Shown here in pieces: positions 1-64,000 of a DNA stretch of 64,000 bases. The stretch is from assembly GCA_963666055.2 (NCBI GenBank), contig CAXWPH010000002.1:288001-352000 (forward strand), in the 5' to 3' direction. Position 1 is the first letter of the stretch. The number at the start of each line of letters is the position of its first letter. Source of the DNA: Acidobacteriota bacterium (GTDB lineage Bacteria > Acidobacteriota > UBA890 > WLXD01). The notes beneath the pieces were generated by a model. That model was not told the origin of the DNA and searched no databases. It saw only the letters and a program-made list of their open reading frames with translations. A program made the position numbers and the translations under genes.

Positions 1-2
1 AT

Positions 3-164
3 CGAGGAAAGGTGTGCATCGTCAGGCGGAACCCCGAGGCGATTTGGTTCGACGGCTACGCTGACCGCGTCATCTATGACGAGGCGGGGCTCTTCGACTA
101 CGTGCGCGTACAGGCCCTTCGGCCGGCTGTGCCTTCCGCAGCCGCCGTAGGTGCCGGTTCCTAA
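3..164 (+). CDS. 3' end of a hypothetical protein (truncated by window edge)
   Basis: Open frame from position 3 (RGKVCIVRRNPEAIWFDGYADRVIYDEAGLFDYVRV...) to TAA at 162-164, with GC-rich third codon positions. Confidence 0.55.
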   Translation, partial: RGKVCIVRRNPEAIWFDGYADRVIYDEAGLFDYVRVQALRPAVPSAAAVGAGS

Positions 165-298
165 CAGGGTGCTGAAGAACTCTGGTGGCCGTAACCTGTA
201 GGGCGCGTGGGGATTGCCGTCGATCTCCGCGTCAGCGCTCCTGGCGCCACCGGCACTGCTTGTCGCGACGATCGTTCACATCGGGACCCTAGCAGACC

Positions 299-1123
299 AT
301 GAACGTCGTGTACGCCGTGCTCATCGGGCTCGCTTCCGGCCTCCATACCTCCACGTGGGGGATGTACAAGGACGCCCCGCACGAGGGCTTCACCTGGCCC
401 AAGTACCTGCGCAGCACGGTGGTCGGTGTGCTGGTGGCGCTGGTGCTGAGCCGTGTGCTGCAGCTCGACCTGACGGTGGCCGCTAACATGGCGGTGTTCT
501 TCGGCGCTACCTACGTCGGCGAGCGCGCCCTGCTGGAGTTTTGGAAGACGTTCCTGCGTGTCGAGGACCAGTCGAAGTACTTCATACCCATGCAGTTTGC
601 TGTCCTCGGCAAGGTGGTGGAGAGCCGCGCAATCCAGCTCAGTGTAGCGGTGGTCTACGCAGCGACCTGCGTGCTCATCGCCTATTCGATCTGGCGTTTC
701 CAGCAGACCGGACCGGGTCTTCATCCGCTGTTTGTGGTAGCCACCATCGGCGCCGCCGGCGGTTGGATCTCCGCCTTCGGCGGTGCCTGGAAGGACGCCC
801 CCAAGGAAGGCTTCGAGACCCTCAAGTTCTTCCGCAGCCCCTTGCTCGCCGCCGCCTGGGCCTGGCTCCTGGCTCATTTCACCGGCAACTACCTGCTGAT
901 CGCCTCCTGCGCTCTCGGCTACACCATCGCCACCACCGAGACCTACAAGACCTTCTTTTTCCCCAGCAAGCCGCGCGGCAAGTTCGCCGGCATGCCGATC
1001 TCGCATCCCGAGTGGCTGCAGCGACGGTATTACTTCGTGCCGCTCTACGTGGCGGTGTGGATCGGCGTCATCGTGACGTTCGTGGCCGGCTTCGCCAGCC
1101 CACACGAGGGTTTGCTCGGGTAG
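299..1123 (+). CDS. Multi-pass membrane protein of unknown function with internal duplication
   Basis: 274 aa with many hydrophobic segments; repeated motif WGMYKDAPHEGF..KYLRS / GGAWKDAPKEGF..KFFRS. Confidence 0.8.
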   Translation: MNVVYAVLIGLASGLHTSTWGMYKDAPHEGFTWPKYLRSTVVGVLVALVLSRVLQLDLTVAANMAVFFGATYVGERALLEFWKTFLRVEDQSKYFIPMQFAVLGKVVESRAIQLSVAVVYAATCVLIAYSIWRFQQTGPGLHPLFVVATIGAAGGWISAFGGAWKDAPKEGFETLKFFRSPLLAAAWAWLLAHFTGNYLLIASCALGYTIATTETYKTFFFPSKPRGKFAGMPISHPEWLQRRYYFVPLYVAVWIGVIVTFVAGFASPHEGLLG

Positions 1124-1244
1124 GGGCGCGGTAAGTTGAGGTTGTAAGCGGCACTCGTTCTTCGGCGGCGTCCAGAGACCGTAAGGCCCGGGATCGCAAC
1201 TGCTCATCGCCCTCAGTCTGCTCCTTCCGCCGGTCGTACAGACC

Positions 1245-3929
1245 TCAGAAATCGTACGACAGGCGTGTGTAGTAGAAGCCGCCGTTGAACCCAAATGGCG
1301 CGGTGCGTCGCGGGTATACGAAGATGCCACCGAACGAGATCTCGTCGCGGTTCTCGTCCGGGAAGGTGTGGAAGATGTTGTTGGCGCCGACCGAGATGTT
1401 GAGCCCTGAGCGTAGCGGGTGGGTGAGCTCCAGGTCGACGATCCACTTGCCGGAGAAGATCTGATCGATTGCCGGGTTGCCGGCGCTCTCCACCGTCTTC
1501 ACCGAGCCGAAGCGGTTGGCGCGTAGCACGGCGGTGATCAGCGGGCTCGTATAACGCGCCGACATCTGGTAGTGGTTGCGCGGCTGAGCGCTCTCGATGC
1601 GCTCGCGCTCGATGCGATTGAACAGCGTTGCTCCGAGTCCGGCCAGGGCGGCGGGCGTGCGCACGTCGCTGACAACGCGGGTGCGGTTCCAGTTCGCCGC
1701 ACCGGTTAGGTGCAGGCTGCCCTCGCGGCCGATCTGGTCAAACCATGCCACCACCAGGTCGGCGCCGATCGTCTCGGTGTCGATAGCGTTGCTGAAGAAC
1801 TGTGCCGCGTTCACCCCGAAGGGTTCCAGGATGGCGCGAATTGCGCCGTCGGCGAATGGCTCCGACTGGAACTGCCCCGAAACGACGATGCGATCCTCGA
1901 TGCCGATGAAGAAGACGTCGCCGGTTATCGACCAGTTCGACACTGGTCGGGCGACGAACCCGAGGCTCAGGTTACGGGCCGTCTCCTCGCGTAACGGGGA
2001 TACGCCGAAGGCGTTGGTCAACTCGCTACCGTTGGCGAAGGTGCCGACCTCGAAGGGCAGCAGATCACCGGTGGTGTCGCTGAAGACGAACTGCGTGCTG
2101 GTGTTGTTGAAGTAGGCTTGGTGCAGCGACGGGGCCCGGAAGCCGCTGCTGACCGAGCCTCGCAGCGCCAGGGTCTCCGATAGCGACCAGCGCGCCGCTA
2201 CCTTGCCGCTCAGGAAAGAGCCGAAGTCACTGTAGTCCTCGAACCGTACCGCCGTGGCGAGCAACAGATCGTCGGACAAGAGGGTCTCCAGGTCCACGTA
2301 CACGCCGACGTTGGTACGCGACTCGTCCACCTCGTTGCTCGGCCGGAAGCCCGGGAACACCTGGATTCCCGGGGCGGCGCGGCTGGCGAACTGATTGGGG
2401 AACCCACCATCGATCCACGAGGCGGTCTCGCCGGCCTCGATCTGATAATTGTCGCGCCGTACCTCGGCGCCGACCGCCAGCTGCACGGGGTGCTGCAGAC
2501 CCCAGTCGACGTCGGTGAAGGCGTCGACGTTGAAGGTCGTCTGGCGAAAGCTGAGTGTGCCGGCGCGCGCCGAGGTCGGGCTGGATGGTCCTATCGACAC
2601 GTTGTTGGAGTTGTTGATGATGAACTCGAAGGAGTTGGATCCGCTGGTGAGGCTGGTGTCGAGGCTCCAGTTGCCAAGCAGCTGCCGATAACCAACCACC
2701 GCCGACAGGTCGTTGACCTCCGTGTTGATGAGCGGCAGGAACCCGTCGGGATGAATCTCCGGGCGCGTACGCGCGTCGAGCGCGCGTCGATAAAAGCCTG
2801 CCGATTCTCCGTTTCGGCCGGAATACCCGCCAAAGAAATAGACCGTGCCGGTGTCGCCGACGCCGGCCTCGGCGTTGGCCCACAGCGTCAGGTTCTCCGA
2901 GTCTGCGTCGCCGTAACGATGGTTGAGACGATCGAAGCTCGCCTCGCGCGGATCCGCGGAACCGCCTTCAAGCGGCAGGTACTGCGGCCGCTGGTCGAGT
3001 CCCGCGCGGTTGGTGTTGCCCCGGTTGCGGTAGTCGCCCGTGAGGTTCAGAAAACCGCGACTGCCGAGCCGCAGCCCATGATTGACCGAGGCCTGAACCA
3101 GCTCACCGTCACTTCGGTACATCTGCCCGAGGTTCAGCTTCACCTGGGTGCCAGACGGGCGCTCCTTGAGGACGATGTTGATTACGCCGGCGATGGCGTC
3201 GGAACCGTACTGCGCCGCGGCACCGTCGCGCAGGATCTCGACGCGCTCGATGGCGGCCGCCGGGATGGTGTTGAGGTCGACGCCAGCGGAGCCACGCCCG
3301 ACCGAGCCGTTGACGTGCACCAGCGCGCTCGTGTGGCGGCGCTTGCCGTTTATCAGCACCAGGGTCTGATCCGGTCCCAGCCCGCGCAGCGTCGACGGTC
3401 GCACGATGTCGGTGCCGTCGCTGATTGTCGAGGTAGAGAAGTTGAACGACGGCGCCAGGAACTGAATCATGCGACTGGTTTCGGACTGTCCGGTGCGCTC
3501 GAGGTCGGCTGCGTCGAGCAGGTCCACGGGCACCGGTGTTTCCAGCACGGTGCGCTCGCCACGCGAGCCGATGACCACGATCTCCTCACCCAGCGTCGGC
3601 CGCAGGGGAAACATCACCACATCGATGCGGAGGCTTTCCCCCGCACCGAGCACAACACGTCTTTCCACCGGCAAGAAGTTTTCCCTTGTAGCACGCAGGG
3701 TGTACACGCCGGGGTCTGCCGACTGGCGGAAGCGACCGTCGGCTGCCGTTTCGATCGACGCCCCGGTCTCGACGATCTCGACCGTCGCGGCCTCGATCGG
3801 CGCTTGCGTGAAGCCGTTCAGAACGCGCCCGTGAACCTCCGCCTGCTGCGCCGCGATCGCCTGGGCCATGGGGCACACCAGCACGACACCGATGAGCGCG
3901 AAGGTTGCTGGCAGCGGACGTCTAAGCAT
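1245..3929 (-). CDS. TonB-dependent outer-membrane receptor
   Basis: Signal peptide, carboxypeptidase-like N-domain, plug motifs (LRGLGPDQTLVLINGKR; IERVEILRDGAAAQYGSDAIAGVINIV), terminal Phe (LSYDF). Confidence 0.95.
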   Translation of the reverse strand: MLRRPLPATFALIGVVLVCPMAQAIAAQQAEVHGRVLNGFTQAPIEAATVEIVETGASIETAADGRFRQSADPGVYTLRATRENFLPVERRVVLGAGESLRIDVVMFPLRPTLGEEIVVIGSRGERTVLETPVPVDLLDAADLERTGQSETSRMIQFLAPSFNFSTSTISDGTDIVRPSTLRGLGPDQTLVLINGKRRHTSALVHVNGSVGRGSAGVDLNTIPAAAIERVEILRDGAAAQYGSDAIAGVINIVLKERPSGTQVKLNLGQMYRSDGELVQASVNHGLRLGSRGFLNLTGDYRNRGNTNRAGLDQRPQYLPLEGGSADPREASFDRLNHRYGDADSENLTLWANAEAGVGDTGTVYFFGGYSGRNGESAGFYRRALDARTRPEIHPDGFLPLINTEVNDLSAVVGYRQLLGNWSLDTSLTSGSNSFEFIINNSNNVSIGPSSPTSARAGTLSFRQTTFNVDAFTDVDWGLQHPVQLAVGAEVRRDNYQIEAGETASWIDGGFPNQFASRAAPGIQVFPGFRPSNEVDESRTNVGVYVDLETLLSDDLLLATAVRFEDYSDFGSFLSGKVAARWSLSETLALRGSVSSGFRAPSLHQAYFNNTSTQFVFSDTTGDLLPFEVGTFANGSELTNAFGVSPLREETARNLSLGFVARPVSNWSITGDVFFIGIEDRIVVSGQFQSEPFADGAIRAILEPFGVNAAQFFSNAIDTETIGADLVVAWFDQIGREGSLHLTGAANWNRTRVVSDVRTPAALAGLGATLFNRIERERIESAQPRNHYQMSARYTSPLITAVLRANRFGSVKTVESAGNPAIDQIFSGKWIVDLELTHPLRSGLNISVGANNIFHTFPDENRDEISFGGIFVYPRRTAPFGFNGGFYYTRLSYDF

Positions 3930-4162
3930 AGCGGGTCTGACTCCTGTATGGGGAAGCAGTCCCGTTCCCCTGAACGATCTGGCCGAGCCTCGTTGGCGGA
4001 GTTTAACAGGGCGCCGAATCGCCGTTCGGTATCAGCCCGACCCGCGCTAGAAGCCGTGTGGTGTCGTCCCGAGGAAGACAGGTGGAGGCGTGCGCCGTAT
4101 GATGCGCTGGACTGCGGCATTCGCTGCGAGGCGCACCAGAGTCCCCGGCCGATTGGTGATCG

Positions 4163-5314
4163 ATGCGTAAGCTCATCCTGCCCGCGCTTGTTGCCCTACT
4201 CGGCCTCGTGCCAGTCGCCGGTGGCGGGGCAGCAGCCCGACAAACGTCGGCCACCGACGCGGCGGCGGAATCCCGCTTCCTCACCCGTATTCGGCGGCTC
4301 ACCTACGATGGGGTGCGCGCCGGCGAGGGCTACTACTCATACGACGGCACCAAGATGGTGCTGCAAAGCGAGCGTCAGGCCGACAATCCGTTCTACCAGA
4401 TCTATCAGCTGGATCTGACCACCGGGGAGACGCAGCGCATCTCGTCCGGCGTGGGTAAGACGACCTGCGCGTTCATCCATCCGGTGACCGGTGAGGTGGA
4501 GTACGCCTCGACGCACCTCGACCCCAACTCCAGGCGCTACCAGCAAGAAGAGTTCGATATGCGCGCCTCCGGGCAGGAGCGCCGCTATGCCTGGGACTAC
4601 GACCCGGCGATGGACATCTTCGTGACCAACCCGGCTACCGGGGAGACACGTCAACTCACCGACGCTCGAGGCTACGATGCCGAGGGCAGTTACTCGCCGG
4701 ACGGCGAGTGGATTATCTTCTCGTCCAACCGCAACGCCTATTCGCGCCAGCTGACCAGCGAAGAAGAGAATCTCCTGGAGGTCGATCCGGCCTACTTCGC
4801 TGACCTGTGGATCATGCGCGCCGACGGCTCGGCGCAGCGCCAGCTGACCGACGTGCCGGGTTACGACGGCGGCCCGTTCTTCTTTCACGACGGCTCGCGC
4901 ATCATCTGGCGACGCTTCCATCCGTCGGGTCTGCTGGCCGACGTCTACTCCGCCAATCCCGACGGCAGCGACGAGCGGCGGCTCACCGACTTCGGCGCCA
5001 TGAGCTGGGCACCCTACGTGCATCCCTCGCGCCGGTACGTATTCTTCGCTTCGAACAAGCTCGGTTTCGACAACTTCGAGGTGTTCATGGTCGATATCGC
5101 CGGCGAGAAGGAGCCCGTTCGGGTGACCTATTCGGACCGCTTCGATGGTTTGCCGGTGCCAGCGCCGGATGGCTCGACGCTGTCATGGACCTCGCAGCGT
5201 CACGGCGAGAAGGGTTCCCAGATCTTCGTCGCACGATGGAGTCACGAGGCGGCGCTGGCAGCGTTGGCGGCGGCGCCGGCCCGGGTGCGCAATTCCGAGG
5301 AAAGCGACCAGTGA
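4163..5314 (+). CDS. TolB-like beta-propeller (PD40/WD40-like repeat) secreted protein
   Basis: Signal peptide; repeats YSPDGEWIIFSSNR, QLTDVPGYDGGPFF, RRLTDFGAMSWAP. Confidence 0.88.
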   Translation: MRKLILPALVALLGLVPVAGGGAAARQTSATDAAAESRFLTRIRRLTYDGVRAGEGYYSYDGTKMVLQSERQADNPFYQIYQLDLTTGETQRISSGVGKTTCAFIHPVTGEVEYASTHLDPNSRRYQQEEFDMRASGQERRYAWDYDPAMDIFVTNPATGETRQLTDARGYDAEGSYSPDGEWIIFSSNRNAYSRQLTSEEENLLEVDPAYFADLWIMRADGSAQRQLTDVPGYDGGPFFFHDGSRIIWRRFHPSGLLADVYSANPDGSDERRLTDFGAMSWAPYVHPSRRYVFFASNKLGFDNFEVFMVDIAGEKEPVRVTYSDRFDGLPVPAPDGSTLSWTSQRHGEKGSQIFVARWSHEAALAALAAAPARVRNSEESDQ

Positions 5315-7146
5315 GGGTCAGTCTCCAATTGTTGGTTCACGCAGTGCTTGTCGTGGTCCTGTCGCTCAGCGGTGCGACGCGGGTGCACGGACAGCAGGCT
5401 ATGAGCGCCTTGCACGGCGCCGACGCCATTCGCCGACACGTCGAGTTTCTCGCATCTGAAGCGCTGGAGGGCCGGCTAACCGGTACGGAAGGGGCAGCGC
5501 GAGCCGCCGACTACCTGATCCAGCAGCTGCAGCAGCTCGGGGCCAAGCCGCTGCCCGGGGCGGCCGCCTATCGCTTGCCGTTCGAATTTACTTCCGGGAT
5601 CAGCGATGCGGGCAGCAGGCTGCGGGTTGCGGAACAGCAGTTCTCGGCCACCGACGGCATGCTGCAGGCGCTCTCGTTGTCGGAGAACGCCACCGTTAGC
5701 GGCGAGTTGGTGTTCGCTGGCTACGGCCTTTCGATTCCCGAGAGCCAGAGCTACCCCTATGACAGCTATTTCGGGCTCGATGTTGCCGACAAGATCGTCG
5801 TCGTGCTGCGTTACATTCCCGAGGACGTCGACCAGGAAACACGGGCGATCCTGTCGCGGTACTCGGGCATGCGTTACAAGGCGCTACAGGCGCGTGAGCT
5901 TGGCGCCAAGGGACTGCTGGTGGTTACCGGGCCGCGCTCTCCGAACGCTGGCGGGCTGGTGAGGATGACCTTCGACACCGCCACGGCCAGCTCCGGCATT
6001 GTTGCCGCGAGCGTCGATGGCAGCGTGACCGCAGCGATCTTCGCGGCCGTCGATCGGAATCTCGAGGAGGTTCAGGCAGAGCTCGATACTGGCAACCCCC
6101 ACGTCGGCGGCTTCGAGCTCGGGGTGGCTGCCGAGCTCAGCGTCAGCGTTCATCGCCAGCGCGGCGAGGGCAACAACGTGGTCGGTTATCTTCCGCATCC
6201 GGCTCGACGGACGGTGTGGATCGTCTGGGTCGTGCTTGGCGCTCACTACGACCACCTTGGTCGCGGCACGGGCGGCAACTCGCTGGCCCGCAAAGATGAG
6301 GCGGGCCAGGTACACAACGGCGCCGACGACAATGCCTCCGGAGTGGCCGCCGTGCTCGCCGCTGGCGCCCGGCTGGCAGGTATGCCACATGCGCGCAATG
6401 TGGCGCTGGCCTTTTGGTCCGGTGAGGAGCTCGGCACCATCGGATCGCTCGATTTCACCCGTGGCGGCGAGTTGTCGATGCAACAGGTCGCGGCCAACCT
6501 CAACTTCGACATGGTGGGTCGCTCACGCGACAACCAGCTGGTGTTGCAGGCGGTTGGTAGCAGCGCCGCGTGGCCGGGCCTCATCGAGCGTAGCAACGTG
6601 GTGGTGGGCTTCGACATCAAGATAGACGACAACCCCTACCTGCCGACGGATTCCAGCTCTTTCAACCAGGCTGGCGTGCCCACGCTGGCATTCTTTACCA
6701 ACGTGCACACCGATTACCACCGTCCCAGCGACGACGCCGCGCTGCTCAACATCGAGGATCTCGCCCGAGTCGCTCACCTCGGTGCGTTGGTGGCCCACAA
6801 GGTCAGCAATTTGGATGTGGCGCCGCAGTTCGTTGCTGTGCAACGGGCTGGCAACGAGCCGCAAGGCAGCCGCGACACCGTGAGAGCGTTCACCGGCACG
6901 ATCCCCGACTACGCCTCGGAAATCGAGGGTTTGCTCCTCGGCGGGGTAATCGAGGGCGGCCCAGCGGAGGAGGCCGGGCTGCGCGCCGGCGACGTGATCA
7001 TCGAGTTCGGTGGCCAGACGATCGCCAACATCTACGACTACACCTACGCTCTCGACGCGGTGAAGATTGGCGAACCACTGGCGATCGTGTTCATGCGCGA
7101 TGGCGAGCGCCGCGAAACCACGATGACGCCGCGGGCGCGCAGCTGA
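5311..7146 (+). CDS. M28-family aminopeptidase with PA and C-terminal PDZ domains
   Basis: GAHYDHLG, NGADDNASG, SGEELG, NFDMVGR and DYHRPSD motifs; PDZ GPAEEAGLRAGDVI; GTG start overlaps the upstream stop. Confidence 0.92.
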   Translation: MRVSLQLLVHAVLVVVLSLSGATRVHGQQAMSALHGADAIRRHVEFLASEALEGRLTGTEGAARAADYLIQQLQQLGAKPLPGAAAYRLPFEFTSGISDAGSRLRVAEQQFSATDGMLQALSLSENATVSGELVFAGYGLSIPESQSYPYDSYFGLDVADKIVVVLRYIPEDVDQETRAILSRYSGMRYKALQARELGAKGLLVVTGPRSPNAGGLVRMTFDTATASSGIVAASVDGSVTAAIFAAVDRNLEEVQAELDTGNPHVGGFELGVAAELSVSVHRQRGEGNNVVGYLPHPARRTVWIVWVVLGAHYDHLGRGTGGNSLARKDEAGQVHNGADDNASGVAAVLAAGARLAGMPHARNVALAFWSGEELGTIGSLDFTRGGELSMQQVAANLNFDMVGRSRDNQLVLQAVGSSAAWPGLIERSNVVVGFDIKIDDNPYLPTDSSSFNQAGVPTLAFFTNVHTDYHRPSDDAALLNIEDLARVAHLGALVAHKVSNLDVAPQFVAVQRAGNEPQGSRDTVRAFTGTIPDYASEIEGLLLGGVIEGGPAEEAGLRAGDVIIEFGGQTIANIYDYTYALDAVKIGEPLAIVFMRDGERRETTMTPRARS

Positions 7147-7194
7147 TTGCTCGCCACACCTCCACCACGGCCTGCCGGCGTAGCGGGCCGGGCG

Positions 7195-8073
7195 CTAATG
7201 CTGTTGCTTGCCGGTCGGCGGCGCTTCCTCGCTGTAGCTCACCACCGTATCGATGATGCCGAGCTCGACGCGCCGGTTGCGGGCACGTGCCGCCTCGCTG
7301 ACGCCTTCGGCAAGAGGCTGCGTCTTGCCGAAGCCCTTGGTGGCGAGGATCTTCCTATCGAGGCCAGCTGCCGCCAGGTAATCGAAGACCGCTTGAGCGC
7401 GCTGTTCCGACAGCGTCTGGTTGTAGGCCAGCGTGCCGACATCGTCGGTGTGGCCAAAGACTTGAATGCGGTAGCCCGTAGAGGTCATCAACACGCCGAC
7501 GATGCGGCTGAGTAGTTCGCGGTCGGCCGGCTTGAGATCGGCCTTGTCGAACTCGAAGTTGATGGTGTCCGCGCCGAGGTTCATGACCAGGCCCAGTGCG
7601 GTGCGCTGCGTGTCGGCGATTTAACCGAGCGCATCTTGCAGACGCGACATCTCTGCATCGCGCCGAGCGCGAATACGGTCGGCTTCGGCGCGTGCTTGCC
7701 GTGCTGCACCCTCCGCCAGCTCGGCACGCTGGTGGGCGAAATCCGCTTCGCTTTCGGCGGCGAGCTGGGCATCTTCGGCGAAGACGCGTGCCTGCGCTTC
7801 ATCGTCAGCGCGCTCCTTGGACTCTCCTACGAGCACCCCGGCGGCGGCCGCGGCCGCCTCAGCTTCCCGGGCGCGAAGCGTCGCTTGGGTAGCCCGCTCG
7901 CGGGCCTCGCCAACATCGTCGCTGAGGGCGGCCATCCGACTCTCCACCTCCCGCATGCGCAGGAAGACAAACACCACGAGGGCCGCCAACAGCACAACGA
8001 GCAGACCGATTGTCCACAGACGCGGAGCCTTTGGTTCCTCTGGGTATTGGTCGTCGTAGGTCTTGTCCGTCAC
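7195..8073 (-). pseudogene. OmpA/MotB-family peptidoglycan-binding membrane protein interrupted by one in-frame stop
   Basis: TM helix and coiled coil, in-frame TAA at 7621-7623, then OmpA domain (FEFDKADL, GHTDDVG, NQTLSEQRA, ARNRRVEL); GTG start with AGGAGG. Confidence 0.85.
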
Positions 8074-8217
8074 GCGCCACCTCCTGTCAGCCGCGTCGCG
8101 CCGCATCCTGAGACCATAAATATACCGCCCACAGTCGTCACCAAGCACGGCGACGTCACGAGTCGCAGTCGACAGTGACCGAGAGAGGCCGCGGGTGGTG
8201 GGACGAGGCGGGGTAAG

Positions 8218-8547
8218 GTGCGAGGCTGGTACCATGGGAAATTCGTCTCCCCGCACGGAACTCTCATGGTTCGACGAACGGTCGTGCTCTCCCCACCCAG
8301 CACGTTCTTTGGCCGCGTCGCCTGGTTGCTAGCTACTGTCGTGGTCGTGGCGCTGGGGTTCTTCCTGCTCACTGCCGGCTTCGTCCTGGCGCTGGGGCTC
8401 GCAGCGGCAACAGCGTTGCGCATCTGGTGGCGCGGGCGGCGCATGCGACAGTATTCCGAGATTCGCTCGGGAGATCTGCTCGAGGTCGAGTACACCGTCG
8501 AGCCCGACAACCCGGTGGTGTTGCGGCGCGGCTCGGGCCGGCGCTGA
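8218..8547 (+). CDS. Small membrane protein, hypothetical
   Basis: Long hydrophobic stretch followed by an EVEYTV-type tail; start uncertain (8218 or 8266). Confidence 0.6.
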   Translation: MRGWYHGKFVSPHGTLMVRRTVVLSPPSTFFGRVAWLLATVVVVALGFFLLTAGFVLALGLAAATALRIWWRGRRMRQYSEIRSGDLLEVEYTVEPDNPVVLRRGSGRR

Positions 8548-8578
8548 GCGCCCTCGCCGATCGATTCGAGTCGCGGAA

Positions 8579-10540
8579 GTGATCTCGATGCGGTGTGTTA
8601 CCACAGGAGCACGCTGGCTCGGCGTCATTGGCTTGCTGATCGGCGCGTTGCCCACGGCGGCGCAGGAGGGCGCGCTGCCGGCTGTCGTACAGGTCGAGGA
8701 CGCGGAGCCCCTAGCGGTGCGCGGCCCGGCCGATCCGGCGCATCTGGAAGCCTTCTTCGACGGCCTCATGGCGGCGCAACTCAAGGATCATCACATCGCC
8801 GGTGCCACCGTGGCCGTGGTGCGCGATGGCGCCGTGCTGCTGGCCAAAGGTTATGGGTTTGCCGACGTCGAGAAGCGCCGTCGGGTGAGCCCCGACACGA
8901 CGTTGTTTCGCATTGGCTCGATCTCCAAGACGTTCGTGTGGACGGCGATCATGCAGCTGGTGCAGCAGGGTCGGATCGATCTCGACACCGATGTCAACGA
9001 ATACCTCACTGATCTGGAGGTGCCGGCCACCTACGACGAGCCGGTGCGCCTGCGGCACCTGATGACCCACACCCCCGGATTCGAGGATCGGGTGATCGGG
9101 CTGTTCGCTCGCGACGAGGCCAGCCTGGCGCCCCTCGAGGTGATCCTCAGACGCGAGCTGCCGGACCGGGTTCGCCCTGCCGGTGACGTGTCCTCGTACT
9201 CCAATCACGGCACTGGTATCGCCGCGCTCATCGTCGAGGAGGTGTCGGGGCTGTCATGGAACGACTACGTCGAGCGGCACATCATCGAACCTCTGGGGAT
9301 GGCCCACACGACGTTCCGACAGCCGTTTCCAGCGGCGCTCGGTGCGGTGATGTCGATGGGCTACAGCTGGAACGGGGCCGACTTCGAGGAGGAGGACTTC
9401 GAGCTTGTCCCGCTGGCACCGGTGGGCGCCGCTGGCGCCACCGCCGCCGACATGGCGCGCTTCATGATTGCCCATCTGCAGCTCGGGATTCTCGACGATG
9501 TCCGCATTCTCGACCAGTCGACGGCGCTGCGGATGCAGGGGGAGCTGTTCCGACACGCCGATCGCATGCATGCGATGGCGCATGGCTTCTACGAGGTGGG
9601 AACGAACGGCGAGCACGCCCTCGGACACGGTGGTGACACGCACTGGTTCCACTCCGACATGGCGCTGCTTCCGGCGTACGGGGTCGGGCTGTTCGTGTCG
9701 TTCAACAGTGCTGGTGGAGCTGGCGTGGCCAGCGACGTGTACCAGGCGTTCATGAACGAGTACTTCCCGGTCGACGATGCGCCTGGGTTGACCGCGCCTG
9801 TCGACTTCGCCGTACGTGGTCGGCGCTTTGCCGGCCGCTACCGGATCAACCGTTACTCTCACAGCACGCTCGCCAAGCTGACCGCCTTGGGGGCAGCGAA
9901 GGTGAGCGTTACCGAGGATGGCGAGGCGCTGGTCACCAGCATCACCGGCGCGACGCGCTGGATCGAGGTGGCGCCGCTGACGTTCCGTGAGGAACACGGT
10001 CAGCGTCTCATTGCCTTCCGTCCGGATGACGATGGCGAGATCACCCACCTGTTCCTCGGATGGGTGCCGGTGGTGGCGCTCGAGCGCATCGGCCTGGCTG
10101 GCAACCCCATGCTGCACGCGGTGATCCTGGTGAGCTCACTGGTGCTCTTCATAGGCGCTGCTTTGCTCTGGCCCGTCGCCGCCGCGCTGCGCAAGAAACA
10201 CCGATACATGCTGCCGCCCCATCGCCGCATTCCCCTGCTGACGAAAAGCACCGGCTGGCTCGGCAGCATGCTGTTTCTGACGTTTGCCGCCATGCTCGCG
10301 GTGCTGTTGAGCGATCCGAACCAGATCGTCTTCGGCGACGCCCCGCTGCTGCCGGTGGCGTTGACCCTGCCTCTACTGGCGATCCCGGTAGTGGCTGCGG
10401 CGATTTACTTCTGTGCCAAGTTGTGGCGCCGGCGAGGAGGCAGCTTCACGGCACGCCTGGTGTACACGTTGCTGACCATCGCCTTCGCTGCCACACTGTG
10501 GCAGTTCTGGTACTGGAACCTGCTCGGCTACCGGTACTGA
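8579..10540 (+). CDS. Serine hydrolase (class C beta-lactamase/PBP-like family) with C-terminal membrane helices
   Basis: SxxK (GSISK), YSN, HGG and LMTHTPGF motifs; about four C-terminal TM segments. Confidence 0.9.
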   Translation: MISMRCVTTGARWLGVIGLLIGALPTAAQEGALPAVVQVEDAEPLAVRGPADPAHLEAFFDGLMAAQLKDHHIAGATVAVVRDGAVLLAKGYGFADVEKRRRVSPDTTLFRIGSISKTFVWTAIMQLVQQGRIDLDTDVNEYLTDLEVPATYDEPVRLRHLMTHTPGFEDRVIGLFARDEASLAPLEVILRRELPDRVRPAGDVSSYSNHGTGIAALIVEEVSGLSWNDYVERHIIEPLGMAHTTFRQPFPAALGAVMSMGYSWNGADFEEEDFELVPLAPVGAAGATAADMARFMIAHLQLGILDDVRILDQSTALRMQGELFRHADRMHAMAHGFYEVGTNGEHALGHGGDTHWFHSDMALLPAYGVGLFVSFNSAGGAGVASDVYQAFMNEYFPVDDAPGLTAPVDFAVRGRRFAGRYRINRYSHSTLAKLTALGAAKVSVTEDGEALVTSITGATRWIEVAPLTFREEHGQRLIAFRPDDDGEITHLFLGWVPVVALERIGLAGNPMLHAVILVSSLVLFIGAALLWPVAAALRKKHRYMLPPHRRIPLLTKSTGWLGSMLFLTFAAMLAVLLSDPNQIVFGDAPLLPVALTLPLLAIPVVAAAIYFCAKLWRRRGGSFTARLVYTLLTIAFAATLWQFWYWNLLGYRY

Positions 10541-12624
10541 GCGCGCTCGATAAGCACCGTATCGATCAGTGTACCCTCGAGGATTGCCTCGACCGCGTCC
10601 ATACCCTCGATCACCTCAGCGAAGATCGTGTAGTTGAAGTCGAGGCGCACGTTATCGATCAGGTTGACGAAGATCTGCGCGTCGCCGGTATCGCGGCCCC
10701 GCGTCGAGATGCCGACGGTGCCGCGCCGATGCGAACGGTCGGTGATCTCGTCGCGCGTGTAGGGGCCGTCGCCGGCGAACTCGTTGGCGCCCGGGCTCCC
10801 CCCCTGGATAACGAAGTTGGGCACCACACGGTGAAACGTCAGCCCGTCGAAGTAGCCCTCGCGGGCCAGCCGCACGAAGCGCGCTGCGTTGGAGGGTGCG
10901 TCGAACGGGTACAGACGCAGCGCGAACTCGTCGCCGCTCTGCATGCGTACCACAGCGCGGATCTCCTCGATGTCCTCGATCTCCGCGGCGCTTGGGAAAG
11001 GGGAGGGTGGCAGCGGCTGCGGGTCGGGCGATGGCCGCCTGCCGGTCCACTGCTCGAGCACATCGGCGGCGGTGTTGGCGATGACGGGATCGAAGTCTCG
11101 CAGGTAGGCGCCGACCGCCTCGGCCTGGTCCGCAGAGCCCAGGCTGCCGATCGCCTCCAGCAGTGCACGGCGCGGATCGCGCGAGGTCTCGCGCTCGAGC
11201 GCGGTTACCCGCTGGAGCGCTGCCAGCAGCTGTTCGACTGCCTGCTCCCCGACTGCCTGCTCCCCGCCTGTTAGTGCCGCGGCCGCGGCCATCAGTAGCT
11301 GCCCGTCGTCGCTGGCGAGAGCGTTGAGGTAGAGCTCGTCGCCGCCGTGCCCCGCAGCCGCGCTGAGCCCTGGAATGGCGATCGACGCGACGTTCGCCTG
11401 CTCGTCGGCCGCCAGCAGGCGGAGCAGGTCGACCCACCCGGAAGCTGTGGCAGCATGGGCGGCGTACATTCGCATCTGCCACGTCGGGTGATGGCCGGCG
11501 GATTCAGCGTGCGGGCGGGCGAGCGCCGTGTTCATGGTTGCCAACGCCACGAGCGCGTGGGCGGGCTCATGCCAGTCGGCCTCGTTCGCCGCCTCGATGT
11601 TGCTGGCTATCCGCTCCAGGGTCGCGATGGCGCCGTCACAACCGGCGAGCGCGTCAATCGTCAGCAGCCGAACGGCGGCAACCGCGTCCCGCAGTCCGGC
11701 GAGCAGTCGCGAACAGGCGCCTCGCTCAGGCACTCTACGGCTCAGGGTTCGCAGCAGCTCGTAGCGGACGCGCCCCTCGGAATCCTGCAACGCGCGGGCG
11801 ACCAGCAACGACCCGTAGTCTCGCGTCGACCCGATGACCCCGGCTGCCAGACGGCGGACGCCGACGTGCGGGTCGCGTTGCAGCGCCAACAGCAACTCGT
11901 CGGTGAGCTCGGCACGAGCGTTGACCATCGCCGAAACCGCGAGGAATCGCACCTGCGCACGCCACGGGTCGTTGGCGTCGTCCCGTCCGAGGGCCGCGAG
12001 CTCGACCCACAGATCGAAGGTCTCGGGTGGCGCGGTCAGGTCGGGGCGCAGCCGGAACAATGCCTCCAGGCCTCGTGCGATCCCGAGCAGTTGGGCGATC
12101 CGTTCGCCCGCCTCCGGTCGCACCAGGTCGGAGGTTGCGAGCAACGCAAGCCCCTCTTGGGCAGAGCCGAGCAGCGCTGCCTCGGCTTGGCGCGCGGCTT
12201 CGTTGTCGGCGTAGCGCAGCCGGCCTATCGATGTTGCCGCGGCGCCGGCGACAGACGCGTCCGGGTCGGTCGTCATGGAGACCCGCAACGGTTCAAACCC
12301 TGCGCCTCCCGGGCCGCGGCTCAGCGCCTGGGCCACGGCGATCGTAGCGGCAGCGCGCACCGAGGCGTCCGCATCTTCCAGCAGCGGCAGAATGTCTGGC
12401 AGCAGGTCGGCGCGCTCGAGACGGCCGAGGGCGCGGACCGCGGCGCGACGCAACGAGCTTCCCTCCGCCTTGGGTCCGTCGCGGAGGGTGAGAATATCGG
12501 CCTCGGTGGAGCCGCGCCGGTCCTCCGCCTGCATCAGCTGATTGAGCGGCGAGTCCAACGGATCCTGGTGACAGAGAACGCCCTCAGCCGCGAGTGCCAG
12601 CGCCAGCAGTAACCGCATACGCAT
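10528..12624 (-). CDS. HEAT-repeat protein with C-terminal cyclophilin-type peptidyl-prolyl isomerase
   Basis: HEAT-like repeats (RRAAVRALGRL, DADASVRAAA); cyclophilin motifs YFDGLTFHRVVPNFVIQGG and GRDTGDAQIFVN. Confidence 0.9.
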   Translation of the reverse strand: MRMRLLLALALAAEGVLCHQDPLDSPLNQLMQAEDRRGSTEADILTLRDGPKAEGSSLRRAAVRALGRLERADLLPDILPLLEDADASVRAAATIAVAQALSRGPGGAGFEPLRVSMTTDPDASVAGAAATSIGRLRYADNEAARQAEAALLGSAQEGLALLATSDLVRPEAGERIAQLLGIARGLEALFRLRPDLTAPPETFDLWVELAALGRDDANDPWRAQVRFLAVSAMVNARAELTDELLLALQRDPHVGVRRLAAGVIGSTRDYGSLLVARALQDSEGRVRYELLRTLSRRVPERGACSRLLAGLRDAVAAVRLLTIDALAGCDGAIATLERIASNIEAANEADWHEPAHALVALATMNTALARPHAESAGHHPTWQMRMYAAHAATASGWVDLLRLLAADEQANVASIAIPGLSAAAGHGGDELYLNALASDDGQLLMAAAAALTGGEQAVGEQAVEQLLAALQRVTALERETSRDPRRALLEAIGSLGSADQAEAVGAYLRDFDPVIANTAADVLEQWTGRRPSPDPQPLPPSPFPSAAEIEDIEEIRAVVRMQSGDEFALRLYPFDAPSNAARFVRLAREGYFDGLTFHRVVPNFVIQGGSPGANEFAGDGPYTRDEITDRSHRRGTVGISTRGRDTGDAQIFVNLIDNVRLDFNYTIFAEVIEGMDAVEAILEGTLIDTVLIERAQYR

Positions 12625-12686
12625 GCCGGCGATTATGTGGGCCAGCGGTTCACCTGACCACCCGATTCTCGGCGCTAACCCGACAA

Positions 12687-13322
12687 CTACCCGAGCGCCG
12701 CGACAATCTCTCGCACCGCCGCATCGGGATCGTCGGCGCCGAACACCGCGCTGACGACAGCGACGCCCACCGCGCCGGCCTGCAGGCACTCGGCGACCTG
12801 GGCAGCGTCGATCCCACCGAGCGCGAGCACAGGAAGGTCAACCGCTTCGGTCAGCTCGCGCAAGGTTTCGAGCCCGCGTCCGCATCCGGGCTTGGAGCCC
12901 GGATCGAATACCGGCGCGAACACCCCGAACTCTGCGCCCGCCACCGCCGCATGCTGCGCTGCGTCGGCCGAATGCACCGACACGGCGCGCCGAAATCCCA
13001 CCGGCACCGGTTGCGGTCGAGCCGGAATGGCGCTCTCAGGCCAGTGGATTCCTCGTGCCCGAGCGCTGGCGGCGTCGATGCCGGTGCCGTTGACGAACAC
13101 GGGTACCACACAGTTGGCGAGTCGATCCAGGGCGGCCTCGAGGACGACTTTGCGCCTAGCCTCGCTGAGTTGCTTGGCGCGCAGCTGCAGGGCAGCCGGG
13201 AATCGATCGGGCAACGCCCCAACGGCCACGTCGATGAGATCCAGCCAGCGCTCGGTACCGCCGCAGTACTCGTGGTCGGCGATCAGGTACAGGCGCGGCG
13301 GTTCGCGCCCGCCTATCGCCAA
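12687..13322 (-). CDS. thiE: Thiamine-phosphate synthase / TenI family
   Basis: LQLRAK, GIHWP, SVHS, APVF..SKPG and PVLALGGI motifs; directly after thiG; start approximate. Confidence 0.8.
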
Positions 13323-14089
13323 GGGGTACCTTTGGCCGGTGTCGATGCTTCGGCATGGTACTTTCGCGGCATCCGACGGGCGCGAAACGCGGCGGCGCCA
13401 GCGGCGGCCGCGGCGCGCATTGCTTGGGCCATCATCACCGGGTCGCCGGCGCGGGCGACGGCGGAGTTCAGCAACACACCGTCGCAGCCGAGCTCGAGAA
13501 CGATCGTTACGTCCGAGGCGGTACCCAGGCCGGCATCGACGATTACCGGCACGCTGGCACGTTCCTTGATCAAGCTCAGGTTGTGCGGGTTGCGGACACC
13601 CAGGCCGGAGCCGATCGGCGCCGCCAGCGGCATGATCGCGGCGCATCCGATGTCCTCCAGGCGTCGTGCAAGCACCGGGTCGTCGTTCGTGTAGGGCAGC
13701 ACCACGAAGCCGTCCCGCACCAGCTCCTCAGCCGCCTGCAACAACCCCGCGGCGTCCGGAAGCAGGGTCTGGTCATCGGCGATGACCTCGAGCTTCACGA
13801 GCTCGGTGCCGATCGCTTCCCGACCAAGTTGGGCCGTCAGCACAGCGTCCTCGGCAGTGTAACAACCGGCCGTGTTCGGCAAGATATGAACGCCGGCGCG
13901 GTGCAGCAGCTCATACAACGATTCGCCCTTCGCCCCAGGACTGACCCGGCGCAGCGCCACCGTGACCATCTCGGTGCCCGAGGCGGCGACGCAGTCGAGC
14001 ATTACCTGTGTGCTCGGGTACATCGCCGATCCGAGCAGCACGCGCGAGTGTAGCTCCAGCTCGCCGATTTGCAGCGTCTCGTCGCTCAC
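13313..14089 (-). CDS. thiG: Thiazole synthase
   Basis: [24 protein letters not shown] and [13 protein letters not shown] motifs. Confidence 0.97.
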
Positions 14090-14090
14090 C

Positions 14091-14291
14091 TCAGCCTCCG
14101 TGGAAAGGGGCGACAATCTCGATGTCGTCGCCTTCCTGCACCTGCACGGCGCTCCATTCCTTCCGAGGGATCATGGCGCGGTTGAGCGCCACTGCGACGG
14201 CCTTGGCGTCGGCGGCGACCTCGTTGACCAGCGCGCCGATGCTCATTCCTGGGCTCAACTCCCTCTCGGCTCCGTTAACTCTGGCGCGCAA
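14091..14291 (-). CDS. thiS: Sulfur carrier protein ThiS
   Basis: 66 aa, AVALN motif, C-terminal GG, located between thiO and thiG. Confidence 0.95.
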
Positions 14292-15429
14292 CCGTATCCT
14301 CCTCGAATCCCGAAGGCGCGAAACGTCCAGGCTCCAGGCCCTTCAGCAGCTCGGGGTCGTCGCCGTCCATCAGGTCGGCCAGCAGCGCGGCGGTTGCTGG
14401 GGCCAGCAGAATGCCGTTGCGGTAGTGGCCGGTAGCCACGTACATGCCGTCCTGCTCGGTAGCGCCGATTGCCGGCAGGTGGTCGCGCAGCGCGGGGCGA
14501 AACCCCACGCATACCTCGTCCAACTCGAGCTCGTAGATTCCCGGCAAAGCGCGCCAAGCATTGTAGAGCAGATCCATTATCGGACCCGCTGTCGGGCGGG
14601 CATCGAATCCCTGCTCCTCGCTGCTGGCACCGATCACCAGCTCGCCGGAGGCGCGCGGCAAGATGTACACGTCGGGGGTGCGGATGACTCGATGTAGCAG
14701 CCGCTCGCCTCGCAGTCGGAGCACCTGGCCCTTCACTGGACGCAGCGGCAGCTTATCGCAGGCCTCGGCGGCGTCGCGTGTCCAGGCGCCGGCGGCTACG
14801 ATGACGCGATCGGCAATGATCTCCATCCGGTCGCCGGGAACCTCGACAACGGCTCTCCAGCGCCCGTTCAGCTCCAGGTCGAGCACCTTCGCCGGCCAAA
14901 CGAGCGTGCCACCGCGGGCCTCGATCGCCGCGGCTACGGCGCGCGCCAGGGCACGCGGGTCGACCTGCACGTCTTCATCGGCGGCGAACCCCCCCACGAC
15001 GCTCGGGCTTAACCTTGGCTCGCGACGCCTGATTTCTTCGGCGTCGAGCTGCTCGCAATGCAATCCCAGTCGCCCGTGCTCGGCGGCGCCGTGGCACAGC
15101 TGTTCGAGATGATCCTGATCCATTGCCACGAGCAGCGTCCCGGTGGTGTCGTAGCCGCACTGCAGGCCCGAATCCGATTCCACAGCGCCGACGAACTCGG
15201 CGTAGCGTTTCAGGCTGTCGATAGCGAGTCGAACCATTGCCGGCTGCGTCGGTTCTGCCTCGGCGGCACCCGCAAGCATGCCCGCGGCAACGTGGGTGGC
15301 TCCTGCACCGAGGCGGACGTGCTCAACAACGGCCACGCTGCGCCCACGGCGGACGTTCTCGTAGGCGCTGGCGAGCCCGATGATGCCGCCGCCGATCACC
15401 AGAATGTCAACAGTCTGCCCGGATTCCAT
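14275..15429 (-). CDS. thiO: Glycine oxidase
   Basis: GGGIIG FAD motif, AAGML, RPVKGQ, ATGHYRNGILLAP. Confidence 0.93.
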   Translation of the reverse strand: MESGQTVDILVIGGGIIGLASAYENVRRGRSVAVVEHVRLGAGATHVAAGMLAGAAEAEPTQPAMVRLAIDSLKRYAEFVGAVESDSGLQCGYDTTGTLLVAMDQDHLEQLCHGAAEHGRLGLHCEQLDAEEIRRREPRLSPSVVGGFAADEDVQVDPRALARAVAAAIEARGGTLVWPAKVLDLELNGRWRAVVEVPGDRMEIIADRVIVAAGAWTRDAAEACDKLPLRPVKGQVLRLRGERLLHRVIRTPDVYILPRASGELVIGASSEEQGFDARPTAGPIMDLLYNAWRALPGIYELELDEVCVGFRPALRDHLPAIGATEQDGMYVATGHYRNGILLAPATAALLADLMDGDDPELLKGLEPGRFAPSGFEEDTVARQS

Positions 15430-15502
15430 CGTTACCTTCGCGTCGCAACCAGACCTGTCAACGTTCCACCTCCGGTTGCCTGCGCAGCATACCTCCAGCC
15501 CA

Positions 15503-16660
15503 CTATTGGGGCGGCTGAAGCCTCGCCTGTGCTTGCTGCTGCTCGCCGTCACGGATGAAGCGCACGGCGACCACCTCCCCCGTCTGCCGTTGCTCCAGGG
15601 CCTGCAGCACGTCGCCCCAGCTGGAAATTTGGTCGCCGTCGATAGCCGTGATGATGTCACCCAGCACGATGCGGCCGTTGCGCGCCCGGCTGGTGCCCCG
15701 CAGCCCTGCCAGATCGGCGGCGCCACCTTCGGCGATGCTGCGCACTACCACGCCGTCGACGCCGAGTCGTCGCGTGTTGATCGTCAGGGGCTCGATGCCG
15801 AGGCTGGGCCGCTGCAGCTGTCCGAACCCGATGAGATCGTCGACCACCCAGCGAACCGTGTCGGCGGGAATGGCGAAGCCGACGCCAGCGTAGGCGCCCG
15901 AGGGACTGACGATCGAGGTGTTCACGCCGATGCGCCGCCCAGCGCTGTCGAGCAGCGGTCCACCGGAGTTGCCCGGGTTGATTGCCGCGTCGGTTTGAAT
16001 GACGTTGCGGATCTCGGCTCCGGTCACCTGCGAGTTGATCTCTCGACCGAGGGCGCTAATCACACCGGTGGTGAGGGTGGAATCGAGGCCGAACGGATTG
16101 CCGATGGCGTACACGCTCTGACCCACCCTGAGGTCGTCTGAGGTGCCCAACGTGATGGGTTGCAGCTGCCCGGCAGACGCCTCAATGTGCAGTACGGCGA
16201 GGTCCTTCTCGGCGGCGTAGCCGACCAGCCGCGCATCCCACTGGGACTGATCGGTCAGGGTAACGCGAGCCGTGGTGGCTCCTAGGATCACGTGCCAGTT
16301 GGTGACGATGTGGCCGCGTTGATCCCAGACGAACCCCGACCCCGTTCCCGACTCGATTCGTGTGACATCGAGCGTCCAGAGGTTGCGCCGATCGGTGAGC
16401 GACGTGATGTAGACGACCGACGGCGAGGAGCTCTCGAAAAGGTCGATGGTCGATCGCTCTGACGAGTCCAGATCGCCGCGCGGCGTCACGCTCTGAGTGA
16501 CCTCCGTCGGCTGTGCCACCGGTCGGACCGCCGGCTGAGACTCCGGTTGGGCGGTGTCTGCCGTCCAGCCGAGGCCGAGGAAGAATCCCGCCCCGAGCAC
16601 CAGTCCGAGCAGCAAAGGATAAAGGAAGAGCTGCCGCGGCCCGGCCATGTGGTCTCCCAT
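15503..16660 (-). CDS. HtrA/DegP-like trypsin serine protease with PDZ domain
   Basis: GTGSGFVWD, VTNWHV, DLAVL, IQTDAAINPGNSGGPL motifs; N-terminal TM; one PDZ. Confidence 0.95.
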   Translation of the reverse strand: MGDHMAGPRQLFLYPLLLGLVLGAGFFLGLGWTADTAQPESQPAVRPVAQPTEVTQSVTPRGDLDSSERSTIDLFESSSPSVVYITSLTDRRNLWTLDVTRIESGTGSGFVWDQRGHIVTNWHVILGATTARVTLTDQSQWDARLVGYAAEKDLAVLHIEASAGQLQPITLGTSDDLRVGQSVYAIGNPFGLDSTLTTGVISALGREINSQVTGAEIRNVIQTDAAINPGNSGGPLLDSAGRRIGVNTSIVSPSGAYAGVGFAIPADTVRWVVDDLIGFGQLQRPSLGIEPLTINTRRLGVDGVVVRSIAEGGAADLAGLRGTSRARNGRIVLGDIITAIDGDQISSWGDVLQALEQRQTGEVVAVRFIRDGEQQQAQARLQPPQ

Positions 16661-16809
16661 CAGCGATCTCTCCAGCTCGCGTCGTCCATCTCGGTTAGCG
16701 TAGACGCGTGTCTCTACAGGAGACTACTCCCCACACGGGACTCTAGTGTCCTGTAGTTAGGACACTAGTTAAGCAGACCGGGAAGCGAGCTTCCCGTACG
16801 AGGGCTGGC

Positions 16810-18009
16810 TTGGAAACAATCTCCATTCCCGCGGCGCGGCGGCTGGCGGTGGCGCGAGCCGGATTGCTGCGCCCCGAGCGTACCGGTTTGCCCACTCGTG
16901 CAGCCGGCCGAGGGCGCCGAGCACGCGCTGCGGCCGGGTCGATCGTCCGGCGCTTCGGCTACCTACAACTCGACACCGTCTGTGTGACCGGAGCGCGTAG
17001 CCATTCGCTGGTGCTGATGTCGCGGCTCGACGGTGCCTCGACGGCGCTGGGCGAGTCGCTGCTGGCGCCGGGCGAACCGCTCTTCGAGTACTGGGGCCAC
17101 GAGGCCAGTTGGATCCCCATCGAGCTGTATCGGTTCTTCGAGTTTCGCCGCCGCCACTACACCGTCCACCCTTGGTGGGGCGATCTCCTCGGTGAGCATC
17201 CGCGCGTTGCCGACGCCATCCTCGACCAGCTCGGTGACCTGGGCCCGCAGCGCGGCAGCGACTTCGAGCAGGTATCGAGCCGCGGTGGCTGGTGGCAGCT
17301 CAGCATTGCCAAGAAGGTGCTCTCGGCGCTGTGGTCACGCGGCGATGTGGCGGTCAGCCGCCGGGTGGGCTTCCAGCGCGAGTACGACCTCGCCGAGCGG
17401 ACGATCCCGGAAGCGGCACGCGCTCACCCGGCGCCGCTCGCGGAGTCGATCGAGACGCTGCTGCTGCGCGCCCTGGCAGGCCATGGATGGGCCACCACCG
17501 GCACGCTGGCGGACACTTGGCGGCTGCCGAAGATGGGCGCCGAGATCGCCGCCGCCCTGGAGCGCCTGTGCGAGCGCCGGGCGGTGGTGGCGTGTCGTCT
17601 CGAGGCCCCAGGCACCCGCAGAGCCGGCTGGATCCGACCGGTCGATCTGGAAGCCGCCGAGACGTTGCAATCGAGTCGCCCGCGCCGCGATCGCGGCCTG
17701 TTGCTGTCGCCGTTCGACCCACTGCTGTGGGACCGGGCACGCACCGAGCTGCTGTTCGGCTTCCGGCAGCTGCTCGAGATCTACAAGCCGGCGCCGCAGC
17801 GCGAGTTCGGCTACTATTGTCTGCCGGTGCTCGCCGGCGATCGGTTGATCGGCCGCATCGATCTCAAGGCCAACCGCCGCGCCGGGCGCCTCAACGTGCT
17901 GGCGGAGCACTACGAGCGTGATCCCGTCGTGACGCGCGACCGGAAGGCCGCTGAAGAGGCTCTGCAGCGACTGGCGAGAGCGCTGCAACTGGAGCCGTGG
18001 CGCCACTAG
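16810..18009 (+). CDS. YcaQ/AlkZ-like (HTH_42) DNA crosslink-repair glycosylase
   Basis: LQLD (QxD) motif, FEYWGHEAS, LLSPFDPLLWDRAR, GYYCLPVL..DRLIGRIDLKA. Confidence 0.88.
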   Translation: METISIPAARRLAVARAGLLRPERTGLPTRAAGRGRRARAAAGSIVRRFGYLQLDTVCVTGARSHSLVLMSRLDGASTALGESLLAPGEPLFEYWGHEASWIPIELYRFFEFRRRHYTVHPWWGDLLGEHPRVADAILDQLGDLGPQRGSDFEQVSSRGGWWQLSIAKKVLSALWSRGDVAVSRRVGFQREYDLAERTIPEAARAHPAPLAESIETLLLRALAGHGWATTGTLADTWRLPKMGAEIAAALERLCERRAVVACRLEAPGTRRAGWIRPVDLEAAETLQSSRPRRDRGLLLSPFDPLLWDRARTELLFGFRQLLEIYKPAPQREFGYYCLPVLAGDRLIGRIDLKANRRAGRLNVLAEHYERDPVVTRDRKAAEEALQRLARALQLEPWRH

Positions 18010-18029
18010 CATCTGTTACAGGCCACTAG

Positions 18030-18300
18030 CAGGCCGTGGTGGAAGTGTGGCGGGCCTGGCGACAGGGTCTTGCGAGGGGGAGGCAAGGAGAAAGGAGGAG
18101 GCGATGGTTACCCCATCGTTGACGAGGAACGACACAGCATATGCGCGCAACCCCCTATCGCCCGGAGGGTTACGGCGATTTGGGGCCATCTGCGGCGTTG
18201 GCCCTCCTGGACGATGGCTAGGGCATCGCCTGCGTCAGGCCGCCTTGCATCTGACCCCAACTCGCCGTAACCAGGCCCGCCACACTTCCACCACGGCCTG
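18030..18300. mobile_element. 271-bp non-coding MITE/REPIN-like element, copy 1
   Basis: Perfect 30-bp terminal inverted repeats (CAGGCCGTGGTGGAAGTGTGGCGGGCCTGG) flanked by CTAG on both sides; second copy at 33888-34158. Confidence 0.9.
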
Positions 18301-18306
18301 CTAGGG

Positions 18307-18735
18307 TCAGGGCTCGATCTTGTCGATGCGCCGCTGATGGCGGCCGCCGCCGAATTCGGTCTCCAAGAAGGCCTTCAGCACGCTGTCGGCCATCTGCTGG
18401 CCGATCATGCGTCCGCCCAGACACAGCACGTTGGCGTCGTTGTGCTCGCGCGCCATCGCCGCGGTATGGGGGTTGTCGCACACCACCGCGCGGACGAAGC
18501 CGATGCGGTTGGCGACCATGCACATGGCGATGCCGGCACCGTCGATGAGCACGGCGCGATCGGCCTTGCCATGCGCCACCGCCCGAGCCGCCGGCCGGCC
18601 CACATCGGCGTAGTCCGCGGGCTTGGTGTCGTGCACACCGTAGTCCTCGACGACGTGTCCCTGCGCCTGTAGGCGGAGCTTGACGTACTCCTTCATCTCG
18701 TAGCCGCCGTGGTCGGCGGCGATGGCGATGCGCAT
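18307..18735 (-). CDS. rpiB: Ribose-5-phosphate isomerase B
   Basis: IAADHGG, DYAD, AREHNDANVLCLGGR, FGGGRHQRR motifs. Confidence 0.95.
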   Translation of the reverse strand: MRIAIAADHGGYEMKEYVKLRLQAQGHVVEDYGVHDTKPADYADVGRPAARAVAHGKADRAVLIDGAGIAMCMVANRIGFVRAVVCDNPHTAAMAREHNDANVLCLGGRMIGQQMADSVLKAFLETEFGGGRHQRRIDKIEP

Positions 18736-18819
18736 GATGGCTCTCGACGATATGGGTGTTTTTGGGCTCGCCTAGGGTAACGCCGGCACTCGATGCGGTC
18801 GATGTAGTATGAGGCGGCG

Positions 18820-19340
18820 ATGACCGAGGGCCCCGCTTCGAAGCAGCTAGCGCGCTGGCTGGCAGCCACGCTGGCCACCCTGTTCGTGGTGCGCTTTGCC
18901 GGGCTGGGCACCGCATTTCTTCCCGGGGTCGGAGTGCTCCTGGCGCTGGCGATCGTGGTCTCTGCGGTGGCCGCCCTCAGCGGGTCCGAGGCAGCGCCGG
19001 AGTCGCGCCAACGATTGGGTGCGCGCGCACCGCTTCGAGCTCGCGTTGGTGGCTCTTGCCGTGCTGTTCATCGGTGTTCATCGGCCTGCAGGTCTCGCGG
19101 CTGCACACCGATCTCGGCAGGTCGCCGCTCGACATCGATCAGCACCGTCTCGCCAGCACGGTGCGCCAGTTCTTTCTGAGCGGCGCGGTCCCGCACGAGA
19201 CCGTCGAGGACTATCCGGGGGTTTTTTACTGGGCCATGGTGGGCGCCTATCTGGCCGCTTTTCTGCCCGCCCTGATGGCCAGTGCCACGCCTGATTTCGC
19301 CAGCCTGCCGATGCCGCATCGTCGCGGTCGCGCAGCGACG
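18820..19340 (+). pseudogene. Truncated, frameshifted membrane protein (possibly GT-C glycosyltransferase N-terminus)
   Basis: Hydrophobic reading continues across a frame change near 19000; ends at a CTAGCAGGCCACTAG scar. Confidence 0.45.
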
Positions 19341-19351
19341 CTAGCAGGCCA

Positions 19352-19810
19352 CTAGACGATCCGTGTGTCGATGCTGATGGTGCCCGACAGCGTGCGGTGC
19401 ACCGGGCATCGGTCGGCGATCTCCGCCAGTCGCCGCCGCTGCGCCTCGTCGAGGTCTCCCCGGAGCTCGACCACCTGGGTGAACACGTCGATCCTGCCGC
19501 AGTTGCGGTCCGGATCGTCGCAGTCGTCCGCATGCACCCTGTCGTGGCTCACGTCGACGACTACCCTGTGCAGCGGCCAACCCTTGCGGTCGGCATAGAG
19601 GCGAACGGTGATCGCCACACAGGCGCCGAGGCTGCCCGACAGCAGCTCGTAGGGCGTTGGGCCGCGATCTGCACCGCCATGGGACTCGGGTTCGTTGGCA
19701 GTCCACTGGTGGCGACCGTTGGTGATCGTGTGAGTGATGGGGCCCTTACCGGCGTCCGAGATCCGGACGGTACCGGCCGCCAGGGATCGTTCCGTGTCTT
19801 CCGCCGCCAT
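19352..19810 (-). CDS. OsmC-family protein
   Basis: GPTPYELL..SLGAC, IADRCPVHRTL motifs. Confidence 0.93.
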   Translation of the reverse strand: MAAEDTERSLAAGTVRISDAGKGPITHTITNGRHQWTANEPESHGGADRGPTPYELLSGSLGACVAITVRLYADRKGWPLHRVVVDVSHDRVHADDCDDPDRNCGRIDVFTQVVELRGDLDEAQRRRLAEIADRCPVHRTLSGTISIDTRIV

Positions 19811-19812
19811 GC

Positions 19813-21630
19813 CTATTGCTGCAGGCGGCGGGCGCGCGCGCGTGCCAGCGGCCAGACGATGGGACCGTCGTCGTGCAGCAATCGTCCGTCACGATCGGCA
19901 GCCGCGTGTTCGAACGCACCGCGTGCAAGTGCAGCGTAGTCGGGCCCGAGCTCCGACAGTGCCAGCCCGAGCCAGTAGCTGGACATGCTGGCGCCGACCC
20001 CGGGGCGTTCGGGCACCTGGAGCGGTCGCACCAGGCGTACGACCTGCTCCCATTCACCGGCGCGGAGCAGGATCGAGGCTTCGTTCAGGACAAGGACCCA
20101 CTCGGGTACGGAACCGCCACCTGCGGTGCGCAGTTGCCGCACGGAGCTACCGCGATCGGCAATGTAGATCCGGCCACTGCCATCAACTGCCAGGTCTCTG
20201 GGATCGTCCAGCCGATGGCCTCCGGGAAGCGCCGGCCCCAGCCGCGCCAGCCGCGCTCCCTCGCTCGAGTACACGTGGATGCGCTTGTCGCCGCGGTCGA
20301 GCACGTAGAAGTTGTCCAGCGCGTCGATCGCCATTGCCTCCGGGCGCCGCCAGTCCGACGCGGTCACCAGCGTCTCGATTCCTCCGTCGCCATCCAGGGC
20401 GATCACCGCCTTGTTACGTCTGTCCAAGAGCAGGAAGCGTCCCTGGTTGTCGACCTCGATATCGACGATCTTGAAGCGCTGGCTGCCAAGTGGCATGGAC
20501 ATATAGGCGCCACGGGCGTCGAATCGCGACAGCTTGTCGCCATCGTCGTGGGCCACGAGGATGCTGCCGAGCGGACCATGCGTCGCCGCGACGATTTTGT
20601 CGACCTCCTCCGTCCGGCCTCCCTGGCGTGTCATGAAGGTCTGCCGTTGGCGAGTGAATGGCGCCAGGATCGAGCGCCGCATGACGACGTACGCCACGCT
20701 GGCCGGACCGAACCAGGGCTTCGTGGCACCGGCAAGTGGGTTCTGCCGAGCCACCACCGCGCCGTCGGCGCCCAGCAGCGCCCCGAACGGTACGCCCTCG
20801 TCGACAACGAGCAACTCGCCATCGTTCGAGGCTCCTACGCCGATCGGCTCATCGAGCCGCCCACCGGCGCTCACCAGAGTGCGTGATTGCCGCCAGGCGG
20901 TTTCCGTCGCACCGAGTCGATGACGATGGATGAGCGACAGCAACGTGCGCGCCGTAGGCACCTCGGCCGCGCCGAGCTGCAGCAGCGCACCGGCGGCTTC
21001 CCACTCGCCGCTGCGGAGCAGCGCAGTTCCGAGCCCCGCATACGCCCGGGCCAGCCACGCGCCACTTACACCCGGCTCCATGGCGGCGGCGAACTCACCC
21101 TCTGCCATTTCGGTTTCCAGCAGCCGCAGGCTGATATTGCCGCTCAGTACCATCGCGGCGGCGCGCGCCTCGAGTCGCGGGAATGTCGCGGCGTCGAACA
21201 GTATCGGTAGGCGCGAGAGCGTCTCGCGTACGCTGCGAAGATCGTCCGTTGACCGGGACGCATCGATGTCGTAGCGCGCCACGATCACGGTGGCGGCGGC
21301 AGCACTGGCCGTCCGCGGATGCGCGTTGACGATGCGATCGGCGGTACCGCGCGCCGCGTCGTGATTGCCCAACGACACGTGGCTGTTGGCGATCAGCAGG
21401 AGTGCATCGTCGACCAGCTCAGAAGCCGGGAACTGGTCCACAAGGACCGTTGCCTCGCGAATCGCCCCCTCCGGATCGGCGGCCTCGTAGAGCATCTGTG
21501 CCTGACCGAGCAGTCGCTGTGCGGCAACATCGGCCTGCGTGGTCGCGTGGAGGCGATTTCCGGACCCCGTGACCGCCAACGACGACGCCGTCAGCGCGAG
21601 CAGGAGGAACGTTCGGACCGCCGTTGTCAC
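19813..21630 (-). CDS. Secreted TPR (BamD/YfiO-like) plus NHL beta-propeller protein; C-terminus possibly chimeric
   Basis: Signal peptide, DQFPASELVDDALL TPR segment, NHL repeats (PRDLAVDGSGRIYIADRG), then an abrupt switch to a TPR-like tail. Confidence 0.75.
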   Translation of the reverse strand: MTTAVRTFLLLALTASSLAVTGSGNRLHATTQADVAAQRLLGQAQMLYEAADPEGAIREATVLVDQFPASELVDDALLLIANSHVSLGNHDAARGTADRIVNAHPRTASAAAATVIVARYDIDASRSTDDLRSVRETLSRLPILFDAATFPRLEARAAAMVLSGNISLRLLETEMAEGEFAAAMEPGVSGAWLARAYAGLGTALLRSGEWEAAGALLQLGAAEVPTARTLLSLIHRHRLGATETAWRQSRTLVSAGGRLDEPIGVGASNDGELLVVDEGVPFGALLGADGAVVARQNPLAGATKPWFGPASVAYVVMRRSILAPFTRQRQTFMTRQGGRTEEVDKIVAATHGPLGSILVAHDDGDKLSRFDARGAYMSMPLGSQRFKIVDIEVDNQGRFLLLDRRNKAVIALDGDGGIETLVTASDWRRPEAMAIDALDNFYVLDRGDKRIHVYSSEGARLARLGPALPGGHRLDDPRDLAVDGSGRIYIADRGSSVRQLRTAGGGSVPEWVLVLNEASILLRAGEWEQVVRLVRPLQVPERPGVGASMSSYWLGLALSELGPDYAALARGAFEHAAADRDGRLLHDDGPIVWPLARARARRLQQ

Positions 21631-23495
21631 TGCTGAGGAGCCGTGGCGAAGACGCGCTGACCGTCGCGTACGATGCGCTCGTTGACGGTAAGCGACGCCC
21701 CGGTGGCCGGCCATTCGAACAGGAACTCGTGATCGCCGGCGACCATGCGGGCCTGGAGTGGGGTGATGTCGACGAACTGCCCATCGATGCTGACCCGACA
21801 GTTGCCCGGAGTGGCGGCAATTTGAACGCTGGCGACGGCCGGAACACTCAGGCGGCGGGTACCGCCACTGGTTACGTTCACCGTGGATTGTTGCGAAAGG
21901 AATACCTCGGGGGCCGACAGGGTCACCGCCCACGAGCCTGGCGGGAGGCTCATCTGCAGGGCAGCAGCAGCGTTGAACCTTCGCGTCGGTCCGCCGCCAA
22001 GCGGCCGCGCCGTGGCCGACACGGCATAGTCGGCGTTGACGCTCACGAGCCCGGGTTCCACGTCAGGCTGCATCGGGAAATGCAGCGTCGCCGACTGGCG
22101 CTGCGAAGCGCTCAGGTCGTCGAGCACGAACGCCCAACCAGCAGACGCGTAGCCGTCGAGCGCCAGCTGCATCGCGTAGCGCGTGTCGGGGAGCACCTCG
22201 AGCTCGTAGGGCGTTGTCCCGACCTCGATGCCATCGAGGGTTACCGCGGCGCCGGGCGGAGCACTGGTTACGGTGAACGGCTCACCGACTACGGGCGGTG
22301 GCTCCGGCGCCGCCGGCTCTGCAGCCACAGCACCCTGGTCGGCGTTGGCGTTGGTGTCGCCATCAGCCGATGTGTCGTCGGTTCCGTCGGGCGCCGCGGC
22401 GGTCGAGTCACTGTCGGGCTCGGCTTCCTCCGCTGACCCCAAGGGCACCGCCGCCGGTGGCTCGGCGCTCGGTCGATCGACCGTACGTGGGCTCGAGGCC
22501 ACCGCGCCGACAGGGTCGGCTCCGGTGTCCCCGGCGGGCTCGCCGCCTCCGATGACGCGCCATCCGATGATGGCCAGCACGGCTGCTACCGCGACGCCGA
22601 GCGCGATCATCGGCCCGCGGGACATCTTCTTTCTGGGTGGTATGGCGGCTGCCTTGGTCAGAACCGTGGCATCGGTGTCCGTTCCCCACGCCGCGCGCAG
22701 CGCGTCGACGAACTGTACGCAGCCGCTGAAGCGCTTCTCCGGGTCCTTGTTGAGAGCGCGCAACAGCACGGCGTCGAGCGCCGCCGGCAGCTTGGGGTTC
22801 GCCGAGCTGGGCGATTCGGGCTGGTCGCTGACGATCTTGAACATCACCGTTGTCGGAGCATCGCCATCGAACGGCTTCTTGCCGGCGAGCAACTGGTAGG
22901 CGATCACCCCCAGCGCGAACTGGTCTGAAGCGCCCGTGAGGATCTCACCGCGAGCCTGTTCCGGCGACATGTATGCCGGGGTGCCGAGAATACTGCCCGC
23001 CGCCGTCATCGTGTTGCCCGATAGCTTCGCCACACCGAAGTCGGTCACCTTCGGTACGCCGGCGGTGGTGATCAGAATGTTTGCCGGCTTGATGTCGCGG
23101 TGCACTACCCCGAGGTCGTGCGAATGATCCAGCGATGCCGCGATTCCGGCGATGATGTGCAGACTCCTCTCGATCGGGCTCGGACCCTCGGCGATGATGT
23201 CCTCGAGGCTCATCCCCTCCACGAGCTCCATGGCGATGTACCACGTGTCGCCCTCACGCCCGACGTCGTAGATGGGCACGATGTTCGGGTGCGACAGCCT
23301 ACCGGCGCTCTGGAACTCGCGCTCGAACCGCGACGTGATCTCGGCGCTTTCGCTGCTGGCGTAGTCGTCGCGAATCATCTTCAGGGCAACGTTGCGACCG
23401 ATCACCGGATCGACCGCCGCGTAGACGACGCCCATGGCGCCGCGGCCAAGGACCTTGCTTGTCGTATAACGCCCGAAGGTTAGTGAGTCGCTCAT
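21627..23495 (-). CDS. Hanks-type Ser/Thr protein kinase with TM and PEGA domains
   Basis: LGRGAMG, VALK, HRDIKPAN, DFG, GTPAYMSPE motifs; PEGA VTSAPPGAAVTLDG..GTTP. Confidence 0.96.
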   Translation of the reverse strand: MSDSLTFGRYTTSKVLGRGAMGVVYAAVDPVIGRNVALKMIRDDYASSESAEITSRFEREFQSAGRLSHPNIVPIYDVGREGDTWYIAMELVEGMSLEDIIAEGPSPIERSLHIIAGIAASLDHSHDLGVVHRDIKPANILITTAGVPKVTDFGVAKLSGNTMTAAGSILGTPAYMSPEQARGEILTGASDQFALGVIAYQLLAGKKPFDGDAPTTVMFKIVSDQPESPSSANPKLPAALDAVLLRALNKDPEKRFSGCVQFVDALRAAWGTDTDATVLTKAAAIPPRKKMSRGPMIALGVAVAAVLAIIGWRVIGGGEPAGDTGADPVGAVASSPRTVDRPSAEPPAAVPLGSAEEAEPDSDSTAAAPDGTDDTSADGDTNANADQGAVAAEPAAPEPPPVVGEPFTVTSAPPGAAVTLDGIEVGTTPYELEVLPDTRYAMQLALDGYASAGWAFVLDDLSASQRQSATLHFPMQPDVEPGLVSVNADYAVSATARPLGGGPTRRFNAAAALQMSLPPGSWAVTLSAPEVFLSQQSTVNVTSGGTRRLSVPAVASVQIAATPGNCRVSIDGQFVDITPLQARMVAGDHEFLFEWPATGASLTVNERIVRDGQRVFATAPQQ

Positions 23496-23619
23496 GGGTT
23501 TCGCACGTCCCGCCCGGTGCAAAGGTGCGTCTCAACGCGTATTAGTGGCGAGCGGCACGTTCCTGCTGAGAATCTACGACACGTACTGGTCCGGGACCAC
23601 CCAGACGCAGCGGCTTTGC

Positions 23620-23899
23620 GAGAAAGCTCCTTCCACGTGCGACACATCTCATCCTTGTCGATCGGTTCGAAGCGCAAGCTCGAGATGCGCTCCCCGCCCT
23701 GCACGAACCCCATCTGATCACCGCCGCCGAAGTTCGGGAGAATCAGCTTATCCTTGGCGTAGTCGCGGATACGCTTCAGCCGATCGTCGTAGTCGACAAC
23801 CATCGCGCTGAGCCCGAGCTCGGAGGCGCGGAAAGCGGCGGCGGTACCAGCGGGCCCCCCGCCGACGATCAGTATGTCCAGGGTTTCGGTGTTCGCCAT
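23620..23899 (-). pseudogene. FAD/NAD(P)-dependent oxidoreductase, N-terminal fragment
   Basis: ILIVGGGPAGTAAA Rossmann motif; plausible reading lost after about 90 aa at a junction near 23620. Confidence 0.7.
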
Positions 23900-23921
23900 T
23901 GTTCTCAGTGGTGTTGGGACG

Positions 23922-24854
23922 TTAGGTTAGTCGCGTGGGCACCCGGTCGCCTTCGATGCGATGCGTCAAGCGACACTCGATGTCACCGAATCGAAGCGAC
24001 GCCGGCGGCGTGACATGGACGTCACCGGAGACCTTTTTCCCGTTGACGTAGGTCTTGTTCGTGCTTCCGAGATCTTTCACATACACGCCATCCGGTCGAA
24101 AGCTGAGCACCGCATGTCGGCGTGACATCGCCGGCACGTTGATCCAGATGTTACAGTCCGGCGTTCGGCCCACGAGGTTGTCGCCTGGAACGAGCTGGTA
24201 GCGACTCACCAGGCTCGCGGGCTCGAGCACTTCCAGCCACACCGAAGAGGCAGTCTCGATCGACTCACGGATGTTCCCCGGACCCGCGCCCAGTGCCACG
24301 GTCTGTTCAGCCCGCCGATCGAGCTCCGGCACCTCCAGCTCAGCCGCCGCATAGATAGGGGTGCCCGCCTCCGCCGCGTCGGGAGTGGGCGGGTCGTCTG
24401 CCGGCGTCTCGAACGCCGGCATGTCGAGCGCTGCAGCACTCGCAACGATGGTTCCATCGGCTGGCTCCTGCGGTGTCGACGCCTGTGGCGCAAAAGCTGC
24501 CGGTATCACGCGCGGCTCGGGCTCGCTCGCAGAGGCCACTTCGCTTGGCGGCGACCCGTCCCAATGGAAGATGAGATCGTGCTCGCCACCGAACGTGATC
24601 ACGTGTAGCTCGCTGAGTCGTTGCCGCCTGGTCACTGGAACGCCGTCGAGCATCGTGCCGTTGAGGCTCTCGGTATCCTCGAGTACGTAGCAGCCGCGTT
24701 CCTTGTCCCACCAGATGCACGCGTGGTCGCCGGAAACCCCGTTCGCTTCGAGCACGATGGGATGGTGCTGGTTTCTTCCGATGGTGGCGCGCTCCACGAT
24801 ACCGAACTCTGCGCCACTGAAGTGGCCGGTCTTGCCGAACAGCCCTGCCGTCAC
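23922..24854 (-). CDS. Double FHA-domain protein
   Basis: Two FHA signatures (IGR..VSGDHA..SLNGT; VGR..MSRRHA..STNKT) joined by a Pro/Ala/acidic linker. Confidence 0.92.
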   Translation of the reverse strand: MTAGLFGKTGHFSGAEFGIVERATIGRNQHHPIVLEANGVSGDHACIWWDKERGCYVLEDTESLNGTMLDGVPVTRRQRLSELHVITFGGEHDLIFHWDGSPPSEVASASEPEPRVIPAAFAPQASTPQEPADGTIVASAAALDMPAFETPADDPPTPDAAEAGTPIYAAAELEVPELDRRAEQTVALGAGPGNIRESIETASSVWLEVLEPASLVSRYQLVPGDNLVGRTPDCNIWINVPAMSRRHAVLSFRPDGVYVKDLGSTNKTYVNGKKVSGDVHVTPPASLRFGDIECRLTHRIEGDRVPTRLT

Positions 24855-24941
24855 TGGTTGCTCTCTCCTGAGTCAGGCCTGCTCGGACCGACTACTCGAC
24901 ATAAAGGAGTAGTCTGGACTCATTGGCTTTTGGATGAAACT

Positions 24942-26164
24942 GGGAGGTGCCCCGAATGTCGTGGAAATTGGATGAGCGTCTCCTCCGAGACCACGGATGA
25001 TCCTATCGGTTAGGCTGCCTGCTTGTCGGGGCCGCACGTGAGCTGAGCCAAGAACCGGTGGTCATCGATGCGTCGCATGCGGATCTGTCCGAAGGCGACC
25101 AGGCTCCACAGCAACGTCACCCCAGCGGCCTCGGTCGAGAGCGAGCCCTGCGTCTTGGTACGGCGACGGAACTCCCGGTTCAGGTTCTCGAGCGCGTTGG
25201 TGGTGCGGAGCGTCTTCAACATCGGCCTCGGGAACTGGTAGAAGGTCAGCAGGCTCAGGCCGGCTTCCTGCAGGCTCCGGGCCACGGCGGGCACCAGGGT
25301 CGACTACTTGCGTACGAAGGCGGCGTAGGCGGCTCTGGCCTGGTTGCCGTCATCGGCCCGAACGATCCCATCCCAGTCGCGCTTCATCTCCGCACGTGCA
25401 TGAACCGGGCAGTGGTCGCATAAGTTGCTCCACTCATGTTGCGTGCACCGCTGCACCAGCACATCGGGCCATACCTCGATCGCCTTAGCCAGCCCCTTGT
25501 GGCCGTCGGGCTGGACCCCGAGCACCGCCAGTACCGGCGCCGACACCACCCGCCTCGCCAGCCTGACCTTCAGATGGAACCCTTCCAGATACAGGTCGAG
25601 TAACGCTCGCCTGACAGATCTCGCTGTCTCCAGCGCTCAAAATACGCCTTCAGACGCCCCACCACCCTGGAGATCGTGCTCTTGGACAGGTGCGCCTTGC
25701 CCAGCAGCGGAGAGAGCGCCTTGCGGATCCGCCGGGTGTTGGCTCCCGCCAGGTACGCTCCCAGGATCGCCTCGTCCACTTGCCGGGCTCGCCGTGCGTA
25801 CCTTGGCAGGATCGCGCTGCGGAACTCCCGGGTGTTGCCGTCTTGCCCCACGATGCGCCCCCGCGGTATGTCCAGCTCCTGGAGCCCTTGGGCTGCCGTT
25901 GCGGTAGCCCTCGACGCTGTCCGTTGCGCTCGTATCGGTCGCACCCCAGCGCCTCGGTGAGCTCCTCCTCCAGCGTCATCTGGATCGCCTCGCGGAACCT
26001 CCAGCGCAGCAGTCCCCTGTATGTCCTGCCGGAACTCGATGACTCCCGCTGCCTCCCTGCTAACCTGCTTCATGGCGTAACCTCCTTGCCGCTCTTCGCG
26101 GCCGTGTTTTCGCCTACGCGGAGGTTACGCCATCTCTATTGCCACAAGACTCGGGACGGATCCC
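24942..26164 (-). mobile_element. Degenerate IS256-family insertion sequence
   Basis: Transposase fragments in several frames (25010-26073: RTTNALENLNREFRRRTK, VQRC, LSKSTISR); imperfect TIRs GGGAGGTGCCCCGAATGTCGTGGAAAT vs GGGATCCGTCCCGAGTCTTGTGGCAAT (19/27); no target duplication. Confidence 0.88.
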
Positions 26165-26352
26165 GTGCTGGCCGCGGGGTAGCGGTTCTCGGCGAAGAGA
26201 TCCTCGTGCGCTGCTTCGGCGGTCTGCGGCTCCCCGTTCTCTTGACCCAGCGCGGTGAAGGCAGTTGAAGCGAGTGGAGCGCCCAAGAGCACCGTCAATA
26301 ACGCGATTGTCGCAGCGAAACCGATTCGCGCTACCAAGACTCGATCAGGCAT
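26165..26352 (-). pseudogene. N-terminus of a secreted protein (probably multiheme cytochrome c) cut by IS256
   Basis: Signal peptide then HEDLFAENRYPAAST, stopping exactly at the IS end; family assignment is an inference. Confidence 0.5.
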
Positions 26353-26519
26353 TCGCAGCTCCCCAGTTGAGTCGTGACCCGCGTTGGGTCCTGGACGGCG
26401 AACTTCGGAGCGCCGGATTCTCGGACACAGCACGCTGATGAAGGAAACGTGGCTACCTCTACATCACGGAAATCCGCATGCCTCCAGGTTTGGACGGCGA
26501 GATTCTATCCCAAGCCGGC

Positions 26520-27877
26520 CTAGGTAATGCCGTAGCCGAGCATGGCGTCGGCGACTTTCACGAACCCCCCGATGTTGGCGCCCTTGACATAGTTCACCCA
26601 GCCATCGGCCTCCTCGCCGTACTCGACGCACTGGTCGTGGATCCTCTTCATGATGCCCTTGAGCCGCTCGTCTACCTCCGTCTCCGTCCACGAGATACGC
26701 ATGGCGTTCTGACTTTGCTCCAGGCCGCTGACCGCGACGCCGCCGGCGTTGGCAGCCTTCGCAGGGGCATAGAGGATCTTCGCCTCGGCGAAGGCATGCG
26801 CCCCCGGCAGCTCCGTCGGCATGTTGGCGCCTTCGGCAACTCCGATGACCCCGTTGGACAGCAGCGTGCGCGCATCTTCGACGCTGACCTCTTTTGTGTC
26901 GCGCAGGGGAACGCCAGATCGCACGGCACGCCCCAGGGTCGCCCGCCGGCCACATATTCGACGTCGAACTTCTCGGCGTACTCGCTGATACGCCCGCGAC
27001 GTTCCGTCTTGAGCTCGGTAAGCCAGGCGAGCTTCTCGCCGCCAATGCCCCCCGCATCATGGACGAACCCCCCGGAGTCAGACGCCGTGATCGGTTTGGC
27101 GCCGAGTTCATCGAGCTTCTTGATCGTGTGCAGGGCCACGTTGCCCGACCCGGAAACGACACAGGTCTTTCCCTCCACACTGTCGCCTCGTCGCGCCAGC
27201 ATCTCCTGCATGAAGTACACACAGCCGTAGCCCGTCGCCTCGACCCGTCCGAGGCTACCGCCGAAGGAGATCCCCTTACCGGTGAGGACCGCGGCGAAGC
27301 GATTCGCCAGCCGCTTGTACTGGCCGAACATGTAGCTGATCTCCCGCGCTCCCACCCCGATGTCGCCCGCCGGCACGTCGGTCTCCGGACCGATGTGGCG
27401 ATGCAACTCGATCATCAGCGAGTGGCAGAAGCGCATGACCTCCCGATCGCTCTTGCCCTTGGGGTTGAAGTTGGCGCCACCCTTGCCGCCACCCATCGGA
27501 AGCGTGGTGAGGCTGTTCTTGAAGGTCTGCTCGAATCCCAGAAACTTCAGCACCGAGAGCGTGACCGAGGGATGGAAGCGCATGCCCCCTTTGTAGGGTC
27601 CGATCGAGTTGTTGAACTGCACTCGCCAGGCGCGATTGGCCCGTACGTTGCCGGCGTCGTCCTCCCACGGAACGCGGCAGATCACCACCCGGTCGGGCTC
27701 CGTCATGCGCTCGAGTATCTGAGCTTCCTTGTACTCAGGGTGATCCAGAATGAACGGGATCAGGCTCTCCGCCACCTCCTGTACGGCCTGGTGAAACTCC
27801 AGCTCGCCCGGATTCCGCTTCACGAGACCGGCCATGAACCGATCGAAGTCCTGTCCTGCTGATCCTTCGAGCGCCAT
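26520..27877 (-). pseudogene. gdhA: NADP-specific glutamate dehydrogenase with a 1-nt frameshift
   Basis: GPYKGGMRFHPSV, LPMGGGKGG, DVPAGDIGVG, GSGNVA, EGANMP, KAANAGGVAVS motifs; frame break in PCATQNE near 26893. Confidence 0.95.
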
Positions 27878-28105
27878 CAGAGTCCCCCTCGGGAGCAAGT
27901 TTTCGCGTGCGAGGTTGTCTCGCCAGGGTGCATCTTCCTGCAACCTATCTGACCGGCGGTGAATACACGAGAGGAACTGTTGCGACAGTTGATTGATCGG
28001 CGTACACTCCGAAACCATTCCCAGGCTCCTTCATTGGTCGCGGATTCCTGACTGAGTTATCCGCGGCGAAACCACACCCCAACGACAAAGCGAGACCAGA
28101 CCCCG

Positions 28106-28534
28106 ATGCCGCCAAATGAGAAAGTAAAGGCTGCAGTCGAGCGACTGTTTGCCAGGAAGCCCGACGCTACGACCACTGATTTCCGCAAGGTCGCAGAACG
28201 CGCCGACGAATCGATTCGCACGCAGTCGCCCCGTAGCTTCAACGCTACATACGTGGTGCCCATCAAGCGCCGCGCCGGCGGCAAGAAGCGCAAGAAGGTC
28301 AGTGCCGGAAAACGCACGGTGCGGCGGGCTCGGACCAAGCGCGTAGTGCGACGGCGCGCACCGAGCACTTCGATCAGTCATTCCACTCGAGCTGGCGTCC
28401 GCGGGCTGATCCTTCAACGCGATCAGCAGGTCATAAACGCATTGAGCAGTGGCGGCGATCCGCGGCAGGCTTATGATCTCGGCAGTGGGGTCGACGCCTA
28501 CATCGATGCCCTGGCGAAAGCGTTGCGCATGTAG
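28106..28534 (+). CDS. Small basic hypothetical protein with K/R-rich linker
   Basis: 142-aa ORF with two helical-looking ends separated by KRRAGGKKRKKVSAGKRTVRRARTKRVVRRR. Confidence 0.7.
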   Translation: MPPNEKVKAAVERLFARKPDATTTDFRKVAERADESIRTQSPRSFNATYVVPIKRRAGGKKRKKVSAGKRTVRRARTKRVVRRRAPSTSISHSTRAGVRGLILQRDQQVINALSSGGDPRQAYDLGSGVDAYIDALAKALRM

Positions 28535-28541
28535 CGGCTAA

Positions 28542-28619
28542 GAGGTTCTGAGGCAGGCGTGCGAGTCGTTGGCCGAGGCGCACAACGAGGGTCTCATTCA
28601 CTGCGACGTCAAGCCCGCC
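28542..28619 (+). pseudogene. Ser/Thr kinase catalytic-loop remnant
   Basis: Translates EVLRQACESLAEAHNEGLIHCDVKPA (compare HRDVKPAN). Confidence 0.75.
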
Positions 28620-28630
28620 ACCACGGTCTG

Positions 28631-29752
28631 CTAGTCCGACGGTCGGATACTCAGCCCTGTGCGGTCAGGTAGATCGAGCAGGACCCCCCACCCACCGAAT
28701 CCCTCGGTGACGGCGAACCAGAGCTCGTTGTCGCCCGACTGCAGCGGCAGATAAACCGCGTCGTGCAGGCCGATGGTACCGAGGAATCGATAATCTCGGC
28801 TGCGCCACCGGTCGTCGGCCGAAAGCAGCAGCCGACCGTTCAAGTACACGCGTACTCGATCGCTGAAACCGAAGTGGGCCGGGATGGTGCGCGCCTCGGC
28901 GGCGTTGATGGTCAAGGCTGCAATGACGGTGTCGTGGTCCTGGTCGATTCCAGAGAGCCGCGCCAGGTTGGCGATGCCGCGCTCGCCAGCGTGCAGCTGC
29001 TGCCAGCTCCCGGCGATATCGTTGTCGTTGATCTCGGTGCGCCCTTCGAGCTTCGCGACGGCGAACGGGGCCGATACGCTCCACGTATCAACAACCGTCT
29101 CCGCCACCGGCGCAGCTTCCGCGCCGCCACCGACCAGGCCTGGCGAGTCCATCTCGCGAACAGTGACGTTGGCGAAGCGTGCCGGTGCCCCGGAGGAGGT
29201 GATCGCGAAGTGCCCGGCGCGCACCTCGCGGATCAGCTGCGGAATCACGAACACCGGCTCGTCGCTGTCGAGGTAGACCTCGGCGCGGCTGCCCGCCACC
29301 ACCACTTTCATGTGCATCCAGCGATCGAACACCATCTCCATAGGCGCGTTGAAGCGCGGCCCGGCGTAGATCTGCCATCCGGAGATCCCGTTGAACACCG
29401 GCGTGTACTGCGACGCGTCGGGGTTCCCCGACTGGTGCGAGCGAATATAGAAATGCTCGGAGTTGCCTTCGTCGTCGCCACGAAAAGAGATGCCGGCAAA
29501 CCCCTGGGCTTCGGAAACGGCGATGTCGAGCTCGATAACGCCGTTCTTGAAGTCGCTGCCGACGAGCACGGCGCTGCCGCGATCCAAGACCAACGCGTCG
29601 CGTCCGCGGAACGATTCGACGCGGTGGTCCACGGCGTCGACCTTCCAGAGACTCAGGTCGAACGGGTCGTTGGGCGAGCCGGCGCTCGCGGCAACCGGGG
29701 CGATCAGCAGGGTTGCGGCGGCCAGCAAAGCGGTGGTCTTGGACGTCGACAT
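28631..29752 (-). CDS. Secreted beta-sandwich protein (DUF1080/concanavalin-like), function unknown
   Basis: Signal peptide; FKNGVIELDI, GISFR, WMHMKVVVAGSRAEVYLD motifs. Confidence 0.75.
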   Translation of the reverse strand: MSTSKTTALLAAATLLIAPVAASAGSPNDPFDLSLWKVDAVDHRVESFRGRDALVLDRGSAVLVGSDFKNGVIELDIAVSEAQGFAGISFRGDDEGNSEHFYIRSHQSGNPDASQYTPVFNGISGWQIYAGPRFNAPMEMVFDRWMHMKVVVAGSRAEVYLDSDEPVFVIPQLIREVRAGHFAITSSGAPARFANVTVREMDSPGLVGGGAEAAPVAETVVDTWSVSAPFAVAKLEGRTEINDNDIAGSWQQLHAGERGIANLARLSGIDQDHDTVIAALTINAAEARTIPAHFGFSDRVRVYLNGRLLLSADDRWRSRDYRFLGTIGLHDAVYLPLQSGDNELWFAVTEGFGGWGVLLDLPDRTGLSIRPSD

Positions 29753-29908
29753 GCTTTCCTCCGAAGTTGTCACGGTGCAACGGTGCGCCGATCGCCGATA
29801 GAAGGTAGGGATGGCGCGGTTGGAAGTCAGGAATGGCGCGCCTGTCAGAGAATCAGCCGGGGAAGGACGCTGTCTTGAACGATTCGGACACCGGGTTGAC
29901 CCACCGTC

Positions 29909-30724
29909 TCATGAGTCGCTGGGCGACGAATCGCGCCGCCGCTCGGCGTGCAGGCGGCCGGGCGGCATGCCGCTGAGGCGGCGCACTTCGCGCGTCAGAT
30001 GCGATTGGTCGGCGAAGCCGTGCAGCGCCGCCAGGTCGCTCCACAGGGGTCGATCGGTAGCATCGGCATCGCGCAACACGCCGCGAAAGCGTTCGAGACG
30101 AGCGTAGGCGCGCGGCGCCAGCCCGGTTGACTCTGCCACTACACGGCGGAAGTGCCGGGGCGTGATTCCCAACCCGTCGGCCACCTGTCGCAACCGATCC
30201 GGCCGCCGTGATCGTCGGACTTGCTGCAGGCCACGGTGTACCAGGAGGCTGGCTCCGTCGGGCATGTGCCGTCGAGCCTGTTTGCCGACGAAGTCGAACA
30301 AGCAAGTGAGACTTTCTTCCGCCGATCGCGTTGAGCGCAGCAACTCGAGCAACATCCGGCCGCGGTCGGGCTGCACGACAGCGTAGTCGTCGAGCGCATC
30401 GGTATGGTCGCGTGGGTCGATACCGAGGATCGCCCGCGACCATTCGGGGTGCACCCGTATTGCCTCCATGCGGCGCGTGGGAACCGGCAGGTAGGCGCGC
30501 GTCTCGCGCACCGGGCCGATGAGCAGTATCTTGGGATCTTCGGCGCTGCCCTGTTCGCTACGTCGGCAAGCGAAACAAAGGCTCACGGCTGGTTCCGGGG
30601 CGACGAGGTATCCGGGGTACGCGTCGACCTGCTGTGACGGTGCACGATGCACCCACGCCACGTCTATAACGCGCGCCAGGCTCGCCGGCGGTGCCAGCTC
30701 CCGGTAGGCGCCGATCTGATGCAT
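29909..30724 (-). CDS. AraC-family transcriptional regulator
   Basis: YRELAPP N-terminus; C-terminal HTH pair ending LAALHGFADQSHLTREVRRLSG. Confidence 0.92.
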   Translation of the reverse strand: MHQIGAYRELAPPASLARVIDVAWVHRAPSQQVDAYPGYLVAPEPAVSLCFACRRSEQGSAEDPKILLIGPVRETRAYLPVPTRRMEAIRVHPEWSRAILGIDPRDHTDALDDYAVVQPDRGRMLLELLRSTRSAEESLTCLFDFVGKQARRHMPDGASLLVHRGLQQVRRSRRPDRLRQVADGLGITPRHFRRVVAESTGLAPRAYARLERFRGVLRDADATDRPLWSDLAALHGFADQSHLTREVRRLSGMPPGRLHAERRRDSSPSDS

Positions 30725-30802
30725 GGTTCCGCAGTTGTTGCTCAAGGCCTCTGCGCGTCAGCGTCGGGGAGCGCGACCGGTTAGTACAGTATGCCCTAAC
30801 CA

Positions 30803-33325
30803 GTGATTGCTCCCTTCACGCCACCGAACACGCCCTCGTGCCGGCGCCGGGGGTGTGGCAGTTGCCGTGACGATGGCTACGGCATTGCCCGTGTCAGGCC
30901 GCCTTCCATCTGGCCCCCGTGCGGGAGCAAGGAGGATCAAGCTTCTTGGGTGCAGGCGCGGGCCGAGCCGAGCTCGGTGCGGCTGGTCGATGCCTTCGAC
31001 CGGGCAGTAATCACCGGCACCCCGACCACCCCACCCCCCGAGCCGGTAGTGTGGGATTTCAGCGCCGGCAGCGTACCGGGAGGCGGTGAGGCGGGTGTGC
31101 TGCTGGGCGCTCGCGTCATGCAGCAGATCGAAGGGCTGGCACTCCGCGACGGCGCACTCGTGGGGCGCACAACCGGCGAGCTGGGCTTCATTCACATCCC
31201 GGTGCCGAGCGACGCGCGGCTCGAAGGAGCGTTCCACGCCGCCGAGATCCGCCTTCGCGTGTCCGCAGGCACCACCTCCGGCTTCGACTTCGTCTTCGCC
31301 CCCGAGATCGATGACGATGAGGTGCTGCACGCCGCCCAGCAGAACCGCACCCTAGCGGTGATGGCCGATACGACTCCTGGCGACGAGGTCGAGACCCTGA
31401 CCCTCAGCCGCGGCATGGCCAACTTCATGGGCACGGTGTCGATGGGGGCGATCCACCACCTCGCAGTGCGGCCGAGCGACGTGGCCGACGCCGAGTTCGC
31501 CATCGAGTCGATCCGGCTGATCTCACGTCGCGAGCACCTGAGCATCATTCCCTCCGGCGTCTCCTGGCGGGGACTCGGCGAGGTCTACCGCGAGACCATC
31601 GTGTCGCGGGCACCCGAGACCATCCAGATCAACGTCGACGTTCCTAGCCGACCGTGGCTGGAGCTCAACCTCGGCACCATCGAGGACGGCCCGGTGACCT
31701 TCGTCGTCTCGGCTGGCGACGACACCCTGCTGCGACGCACGGTCAGCACGCCAGACCGATGGGAGAGCGTGCCGGTCGATCTGCAGCCCTACGCGGGACA
31801 AAGTGTCGAGCTGACGCTCGGCACCGTCGCCAATGCCGACGGAGCGATTGCCTACTGGGGCACGCCCGTGGTTCGGCAACGCGGCGATCGCGCCCGGGTA
31901 GTGGCCGCGAGCGAGGCCCGCAGTGAGCTGATCGGCAACGCCGACCCACCGCGCGGTGTGATCCTGATCCTCGCCGACACGTTGCGCCGCGACCGGCTTC
32001 CCTGGTACGGCGGGGCGCGCGACAACGCACCGAACCTGGCGGCACTGGCGGACGCCGGTACGGTCTTCACCAGCACCGTCTCCCAGGGCGCCTGGACCAA
32101 GGTCTCGGTGCCATCGATCTTGACGTCTCTCTACCCCAGCACGCACGGCATCACCGACATCATCCACCGGCTGCCCGCCTCGGTGACGACGCTCGAGGAG
32201 GTCTATCAGGCGGCCGGCTACGCGACGTTCCATACCTCGTCGGTGCCGTTTACCGGTCAGCTCACCAACCTTCACCAGGGTGCGGAGGTGCTCCACGAGT
32301 CGGCGTCGGTCGGAGATCTAGGCCACTCGACAGCGAAGACGGCGCGCACCTTTACCGACCGCCTGCTCGACTGGATCGACCTGCACTACGAGTCGCCCTT
32401 CTTCGTATTCCTGCACGTATTCGATCCGCACAGCCCGTTCGAGCCGTATGCGCCGTACGACACGCTTTACACCGACGACGGTGAGGGCGAGGCGCAGCGG
32501 CAGCGGATGGAGACGGTTCAAGAACACATCACCGACGACCACATGCGCGACGACGCCATGCCCACCACCGCCCAGCTGGCGGCGGCGGGGGTCGACCGCG
32601 ATGCCTTCGTCGACACCGAGCTCGACTGGTACGACGCCTCGATCAAGGCGATGGACGTGGAGGTCGGCCGGCTATTGCAGCGGCTGGAGGGTCTCGGGGT
32701 GGCCGACGACACCGTGATCGTCTTCATGAGTGATCACGGCGAGGCGTTTCTGGAGCACGGCAAGCACTTCCACGGCTGGGATGCCTATGGCGAGATGCTC
32801 AACGTGCCGCTGATGTTCTCGTGGCCCGGCCGCATCCCGGCGGCGCGCGATGATACGGTCGTCGAATCGATCAGCGTGTATCCGACGCTGCTCGAGCTCA
32901 GCCGCCTGGCGGTGCCCGAACAGGCGCAGGGGCAGAGCCTGTTGCCGCTCATGGCCCGTCCCGACGCGCCCACGGGGCTCGGCTGGATGCCTCGTCCGGC
33001 GTTCGCCGAACGCGCCTCGATCGACAGCGACGAGCCCCTGGACGACGAGGTCGAGCAGTTGGTGATCGTGGCCGACGGCTGGAAGCTGGTGCACAACACG
33101 ACGCGCCCCGACGGCAAGGCCGAGTTCGAGCTGTTCGACTACGTCAACGACCCGTTCGACCAGATCGACGTCGGTGCAGACAATCCGGAGATCGTCGCGC
33201 AGCTGTCGGAAGAGCTGGCCACGTGGCACGAGGGCGTGGTGGCAAACCGAATCGAACCCGACAGCGGCGAAGGGCTGACAGAAGCCGAGCGCGCCCGGCT
33301 GCGGGCCCTCGGGTACATTCAGTAG
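30803..33325 (+). CDS. Sulfatase-like (alkaline phosphatase superfamily) protein with N-terminal extension; 5' end uncertain
   Basis: ILADTLRRD, WTKVSVPSILTSLYP..HG, FDPHSPF, SDHGE, LRALGY motifs. Confidence 0.88.
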   Translation: MIAPFTPPNTPSCRRRGCGSCRDDGYGIARVRPPSIWPPCGSKEDQASWVQARAEPSSVRLVDAFDRAVITGTPTTPPPEPVVWDFSAGSVPGGGEAGVLLGARVMQQIEGLALRDGALVGRTTGELGFIHIPVPSDARLEGAFHAAEIRLRVSAGTTSGFDFVFAPEIDDDEVLHAAQQNRTLAVMADTTPGDEVETLTLSRGMANFMGTVSMGAIHHLAVRPSDVADAEFAIESIRLISRREHLSIIPSGVSWRGLGEVYRETIVSRAPETIQINVDVPSRPWLELNLGTIEDGPVTFVVSAGDDTLLRRTVSTPDRWESVPVDLQPYAGQSVELTLGTVANADGAIAYWGTPVVRQRGDRARVVAASEARSELIGNADPPRGVILILADTLRRDRLPWYGGARDNAPNLAALADAGTVFTSTVSQGAWTKVSVPSILTSLYPSTHGITDIIHRLPASVTTLEEVYQAAGYATFHTSSVPFTGQLTNLHQGAEVLHESASVGDLGHSTAKTARTFTDRLLDWIDLHYESPFFVFLHVFDPHSPFEPYAPYDTLYTDDGEGEAQRQRMETVQEHITDDHMRDDAMPTTAQLAAAGVDRDAFVDTELDWYDASIKAMDVEVGRLLQRLEGLGVADDTVIVFMSDHGEAFLEHGKHFHGWDAYGEMLNVPLMFSWPGRIPAARDDTVVESISVYPTLLELSRLAVPEQAQGQSLLPLMARPDAPTGLGWMPRPAFAERASIDSDEPLDDEVEQLVIVADGWKLVHNTTRPDGKAEFELFDYVNDPFDQIDVGADNPEIVAQLSEELATWHEGVVANRIEPDSGEGLTEAERARLRALGYIQ

Positions 33326-33425
33326 CGTCCACGCGCTGGCCTGATGCCCCCGCGCGCGGTGCACACGGCCGGACGAATGCAGCATTATGTAGACGCCGAT
33401 CCCTTTCTTCCGCGACGAGAGCATC

Positions 33426-33887
33426 ATGACCGACGTCACCACCGAAGAAACTCAGACCACTCTGCGCTCGGGTTCTGGCCACGACATCACGCCGCTGAGC
33501 GCCGAGCGCATCGCCGAGCTCGCCGAGAAACTCACCGACGAGGAGCGCCGGGTGCTGCTGCACGCCGGCACCGAGGCCCCCTTCTGCGGTGGGCTGCTCG
33601 ACAACAAGGAGACCGGCGTCTATGTGTGTCGGCTCTGTGGCCTGCCGTTGTATCGCTCGGCCACCAAGTTCGACTCCGGCACTGGGTGGCCGAGCTTCAA
33701 CGACCCCATCGACCCGGACCATGTCACCGAACACGCCGACTATAGCGGCGGCGGGATTCGCACCGAAATCCGTTGCGCCCGCTGCTCGGGTCATCTGGGG
33801 CATGTGTTCGACGACGGTCCGCCGCCCACGGGCAGGCGGCACTGCTTGAACTCGGAGTCGATGGAGTTCGTGCCAGACGACGCGTAG
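33426..33887 (+). CDS. msrB: Peptide-methionine (R)-S-oxide reductase
   Basis: GTEAPF, CRLC, KFDSGTGWPSF, HLGHVFDDGPPPTGRRHCLNS motifs. Confidence 0.97.
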   Translation: MTDVTTEETQTTLRSGSGHDITPLSAERIAELAEKLTDEERRVLLHAGTEAPFCGGLLDNKETGVYVCRLCGLPLYRSATKFDSGTGWPSFNDPIDPDHVTEHADYSGGGIRTEIRCARCSGHLGHVFDDGPPPTGRRHCLNSESMEFVPDDA

Positions 33888-34158
33888 CAGGCCGTGGTGG
33901 AAGTGTGGCGGGCCTGGCGACAGGGTCTTGCGAGGAGGAGGCAAGGAGAGAGGAGGAGGCGATGGCTGCCCCATCGTTGACGACGAGCGACGCAGCATAC
34001 GCGCGCAACCCCCTATCGCCCGGAGGGTTACGGCGATTTGGGGTCATCTGCGGCGTTGGCCCTCCTGGACGATGGCTGGAGCATCGCCGGCGTCAGGCCG
34101 CCTTCCATCTGACCCCAACTCGCCGTAACCAGGCCCGCCACACTTCCACCACGGCCTG
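33888..34158. mobile_element. 271-bp MITE/REPIN-like element, copy 2
   Basis: Same perfect 30-bp TIRs and length as 18030-18300; begins right after the msrB TAG and ends at CTAG. Confidence 0.9.
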
Positions 34159-34223
34159 CTAGCAGGCCGTGGATCGTTGCCCGTCCCGAGACACGGACTA
34201 CATTACCGACACCACCAGTACTG

Positions 34224-35537
34224 CTACTGAATGTAGCCTAGCGCCCGCAGCTGCCGCTCCAGCTCGGGCGACAGCTCCACCGCGTCGCCGGCGCGCTGGC
34301 GGCGGATCTCCCGCATCTGGCGCAGCAGCCGTCGCGCCGTTCGCGTTAGCTGTGCGTTATCGGGATCCCGGAGCGCGTTGAGCTCGCCTGGGTCGGTGCT
34401 GAGGTCGTAGATCGCCGGTGAGCGGGCGGTACGGTTAACCACCATCTTGTAGGGCCACTGCACGATCGCCTCGAGCTCGATGCCGTAGTAGTTGCTGCGA
34501 GCGTAAATCGGCCGCGCCGGTGGTGCTTCGCCGGCCAAGTAGGGCACCAGCGATCCGCCCGAAACCTGCGGCACCTCCAGTTGCGCCAGATCGAGCAACG
34601 TCGGCACGATATCCACGGTCGACACCGGCTCCTGGTGGCGTGCGGCTGGAACTCCAGGGCCCCAGAGAACCAGCGGCACACGCATCACCTCGTCGTGAAG
34701 GGACATACCGTGACCCTTGCGGAAGTGCTCGCCTGGGAACGCCTCGCCGTGGTCGGCGGTGAGTGCCACCCAGGTGGTCTCGTGCAGGTTGCGCTCGCGC
34801 AGCGACTCGAACAACCGTCCGATCTGCGCGTCGACCCAGAGGATTTCCTCGTCGTAGGCGGCCTTGATGAACTCCACATCCGCTGCCTGCTCCGCTGCTT
34901 CGCGACTCTCGATGGTGGCGAGAGTATCGCCATAGCGGTCGGCGAAGGCGTCGGTGAACACCCCGCGTGCTGGCTCCGGAGCGTTGAACTGGTGGTGTAC
35001 GTCGAACAGGTGTAGCAGGAGGAAGAACGGCCGCGACCGGTCGCGGCCGTCGAGCCACTCCAGACCGGCGTCGAGGCTCTCGTCTGCGAGGCGCAGCTCG
35101 GTCGCCGTCGCTTGTTCCAGGTCGTAATGGTCGAACCCTGTGGCCATGCCGAATATTGGATCGAGGAAGGAGACGTTCACCACAGCGCCGGTTTCGTATC
35201 CCGCTCCCGATAGGTACTGGGGCAGGGTGATGACCCCTTCGCGCAGCCGCCGATGAGCTGATGTGCCGGCCCCGTGGGCGTTTGGGTACAGCCCGGTGAG
35301 AATGCTGGCCATCCCCGGCAACGTCCACGATGAGGCCGAGTAAGCGTGCTCGAACACGCTACCGCTCGTCGACAGCTCGTCGATGCGCGGTGTCGTTTCC
35401 CGCTCGTACCCGTACAGGCTCATGTGGTCGGCGCGCAGGGTGTCGATGACCACGAGCACGATGCCGCCGGGTGGCGTTCGAGCGCAGCCGCCGGTTGCCA
35501 GCAGCAGACAGGACAGCAGGATCAGTGAGTTTTGCAT
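34224..35537 (-). CDS. Sulfatase-like lipoprotein
   Basis: Lipobox-like ATGGC; VIDTLRADH, WTLPGMASILTGLYP..HG, ADHGE, LRALGYIQ motifs. Confidence 0.9.
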   Translation of the reverse strand: MQNSLILLSCLLLATGGCARTPPGGIVLVVIDTLRADHMSLYGYERETTPRIDELSTSGSVFEHAYSASSWTLPGMASILTGLYPNAHGAGTSAHRRLREGVITLPQYLSGAGYETGAVVNVSFLDPIFGMATGFDHYDLEQATATELRLADESLDAGLEWLDGRDRSRPFFLLLHLFDVHHQFNAPEPARGVFTDAFADRYGDTLATIESREAAEQAADVEFIKAAYDEEILWVDAQIGRLFESLRERNLHETTWVALTADHGEAFPGEHFRKGHGMSLHDEVMRVPLVLWGPGVPAARHQEPVSTVDIVPTLLDLAQLEVPQVSGGSLVPYLAGEAPPARPIYARSNYYGIELEAIVQWPYKMVVNRTARSPAIYDLSTDPGELNALRDPDNAQLTRTARRLLRQMREIRRQRAGDAVELSPELERQLRALGYIQ

Positions 35538-35640
35538 TCGGGGGTCGGATCGCATCGGAGATGCGGTCATCGTGGGCGGGTGCCGCGAGGAACCATGAGT
35601 GTACCGCTTGGCCGCATGGCGCTCGCAACAGCGGCGGCGG

Positions 35641-37383
<1,743 letters not shown>

Positions 37384-37393
37384 GCAGGGGATC

Positions 37394-37426
37394 CTAGCAG
37401 GCCACGTTTCTACCACGGCCTGCTAG
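37394..37426. repeat. Internally deleted miniature of the 271-bp element
   Basis: CTAG-CAGGCC..TTTCTACCACGGCCTG-CTAG retains both element ends. Confidence 0.75.
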
Positions 37427-37682
37427 CGTGGAAAGAGAGCCGCGGAATATCCGCGAGGGGACTGTTGCGCTACCACTCTTGAGTTTGCTGTCGCTGTGGC
37501 GGAGGTTTCACCGCGGCTCGCGGTTGTAGAATTCCGCTTCCGGGTTCCGCTGCCCGGTCGGCCCCCCACCGGCACTCCGCCGCCCCGAGGCGCAATGAGT
37601 CCCCAGATCGAACGGACGCTGTCACGATGAGTACTGCGCCCAGGACGCCGCACGGGTCAGCGTCGCCGCCGAGCCCCGGTCG

Positions 37683-38837
37683 ATGAGCATCCGGCGCCCC
37701 CCCTACCAAATTCCGTTCAACCGTACGGCGCTGGCGGGCGCCGAGCTCGACAACATCGCCGCCGTCATCGAGGCGGGGCAAATCGTCGGCGACGGCGACT
37801 ACGGTCGACGATGCGAGCAGCTGCTCGAGAGCCTGCTCGGCGGCGGCCCCCGGGTGATGCTCACCACCTCGTGCACCCACGCGCTGGAGATGAGCGCGCT
37901 GCTGCTCAACGTGCAGCCGGGCGACGAGATCATCATGCCGTCGTTCACCTTCGTCTCCACCGCCAACGCCTTTGCCCTGCGCGGCGCCGTGCCGCGTTTC
38001 GTTGACATTCGCCCCGACACTCTCAACCTGGACGAGGCGAAGCTCGAGCCACTCGTTGGCCCGCGTACTCGTGCCATCGTTGCCGTGCACTACGGCGGTG
38101 TCGCTTGTGAGATGGACGCCATCGAGCAGATCGCCTTCCGCCACAGCCTCGATGTGATCGAAGACAATGCCCATGGCCTGCTGGGCGCCTTCAACGGCCA
38201 GCCCCTCGGCACCTTCGGGCGCCTCGCCACCCTGAGCTTTCACGCCACCAAGAATTTCACCTGCGGCGAGGGCGGGGCGCTCATCGTGAACGACCCGGAC
38301 CTGGTCGATCGCGCCGAGATTATCCGCGAGAAGGGCACCGACCGGGCGAGTTTCTTCCGCGGCGAGGTCGACAAGTACACCTGGGTCGATCTGGGCTCGA
38401 GCTACCCACCGTCGGAGATCCTGGCGGCGTTCCTGCTGGCGCAGTTGGAGGCGCACGAGCACGTCCAGTCAACCCGCCGCGCCATATGGCAACGCTACGA
38501 CTCTGCCCTGCGCGACTGGGCCACTGCCAACGACGTGCGCTTGCCCAGCGTGCCCGACAGCTGCGACCACGCCTACCACCTGTACTGGATCGTCATGCCC
38601 GAGCCGGAGCAACGCACCCGCCTCATCGAGCACCTTGGCGCCCTGGGCATCTTCGCCGTATTCCATTACCTTCCGCTCAACCTCTCGCCCATGGGCCGGC
38701 GCCTGGGCGGCAGGGAAGGGGACTGTCCGGTAGCCGAGTCGGTGGCCGACCGCCTGTTGCGGTTACCCTTCTACAACGACCTGTCGGAGTCCGATCAGCA
38801 AGCCGTAATCGAGTCGATTCTGGAGTTCGAGCTGTGA
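37683..38837 (+). CDS. wecE: dTDP-4-amino-4,6-dideoxygalactose transaminase
   Basis: TTSCTHALEM, PSFTFVSTANAF, SFHATKN, REKGTDR, GEVDKYTW, VFHYLPL motifs. Confidence 0.93.
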   Translation: MSIRRPPYQIPFNRTALAGAELDNIAAVIEAGQIVGDGDYGRRCEQLLESLLGGGPRVMLTTSCTHALEMSALLLNVQPGDEIIMPSFTFVSTANAFALRGAVPRFVDIRPDTLNLDEAKLEPLVGPRTRAIVAVHYGGVACEMDAIEQIAFRHSLDVIEDNAHGLLGAFNGQPLGTFGRLATLSFHATKNFTCGEGGALIVNDPDLVDRAEIIREKGTDRASFFRGEVDKYTWVDLGSSYPPSEILAAFLLAQLEAHEHVQSTRRAIWQRYDSALRDWATANDVRLPSVPDSCDHAYHLYWIVMPEPEQRTRLIEHLGALGIFAVFHYLPLNLSPMGRRLGGREGDCPVAESVADRLLRLPFYNDLSESDQQAVIESILEFEL

Positions 38838-38874
38838 GCCCCATTCATGAGCCGATCAGCGTAGGCGGTGCATC

Positions 38875-39591
38875 GTGAAGATCGAGCTGCTGCCCTGGGA
38901 CTCCGAGTTCTTCGGCTTCCGCATTGGTCGAGTGCACTCGCGCCAATTCAAGCCCGACGAGCTGCCCCGGCAGGCCAGCGAGCAGGGTTACCGCTGTCTG
39001 TACCTCACCTGCGGCATCTCCGACGGCGGCGCCCTCAAGGAGGCGGCCAGGGCCGGCTTCGCCCCCATCGACGTGCGCGTCACCCTCAAGGCGCGCCTCG
39101 ATCTGTCCACCCCGGAGCCCGAGGAGCACGCCGCGATCGACATCAGCCCGTACCGCCCCGAGGACATGCCCCACCTGATTGCCATCGCGCACGACCTCAG
39201 CGCCTACAGCCGTTTCAACCTCGACACCGGCTTCGAAGACGCCGCCGCCCTGCGCCTCTATGCCCGCCGCATCCAGGACTCCTGCGCCGGCCGCGCCGAG
39301 ATCACCCTGGTGGCCCGTCGCGACGGCATTCCGGTGGGCTTCGCCACCTGCACGGCCGCCGGCGCCACCTCGGGAGCATTAGAGATGGTCGGCGTGCGCG
39401 ACAGCGCCGCCGGCACCGGCATCGGCTCCGCCCTGGTGAAGGCGGCGCTACATCACCACCAGCAGGCCGGCCGGCCGAACGTGGTGGTCACGGTGCAGGG
39501 GCGCAACCCGAGAGCGCTGAACTTCTACCAGCGCAACCGGTTCCAGATCCGCGAGATGGAGCTGGTGTTCCACTGCTGGATCGAGCGCTAG
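38875..39591 (+). CDS. wecD: dTDP-fucosamine acetyltransferase-like GNAT protein
   Basis: LPWDSEFFG, YSRF, GTGIGSALV, N..ALNFY motifs; adjacent to wecE. Confidence 0.8.
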   Translation: MKIELLPWDSEFFGFRIGRVHSRQFKPDELPRQASEQGYRCLYLTCGISDGGALKEAARAGFAPIDVRVTLKARLDLSTPEPEEHAAIDISPYRPEDMPHLIAIAHDLSAYSRFNLDTGFEDAAALRLYARRIQDSCAGRAEITLVARRDGIPVGFATCTAAGATSGALEMVGVRDSAAGTGIGSALVKAALHHHQQAGRPNVVVTVQGRNPRALNFYQRNRFQIREMELVFHCWIER

Positions 39592-39790
39592 CGCAGCACC
39601 GAGACGGGCTCTCTTCCGAACCCGTGCGGAGTGGAGAGCACCCTGGAAGGGCTTGAGGCCACCGACGAGCCTCCATTGTTGTCGACTTCCCACACGCTAT
39701 CTTGTGACCTGTGTTCCGAACTGCTGGCGATCGCGCTCTTTCTCCGTGAGCATGCGGAGGTGTTCGCACCCGGCCCACAACAGGTCAATG

Positions 39791-39843
39791 GCTCGTCGGG
39801 CTCATAACCCGAAGGTCGCAGGTTCAAATCCTGCCCCCGCTAC
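39791..39843 (+). tRNA. 3' fragment of initiator tRNA-Met(CAT); att-site core, not a complete gene
   Basis: GCTCGTCGGGCTCATAACCCGAAGGTCGCAGGTTCAAATCCTGCCCCCGCTAC; the 5' acceptor strand and D-arm start are absent. Confidence 0.88.
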
Positions 39844-39862
39844 TTGGTTAAAGCCCGTAGAT

Positions 39863-41110
39863 TCAGTCGCTTACGGCGACCGGTCGGCGGGATTTTTCTT
39901 GCGGCTGAGATTCGGAGGGTGCCACAGTGGGTGCCACAAGTGCCGGGTTGACGCCGATCTCCACGTCGGGAAGAACGTGCCCGTACACGTCGGCGGTGGT
40001 CTGAATCGAGGCGTGCCCGATCAATCTGGATACGGTGAACAGCGGCACTCCCGCTCTCAGCCAGCTCGTCACTCGGGTGTGCCGGAAGCCATGGAAGCCG
40101 TGGTCTGGCACCTTTGCCCTGCGCACCAGCCGCTTCCACGTCCGGTGCCGGAGGTTGTCCGATTCGAGCGGCCCACCATGCGGGGATTGCACGACCCACG
40201 CCCCATTCTCGCGACCCTCGGAAAGTGCACGACGTTCTTGCGTCGTTCGCAGTGCCATGAGGCGTGACGCCAATGCTGGGGCGATAGGCACGACACGATG
40301 TCGACGCCCTTTCGTGCTGGTTTCCTCCCCGCGCACGCGAGCGCGCTGCACGAGCACTTCACCGCGTTCCAGATCCAGATCGTCCCAACGAAGCCCGACT
40401 GCCTCGCCGATGCGCAAACCGGTCGCTGCGAGCAGCTCAAAGAGCAGGATTTGATCGTCTGACTCGCTTAGCTTATGCGCCGCATCGAGCAACCGCTGCA
40501 ACTGGTCAGGCGTCCATGCCTTGGGTGGCCGGCGCTCAACGCGCACACGCGGCAAGACATCACGGGTGCCCTTGATCGGGTTGATCTCAAGGTACTCATC
40601 GGTGACCGCAGACGACAGCATCGACGACAAAGCTCGATGCAGGTTCTTCACGGTCTTGGTCGATAAGCCGTCCCGGCGTGCCTTGTCGGCGAGCCACACC
40701 CGAACGTGCCGCCGCTTGATGTCGGTCAGCGGCAAGTCGCCGAACTCCGGCAGCAGGTGGTTGCGCAGGATCGACTCGTAGTTCTGCCGGGTCGATTTCT
40801 TCCAGCCCCAGCCATGGGCGCTGTTCTCGTTGATCCAGAGTGCCGCGTACTGCCGAACGGTCGGGGCGGTCTGGGAAGCGATGCTCGGATCTAGCTGGAC
40901 GGCAACCTGGCGGAGCGTAGCTCGCAGGTCATGTGCTGACGTGCTCGTGGCCTCGGCGATGGCGAGCTTCCGCTCGATCTCGGCGGCGACGAGCTGGGCA
41001 GCGCGTTTGCTCCGACCGACCCGGACGGAGGTGCGAAGCTGCCTGCCCTTGCGCACAAAGACCCACCAGATTCTGGAGCCGCGTTGCTTCTCGCGAACGG
41101 TGACGCCCAT
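39863..41110 (-). CDS. Phage/island tyrosine integrase
   Basis: N-terminal arm-binding-like domain, SAM-like core, TGLRIGE, HGFRHT, LIGHAS..TADVYGH. Confidence 0.96.
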   Translation of the reverse strand: MGVTVREKQRGSRIWWVFVRKGRQLRTSVRVGRSKRAAQLVAAEIERKLAIAEATSTSAHDLRATLRQVAVQLDPSIASQTAPTVRQYAALWINENSAHGWGWKKSTRQNYESILRNHLLPEFGDLPLTDIKRRHVRVWLADKARRDGLSTKTVKNLHRALSSMLSSAVTDEYLEINPIKGTRDVLPRVRVERRPPKAWTPDQLQRLLDAAHKLSESDDQILLFELLAATGLRIGEAVGLRWDDLDLERGEVLVQRARVRGEETSTKGRRHRVVPIAPALASRLMALRTTQERRALSEGRENGAWVVQSPHGGPLESDNLRHRTWKRLVRRAKVPDHGFHGFRHTRVTSWLRAGVPLFTVSRLIGHASIQTTADVYGHVLPDVEIGVNPALVAPTVAPSESQPQEKSRRPVAVSD

Positions 41111-41112
41111 TG

Positions 41113-41445
41113 CTACCCCCCAGAACTGCCGAGCCGCCGGAGAACATCCCCCGCAATGCGTTCAGCCTGTCTCGCGTCATTGACCGGCTCATACCAGTCG
41201 ATCACGTCACCCCACTTTACGCGGAGATCACCGGCACCGGGAGGGCGGTAGGCAGGCAGTGGGTTCACGTCGCGGCTGATCCAGCGATGAACCGTAGCGG
41301 GGTCGACGCCGAGAGCTGTCGCCGTTTCAACCACGGACAGCATCGCGTCACGGTGTACGGCAGTGCGGTCGCCCGAAACGGCGCTCGCGAGAAGGGCCAC
41401 GTTGCGGGCAAGCTCGCGGACGGTCGCGTCCGGGTGACTATTCAT
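41113..41445 (-). CDS. Excisionase-like HTH DNA-binding protein
   Basis: MLSVVETATALGVDPATVHRWI HTH, directly upstream of the integrase. Confidence 0.8.
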   Translation of the reverse strand: MNSHPDATVRELARNVALLASAVSGDRTAVHRDAMLSVVETATALGVDPATVHRWISRDVNPLPAYRPPGAGDLRVKWGDVIDWYEPVNDARQAERIAGDVLRRLGSSGG

Positions 41446-41571
41446 ACCACCCGTCCCGTCGCGGCGAGAGGCTCCTCGAAGTTCACCTCGTGGCCGAATG
41501 GGTGGCCGACTGTTCCAGCGTTCCGCCTGTTCCACCCCCCCAGAGACAGAAGACGGAACAGGCAGGCGCGC

Positions 41572-41967
41572 CTAGTCACCGTCCTCCTCCTTGGCTTCCT
41601 TTGCGGCAGCGCGAGTGATGGCAACCCTTGCGCACTGCTCCCACCGCTGAAGCTCTTCATGGAATTGCGCATCGTCGTCAGGCGATTGCCGCGCAGAGAG
41701 CCAGAGATGTTCTACAGCGGCTTCGCTCGCTCGCACCTCTTGAGTGATCCAAGAGTCGGGCTGACCAGCTTGTTGGAAGACGCTCTGAAGCCTGGCCCAG
41801 GAGAGCGAGGCCGCAGAAGCTCGCCTTTGTTCCAGTTGGTCCTTACCTAGCCTGGCGGTGCCGCCACTGGCTCCATCCGGGTGGGCGCTTTGGTCGATTC
41901 TGTCCAGAACTCGCCGCGCTAGTTCTTTCAGCGATTGCGACTCGCTCGCTGCTTCTGTGTGCTTCAT
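41572..41967 (-). CDS. Hypothetical island/phage protein
   Basis: 131-aa ORF co-oriented with xis-int. Confidence 0.55.
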   Translation of the reverse strand: MKHTEAASESQSLKELARRVLDRIDQSAHPDGASGGTARLGKDQLEQRRASAASLSWARLQSVFQQAGQPDSWITQEVRASEAAVEHLWLSARQSPDDDAQFHEELQRWEQCARVAITRAAAKEAKEEDGD

Positions 41968-41975
41968 GTGACTGG

Positions 41976-42350
41976 GTGGTGCCGGCGCTCAATGCAATCG
42001 CGGGCGTGCGCTGCCAGAACCCCAAAGGGGCCTTTTACGTCTTCCCGAACGTCGCCGGTGCTTGCGAGCGTCTGGGGGTCTTCGACGCGTTCGAAGCGCT
42101 GCCCGAGGTCACTCGCCAGCAGACCAGCCCCTCCGGGATGCTGCAGATGTTTCTCCTCTACCGCTACGGTGTGGCGACAATGGACCGCGACTCCTTCGGT
42201 GCCGTCGGTGCTGCCGGGCAGCATTTCCTGCGCCTGTCGATCGCGGCCGGCCTCGACCGGATAGAGGAGGGCGTGCGGCGCATGGCCGCAGCGCTCGACG
42301 ACCGCGAGGGCTTCGCCGCCTTCCTCGACGAGGAGCGGCTGTGGCAGTAG
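41976..42350 (+). pseudogene. C-terminal fragment of a class I/II PLP aminotransferase
   Basis: LNAIAGVRCQNPKGAFYVFPNV and HFLRLS motifs; N-terminal part missing. Confidence 0.82.
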
Positions 42351-43405
42351 GCACGCGGAAAGGCCGGGGGCCCGTGGAGAGTCCGGGACACGTCTTCGTC
42401 ACGCGTCGGATTCCCGAACCGGGGCTGGCGCATCTGCGCGAAGCCGGGGTACGGCTGACCGTCGGCCAGCAGGACGAGGAAAAGGCGGTCTCGCGCGAGA
42501 TGCTCCTGGCGGGCGTCGGCCAGTGCGACGTCCTGCTGCCGCTGCTGACCGAGTCGATCGATCGCGAGGTGCTGGCGCACGACAACCTCCTCGGAGTAGC
42601 CAACATGGCGGTGGGGTTCAACAACATCGACGTCGCAGTCGCCACCGAGCTCGGGGTTCCGGTCGCCAACACCCCAGGGGTGCTCACCGACACCACCGCC
42701 GATCTCACCTGGGCGTTGCTGCTTGCCATGGCCCGCCGGGTGCCGGAGGCCCACAACTACATGGCGGCTGGACGCTACAAGATCTGGGGTCCCAACCTGT
42801 TCTTGGGAGCCGACGTCAGCCCTGGGGGCAGCGGTCGCCGCAAGGTGCTGGGGGTCGTGGGCTACGGGCGGATCGGCGCGGCGGTGGCCCGCAGAGCCCT
42901 GGGGTTCGATATGGAGGTGTTGGCCTACGACCCCCACGCACGCGCGGCGGTGGATGCGTCCGAGCATGCGCGCTGGGCCGAGCTGTCTGAGTTGCTCGCT
43001 GCCAGCGACTACTTGTCGCTCCATCCCTCGCTCACCGAGCAGACCCGGCACCTGATCGGCGAGCCGGAGCTGCGGACGATGCGCCCCGAGGCCTACCTCA
43101 TCAATACGTCGCGGGGACCCGTGGTGGACGAGCAGGCCCTGGTGCGGGCATTGCGCGAGGGGTGGATCGCCGGCGCTGCCCTCGACGTCTACGAGAATGA
43201 GCCCGAGATGAGCCCGGGCCTGGCGGATCTGCCGAATGTGGTGCTGCTGCCCCACATCGCCAGCGCCAGTCGGGATACTCGCGGAAGAATGGCGGCGATG
43301 GCGGCCACCAACGCGCTCGCTCACCTGCGCCGCGAGCGGGCGCCAAACGTCGTGAACCCGGAGGTCTACGACACCGCTGCCTACTGCCGCCGAGCGGGGG
43401 CCTGA
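42341..43405 (+). CDS. D-glycerate dehydrogenase / glyoxylate reductase
   Basis: NMAVGFNNID, NTPGVLTDTTAD, GYGRIG, INTSRGPVVDE, LDVYE, LPHIAS motifs; GAGGAG upstream of GTG 42341. Confidence 0.93.
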   Translation: MAVGTRKGRGPVESPGHVFVTRRIPEPGLAHLREAGVRLTVGQQDEEKAVSREMLLAGVGQCDVLLPLLTESIDREVLAHDNLLGVANMAVGFNNIDVAVATELGVPVANTPGVLTDTTADLTWALLLAMARRVPEAHNYMAAGRYKIWGPNLFLGADVSPGGSGRRKVLGVVGYGRIGAAVARRALGFDMEVLAYDPHARAAVDASEHARWAELSELLAASDYLSLHPSLTEQTRHLIGEPELRTMRPEAYLINTSRGPVVDEQALVRALREGWIAGAALDVYENEPEMSPGLADLPNVVLLPHIASASRDTRGRMAAMAATNALAHLRRERAPNVVNPEVYDTAAYCRRAGA

Positions 43406-43541
43406 TCGCCCACTTACAGCCAGAGCCGACGCGACAGGGCGTGGCCAGTTGTGGGTCGGCCGGATACCTAGTCAACTACCACCGGCCCACGTCGTCGTCG
43501 CCCCCCTACTCCGGCTGCAACGGTGGAGGGGGTGGGGCGGC

Positions 43542-44006
43542 CTAGACAAGTTGATGCAGCCGCTGCACCAGTTGGTCGAATTCTCCGCCCGTAAAGGAGT
43601 ACCTGAGCTCGAGGAACCGTCTTCTGAAAGCGGCGACTTCTTTCTTGATGGTCCTGTCTTCGAGGACGACCGCATGAATCAGCTGAGCGAGCTCCTGGAA
43701 GTCCGCCTCTTCCATGCCGAAGCGGGTCATCTCCGCGACTCCCATGCGCAACGCGCCCGAGGCCGTGAAGCCTTCCTCCACGGGGGTCGCCTGGTAGTTG
43801 ACGATGATGTTGTTCTCCTCGAGCCGTCGCGCCACCTCTGGCCCGCGGGCATACCCCACGTTGACGATGACCTGATGCGTCTCCGTGAACGAAACCGCGG
43901 CATCACCGGCAACGTCGACGCCGCATTCGTCGAGGGCTCGCGGAGCGGACCGACAAGGGTTCCCAGGTGGTGGTTGCTGACGCTGCCGGGGAACGCGCGG
44001 CGCCGT
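43542..44006 (-). pseudogene. Serine hydroxymethyltransferase-like C-terminal fragment with internal deletion
   Basis: AFPGSVSNHHLGT joined out of frame to ARAL..FTETHQV..LEENNIIVN..ALRMGVAEMTRFGM. Confidence 0.8.
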
Positions 44007-44012
44007 ACCGCG

Positions 44013-44122
44013 CTACGGATCCGTCGGCACGAGCCGCTTCAGCTCCTCGAACCAGTTGGTGACCAGCGTCACCGTGCCGCTGTCGCTCTGGCTGCTCTGG
44101 CCGGTGTCGGGGAACATCACGA
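44013..44122 (-). pseudogene. C-terminal remnant of an acidobacterial Ser/Thr kinase-propeller protein
   Basis: Translates ...VTLVTNWFEELKRLVPTDP*. Confidence 0.65.
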
Positions 44123-44270
44123 ATCCGCTCCAGTGAAGGCTACCCGGAGGAGACTCGTCGGATCCTCGAAGGGAGCGCCAGCGGCTCCGTGTTCACTTGG
44201 AACCGGGCGGCCGAGCCGGTCACGAACAACGCGGCTAGCGTGGCCGCGAGCGCGCCGCGAGCGCCGGGTG

Positions 44271-45434
44271 TCACGAGATCATTACCGTGCGCGCGAACTG
44301 GGCGTTGTTCTCCCAGCTGGTCCTCTTCTCGGCCAGGTCCTCCAGCACCGGCTGTACCCTGCCATTCGCATCGATGGCGCGCGACACGACGGTGTGCTCC
44401 CCTGCCGTGGCACCTTCCCAACGGTATACAAAGAGCTTCCAGGAGTACTTCGTATTGCGCGGATCCAGCGTCGCTTGCTCCCAGGGCCCGTCGTCGATCT
44501 TCACCTCCACCCGAGCCAGCGGCGTCCCGTCGGTCAAGGCGAACCCGTGCACGGTGTGATGGTCGGCAGCGCGCGTGACCCGGGCGATGGCCGACTTCAG
44601 CTGGATGCGGGTGACCGAGGTCTCCATGTACTTGAGGCTGCCTCCCACCTGCTTGGCCGTCAGCGTGACGTAGTGGTTGGCCATGAACTTGCCCATGAAT
44701 CGACCTTCCTGCACGTGGATCTGCTTGAGCCATTTGACCTGGGCAACGCCGTACCAGCCCGGGATGATCAGCCGCAGCGGCGCTCCCTGATGGATGCTCA
44801 GCGGCTCGCCGTTGAGCTCGTACGCAAGCATGGTGTCGTCGCGCAGGGCGTCTTCTAGCGACATGCTGCGGGCGTATTGCTGATCGACCAGCCAGCTACT
44901 ACCCCGCTTCTCGATCGTCTCGGTTCCCACATCGGCACCGAAGAAGACCACTTCCTTGCCGGCCGGCTCGACGCCCACCTCGTCGAGCAACGCGCGCAGA
45001 CTCGTACCGCCCCAGCGGCCGTTGCTGACCAGCCCGTGGAAGCGGCGGCGGCTGTTGCCGGAGCACTCGAACGCACAGGCCAGCTCCGTGCGCGGGCGTC
45101 GACGGATGTCCGCCATCGACAGCTTCTGAGGCCGCGACACTTGCCCGCTGATCTCGAGCTCGTGGGTCGCAGCGTCCACTTCAGGATGCCCGTAGTGCTG
45201 AACGGTGAAGAACTGGTCGGCCGGCGTAAAGAATTCGTCGATCTCGCGGATATCTACGAGCCGAACGATTGGCGTCGGGTTGGTTTCGAACCCGTCCGGC
45301 ATGTCGGTGAACGGAACCGTTTCGTCTTGCGACATCGCGGCCAGCGCCCAATTCGGCACACCGACCACCATCGATCCGGCGACGATCGCACCGGCCTTCG
45401 TCGCGTCGCGGCGCGTCATGCGCTCAGACATCAT
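44271..45434 (-). CDS. Sulfite-oxidase-family molybdopterin oxidoreductase, Tat-exported
   Basis: TRRD Tat motif, FECSGN Mo ligand, HQGAPLRLIIPGWYG..VKWL, Ig-like dimerisation domain. Confidence 0.93.
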   Translation of the reverse strand: MMSERMTRRDATKAGAIVAGSMVVGVPNWALAAMSQDETVPFTDMPDGFETNPTPIVRLVDIREIDEFFTPADQFFTVQHYGHPEVDAATHELEISGQVSRPQKLSMADIRRRPRTELACAFECSGNSRRRFHGLVSNGRWGGTSLRALLDEVGVEPAGKEVVFFGADVGTETIEKRGSSWLVDQQYARSMSLEDALRDDTMLAYELNGEPLSIHQGAPLRLIIPGWYGVAQVKWLKQIHVQEGRFMGKFMANHYVTLTAKQVGGSLKYMETSVTRIQLKSAIARVTRAADHHTVHGFALTDGTPLARVEVKIDDGPWEQATLDPRNTKYSWKLFVYRWEGATAGEHTVVSRAIDANGRVQPVLEDLAEKRTSWENNAQFARTVMIS

Positions 45435-46240
45435 CCTCCTCCTTCGGAAACCCGGCGAATCGGCATCCCGGGCCGGTTCCCAGTGGTCTCTCCGTTTTGG
45501 TACACGATCTGCCCGTTGACCCAGACAGTATCAATTCCGGCCGACGAAAGGTGCGGCTCCTCGACCGTGGAGCGATCGATCACCGTCGCCGGGTCGAACA
45601 AGACGAGGTCGGCGTAGGCGCCTTCCTCGATCGTGCCGCGATCGACGATCCCGACGTGAGCCGCCGGCAGGGCGGTGATCTTGTGAACGCCCTCCTCGAG
45701 GCCGACGACGCAGCGATCCCGTACGTAGTGGCCCAGGAACCGGGTGAACGTTCCGTAGCCGCGCGGGTGGGCGCCGGCCAGACCGCCATCGCTACATATG
45801 TTGGCGTACGGCCACGCCATGATCGCCTCGATATCGGGCTCGTCCATAGCGAACCCGAGCATCGACGAGCGGGCCGCGTCGCCGCCCCGCCGAGCGAACT
45901 CAGCATCGACCCCCAGCAGGTCCATCAGTGTCGTGTACGGGTCCGCGCCTCGCTGCTCTGCGATCTCGGCCACGCTCATGCCGTTGTACTCCGGCTGCGC
46001 CGGGTAGTTCGCCAGCAGCAGCCCTTCGGGCCGCATCATCTCCTGGAGCACATACTCGGCGCCCTCGCGGCGGCCCGGATCGCGGTCCGGAAACACGGTG
46101 AGCAGCCATCGGAAGCCGGTCTGCAACGCCGCGTAGGGGTAAACGTCGGCGGTGATATCGACGCCCGAAGCACGCGCCTCGTCGAGGATGCCGATCAGCC
46201 GCTCCGCATGTCCCCACCAGCGCGGCATCGCCACATGGCG
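45431..46240 (-). pseudogene. N-acyl-D-amino-acid deacylase, C-terminal fragment
   Basis: ITADVYPY, CSDG, HPRGYGTF, RGTIEEGAYADLVLFDP, VWVNG motifs; N-terminal half absent. Confidence 0.85.
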
Positions 46241-46421
46241 CCTGGACCTACTCCGCCGGTGCTTCATGGCGGGGGCGTGTTTGAAACAAACGACGCTAAG
46301 GCGCACGAGATTGAACCCGACACCATCGATCTTCATTGATGTCATCCGTCGAGCCCGAGCGGCGGCTGAGGCCGAGCAACAGCAGTGAACCCGAGAGCAA
46401 GCGAAACGGCGAGGTGAGCGA

Positions 46422-46530
46422 ATGGACCTAGAGCAGCGAGTCAAGCGACTGGAGCGAGAAAACAGGCACTGAAGATCGCAGGCGGTGCCGTGGTGTCGGT
46501 GCTGCTGGGCGTTGCGTTGGCGGGTGCGGT
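46422..46530 (+). pseudogene. Frameshifted remnant of a coiled-coil/TM protein
   Basis: GAGGTGA RBS, MDLEQRVKRLEREN, then in a shifted frame LKIAGGAVVSVLLGVALAGA. Confidence 0.45.
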
Positions 46531-46773
46531 AGCTCCACAAGAGGAAGGATGGTTCCGCTATCGCGTGAAGCGTGACCAACCGATCATCCCTTCCGCCATT
46601 TCAGCAAACGAGTCCGAAAACCCCTTGCCGAGACAGTAGAGTTCACCCGAAGGGAAGGTGACGTAGGGAGGCCCTGTTTCCAAAGCGCCTCTTGCCCAGG
46701 CCGGCGTCCTGGCTTTGTCACCTCACCGGTAGGTCGTGGTCATGGGATCGTTCCCGTGGCACTCCAGCTGCCG

Positions 46774-47195
46774 ATGAACAAGCGAGTCGTACTCGCCGTG
46801 GCCCTGGCACTTGGTGCGAGCGGCCTCGGAGCGGCTCAGACCGCTGCCGACCGGATCCTCATAGCCGGGCGTATCTTCACCGCGCACGACCAGGAGCCCT
46901 GGGCGGAGGCGTCGCGATTCGCGGCGACCGCTTCGTGTACGTGGGATCACGAGAGGGCGTCAGGGCCCACCAGGGCTCCCGAACCGTGGTCGATGAGCTC
47001 CCCGACGCGTTCATCACCCCCGGCTTCACCGACTCCCACGTCCACCTCATCTGGGGCTCGGATTCCCTCGATCGCGTCGGCCTCGGTGGCGCGCGCAACC
47101 TGGCGGACATGCTGGCCCGTCTCAAGGCGTTCGCCGATGCACACCCGGAACGGGACTGGATCGTCGGGGCGGGCTGGGGGCTTGGGGCATTGGAG
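46774..47195 (+). pseudogene. YtcJ-like amidohydrolase, N-terminal fragment with frameshift
   Basis: Signal peptide, GRIFT, AIRGDRFVYVG, PGFTDSHVH, WIVGAGW; truncated. Confidence 0.85.
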
Positions 47196-47239
47196 CAGTC
47201 CCCTTACCACAGCGGTGGTAGTTGCTATCGATTCGGGAC

Positions 47240-49206
47240 TTAGATCCGCGGGAACCAGCCGTGGCGCATCTGCACGAGCTCTCCGACGGCGCGGTGCGCC
47301 TCGTCGAAGGCGGTCTGGGTGAGATCGATCCCCGAGGCATCGGTGTTGGCGATCGTGATCCGCCCGAAGGGCTGACTGGCGACCTTCCAGGGCTCCTCGC
47401 CGGGAGGCGACTCCGGATCGAACAGCGTGTTGGTCGCCAGGGCGTAGCCGTGCGGCCAGCGGTTCACGGTGATCGCCTCGATGTCGCGCGCCGGGTCGAA
47501 ACCCGCCGGCGACAGCACCCGCGCCATCTGGTCGCGGATCCGTCGTTCGAAGTCCTCGAAGGATGTCTCCAGGAGCGCTTGTCGCACCGCTCGCATCTGC
47601 TCCCGAACCGGTGTGCCCGGGGGGATCGGCTCGCCGCGGCGTAGGCCGCGAACCATCGGTTCCCAGGAGAGCACCCCTCCGCCAGCCCCCAGCGAGACGA
47701 CGATCGGGTCGGCGGGCGTGCGCGGTGGATCGTAAGTCCCGAGCGTGATCGGTGCGCGAGGGCGGATGGCGCTGTAGAACGAGCCCGGACACGAAACGCT
47801 GGAGACGCCGAGCTCCTCGAGTGCCCGCCAGTCGCGCACCAGGACGTTGGTGGACATATTCACGGCGCGTGCGGCGAGGCTCAGCGCTTCCTTCTGCTCG
47901 GATGGAAGCTCGGGACACAGGTGCGGGATCATGGTGTGGTAGCAGGCCAACACACAGCCCTTGCCGCGCACCCGGTAGGCCTTGCCACCGCGGACGTAGG
48001 TGATCTCGGTCTCGCGGGAGTCCGAGCTCAAGACCTGCGGTGGATCGCCGACATGCTGCGCGCGGACGGCGGCGCTGTTGAGCCGCAGACGCACGGGCGA
48101 GCGCGGCTCGTCGAGCTTCGAGTAGTCGGTTCGCCGGAGCTCGACGCTCGCCATCGATCCCGCTGGTAGGGCCGCCGGGATCAACGAGCGCACGATCATC
48201 CGCGCGATGTCGGAGTTGCCGGCCGGGAAGTAGACGTCGGTGGTGTCGTGGTCCGGGTGGGCCGGTGACTCCGGCGGAACCTCGAAGCCGAGCCCCTGGA
48301 AGCCCGGCAGGCCGCGATAGAGGGCGAACCACGCGCTCGAGGTATCGGCGCCCAGACACCAGACCCCACCAACCAGCGGCAGCACGTCCGGATGCACTTG
48401 GACGACATCCAGCAGGTAGTCGCGGTAGCTGATGCGTTGCAGCCGTTCGATCTTCTCCTCGCGGGACAGCCCCGGCAGATAGTCGCGCCGGTCGTTCCAG
48501 AGCCGCAGCAGGTCCCGGCGTATCGGCTCAGTGAGCGGCGTCTTGGCGAGGAACTCCGCCGTGGGTCGGCGGACGCTGCCGTTGACGAGGACGTCTTTCC
48601 CGAAGCTCTCCTTGCCAAAGAAAACGGCTGGCTCCAGCCCCAACTCCCTGAACATCCCTCGATGGACGTTGTTGGTAGGATGATCCAGCTCGACGCCGAT
48701 GTCCTCGAGCATCTCCCGCGCCGGCAGCGGATAGCGGTCGGGCGCCACCATGTAAGACGTGCCGCCGGTCACCAGCAGCACTTGGCCGTCGTGCTCGAAC
48801 TCGTTGCGCCTGGCGTGGCCGCCAAAGTCGTCGTGGTTCTCGAGAATCAGCACGCGGGCGTCAGGGCTCGTCGCCTTGCGGAAGAAGTACGCCGCCGCCA
48901 GACCGCTGAGGCCGGCGCCGACCACGATCAGGTCGTAGGTCTCGCCGGTGTCCTCGGCGTCATCCCACGTGACGCCGTCGCGGGCGGCGTGGGCCGCCTC
49001 GAACGAACCGGGGTGCGAGCCGCGCATATACCGGTACGGGCCGGCGGGTAATAGTCGGCTGCCTTCTCGGGGCCGTGGGCCTGGCTGACGCCTGCGGCGC
49101 GAAGCCTGGCCGGCAAGGCCATCGCACCGCCGACCGCGACGCTCACGCCGTTGACGAAGTCGCGCCGGGTGATATTGCGGTCCATTCCGAGTCCACGATC
49201 GCGCAT
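47240..49206 (-). pseudogene. Spermidine dehydrogenase (SpdH)-like flavoprotein, Tat signal, 2-nt frameshift near 49028
   Basis: ITRRDF Tat motif; YYPP..TG/MRGSHPGSFE, VGAGLSG, NHDDFGGHARRNEF, ITVNRWPHGYA; extra AT before MRGSH. Confidence 0.85.
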
Positions 49207-49290
49207 ACCTATTCCTCGAGTCAGGGCGCCCCTTCGGTTGTGAGCTTCAGAGCACGCCTGCGGTGATGGACCAAGCGAACGGAGGCCGGC

Positions 49291-50835
49291 TTACGCGTGC
49301 GGTGCGATCTCGGTCATGTACCACTTGATAAATCCGGCCGGTCCCCCTTCTCGCGTGGCGTACGGTTGCCCGCCGCGGAAGTTGTAGCGACTGTTCTGGA
49401 TCCCGTGCTGGTTGTTCTCGACGATCCATAGATCCTCTCGGTAGGTGACGTCCCAGAGCTCCATCATGCGCTCCACGTCCACCTCTTCATCCTTGGCGTC
49501 GCCCTTGACCAGCCAGAAGATCTCGACATCGGTCGACTGTATGTCTCGTGGGGTGAAGCGGGCAACCGCGATGTGGTCGTCGTAGGCGGCGAAGAACGAC
49601 GTCGAGAAACCGGTCGTTGCGCCGCGCCGCTGATGCGTCCACTCGTCGAGGATGAGCGGCGCCACCGGCTTGCCATCGAGGCTGCCGGTGACGAAGCCGG
49701 GTGAGAGGTGGCGGTTCATCGTGTAGCTGTTCTGGTTCGCGTTGTCCTGTTGCCGCTCCGTGTGCTCGTGGCTCACCAGTTCCTGCTCGAGGTTGGCGCG
49801 TTGCTCGGGGGTCATCACGTGCGCTTGCTGCCACCACTGGACCATCACCAACGACTTGTGCGCCGGCTCGCAGTGATAGCACTCCTGGAAGTTCTCGACC
49901 GCCAGCTTCCAGTTCGCCTTCGTCGGGTACTGCTTGCGAGCTACTACTTTCAGATTCGCGGTTCCATAGAGCTTGGAGACCCCTCGCCACCTGGCCACGA
50001 AGTCGTCGAAGCCCGCTGGTTCTTCGTCGGCCAGGCTGACGAAGATGAAGCCTTCGACCATCTGCACGTGGGCCGGGTGCAGGCCGTGCTGGTCTTGTTC
50101 GAACCCCTCCGGCATCCCGGTTGGCAGCGAGATCAGCTTGCCGTCGAGATCGTAGGTCCAGGAGTGATACGGGCAACGAAAGACCGCTGTGTTACCGCTC
50201 GGTCCCTGTTGTGCTACCGACAGCCGCGAGTCCGCCGGCTTGCCGTCGAGCGTCGCCTCGCCGGGCAGGTCCTTGTCGAAACCGTGCAGGCAGAGCCGCG
50301 ATCCGCGGTGTCGACAGACGTTGTGGTAGGCCTTCACGGCACCGTCGTTGGCCCGCAGGATGATGAGACTGCCGCCACGGCCGAACTCGAAGACGAAGTA
50401 GTCGCCCGGATTGGGAATGCGGCTGTCATGGTCGGCCATGAACCAGAACTGCTCTTGCAGGAAGCGCTCTTCGTTCAGCCAGTGCTTCTCGGCGAGGTAG
50501 TACTCGGCCGGAATCGTGGTGCCTTCTTGCCAGCCGCCCGGATAGCTGGGGGCCTCGCCGGGTGGCGACATGATCTCCTCCAGCAGCACATCGCGACCGT
50601 CAAAATCCTCGCCGCCATACGTCACTTCGGGCGGCATCGTGATCGGACCCCGAGCTGCGGATGTCGCGGCCTTTGCTGCCTCCGACGTTCCCTTCTCCGT
50701 CAGCGTTTCACCACGCAGCACCTTGGGAAGCGCCACCGCGGCCGCTCCCGCCGCAACCGATGTCTTGGCGAAGTCGCGACGGCTGACCTTCTTGCGCTCG
50801 GTGTCCTTGTTCTTCTTGCCCCCTCTCTTGCTCAT
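49291..50835 (-). CDS. Rieske non-heme iron oxygenase alpha subunit (GbcA/CntA-like) with Tat-like leader
   Basis: NVCRHRG...CPYHSWTY, NWKLAVENFQECYHC..AH, EDLWIVE motifs; SRRDF plus hydrophobic stretch at the N-terminus. Confidence 0.93.
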   Translation of the reverse strand: MSKRGGKKNKDTERKKVSRRDFAKTSVAAGAAAVALPKVLRGETLTEKGTSEAAKAATSAARGPITMPPEVTYGGEDFDGRDVLLEEIMSPPGEAPSYPGGWQEGTTIPAEYYLAEKHWLNEERFLQEQFWFMADHDSRIPNPGDYFVFEFGRGGSLIILRANDGAVKAYHNVCRHRGSRLCLHGFDKDLPGEATLDGKPADSRLSVAQQGPSGNTAVFRCPYHSWTYDLDGKLISLPTGMPEGFEQDQHGLHPAHVQMVEGFIFVSLADEEPAGFDDFVARWRGVSKLYGTANLKVVARKQYPTKANWKLAVENFQECYHCEPAHKSLVMVQWWQQAHVMTPEQRANLEQELVSHEHTERQQDNANQNSYTMNRHLSPGFVTGSLDGKPVAPLILDEWTHQRRGATTGFSTSFFAAYDDHIAVARFTPRDIQSTDVEIFWLVKGDAKDEEVDVERMMELWDVTYREDLWIVENNQHGIQNSRYNFRGGQPYATREGGPAGFIKWYMTEIAPHA

Positions 50836-51544
50836 GTCACCCTCCTGCGGCCCGCGGACAGGACGTCCGGATGCCTGCAATGCAAACACAAGTACGCCGC
50901 TTTTACCACGGCATTGTCAGGTTAAGCGACGCGTTTGGCAGATTGCACCGGGAGTGTGATTCGTCGTCGCCACCCCTGCGTCGCCCGCTCAATGCCTGGT
51001 TCGTCTTCCGGGCCCATAGATCGGTCGTCCGGGCCGTGCACCGGTGTGCTCTCCGTCGTCGAAGACGACGACATCGGCCCAGTAGCCCTGGAGTAGCCGG
51101 CCCCTGTCCTCGAGCCGCAGAACCTTATTCGGCTCGTGAGATATCGGCCCGTTGACAGAGGTTGCGGCGCAGTGCTCGGTTGCGGCGCGGTGCTAATGGC
51201 TCAGGGGGGGGGGCAAGCTCCGACTGCAAGGGGAGCTGCCTCGGGTCACAGGAAGCAGGGGAAACCAAATCATTGGAGCGGCGGAGCCAATTAGTTGGAT
51301 ATTGTGGCGCCCGGACGTGCCGCGGACCCGCAGAGCGGTTCCCGTTTCGTGCCGTGCTCGCCTCCAGTCCAGCGACGACTGATCGGGGCATCGGACGGAA
51401 TCGCCCAGTAGACGTGGTCTGGCGCCAGAATGTTGAGTTTGCGCAAGCGCGGTGCCGACCGAGACGCCACAAGAGGGCCGATGGGCACGATTCTTGCATT
51501 CTTATTGTGAAGCATTCAAGTGAATCAACCCAGGAGGAAGTGGA

Positions 51545-54427
51545 ATGCGCGCCAAGCTTGCCGTTTTGACTGTTGCTATGCTCCTGATACTCCCCGCGCA
51601 GGTGATGGCGCAGGGTGAGCGGACGCAGGGGGATATCGCCGGAGTAGTTCGTGACGTGGATGGTGCGGGGCTGCCCGGCGCCACCGCCACCATCGAGGGC
51701 GACAACCTCATCCAGGAATCTCTCTCGCAGGTAAGCGACGTCGCGGGCAACTTCCGGTTTCGTAATCTCAGGCCGGGAATGTACATCGTCACGGTCTCGC
51801 TCACCGGGTTCCAAACGATGGCCTACAACGTCCCGGTGAACGTCGGCACGGCGTCAACCGTGATTGCGGAACTGTCGCTGGCGGGGGTCGCAGAGACGGT
51901 CACAGTCGTCTCCGAGACGCCGTTGATCGACATAGAGTCAGCATCGCTTACGACGTCATACGGCGCGGATCTGCTGGAAAACGTTCCGGTGGCGCGTGAG
52001 TTCGCCAACATGACCGACTTCGCCGCTGGTTTCGCCGACAAGGGAGCCTATGGCGCCGGCGGCAACGACTCCGAGGGCACCAGCGTGCATCGGCAAGGTG
52101 CCGCAACCAACGGCTACCGGCTCAACGGCGTTGACATCAACGAGCTGGACTGGGGTCTCACCTTTGTCAACCCGAACGTGGAGACGATCGCCGAGATCCA
52201 GATTGTCGGTGTCGGCGCCAGCGCCGAGTACAGCCACTTCACTGGCGCGATGATCAATATTGTGACCAAGGGGGGCACCAACGAGATACATGGCTCGGGC
52301 TCTTTCTACTTCCAGAACGGCTCTCTGAGAACCGACAACTCGCGCGGCATCGTGGATCTCGAGCGCGGAAAGTTCTCCTACGACCGCGAGGTTGCCGCCT
52401 CTGTCGGTGGCCCGATTGCGCGCAACAAGCTGCTGTTCTTTGCCGGCGTCGCCCGTCAAGAAAAGCGCGATTCGATTGCCGCCGACTCGTTCTGGGAGAA
52501 CGGTGGAATCGCCGTCGATGATGCCCAGCAGGGTAACGCTAGGTGGGCACTGCACGGCAAGCTGGATTTCTTGCTCAACGACACCAACACGTTCGGGTTC
52601 ATGATCAACCATGATCCGGGCGGCGAGTCGAACCGCGACCTGCGACCAGGTTCGCCGCTCGACGTCGCCATGGATACCGAGTACAACAGCACGACCGCGT
52701 TGTTCACCTGGCAATCCCAACTGGGCGACAACACCTTCACCGATCTCCGCCTCGCATACAATACGGCGGACTTCTTGCGCATCCCGCTCGTGTGCTGCGA
52801 CATCCCGGATTACTGGTTCAACAATTCGCGGAGGCTCACCCGTGGCTTCGTGGAGGACGAGGACAACGCCTCGAAAAATGTCACGGCAACGGTGACCCAG
52901 TACGTCGACGACTTCCTGGGCGCGGCGCATGACGTCAAGGTCGGTATCGACTACAACGACCTTTGGTCCACCTGGATTGCTAAGATTACCGGTAGAGGGG
53001 CCATGTATGCCTATAGCTCCGGTAACGTATATGGGCGTATCTCCAACCGTGGCCTCGAGGCCCGAATGCTACGCCACTCGGCCTTTATCCAGGATAACGC
53101 TACCGCTAGCGACAACCTCACCCTCAACCTCGGGCTGCGCTTTGACCGGACGACCGGTTACGACATGAAGGGTGGGGTGGTTGGGGCTCAGGTAGACAGG
53201 TACGACAACTTGGCGCCACGCCTTGGTTTCACCTTGGATGTGAGCGGTGATGGCCGTGCCGTGTTCCATGGCAGCTGGGGACGCTACTTCGAGAAGATCT
53301 CCATCGGACACGTCTCGAGAGCCACCGGCGGCGCGTTCACGGACCCATACGAACCCAACCAGAGGTTCTTCTTCGCAATACCTGACGGGTTTTTCCCTGC
53401 CGACTACGACCCCCTCAACCCGACCGACGCGCAAGTGATAGCGCTGCAAGACGAACTCTTCCAACTCGAAAACCGGACTTCGTTCAACGCCGATATCTTT
53501 CCGATCACCCCCGGCACCCAGTCGACGCACACGGATGTCTTCAATTTGGGAGTCGAGTATGAATTAGTCAGGGACTGGGTCGTGGGTCTCGACTACATCC
53601 GCAAAGATGACAGCAACATGTTCATCTACAACGACATCATTGACCATGTGTATACGCCCTTCGAATACACCAGCCCGGTGGTGCCCGGATTCCTCGATAC
53701 GCCGACGACGCAGACGCTCTACTCGAAAGACAGCGGCTTTTTTTCGAACGTCTTCGATAACAGCGACTACTATGCGCGGTGGCACAACATCGTGACGCTG
53801 TCGCTGGACCGACGGCGAACGGGTTCCGGCCTCAACTTCAGCACCTCGCTCACCTACCAGAACAACGAGGGAAGGATAGACAATGGCGACGGCCAGACCA
53901 TCTGGGGTAGGGGCTTCGACGAAGAAGACAACCCGAACTTCAACGGCCACCCCTTCTCCGAGTCGGGTCCGTTGCGCTTCAGCAGAACGTGGAGCTGGAA
54001 GATACTGGGCAACTACAGGCTGCCCGGAGACATCCTCGTGGGTACGTACTGGAACTGGGCGTCGGGTCGGCCGTGGAACCTCAAGGTCAGGCACGGATCC
54101 AGGGGGATTCCCGAATTGCTCAACGCCGCCTACGGCAGCACAAACATCGAGGCGCGCGGTAGCAGGCGGTGGGATTCGCATAAGCAGCTCGATCTGCGGC
54201 TCTCGAAGTCCTTTAATTTTGGGAATGGCCGGCTCGAGTTGATGGTCGACGGGTTCAACATGCTCAACAACTTCTCCCCGACCAGCGTCAGAGATCGAAT
54301 CGACCGAACGTTCAGCCTTCAGCGCGACGCCGAAGGCAACAGACTCTCCAACGTCGGGCTGCCCCGGGACTCTTCAAGACTGCTGCCCGGACGGCAGCTT
54401 CGGTTCGGGGTACGACTTTCCTTCTGA
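51545..54427 (+). CDS. TonB-dependent receptor (Oar-like, carboxypeptidase-regulatory-like N-domain)
   Basis: Signal peptide, GAGLPGAT, INIVTKGGTNEIHGS, LTLNLGLRFD, APRLGF, terminal RLSF; GGAGG RBS. Confidence 0.95.
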   Translation: MRAKLAVLTVAMLLILPAQVMAQGERTQGDIAGVVRDVDGAGLPGATATIEGDNLIQESLSQVSDVAGNFRFRNLRPGMYIVTVSLTGFQTMAYNVPVNVGTASTVIAELSLAGVAETVTVVSETPLIDIESASLTTSYGADLLENVPVAREFANMTDFAAGFADKGAYGAGGNDSEGTSVHRQGAATNGYRLNGVDINELDWGLTFVNPNVETIAEIQIVGVGASAEYSHFTGAMINIVTKGGTNEIHGSGSFYFQNGSLRTDNSRGIVDLERGKFSYDREVAASVGGPIARNKLLFFAGVARQEKRDSIAADSFWENGGIAVDDAQQGNARWALHGKLDFLLNDTNTFGFMINHDPGGESNRDLRPGSPLDVAMDTEYNSTTALFTWQSQLGDNTFTDLRLAYNTADFLRIPLVCCDIPDYWFNNSRRLTRGFVEDEDNASKNVTATVTQYVDDFLGAAHDVKVGIDYNDLWSTWIAKITGRGAMYAYSSGNVYGRISNRGLEARMLRHSAFIQDNATASDNLTLNLGLRFDRTTGYDMKGGVVGAQVDRYDNLAPRLGFTLDVSGDGRAVFHGSWGRYFEKISIGHVSRATGGAFTDPYEPNQRFFFAIPDGFFPADYDPLNPTDAQVIALQDELFQLENRTSFNADIFPITPGTQSTHTDVFNLGVEYELVRDWVVGLDYIRKDDSNMFIYNDIIDHVYTPFEYTSPVVPGFLDTPTTQTLYSKDSGFFSNVFDNSDYYARWHNIVTLSLDRRRTGSGLNFSTSLTYQNNEGRIDNGDGQTIWGRGFDEEDNPNFNGHPFSESGPLRFSRTWSWKILGNYRLPGDILVGTYWNWASGRPWNLKVRHGSRGIPELLNAAYGSTNIEARGSRRWDSHKQLDLRLSKSFNFGNGRLELMVDGFNMLNNFSPTSVRDRIDRTFSLQRDAEGNRLSNVGLPRDSSRLLPGRQLRFGVRLSF

Positions 54428-54713
54428 TTGGCTGACACGCAACGACAGAGTGGAGTGCGGTGATCCAGGGCCGGGAGCCGGCCCTGCGGATCGACGATGA
54501 CCTCGAGGGCCATCGCTGACTGAGCCGCACCCTGCTGGTGCTGTCGTTCGATCTGCTGGCGCAGCTCGTCAGTGCTGTCTCTCGATCCGCTGGCGCAGAC
54601 GCAGCTCGTCAACGAGCGTCCTCCTAGCATGACAGTCCTTCCACTGCGGACTCGCTGCCGGCCTTCGCCATGTGGACGGCTTTCCCTTACCGGTTATCTC
54701 ACGACAAATATCT

Positions 54714-55511
54714 TCAATCCACGATGGCCGCGTCGACGTCGACGCCGATGGGGCAGTGGTCAGAACCACTGACGTGGGGCCAGATGAACGCCTTTCTGAG
54801 ATAGCGCGTCGCTGCCCGGGAAGCGAGAACGTAGTCGATCCGCCAGCCGACGTTGCGTTCTCGTGCGTTGAATCTCTGCGCCCACCAGGTGTAGTGGTCG
54901 GGGCTCGCCTCAAGGTGGCGAAAGGTGTCCACCCAGCCGGCTCGGAGCCAACGGTCCAGCTCTTCGCGCTCCTGCGGCAGAAAGCCGCTGTTGCGAGTGT
55001 TGGCCTTGGGATTCGCGAGATCGATCTCCCGATGGGCGGTATTGAAGTCGCCCATCACGAGGACGCGATACCCAGCCCGGCGAAGGCCGTCGATGTGCTC
55101 GAAGAGGGCGCGGTAGAAGGCGAGCTTGTAGGGCACCCGGCTGTTGTCGCGCAGCCTGCCGCTACCCTTGGGAAAGTAGCAGTTGACCACCACGAGACGA
55201 CCGAATAGAGCGATCTGCAGGCGACCCTCGCGATCGAAGCGAGATTCCCCGAGCGAAGTTCGAACCCAGGTCGGCGCTCGTCGACTGAAGAGACCGACGC
55301 CGCTGTAGCCCTTCTTCTCGGCGGCCGAGAAGGCCGTGTGCCAGCGTACAGGCCGCCGCAACCGGGGTTCCAGATCTTCGGACGACGCCCGCACTTCTTG
55401 CAGGCCGACGATCTGGGCGCGACTCTTGGCCAACCATTCGAGAAATCCCTTACGGGCACAGGCGCGCAGCCCGTTGACGTTCCAGGACACGACGCGAATC
55501 GTCTTCGCCAT
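54714..55511 (-). CDS. xth: Exodeoxyribonuclease III / AP endonuclease
   Basis: SWNVNGLRA, LQE, KGYSGV, MGDFNTAH, YTWW, GWRIDY, SDHCP motifs. Confidence 0.96.
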   Translation of the reverse strand: MAKTIRVVSWNVNGLRACARKGFLEWLAKSRAQIVGLQEVRASSEDLEPRLRRPVRWHTAFSAAEKKGYSGVGLFSRRAPTWVRTSLGESRFDREGRLQIALFGRLVVVNCYFPKGSGRLRDNSRVPYKLAFYRALFEHIDGLRRAGYRVLVMGDFNTAHREIDLANPKANTRNSGFLPQEREELDRWLRAGWVDTFRHLEASPDHYTWWAQRFNARERNVGWRIDYVLASRAATRYLRKAFIWPHVSGSDHCPIGVDVDAAIVD

Positions 55512-55614
55512 GGTCGTCAGTCTGTGCGCAGGGTCGCCATTGGGTCTCCGCATCCATGGCGCTATATCGCGCCGCATCCTTGAGCCTTGCGATGTCGTCA
55601 ATCGACAGCCCCCA

Positions 55615-55683
55615 ATCACCGGGGCGAAGCAGACGTCGGAGCCCTCCATGATCTCGCACCACTCGTCACGTGTCTTCTTCTTG
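55615..55683 (-). pseudogene. CaiB/BaiF (alpha-methylacyl-CoA racemase-like) remnant
   Basis: KTRDEWCEIMEGSDVCFAPV, isolated and bounded by a C11 run. Confidence 0.65.
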
Positions 55684-55955
55684 ATCACCCCCCCCCCCAG
55701 ACGGGCCTTTTTCTGTGGCCAGGTCTCACGGGCCATGCAAGAACACTCGACACAGTTTGGCGGCTCTGCTGCGCCAGTCGGTTCTACAGTCGGCTCGCTG
55801 GTTACGAGGACACCAATGACGCGACAGCCGCCCAGAGATTGTCGAAACACACCCAGACAGCAAACCCGAGACGAAGTGACATCGACGTCGCGGCGACGCT
55901 GACACCAAAGTCGACGGGGCCGGCCTCACCATGCATCCAAGACAGAAATACAAGC

Positions 55956-56021
55956 ACCCATACCGCCCGCACCGAGCGGGGAGAGGATCTCGTAATGGCC
56001 TAGTCGGGTACCGGGTTCCAT
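55956..56021 (-). pseudogene. Ser/Thr kinase N-terminal remnant
   Basis: MEPGTRLGHYEILSPLGAGGMG, then the reading degenerates. Confidence 0.8.
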
Positions 56022-56325
56022 TGGCGCTACCAGAGGGAGGTGACCGACGTGCCAACAGTCGGATTCTGAGCAGATGAGCCGCAAACGGAGCCGATTCGGC
56101 CGACTAGAGCTGCTGGCAGCCAATCAGCACGGCCCTCTGGAACCGACTGGTACTAAAGGGAGTTTTCGGCTCGGGGTAAATTCGGGGTCTGCCGCTGTAT
56201 GACGCAAGAAACGCCGTCCGAAGCCTCCGAACCGACCGGGGTCGAAAACGGCTCGGTGTACTTCGAGTCGCTGAAGCGGCTCACGCCGCCGGACCCGTAG
56301 CTCCGTCAGCCGAGAGTTGGACCTA

Positions 56326-56500
56326 GCCGTCTCCAAAACGTCTCCACGACTGGGGTTCACTCCAGTAGACGCCAGTGGACTGGAGTCGACTACCTGAGCC
56401 GCTGTAAGTGGATTGCTGTCAACGAGAAACGGCGAAAGCCGCGCGCCATCAACAAGTTACAGGGATTCGTTACAGCGGGTTCAATTCCCGCCGCCTCCAC
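56326..56500 (+). repeat. att-like module A ending in a tmRNA-like 3' end
   Basis: Direct repeat of 58673-58847; ends GCGGGTTCAATTCCCGCCGCCTCCAC (56475-56500), resembling the ssrA T-arm and acceptor strand. Confidence 0.85.
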
Positions 56501-56577
56501 TTCGGAGCTGGACTTCGCCCGCGTAGGCTACGGAGCTTCCCATGCGTTGCTGCAGTCGGCTTCCCTGGATCTTCTGG

Positions 56578-58476
56578 CTACTGCTCTATGGCCGGCGACG
56601 ACGCAACCGGTAGCTCGCCGTGCACTAGCACGCCTTCCATCATCACCGCCGTGGGCTGCACCTCGGGGATGTCCGCGGGATCGAGCATGAAGAGGTCCTC
56701 GTCGAGCACCACGAGGTCGGCGAGCTTGCCGACCTCGAGGGAGCCAATGCGGTCCTCCATGCGAAACGGATAGGCGCCATCGACGGTGAAACCGCGCACG
56801 ATCGTGCGCAGATCGATACGCTCGGTCGCCGGCGGTCGAGCTGGCGGTGGCGGGCTCGCGTCCTCGCCCCGGGGCGCCTCCCGCGTATGGGCGCCGTGCA
56901 TGGTCAGATAGGGGCTGATGACCGATAGCCGCCAGTCGTCGCTCGAGAAGGTCACGCGGCCGCCGGCGTCGAATAGCGACTTGGCCATGTAGGTACGCGT
57001 CACTCGCTCCGGGCCCAGCGCCCGCGCCCCTGAGCTGCCGGGGTTGGCGCCGCCGAACCACCAGGCGGTGAAGTTGGCGGAGACGTCGAGTGCCGCGAAG
57101 CGCGTCATGTCGGCGCGATCGATGATCTGCAGGTGCGACAGCGTGACACGCGGGTACAGCTCGCCCGAGACCGCCGCCCTCGCCGCCTCCACAGCGTCGA
57201 GCGCGATGCGAACGGCGCGGTCGCCGATGGTGTGCACGTGCAGGTCGAGCTGCGCCTCGTGCAACTCGAGCAGGAAGTCGCGTAGCTCGGCCATCGACAA
57301 CATGGTGTCGCCGGCGAAGCTCGGATCATCAGCGTAGGGCTCGAGCATGGCCCCGGAGCGGTTCGCGTTGATGCCGTCCATGAACAGCTTCACCGTGCGG
57401 AACCGCAGCCGCTCGCCGCCGTACTGCCGCCGTAGCCGCCGCATCTCCTGCACCGCCTGAGTGCGGCGCTCGGGAACGAACACCTGGTAGGTGCCCTCAT
57501 AGCGCAGCGGCAGCTTGCCGGCGCGTTCGAGACGGGCCAGCAGGCCGTAGACGTGGTCCTCGTAGCCGAAGTTGCCGCCGTCGTAGACCGTCGTAACGCC
57601 GTTCTCCAGCAGCGTCTGCAGAAACGCCACCACGGAGGCCTCGTGCACGTCGGTATCGACGTCGAACTGCGAAGCCAGGTGCTGCCAGCCCGCCCCCTCC
57701 TTGACCCAACCGGTGGGGTCACCGTTGGCGTCGCGAACGTACGTGGCGACCCCGGGTCGCGGGTCGGGCGTGCTGGCGTCGATTCCGAGCACCTCCAGCG
57801 CCTTCGAGTTGAGCCAGTAGCTGTGCCAGGAGCCGCTGGCGATCCACACCGGCCGGTCGGCAACGATGCGGTCGAGGTCGCGTCGGTGCGGCCCCCTGGA
57901 CCCGTCGACGAACAGCCGGTTGGGCCAGCCATACAGTCGGATCCACCCCTCCCCTGGGTGGCTCTCGACGTGCTCGCGTACCGCCTCGAGGAACTCCTCG
58001 CGGCTCGAGCCGGTGAGGAACGCGTCGTAACCCTCGAGGTCGATGTAACCCGGATGCGTGTGGCCGTCGATCAGGCCCGGGATTACCAGACGGCCCGCCA
58101 GATCGACTGTGCGCGTCGCGTCCGACACGAAGGCCGCGGCGCCGGCGTCGTCCCCAACGTAGGTGAGCTCGCCGTCCTCGATCGCGACCGCAGTAGCCGA
58201 CGGGTTGCCGTCGTCCATCGTCACGATGTCGCCGCCGGTGAGCACCCATTCGGCGCCGGCGGCGGATCCACCGCTCCCGTCGTCGCCGGCGTCGCAGCTC
58301 ACCGTCAGCGCGATCGTTCCCACCAGAGCCAACAAGAGGCTACCCGAGAGGATCGCGCCGCGCGCTCGCGTCCATACGGTCGTCGGTCTCAGTAGGCGGA
58401 CTGCTGCGAGATGCCGTTCGCCGGGCTCTTCGCCACGACGCTCGAGGTTGGTGGCTTCATCGCTCTTCCTGCTCAT
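56578..58476 (-). CDS. YtcJ-like secreted amidohydrolase (amidohydrolase_3)
   Basis: PGLIDGHTH, VKLFMDG, HTIGDRA, SSDD, GSLEVGKLADLVVL motifs; start uncertain. Confidence 0.92.
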   Translation of the reverse strand: MSRKSDEATNLERRGEEPGERHLAAVRLLRPTTVWTRARGAILSGSLLLALVGTIALTVSCDAGDDGSGGSAAGAEWVLTGGDIVTMDDGNPSATAVAIEDGELTYVGDDAGAAAFVSDATRTVDLAGRLVIPGLIDGHTHPGYIDLEGYDAFLTGSSREEFLEAVREHVESHPGEGWIRLYGWPNRLFVDGSRGPHRRDLDRIVADRPVWIASGSWHSYWLNSKALEVLGIDASTPDPRPGVATYVRDANGDPTGWVKEGAGWQHLASQFDVDTDVHEASVVAFLQTLLENGVTTVYDGGNFGYEDHVYGLLARLERAGKLPLRYEGTYQVFVPERRTQAVQEMRRLRRQYGGERLRFRTVKLFMDGINANRSGAMLEPYADDPSFAGDTMLSMAELRDFLLELHEAQLDLHVHTIGDRAVRIALDAVEAARAAVSGELYPRVTLSHLQIIDRADMTRFAALDVSANFTAWWFGGANPGSSGARALGPERVTRTYMAKSLFDAGGRVTFSSDDWRLSVISPYLTMHGAHTREAPRGEDASPPPPARPPATERIDLRTIVRGFTVDGAYPFRMEDRIGSLEVGKLADLVVLDEDLFMLDPADIPEVQPTAVMMEGVLVHGELPVASSPAIEQ

Positions 58477-58672
58477 CGGACCCGGCTCCGCTAGCTGCGC
58501 CTCGTCGCCCGCGCCATGCAGCTGCGATCCTATCGTGCCGCAAGGGGGACCCGTTCGGCCCTGCAGAGCCCCCGACTCTCCCACGGCGGCTGGCACTATC
58601 GCTACCCCGCCGATCACTTCGACCAGCAAGATTGCAGACCATGCCCGGGCCACGGTTGTCCTGGCGACGTCC

Positions 58673-58847
58673 GCCGTCTCCAAAACGTCTCCACGACCGG
58701 GGTTCACTCCAGTAGACGCCAGTCCACTGGAGTCGACTACTTGAGCCGCCGTTAACGGTTACCTGCCAACGAGAAACGGCGAAAGCCGTGCGCCATCAAC
58801 CACTTAGCAGAATCCGCTAGATCGGGTTCGAGTCCCTCCCTCGGTAC
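58673..58847 (+). repeat. att-like module B ending in a tRNA (Leu-like) 3' end
   Basis: Direct repeat of 56326-56500; ends GGGTTCGAGTCCCTCCCTCGGTAC (58824-58847). Confidence 0.82.
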
Positions 58848-58966
58848 TATTGTTTTCAACAGCTTACGAAGATTCGTTGTCAACGATCGCCTGGCAGTTG
58901 AACCGGCGCGCTGCCAGCAGGTAGGTTTGCGGTGATGTGTGAGGTGCCCTTGGGCGCAGGAGATCT

Positions 58967-61243
58967 TTGGTGAAAGATCGTGAGCACGCAAATCGGTTCT
59001 TCGGCTTCGTCCTGGCGTTGACCATCACCGGGCTACCGGTTGCGAGTGCCGGCGCGGTGGCCGGCGCGAGCTGGAGTGCGGCGTCTTTCGTAATGCTGGC
59101 TCAGGAGGCGCTGCCGGCGCAGATGCCGACGTTTCGGTCCGCGGTTACGCGCGTGCGTGTCGACGCCATCGTTGCCGACAAGGACGGCAACTTCATCGAC
59201 GACTTGAAGGCGGACGACTTCCGGGTCTTCGAGGATGGGGTCGAGCAGGAGATCTTGAACGTCCAGTTCGTCAGCCTGACAAGAGGACAGGTCACCAACG
59301 TGGCCTCTCACGACGAAACGGTCACGGCGCGCGAGGAATCGCTCGCTGTGCCGGCGGAGCCCACACCCATCCGGCGAAGCCCTGCAAGTCTCGGGGCTGT
59401 TGTCTATCTCGTCGACCTGCCGAGCCTGGATCGAAGGAACAAGCAACGGCTAACCAGGACTCTCGAGAGTTTGTTCGAAGGGGAGGGTGACCTGCAGGTG
59501 CCGCGCAGCATGTTCATGATCGATAGCACGGGCACTGTTCGGGAGATGGCCCCGTTGACGACCGATCGTGAAGTGCTTCGCGATGCGGCGGCGTCGGTGA
59601 CGGCGGAAGGGCTGACGAGCACGTCTATTTTCGCCCGCATGGAGCAGGAGTATCAGCCGATCATGCAGGTGGCGATCGACGCGGCGAATTCGCCGTCAGC
59701 GGGGGGGAACCCCGACGATTTGAACCCGATCATGGTGCGCCAGATTCTCGAGAACCTCGATCGAAAGGCCGAGGTAGATGGCGAGCTCCAGCGTCTGCGC
59801 GGCGAGCAGACGCTTCGGACACTTCTTTACTTCACCAACGCCTTGTCGGCAATGGAGGGCCGTACTGCCCTCGTGTGGATCTCCTCCGGTGCGATGATCA
59901 CCAAGGGGGGACCCTACTCGGCTTTCTCAGCAGCGGTGCGTGAGGCGGTCGACGCTCCGATGGGAACTTCGACTCTGGACGGGTTGGAACTCAGCCAGCC
60001 CATCCTCGACTTGATGGAGGAGGTGTTCGAAACCGCGAACACGGGCAACGTGAGCATTTACACGGTCGATCCGCGCCCGACCTCGGAGCTCAACAGCCTC
60101 GGCAAGAGTGCCACCGTCGGCAGCGGCGTGCTTTCCAGAGCCATGCGACGCTATGTGCGGCAAGCCTATCGCGATCTCACCATACCGCTCGTGGACCTGG
60201 CGGCCAAAACTGGCGGCCGGGCGTTCATCGGCTGGAGCGATCTCGACCGAGCGTTCGAAGAGCAGTACAACGACTCGACGCGATTCTACTTGATCTTCTA
60301 TGAGCCACCGGCGCCACACGAGGATGGCGAGTACCACGAGATCGAGGTGCAGGTGAGCTACCCGGAGGCGGAGGTGCGAGCCCGCGCAGGCTATCGAGAG
60401 CTGCCGGATTCGGAGCTCAGGGCTCGCAAGTTCGCCGCAGCCTTGGCGCTACCGGGCTCAGTTATGGGACGCCCGGTGCCCGCCGCCGCGTTCCACCGCT
60501 TTGAGCCCGACGGCGCGCCCAAGATCCTACTGGTTGCCGGGTTACCGCGGCCCGCAGAGACGATCACCGGTAGCTGGGCGCCCGCGTTCGGGGGAGTCGA
60601 TCCCGCCGAGGATATCCCCGAGGAGCTGATCGACGTGCTCGGCATCCCGTACTTCCTCGTGCATGCCATCGTGTTGGATCGTGCGGGCGAGATCAGCGGC
60701 GAGACTCACTCGTTGGTTCGGCCACGCGCCGATCTGGCCGAGTACGCACCCGGTGCTGCGTTCCGACACTTCCGGTACACGACGGAGTGGTCAGTCGAGC
60801 CGGGAACCTACGATATCCGGCTGCTGATCGCTGAAGGCGGCGGTGACCGATTCGGCACGTCGAGGCTACAGGTGCAGGTTCCGTCAAGCGACGGGTGGAC
60901 GATGGCGGATCCGATGCTCGGCATTCTGGACGCCGATGCCGCGTTCAGACCGCTGCTAGACCAGGGCGTATCCGAGGGCTTCCAGATCTTCGCGAGCGTT
61001 CAGGTTAGCGGCGCGACGGACCCCTACGTTTCTGCCTTGATCTTCCAAGAGGCCACACGAAACTCCATCGCCTGGGTACCGCCCCAACCATTGCGGTCCG
61101 AGGGTCCGGGCGTATACGGCGGGCTTCTGCGGCTGCCGTATCTCGCCCCCGGCGAGTACCTGGTCGAGCTGCAAGTAGTGGATACGACCCCCGATGGCCA
61201 GGCGGTCCGGCTGATGCCGCTGCGCGTGGTGGAAGGCCACTAG
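58967..61243 (+). CDS. VWFA-related acidobacterial domain protein
   Basis: PTFRSAVTRVRVDAIVADKDG..DLKADDFRVFEDGVEQEI, NVSIYTVDPR, LAAKTGG, DGEYHEIEV, VRARAGY. Confidence 0.9.
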   Translation: MVKDREHANRFFGFVLALTITGLPVASAGAVAGASWSAASFVMLAQEALPAQMPTFRSAVTRVRVDAIVADKDGNFIDDLKADDFRVFEDGVEQEILNVQFVSLTRGQVTNVASHDETVTAREESLAVPAEPTPIRRSPASLGAVVYLVDLPSLDRRNKQRLTRTLESLFEGEGDLQVPRSMFMIDSTGTVREMAPLTTDREVLRDAAASVTAEGLTSTSIFARMEQEYQPIMQVAIDAANSPSAGGNPDDLNPIMVRQILENLDRKAEVDGELQRLRGEQTLRTLLYFTNALSAMEGRTALVWISSGAMITKGGPYSAFSAAVREAVDAPMGTSTLDGLELSQPILDLMEEVFETANTGNVSIYTVDPRPTSELNSLGKSATVGSGVLSRAMRRYVRQAYRDLTIPLVDLAAKTGGRAFIGWSDLDRAFEEQYNDSTRFYLIFYEPPAPHEDGEYHEIEVQVSYPEAEVRARAGYRELPDSELRARKFAAALALPGSVMGRPVPAAAFHRFEPDGAPKILLVAGLPRPAETITGSWAPAFGGVDPAEDIPEELIDVLGIPYFLVHAIVLDRAGEISGETHSLVRPRADLAEYAPGAAFRHFRYTTEWSVEPGTYDIRLLIAEGGGDRFGTSRLQVQVPSSDGWTMADPMLGILDADAAFRPLLDQGVSEGFQIFASVQVSGATDPYVSALIFQEATRNSIAWVPPQPLRSEGPGVYGGLLRLPYLAPGEYLVELQVVDTTPDGQAVRLMPLRVVEGH

Positions 61244-61494
61244 CCGGGAGAACCGCCGCGTGGGTTCGTTGGCAGTGCCTTCAACGCGTACCGCTCGCTT
61301 GGTATCGCTGGATGCCCTGCGCGGCTTCGATATGTTCTGGATCCATCGGCGGCGTCAACGAACAAGAGATTGTTGTCGCTACGGCATCCGCGCCATACAA
61401 AAGCTTCGCGTACACCTCTAGGCGCTGGTGATTGAACGCCGTTCTTTCGGCGTGGACCCTCGAGGGGCTTCTACGGCCATCCTGGGGACACTCT

Positions 61495-61670
61495 TTAGGC
61501 CCTGGCGGCCTCAGCGACCAGACTTGCCACTGTACCGGCCAAATCGGTGCGGTTGTCGTCGTAAAGCTGGACCGTCTCGAGCATCGCGTGCCGTGAGTGA
61601 CGCTGGACGGCCCGCGCGTCGCCGCCCATCCTGTCGAGAGCAACCGTGATCGACGCATGCGCCCTTCGAG
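61495..61670 (-). pseudogene. XerC-like tyrosine recombinase C-terminal remnant
   Basis: HASITVALD..GDARAVQRHSRH..ETVQLYDDNR (box II with catalytic Tyr). Confidence 0.75.
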
Positions 61671-61877
61671 TAACTGAGAACCAGTCACCCATAAAGAAGG
61701 GGGCCGGACGGCCCAACATCCCAAGAAACAGCCGTCGGCCCCCAGCAACCCCTACGAGTGTACTGTCAAGTTAAGCTGATTCTTGCCCGCTTGGGCGCCT
61801 CGCCCAGACCGCAAAGGCCCGAATACCAGGGGTTTCCTGTCCTACGGGTCACGCGTTTCTTGCAGATTTCGAGTTAA

Positions 61878-63046
61878 GGAACCTCTGATCAATTCGGGTT
61901 CGATGGGATAATGCACGCGGATCCGATCACGCCGCCAGAGGGAGAAGGGAATGCGCCAGCAGACGCTTGCCGAAGGGTCCTTTGAGCAGTACCGGAAGGT
62001 GACCCGCCGGGAGCGGTTCCTGGCAGAGATGGATCAGGTGGTGCCGTGGGCCCAGCTGTGCGCTTTGATCGAGCCGGTGTATCCGAAGCCGAAGGGAGCG
62101 GGACGGCGCCCAGTCGGGCTGGAGAGGATGCTGCGCATCTACTTCATGCAGCAGTGGTTCAACCTGTCGGACCCGGGGGTGGAGGAGGCGCTGTACGACT
62201 CGCGGGCGATGCGTGCCTTCGTGGGGATCGATCTGGGACGGGAGCCGGCGCCGGACGAGACGACGGTGTGCAAGTTCCGGCACCTTCTGGAGACCCACGA
62301 GCTGGGCGTGCAGGTGTTCCACATCGTTGCCGAGCACCTGCAGGGGCGGGGGCTGAAGGTCAGCACGGGCACCATCGTCGACGCGACGATCATCACCGCC
62401 CCGTCATCGACCAAGAACAAGGCCAAGCAGCGGGATCCGGAGATGCGCTCGACCAAGAAGGGCAACCAATGGTACTTCGGGATGAAGGGACACTTCGGTG
62501 TGGACAGCAAATCCAAGCTCATTCACTCGGTCGTGGCCACCGCCGCCAATGTCCATGACAGCCAGGTGCTAGAGGATCTGCTGCATGGGCAGGAGACGCG
62601 GGTGTGGGGAGACAGCGCTTATACGGGCCGACGGGAGGTCATTGTCCGGTGTGCTCCCGGTGCCAAGGACTTCACCAACAAGAAAGGGCACCGTCACCGG
62701 CCACTGACCGAGCGAGACCGAGCTCGAAACCGCACCAAGTCGAAGGTGCGGGCCAAAGTCGAGCACCCGATGCTGGTGATCAAGCGCATCTTCGGCTTCA
62801 GAAAGGTCCGATACCGAGGGCTCCACAAGAACGCGCACCGGCTCTTCGTGACCTGCGCGTTGGCCAACCTATTCATGGCACGCAAGGTGCTGCTCGCGCA
62901 CACCTGAAACAGGCACCCTGAGAGGCCGCCGTCGCGGTTGAACCCGTCGGCAGCAGCTCGGAGGGCGACTGCATTCCCACCCTTATGCCGACCAGTTCCT
63001 CCAATCAGGCTCCATCCTGACTGACGGCCAATTGATCAGACCTTCC
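61878..63046 (+). mobile_element. IS5-family insertion sequence, intact, 1169 bp
   Basis: TIRs GGAACCTCTGATCAATT / AATTGATCAGACCTTCC (15/17) with TTAA target duplication (61874-61877, 63047-63050). Confidence 0.96.
61951..62907 (+). CDS. IS5-family DDE transposase
   Basis: TRRERFLAEM, QQWFNLSDP, IVDATII, WYFGMKGH.GVD, WGDSAY, RAKVEHP motifs. Confidence 0.97.
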   Translation: MRQQTLAEGSFEQYRKVTRRERFLAEMDQVVPWAQLCALIEPVYPKPKGAGRRPVGLERMLRIYFMQQWFNLSDPGVEEALYDSRAMRAFVGIDLGREPAPDETTVCKFRHLLETHELGVQVFHIVAEHLQGRGLKVSTGTIVDATIITAPSSTKNKAKQRDPEMRSTKKGNQWYFGMKGHFGVDSKSKLIHSVVATAANVHDSQVLEDLLHGQETRVWGDSAYTGRREVIVRCAPGAKDFTNKKGHRHRPLTERDRARNRTKSKVRAKVEHPMLVIKRIFGFRKVRYRGLHKNAHRLFVTCALANLFMARKVLLAHT

Positions 63047-63156
63047 TTAACTTGACAGTGCCCCCCAGAGGCCAGACTGCGGAACAGGCCGGTGCGCTTG
63101 ATCACCGTCCGCCTCCTTGAATTGCTTCTCGGCAGCCACAGTGATGTCCTCCACGG

Positions 63157-63684
63157 CTACCTGCTGCGGGCCTTTGTTTTCTGCGCGGCGCGTGGCGGCG
63201 CAGGACTCATGTCGCCCTCGGCCAGCTCCGTCAAGACTTGGTAGACGGCTTCTTCCAGAACGAGCTCGATAGCCTCGACACCGTCGCGGCTCGCGCCCAG
63301 GACCCGGTTTGCAAGGATCGGCGGCCACGACAAGAGCTTCGTGCGCACCGCGGCGATATGGTCGCCCCACGTCTTCGCCACGTCCTCGACCTCGAGCAGC
63401 TCGCCGGCGCGGAGTCGATACTGCTGTTCCGCCAATAGCGCTTGCGCGTGTTCCTTCCGTGCCCGCTCGCGCGCCACGTCGACGAACTCGCCGGCACCGC
63501 TGGCAGAGTCGCGCGCCCGCTTCCACGCCAGGCACGGCTCGACCTCGAAATCGGTCGCTTGACCGCGCCCGCGTTTCCGGCTTGGCATTCCGTCCGCTTC
63601 AAACTTGTAAGTCGTCCGCGGATTCACGTCGAGCGCCGCGGCGATTGCTTTGCGCGTGACCCAACCTCGCCGCCGCCGCGCCAT
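63157..63684 (-). CDS. Lambda gpNu1-like terminase small subunit
   Basis: N-terminal wHTH (RKAIAAALDVNPRT..GMP), ERARKEHAQA coiled coil, GELL, RTKLLSWP, VLTELA. Confidence 0.8.
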   Translation of the reverse strand: MARRRRGWVTRKAIAAALDVNPRTTYKFEADGMPSRKRGRGQATDFEVEPCLAWKRARDSASGAGEFVDVARERARKEHAQALLAEQQYRLRAGELLEVEDVAKTWGDHIAAVRTKLLSWPPILANRVLGASRDGVEAIELVLEEAVYQVLTELAEGDMSPAPPRAAQKTKARSR

Positions 63685-63954
63685 CTAGTCGTCGAGCCCC
63701 CACGATTTCAGCAGCGCGTCGATTTGCTTGATCGCCGCCCGCTCGGCTCCGATCGCCGGATGGTCGACGGTGTTGTTCTTTCCGTCCGTCACGATGAGCC
63801 CGTCGGCGTCGATGAGCTCGCGAGCGGCGCGCGCCGTTTTCATCTGTACCGCGAGCGCCTCCATAATCGCCGGCGGCGCGTCCTCGAAGAGCGTCGGTTC
63901 GACCTCGCGCCATATCTTCGCGCGCTTCGGCGACAGATGCGCCGGCGGCTCCAT
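63685..63954 (-). CDS. P27-family (HK97-like) terminase small subunit
   Basis: PPAHLS..KIWREV, IDADGLIV..G....HPAI, LKSWGL motifs. Confidence 0.82.
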   Translation of the reverse strand: MEPPAHLSPKRAKIWREVEPTLFEDAPPAIMEALAVQMKTARAARELIDADGLIVTDGKNNTVDHPAIGAERAAIKQIDALLKSWGLDD

Positions 63955-64000
63955 GTCTTGATCATCGCGCCCCTGGATGCTTGCTCACCGACACGGCTTC

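Follow-up and report, generated by a model that had tools for sequence, protein, structure and literature searches.

A P27-type core gene abutting a Nu1-type small terminase gene in a truncated Acidobacteriota island: possible remnant of a single lambda-type packaging module

Two genes of unrelated small terminase (TerS) families adjoin near the end of a 64,000-nucleotide stretch of DNA from an Acidobacteriota bacterium (the window; genome G000, contig C2, positions 288001-352000, a window position being the C2 position minus 288000), and no large terminase (TerL) gene is seen right after them. Does such a pair address two kinds of helper phage, as in the original prediction of a satellite that redirects, or interferes with, packaging by HK97-like and lambda-like helpers, or did it serve a single packaging motor?

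The gene pair and the truncated island

Two adjoining, unrelated TerS-family genes had been predicted from the sequence, and both ORFs were found at these positions, followed by a broken end:

63954-63685, minus strand: Terminase_4/P27-type ORF (89 aa), stop codon TAG at 63687-63685
63684-63157, minus strand: Nu1-type ORF (175 aa), start codon ATG at 63684
63063-63156, minus strand: tail behind the Nu1-type gene (94 bp), not TerL, homologous to part of the mini-island that lies at 41.5 kb in the window
61759-63062: IS6-type MITE (131 bp without the IS5), which cuts the element and shows no target duplication
61878-63046, plus strand: complete IS5 (1169 bp) in the inverted repeat of the MITE, with its transposase at 61951-62907 and a TTAA duplication

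The TAG of the 89-aa ORF abuts the ATG of the 175-aa ORF in the same frame, with no spacer; such stop-ATG abutment was not rare in this genome (30/4064 predicted genes). Contigs of public runs, some of them perhaps the source of this genome, showed no differences at the junction, and TAG-ATG was unchanged in a 151-bp piece that a different study had obtained in a 2019 run, although this piece reaches less than 31 letters past the codons on one side. None of the run contigs listed crossed the IS5 or had another continuation behind Nu1. An assembly error at the junction was considered and rejected: the run contigs agreed with the TerS side, and both flanks fitted one MITE. No sigma-70-type promoter was matched in a promoter search, and terminator-like sites were at chance level.

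No TerL signal was obtained in any frame of the 260 bp comprising the Nu1 end and the 94 bp behind it (GpA profile, E of 0.65 or higher), in agreement with the prediction that no TerL directly follows the pair. The next ORF (MAAEKQF) had been described as cut by a MITE end; this was correct but incomplete, the IS5 inside the MITE having been missed. The ORF had no family match in Pfam or PHROG, and its stop codon was supplied by the IS junction. The 94-bp tail ended halfway through a GCCTGTTCC...GGAACA motif. The MITE ends were identical to those of an element coding IS6 transposase NF033587, and the MITE was identical to a copy on C11 at 126 of 131 positions. The genome contained eight near-identical IS5 copies, one cut by a contig end, and at least three of the eight (C2:349878, C8:45001, and C15:912346) had inserted at the TTAA within an IS6-type inverted repeat. 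Left of the MITE, a short remnant resembling a recombinase C-terminus by eye (window 61495-61719; no Pfam or PHROG match) adjoined a VWA-like gene, several near copies of which were found in the genome.

The island remnant spans 7.4 kb, of which 6.5 kb lies beyond the window, with 6.3 kb between integrase and TerS:

63955-64000 of the window, minus strand: region upstream of the P27 gene
C2 352183-353816, minus strand: two orphan ORFs (242 and 288 aa)
C2 353923-353977, minus strand: intact GCCTGTTCC...GGAACA motif
C2 354015-354831, minus strand: two small ORFs
C2 ~354994-355950, minus strand: DnaD-like replication gene (rep), interrupted by a (TTCTTCC)x27.3 repeat
C2 355976-357104: HTH_17 and cro-like genes (minus strand), divergent from a cI-like gene (plus strand)
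C2 357101-358264 (window 69101-70264), plus strand: tyrosine integrase (387 aa), uninterrupted
C2 358414-358468 (window 70414-70468), plus strand: att, the 3' part of tRNA-Leu(CAG), the only copy on C2

Inspection of the sequence beyond 64000, which had been proposed for integrase, primase, and capsid genes, gave a mixed result: the integrase was present in a compact, PICI-like layout (regulators, a replication gene, and att at a tRNA), but the replication gene was DnaD-like and frameshifted, none of the 17 ORFs scanned matched a primase, and no capsid was seen. The island ORFs showed no match to AlpA or MerR regulators, the regulators present being cI/cro/HTH_17, and the two orphan ORFs had no match in a defence-system search. 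No capsid-morphogenesis gene, TerL, tail, or holin was seen in the 7.4 kb of truncated element. The perfect (TTCTTCC)x27.3 repeat (L001:9301-9491; C2:355301-355491) put the rep halves out of frame, and may represent phase variation, decay, or an assembly slip.

Since no target duplication flanks the MITE and C2 showed no second att, the island is truncated, and the missing TerL therefore proves nothing. Searches of 26 genomes from the class, of viral contigs with the single protein, and of species genomes gave no intact homologous element, one search of the species genomes yielding two canonical P27 loci; the P27 gene was detected in 1/61 and 1/26 genomes, its own only. The island is probably no longer mobile.

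Two proteins of small terminase families

The family assignments proposed for the two ORFs were borne out by profile searches (PF05119 for the 89-aa ORF, and phrog_57 and gpNu1 for the 175-aa ORF). The former contained a Terminase_4 domain (30.4 bits, cut-off 24.7), and also matched phrog_34561 and phrog_83, PHROG families of terminase small subunits; on the other hand, it remained below the cut-off of the TIGR01558 equivalog (25.9 versus 45.6 bits), for which the canonical TerS of L062 scored 47.3 bits. The top clusters of an atlas search with this protein were PF05119 (score 0.95), and its profile had no significant match among PDB sequences. The AlphaFold model (pLDDT 94.6) mapped end to end onto residues 26-121 of HK97 TerS (Z 7.5, rmsd 3.2, 87 aligned), which was the best match in both fold searches, if a modest one (rank 2 at Z 7.0; Foldseek E 0.13). 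According to PMC11331095, residues 3-23 and 125-145 of HK97 TerS are those that read DNA. By this modest fold match, the 89-aa protein is a predicted HK97-type oligomerisation core that lacks both DNA-recognition segments.

The short-P27 subfamily was represented by 11 loci, in 10 of which a phrog_16945-type endonuclease was located directly upstream, with the endonuclease profile built partly from 4 of those 10 and some loci being near-duplicates; Nu1 was directly behind the short P27 in none of the 11. (The endonuclease may be 'PLD-like', a motif reading of ours with no such match in Pfam.) At L062/L083 (two of the 11 loci, one lineage), the short P27 was followed by a canonical P27 TerS and an HK97-type TerL, and gp56 of Arthrobacter phage Coral (NC_048099.1), a member of the short-P27 group with 39.5% identity over 84 aa, was located ~4 kb from the packaging genes of that phage. 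The query P27 grouped with stand-alone short proteins ending at the same place, and a Nu1 domain was found in none of its P27 matches shorter than 250 aa, the part of 104 matches that was scanned. Judging from these sequence contexts, autonomous phages carry the short P27 as an accessory and do not use it as their packaging TerS, and a core-only P27 may have a role in interference. Accessory genes can thus be behind a 'terminase small subunit' match of ~90 aa, and two TerS calls therefore need not mean two helpers.

The 175-aa ORF matched phrog_57 (E 7e-26, residues 6-158), and a profile of this ORF and eight relatives, with which it shared 40-49% identity and aligned at full length, matched lambda gpNu1 (1j9i, E 5e-12) and RppC (6hlk, E 9e-6); the query itself gave no match with PF07471. 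By homology, the protein is a full-length Nu1-type small terminase, with a putative N-terminal winged HTH and helical C-terminal part. A GpA TerL was found downstream in 23/23 viral loci obtained with the Nu1 profile, a proportion that is likely inflated if, as we assume, the viral collection favours TerL-bearing contigs, and that was obtained with a GpA profile built partly from 6 of the 23 loci; GpA was confirmed by Pfam in 4 of the 23, and in L025 and L068. Because the GpA start was more than 94 bp from Nu1 in 6/23 loci (three of these six representing one phage), a 94-bp tail that is not TerL is compatible with a TerL further on. In a FastTree phylogeny, the query Nu1 paired with the TerS of a prophage in genome G011 (support 0.89), behind which GpA, lambda portal, and capsid genes are located. 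The endonuclease-Nu1 fusions of G000 and of the same-genus genome G002 were next to this pair (support 0.92), and GpA remnants behind endonuclease-Nu1 were clear at a G002 locus and weak at the C7 locus of G000.

Fused counterparts and rival readings

When the gene pair was sought elsewhere, the domain pair was recovered, but as fusions ahead of GpA that are not direct homologues of this locus. Terminase_4 and Nu1 were in one chain ahead of GpA at 4 of the 23 loci and at two more, together representing four distinct phages in IMG/VR (L044, L045/L046, L052, and L068/L069; proteins among P0119-P0203); at L044, the fusion was followed by GpA, lambda portal, Clp protease, and capsid E. Because TerL is directly behind the same domain pair, these loci come near to the arrangement that the original prediction had named as evidence against itself. 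A fusion-profile search gave 310 matches, among 120 of which, those listed, 74 were P27-Nu1 fusions, with P27 first in 74/74 among the matches listed. The TPxxR tail, which we take to be a P27 motif and the start of which was visible in the canonical sequences here, was kept in 0/33 fusions with a locatable domain end. The P27 family of the query aligned end to end with the N-domain of the fusions (hhalign 93%, E 3.5e-7, 88 columns). By FastTree, the query P27 was outside the fusion clade (mean identity 23%), in a tree based on short alignments that covered 40 of the 74 fusions and, among the P27 matches, those of rank 2-60 under 210 aa. With the query outside this clade at ~23% identity, the P27+Nu1 pairing therefore seems to have more than one origin, and appears from these sequences to have been assembled twice independently. 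The query as a split member of the fusion family was rejected, the trees being against it and pairwise BLAST giving no signal.

None of 135 matching records of cultured phages covered the fusion by 80% or more, and tandem or fused P27+Nu1 terminases had no description in the literature searched, to which subscription papers were mostly external. A lone Nu1-type TerS in satellites is already known. The novelty is the two-fold TerS of P27 core and Nu1, and the fusion family accounts for more of its value than this copy does.

The best explanation for the locus, and a somewhat probable one, is that the pair is a remnant of a one-motor, lambda-type (GpA) packaging module, the TerL of which was likely lost. 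One motor is favoured over two kinds of helper because the same domains are fused before a single GpA. By analogy with lambda gpNu1, Nu1 would use its winged HTH to bind sites of the cos type and its C-terminal part to recruit GpA; the C-terminal part of lambda TerS binds TerL (PMC6739421). The P27 core, presumably made together with Nu1 by translational coupling, would be an accessory ring-forming partner, and would not select DNA in the way of HK97 TerS; TerL and the far att would have been lost afterwards through IS-driven decay. In favour of this one-motor explanation, close Nu1 relatives of the host group precede GpA or its remnants, the far att is missing at an IS6-type end without target duplication, and TerL-like genes (phrog_2) are present in two sister islands at tRNA-Leu. 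Against it, no uninterrupted copy of this element was found, so that we infer the loss of TerL, the DNA behind Nu1 resembles a mini-island rather than TerL, the integrase-TerS distance of 6.3 kb is PICI-like, and the query P27 is outside the fusion clade, with no Nu1 behind its own subfamily (0/11). A more specific proposal, that the P27 ring core and the Nu1 DNA-reading subunit form a two-fold TerS acting as one machine for GpA motors, is tentative. If it is true, a two-fold TerS fused in at least 74 protein clusters of uncultured phages would have been re-created here, independently, as two coupled genes, and a ring borrowed from HK97-type phages would carry lambda-type recognition domains; if the island was a satellite, a core on its own might in addition poison TerS rings of the HK97 type.

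The main alternative, a rather unlikely one, is a PICI-like satellite without TerL that depended on a single lambda-type helper; Nu1 would redirect the GpA of the helper to the island, and P27 would be a passenger picked up from a phage packaging region. According to bioRxiv 10.1101/2022.09.14.508007, the PICI core has five components and the median PICI is 9.5 kb; counterparts of four of the five (integrase, regulators, replication gene, and TerS) are present here, and the 7.4-kb remnant is near this length. There is also no TerL directly behind the pair, and portal genes of both families are absent from the genome. The only GpA sequences of the genome were short fragments. However, the element is truncated, its replication gene is DnaD/O-like and not a primase, and close Nu1 relatives in the host group precede GpA or GpA remnants. 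An improbable alternative is a satellite with two helpers, with Nu1 for lambda-like phages and a P27 core that redirects HK97-like packaging or poisons the TerS ring of the helper. Both family assignments hold, and an HK97-type capsid fragment is found on C10; moreover, there are precedents in cos SaPIs, which pac phages as well as cos phages package (PMC6233219), and in TerS-binding redirectors such as Rpp (PMC6739421), and a core without DNA arms is the expected look of a dominant-negative. On the other hand, redirection requires DNA recognition, for which this core has no segments, short P27 proteins occur in autonomous phages with their own terminase (Coral gp56, L062/L083), and a PF03354 TerL was found nowhere in the genome (95.7% complete). 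Dual-helper packaging as originally predicted is thus disfavoured by a P27 protein without the HK97 DNA-recognition segments, from a subfamily that is accessory in ordinary phages, and by P27+Nu1 fusions before one GpA TerL and lambda-type head genes; what is left of the two-helper reading, now improbable, is chiefly that a DNA-blind core would interfere with packaging. It is very improbable that the locus represents a single P27-Nu1 fusion gene, split by a nonsense codon or read through at TAG: the shared frame, the absence of a spacer, and the same order and domain ends as in natural fusions agree with this, but the relatives with which the query P27 groups are short stand-alone proteins having the same end point, and no scanned P27 match (under 250 aa) has a Nu1 domain. 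TAG ended 1475/4064 predicted genes. Pyrrolysine read-through was also considered and rejected: the 'tRNA-Pyl(CTA)' called by ARAGORN at C5:65608-65685 has a mispaired anticodon stem and is probably spurious, and no PylS over the cut-off was found.

Known systems and related loci in the genome

In the usual view, the lambda small terminase reads DNA by external HTH domains, and that of HK97 threads DNA through its ring, with the terminal arms reading. A natural chimera of an HK97 ring core and a lambda HTH subunit, which occurs both fused and as coupled genes, would allow a direct test of whether ring and reader are interchangeable modules. The present locus shares the winged-HTH Nu1 with the lambda gpNu1/gpA module (PF07471, PF05876, and PF20454), its relatives being followed by GpA and lambda portal, and differs in the extra P27-core gene coupled upstream, no GpA, and no cos site identified. 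The helical core is the same, in the model, as that of HK97 TerS (PF05119, TIGR01558; PDB 8POP, 6Z6E), but the protein here has 89 aa, with neither DNA-recognition segment, and is below the TIGR01558 cut-off, and no HK97-type TerL or HNH is beside its gene. Coral gp55-gp56 also has a short P27 not next to TerL, whereas gp56 is behind a phrog_16945 endonuclease in an autonomous phage, with no Nu1 after it. The fusion TerS (e.g., IMGVR_UViG_3300028462_000009) has the two domains in the same order with the same boundaries, but in one chain, with a P27 of a different clade and with GpA and head genes present. PICIs with their own TerS or Rpp, as described in PMC6739421 and bioRxiv 10.1101/2022.09.14.508007, resemble the locus in the order integrase-regulator-replication-TerS at a tRNA att; in contrast, the island here has a cI/cro switch, a DnaD-like rep, and two TerS-type genes, no capsid-morphogenesis gene was seen, and its far end is missing. 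The island at this locus is probably dead.

The genome contains many decayed islands, and several other loci carry packaging-related genes. At C10:28361-30002, there are pieces of two head genes, one for a prohead protease of the Clp type and one for a major capsid protein of the HK97 type, with no portal. Three loci combine a phrog_16945 endonuclease, which elsewhere is usually upstream of a short P27, with Nu1 (C7:34882-36045, C13:71.1-72.3 kb, and C15:330.6-331.6 kb); the two are fused in two of the three loci and split on C15, and behind the C7 locus there is an HNH-like remnant (by eye) plus a weak GpA trace. The endonuclease-Nu1 loci of the same genus in G002 (L027-L029) are compact islands too, some with GpA remnants behind. 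Three tRNA-Leu islands of ~7-10 kb (C6:278-287 kb, C6:322-329 kb, and C14:493-504 kb) contain genes for an integrase and for a primase or helicase, together with one resembling TerL (phrog_2 in two, and in the third an unclassified ORF assigned by resemblance), with no portal or capsid in view; they may represent a kind of satellite that encodes a large terminase of its own. Many copies of the tRNA-Leu(CAG) 3' half are present, at 10 or more places on C2, C5, C6, C7, C10, C14, and C15, and these copies, several beside related integrases, read as a tandem island array scattered by rearrangement. Within the window, a mini-island remnant (39790-41970) consists of a tRNA-Met-like fragment (by eye), a tyrosine integrase (39863-41110), an excisionase-like gene (41113-41445), and a 131-aa ORF, and has the GCCTGTTCC...GGAACA motif in common with the element carrying the gene pair.
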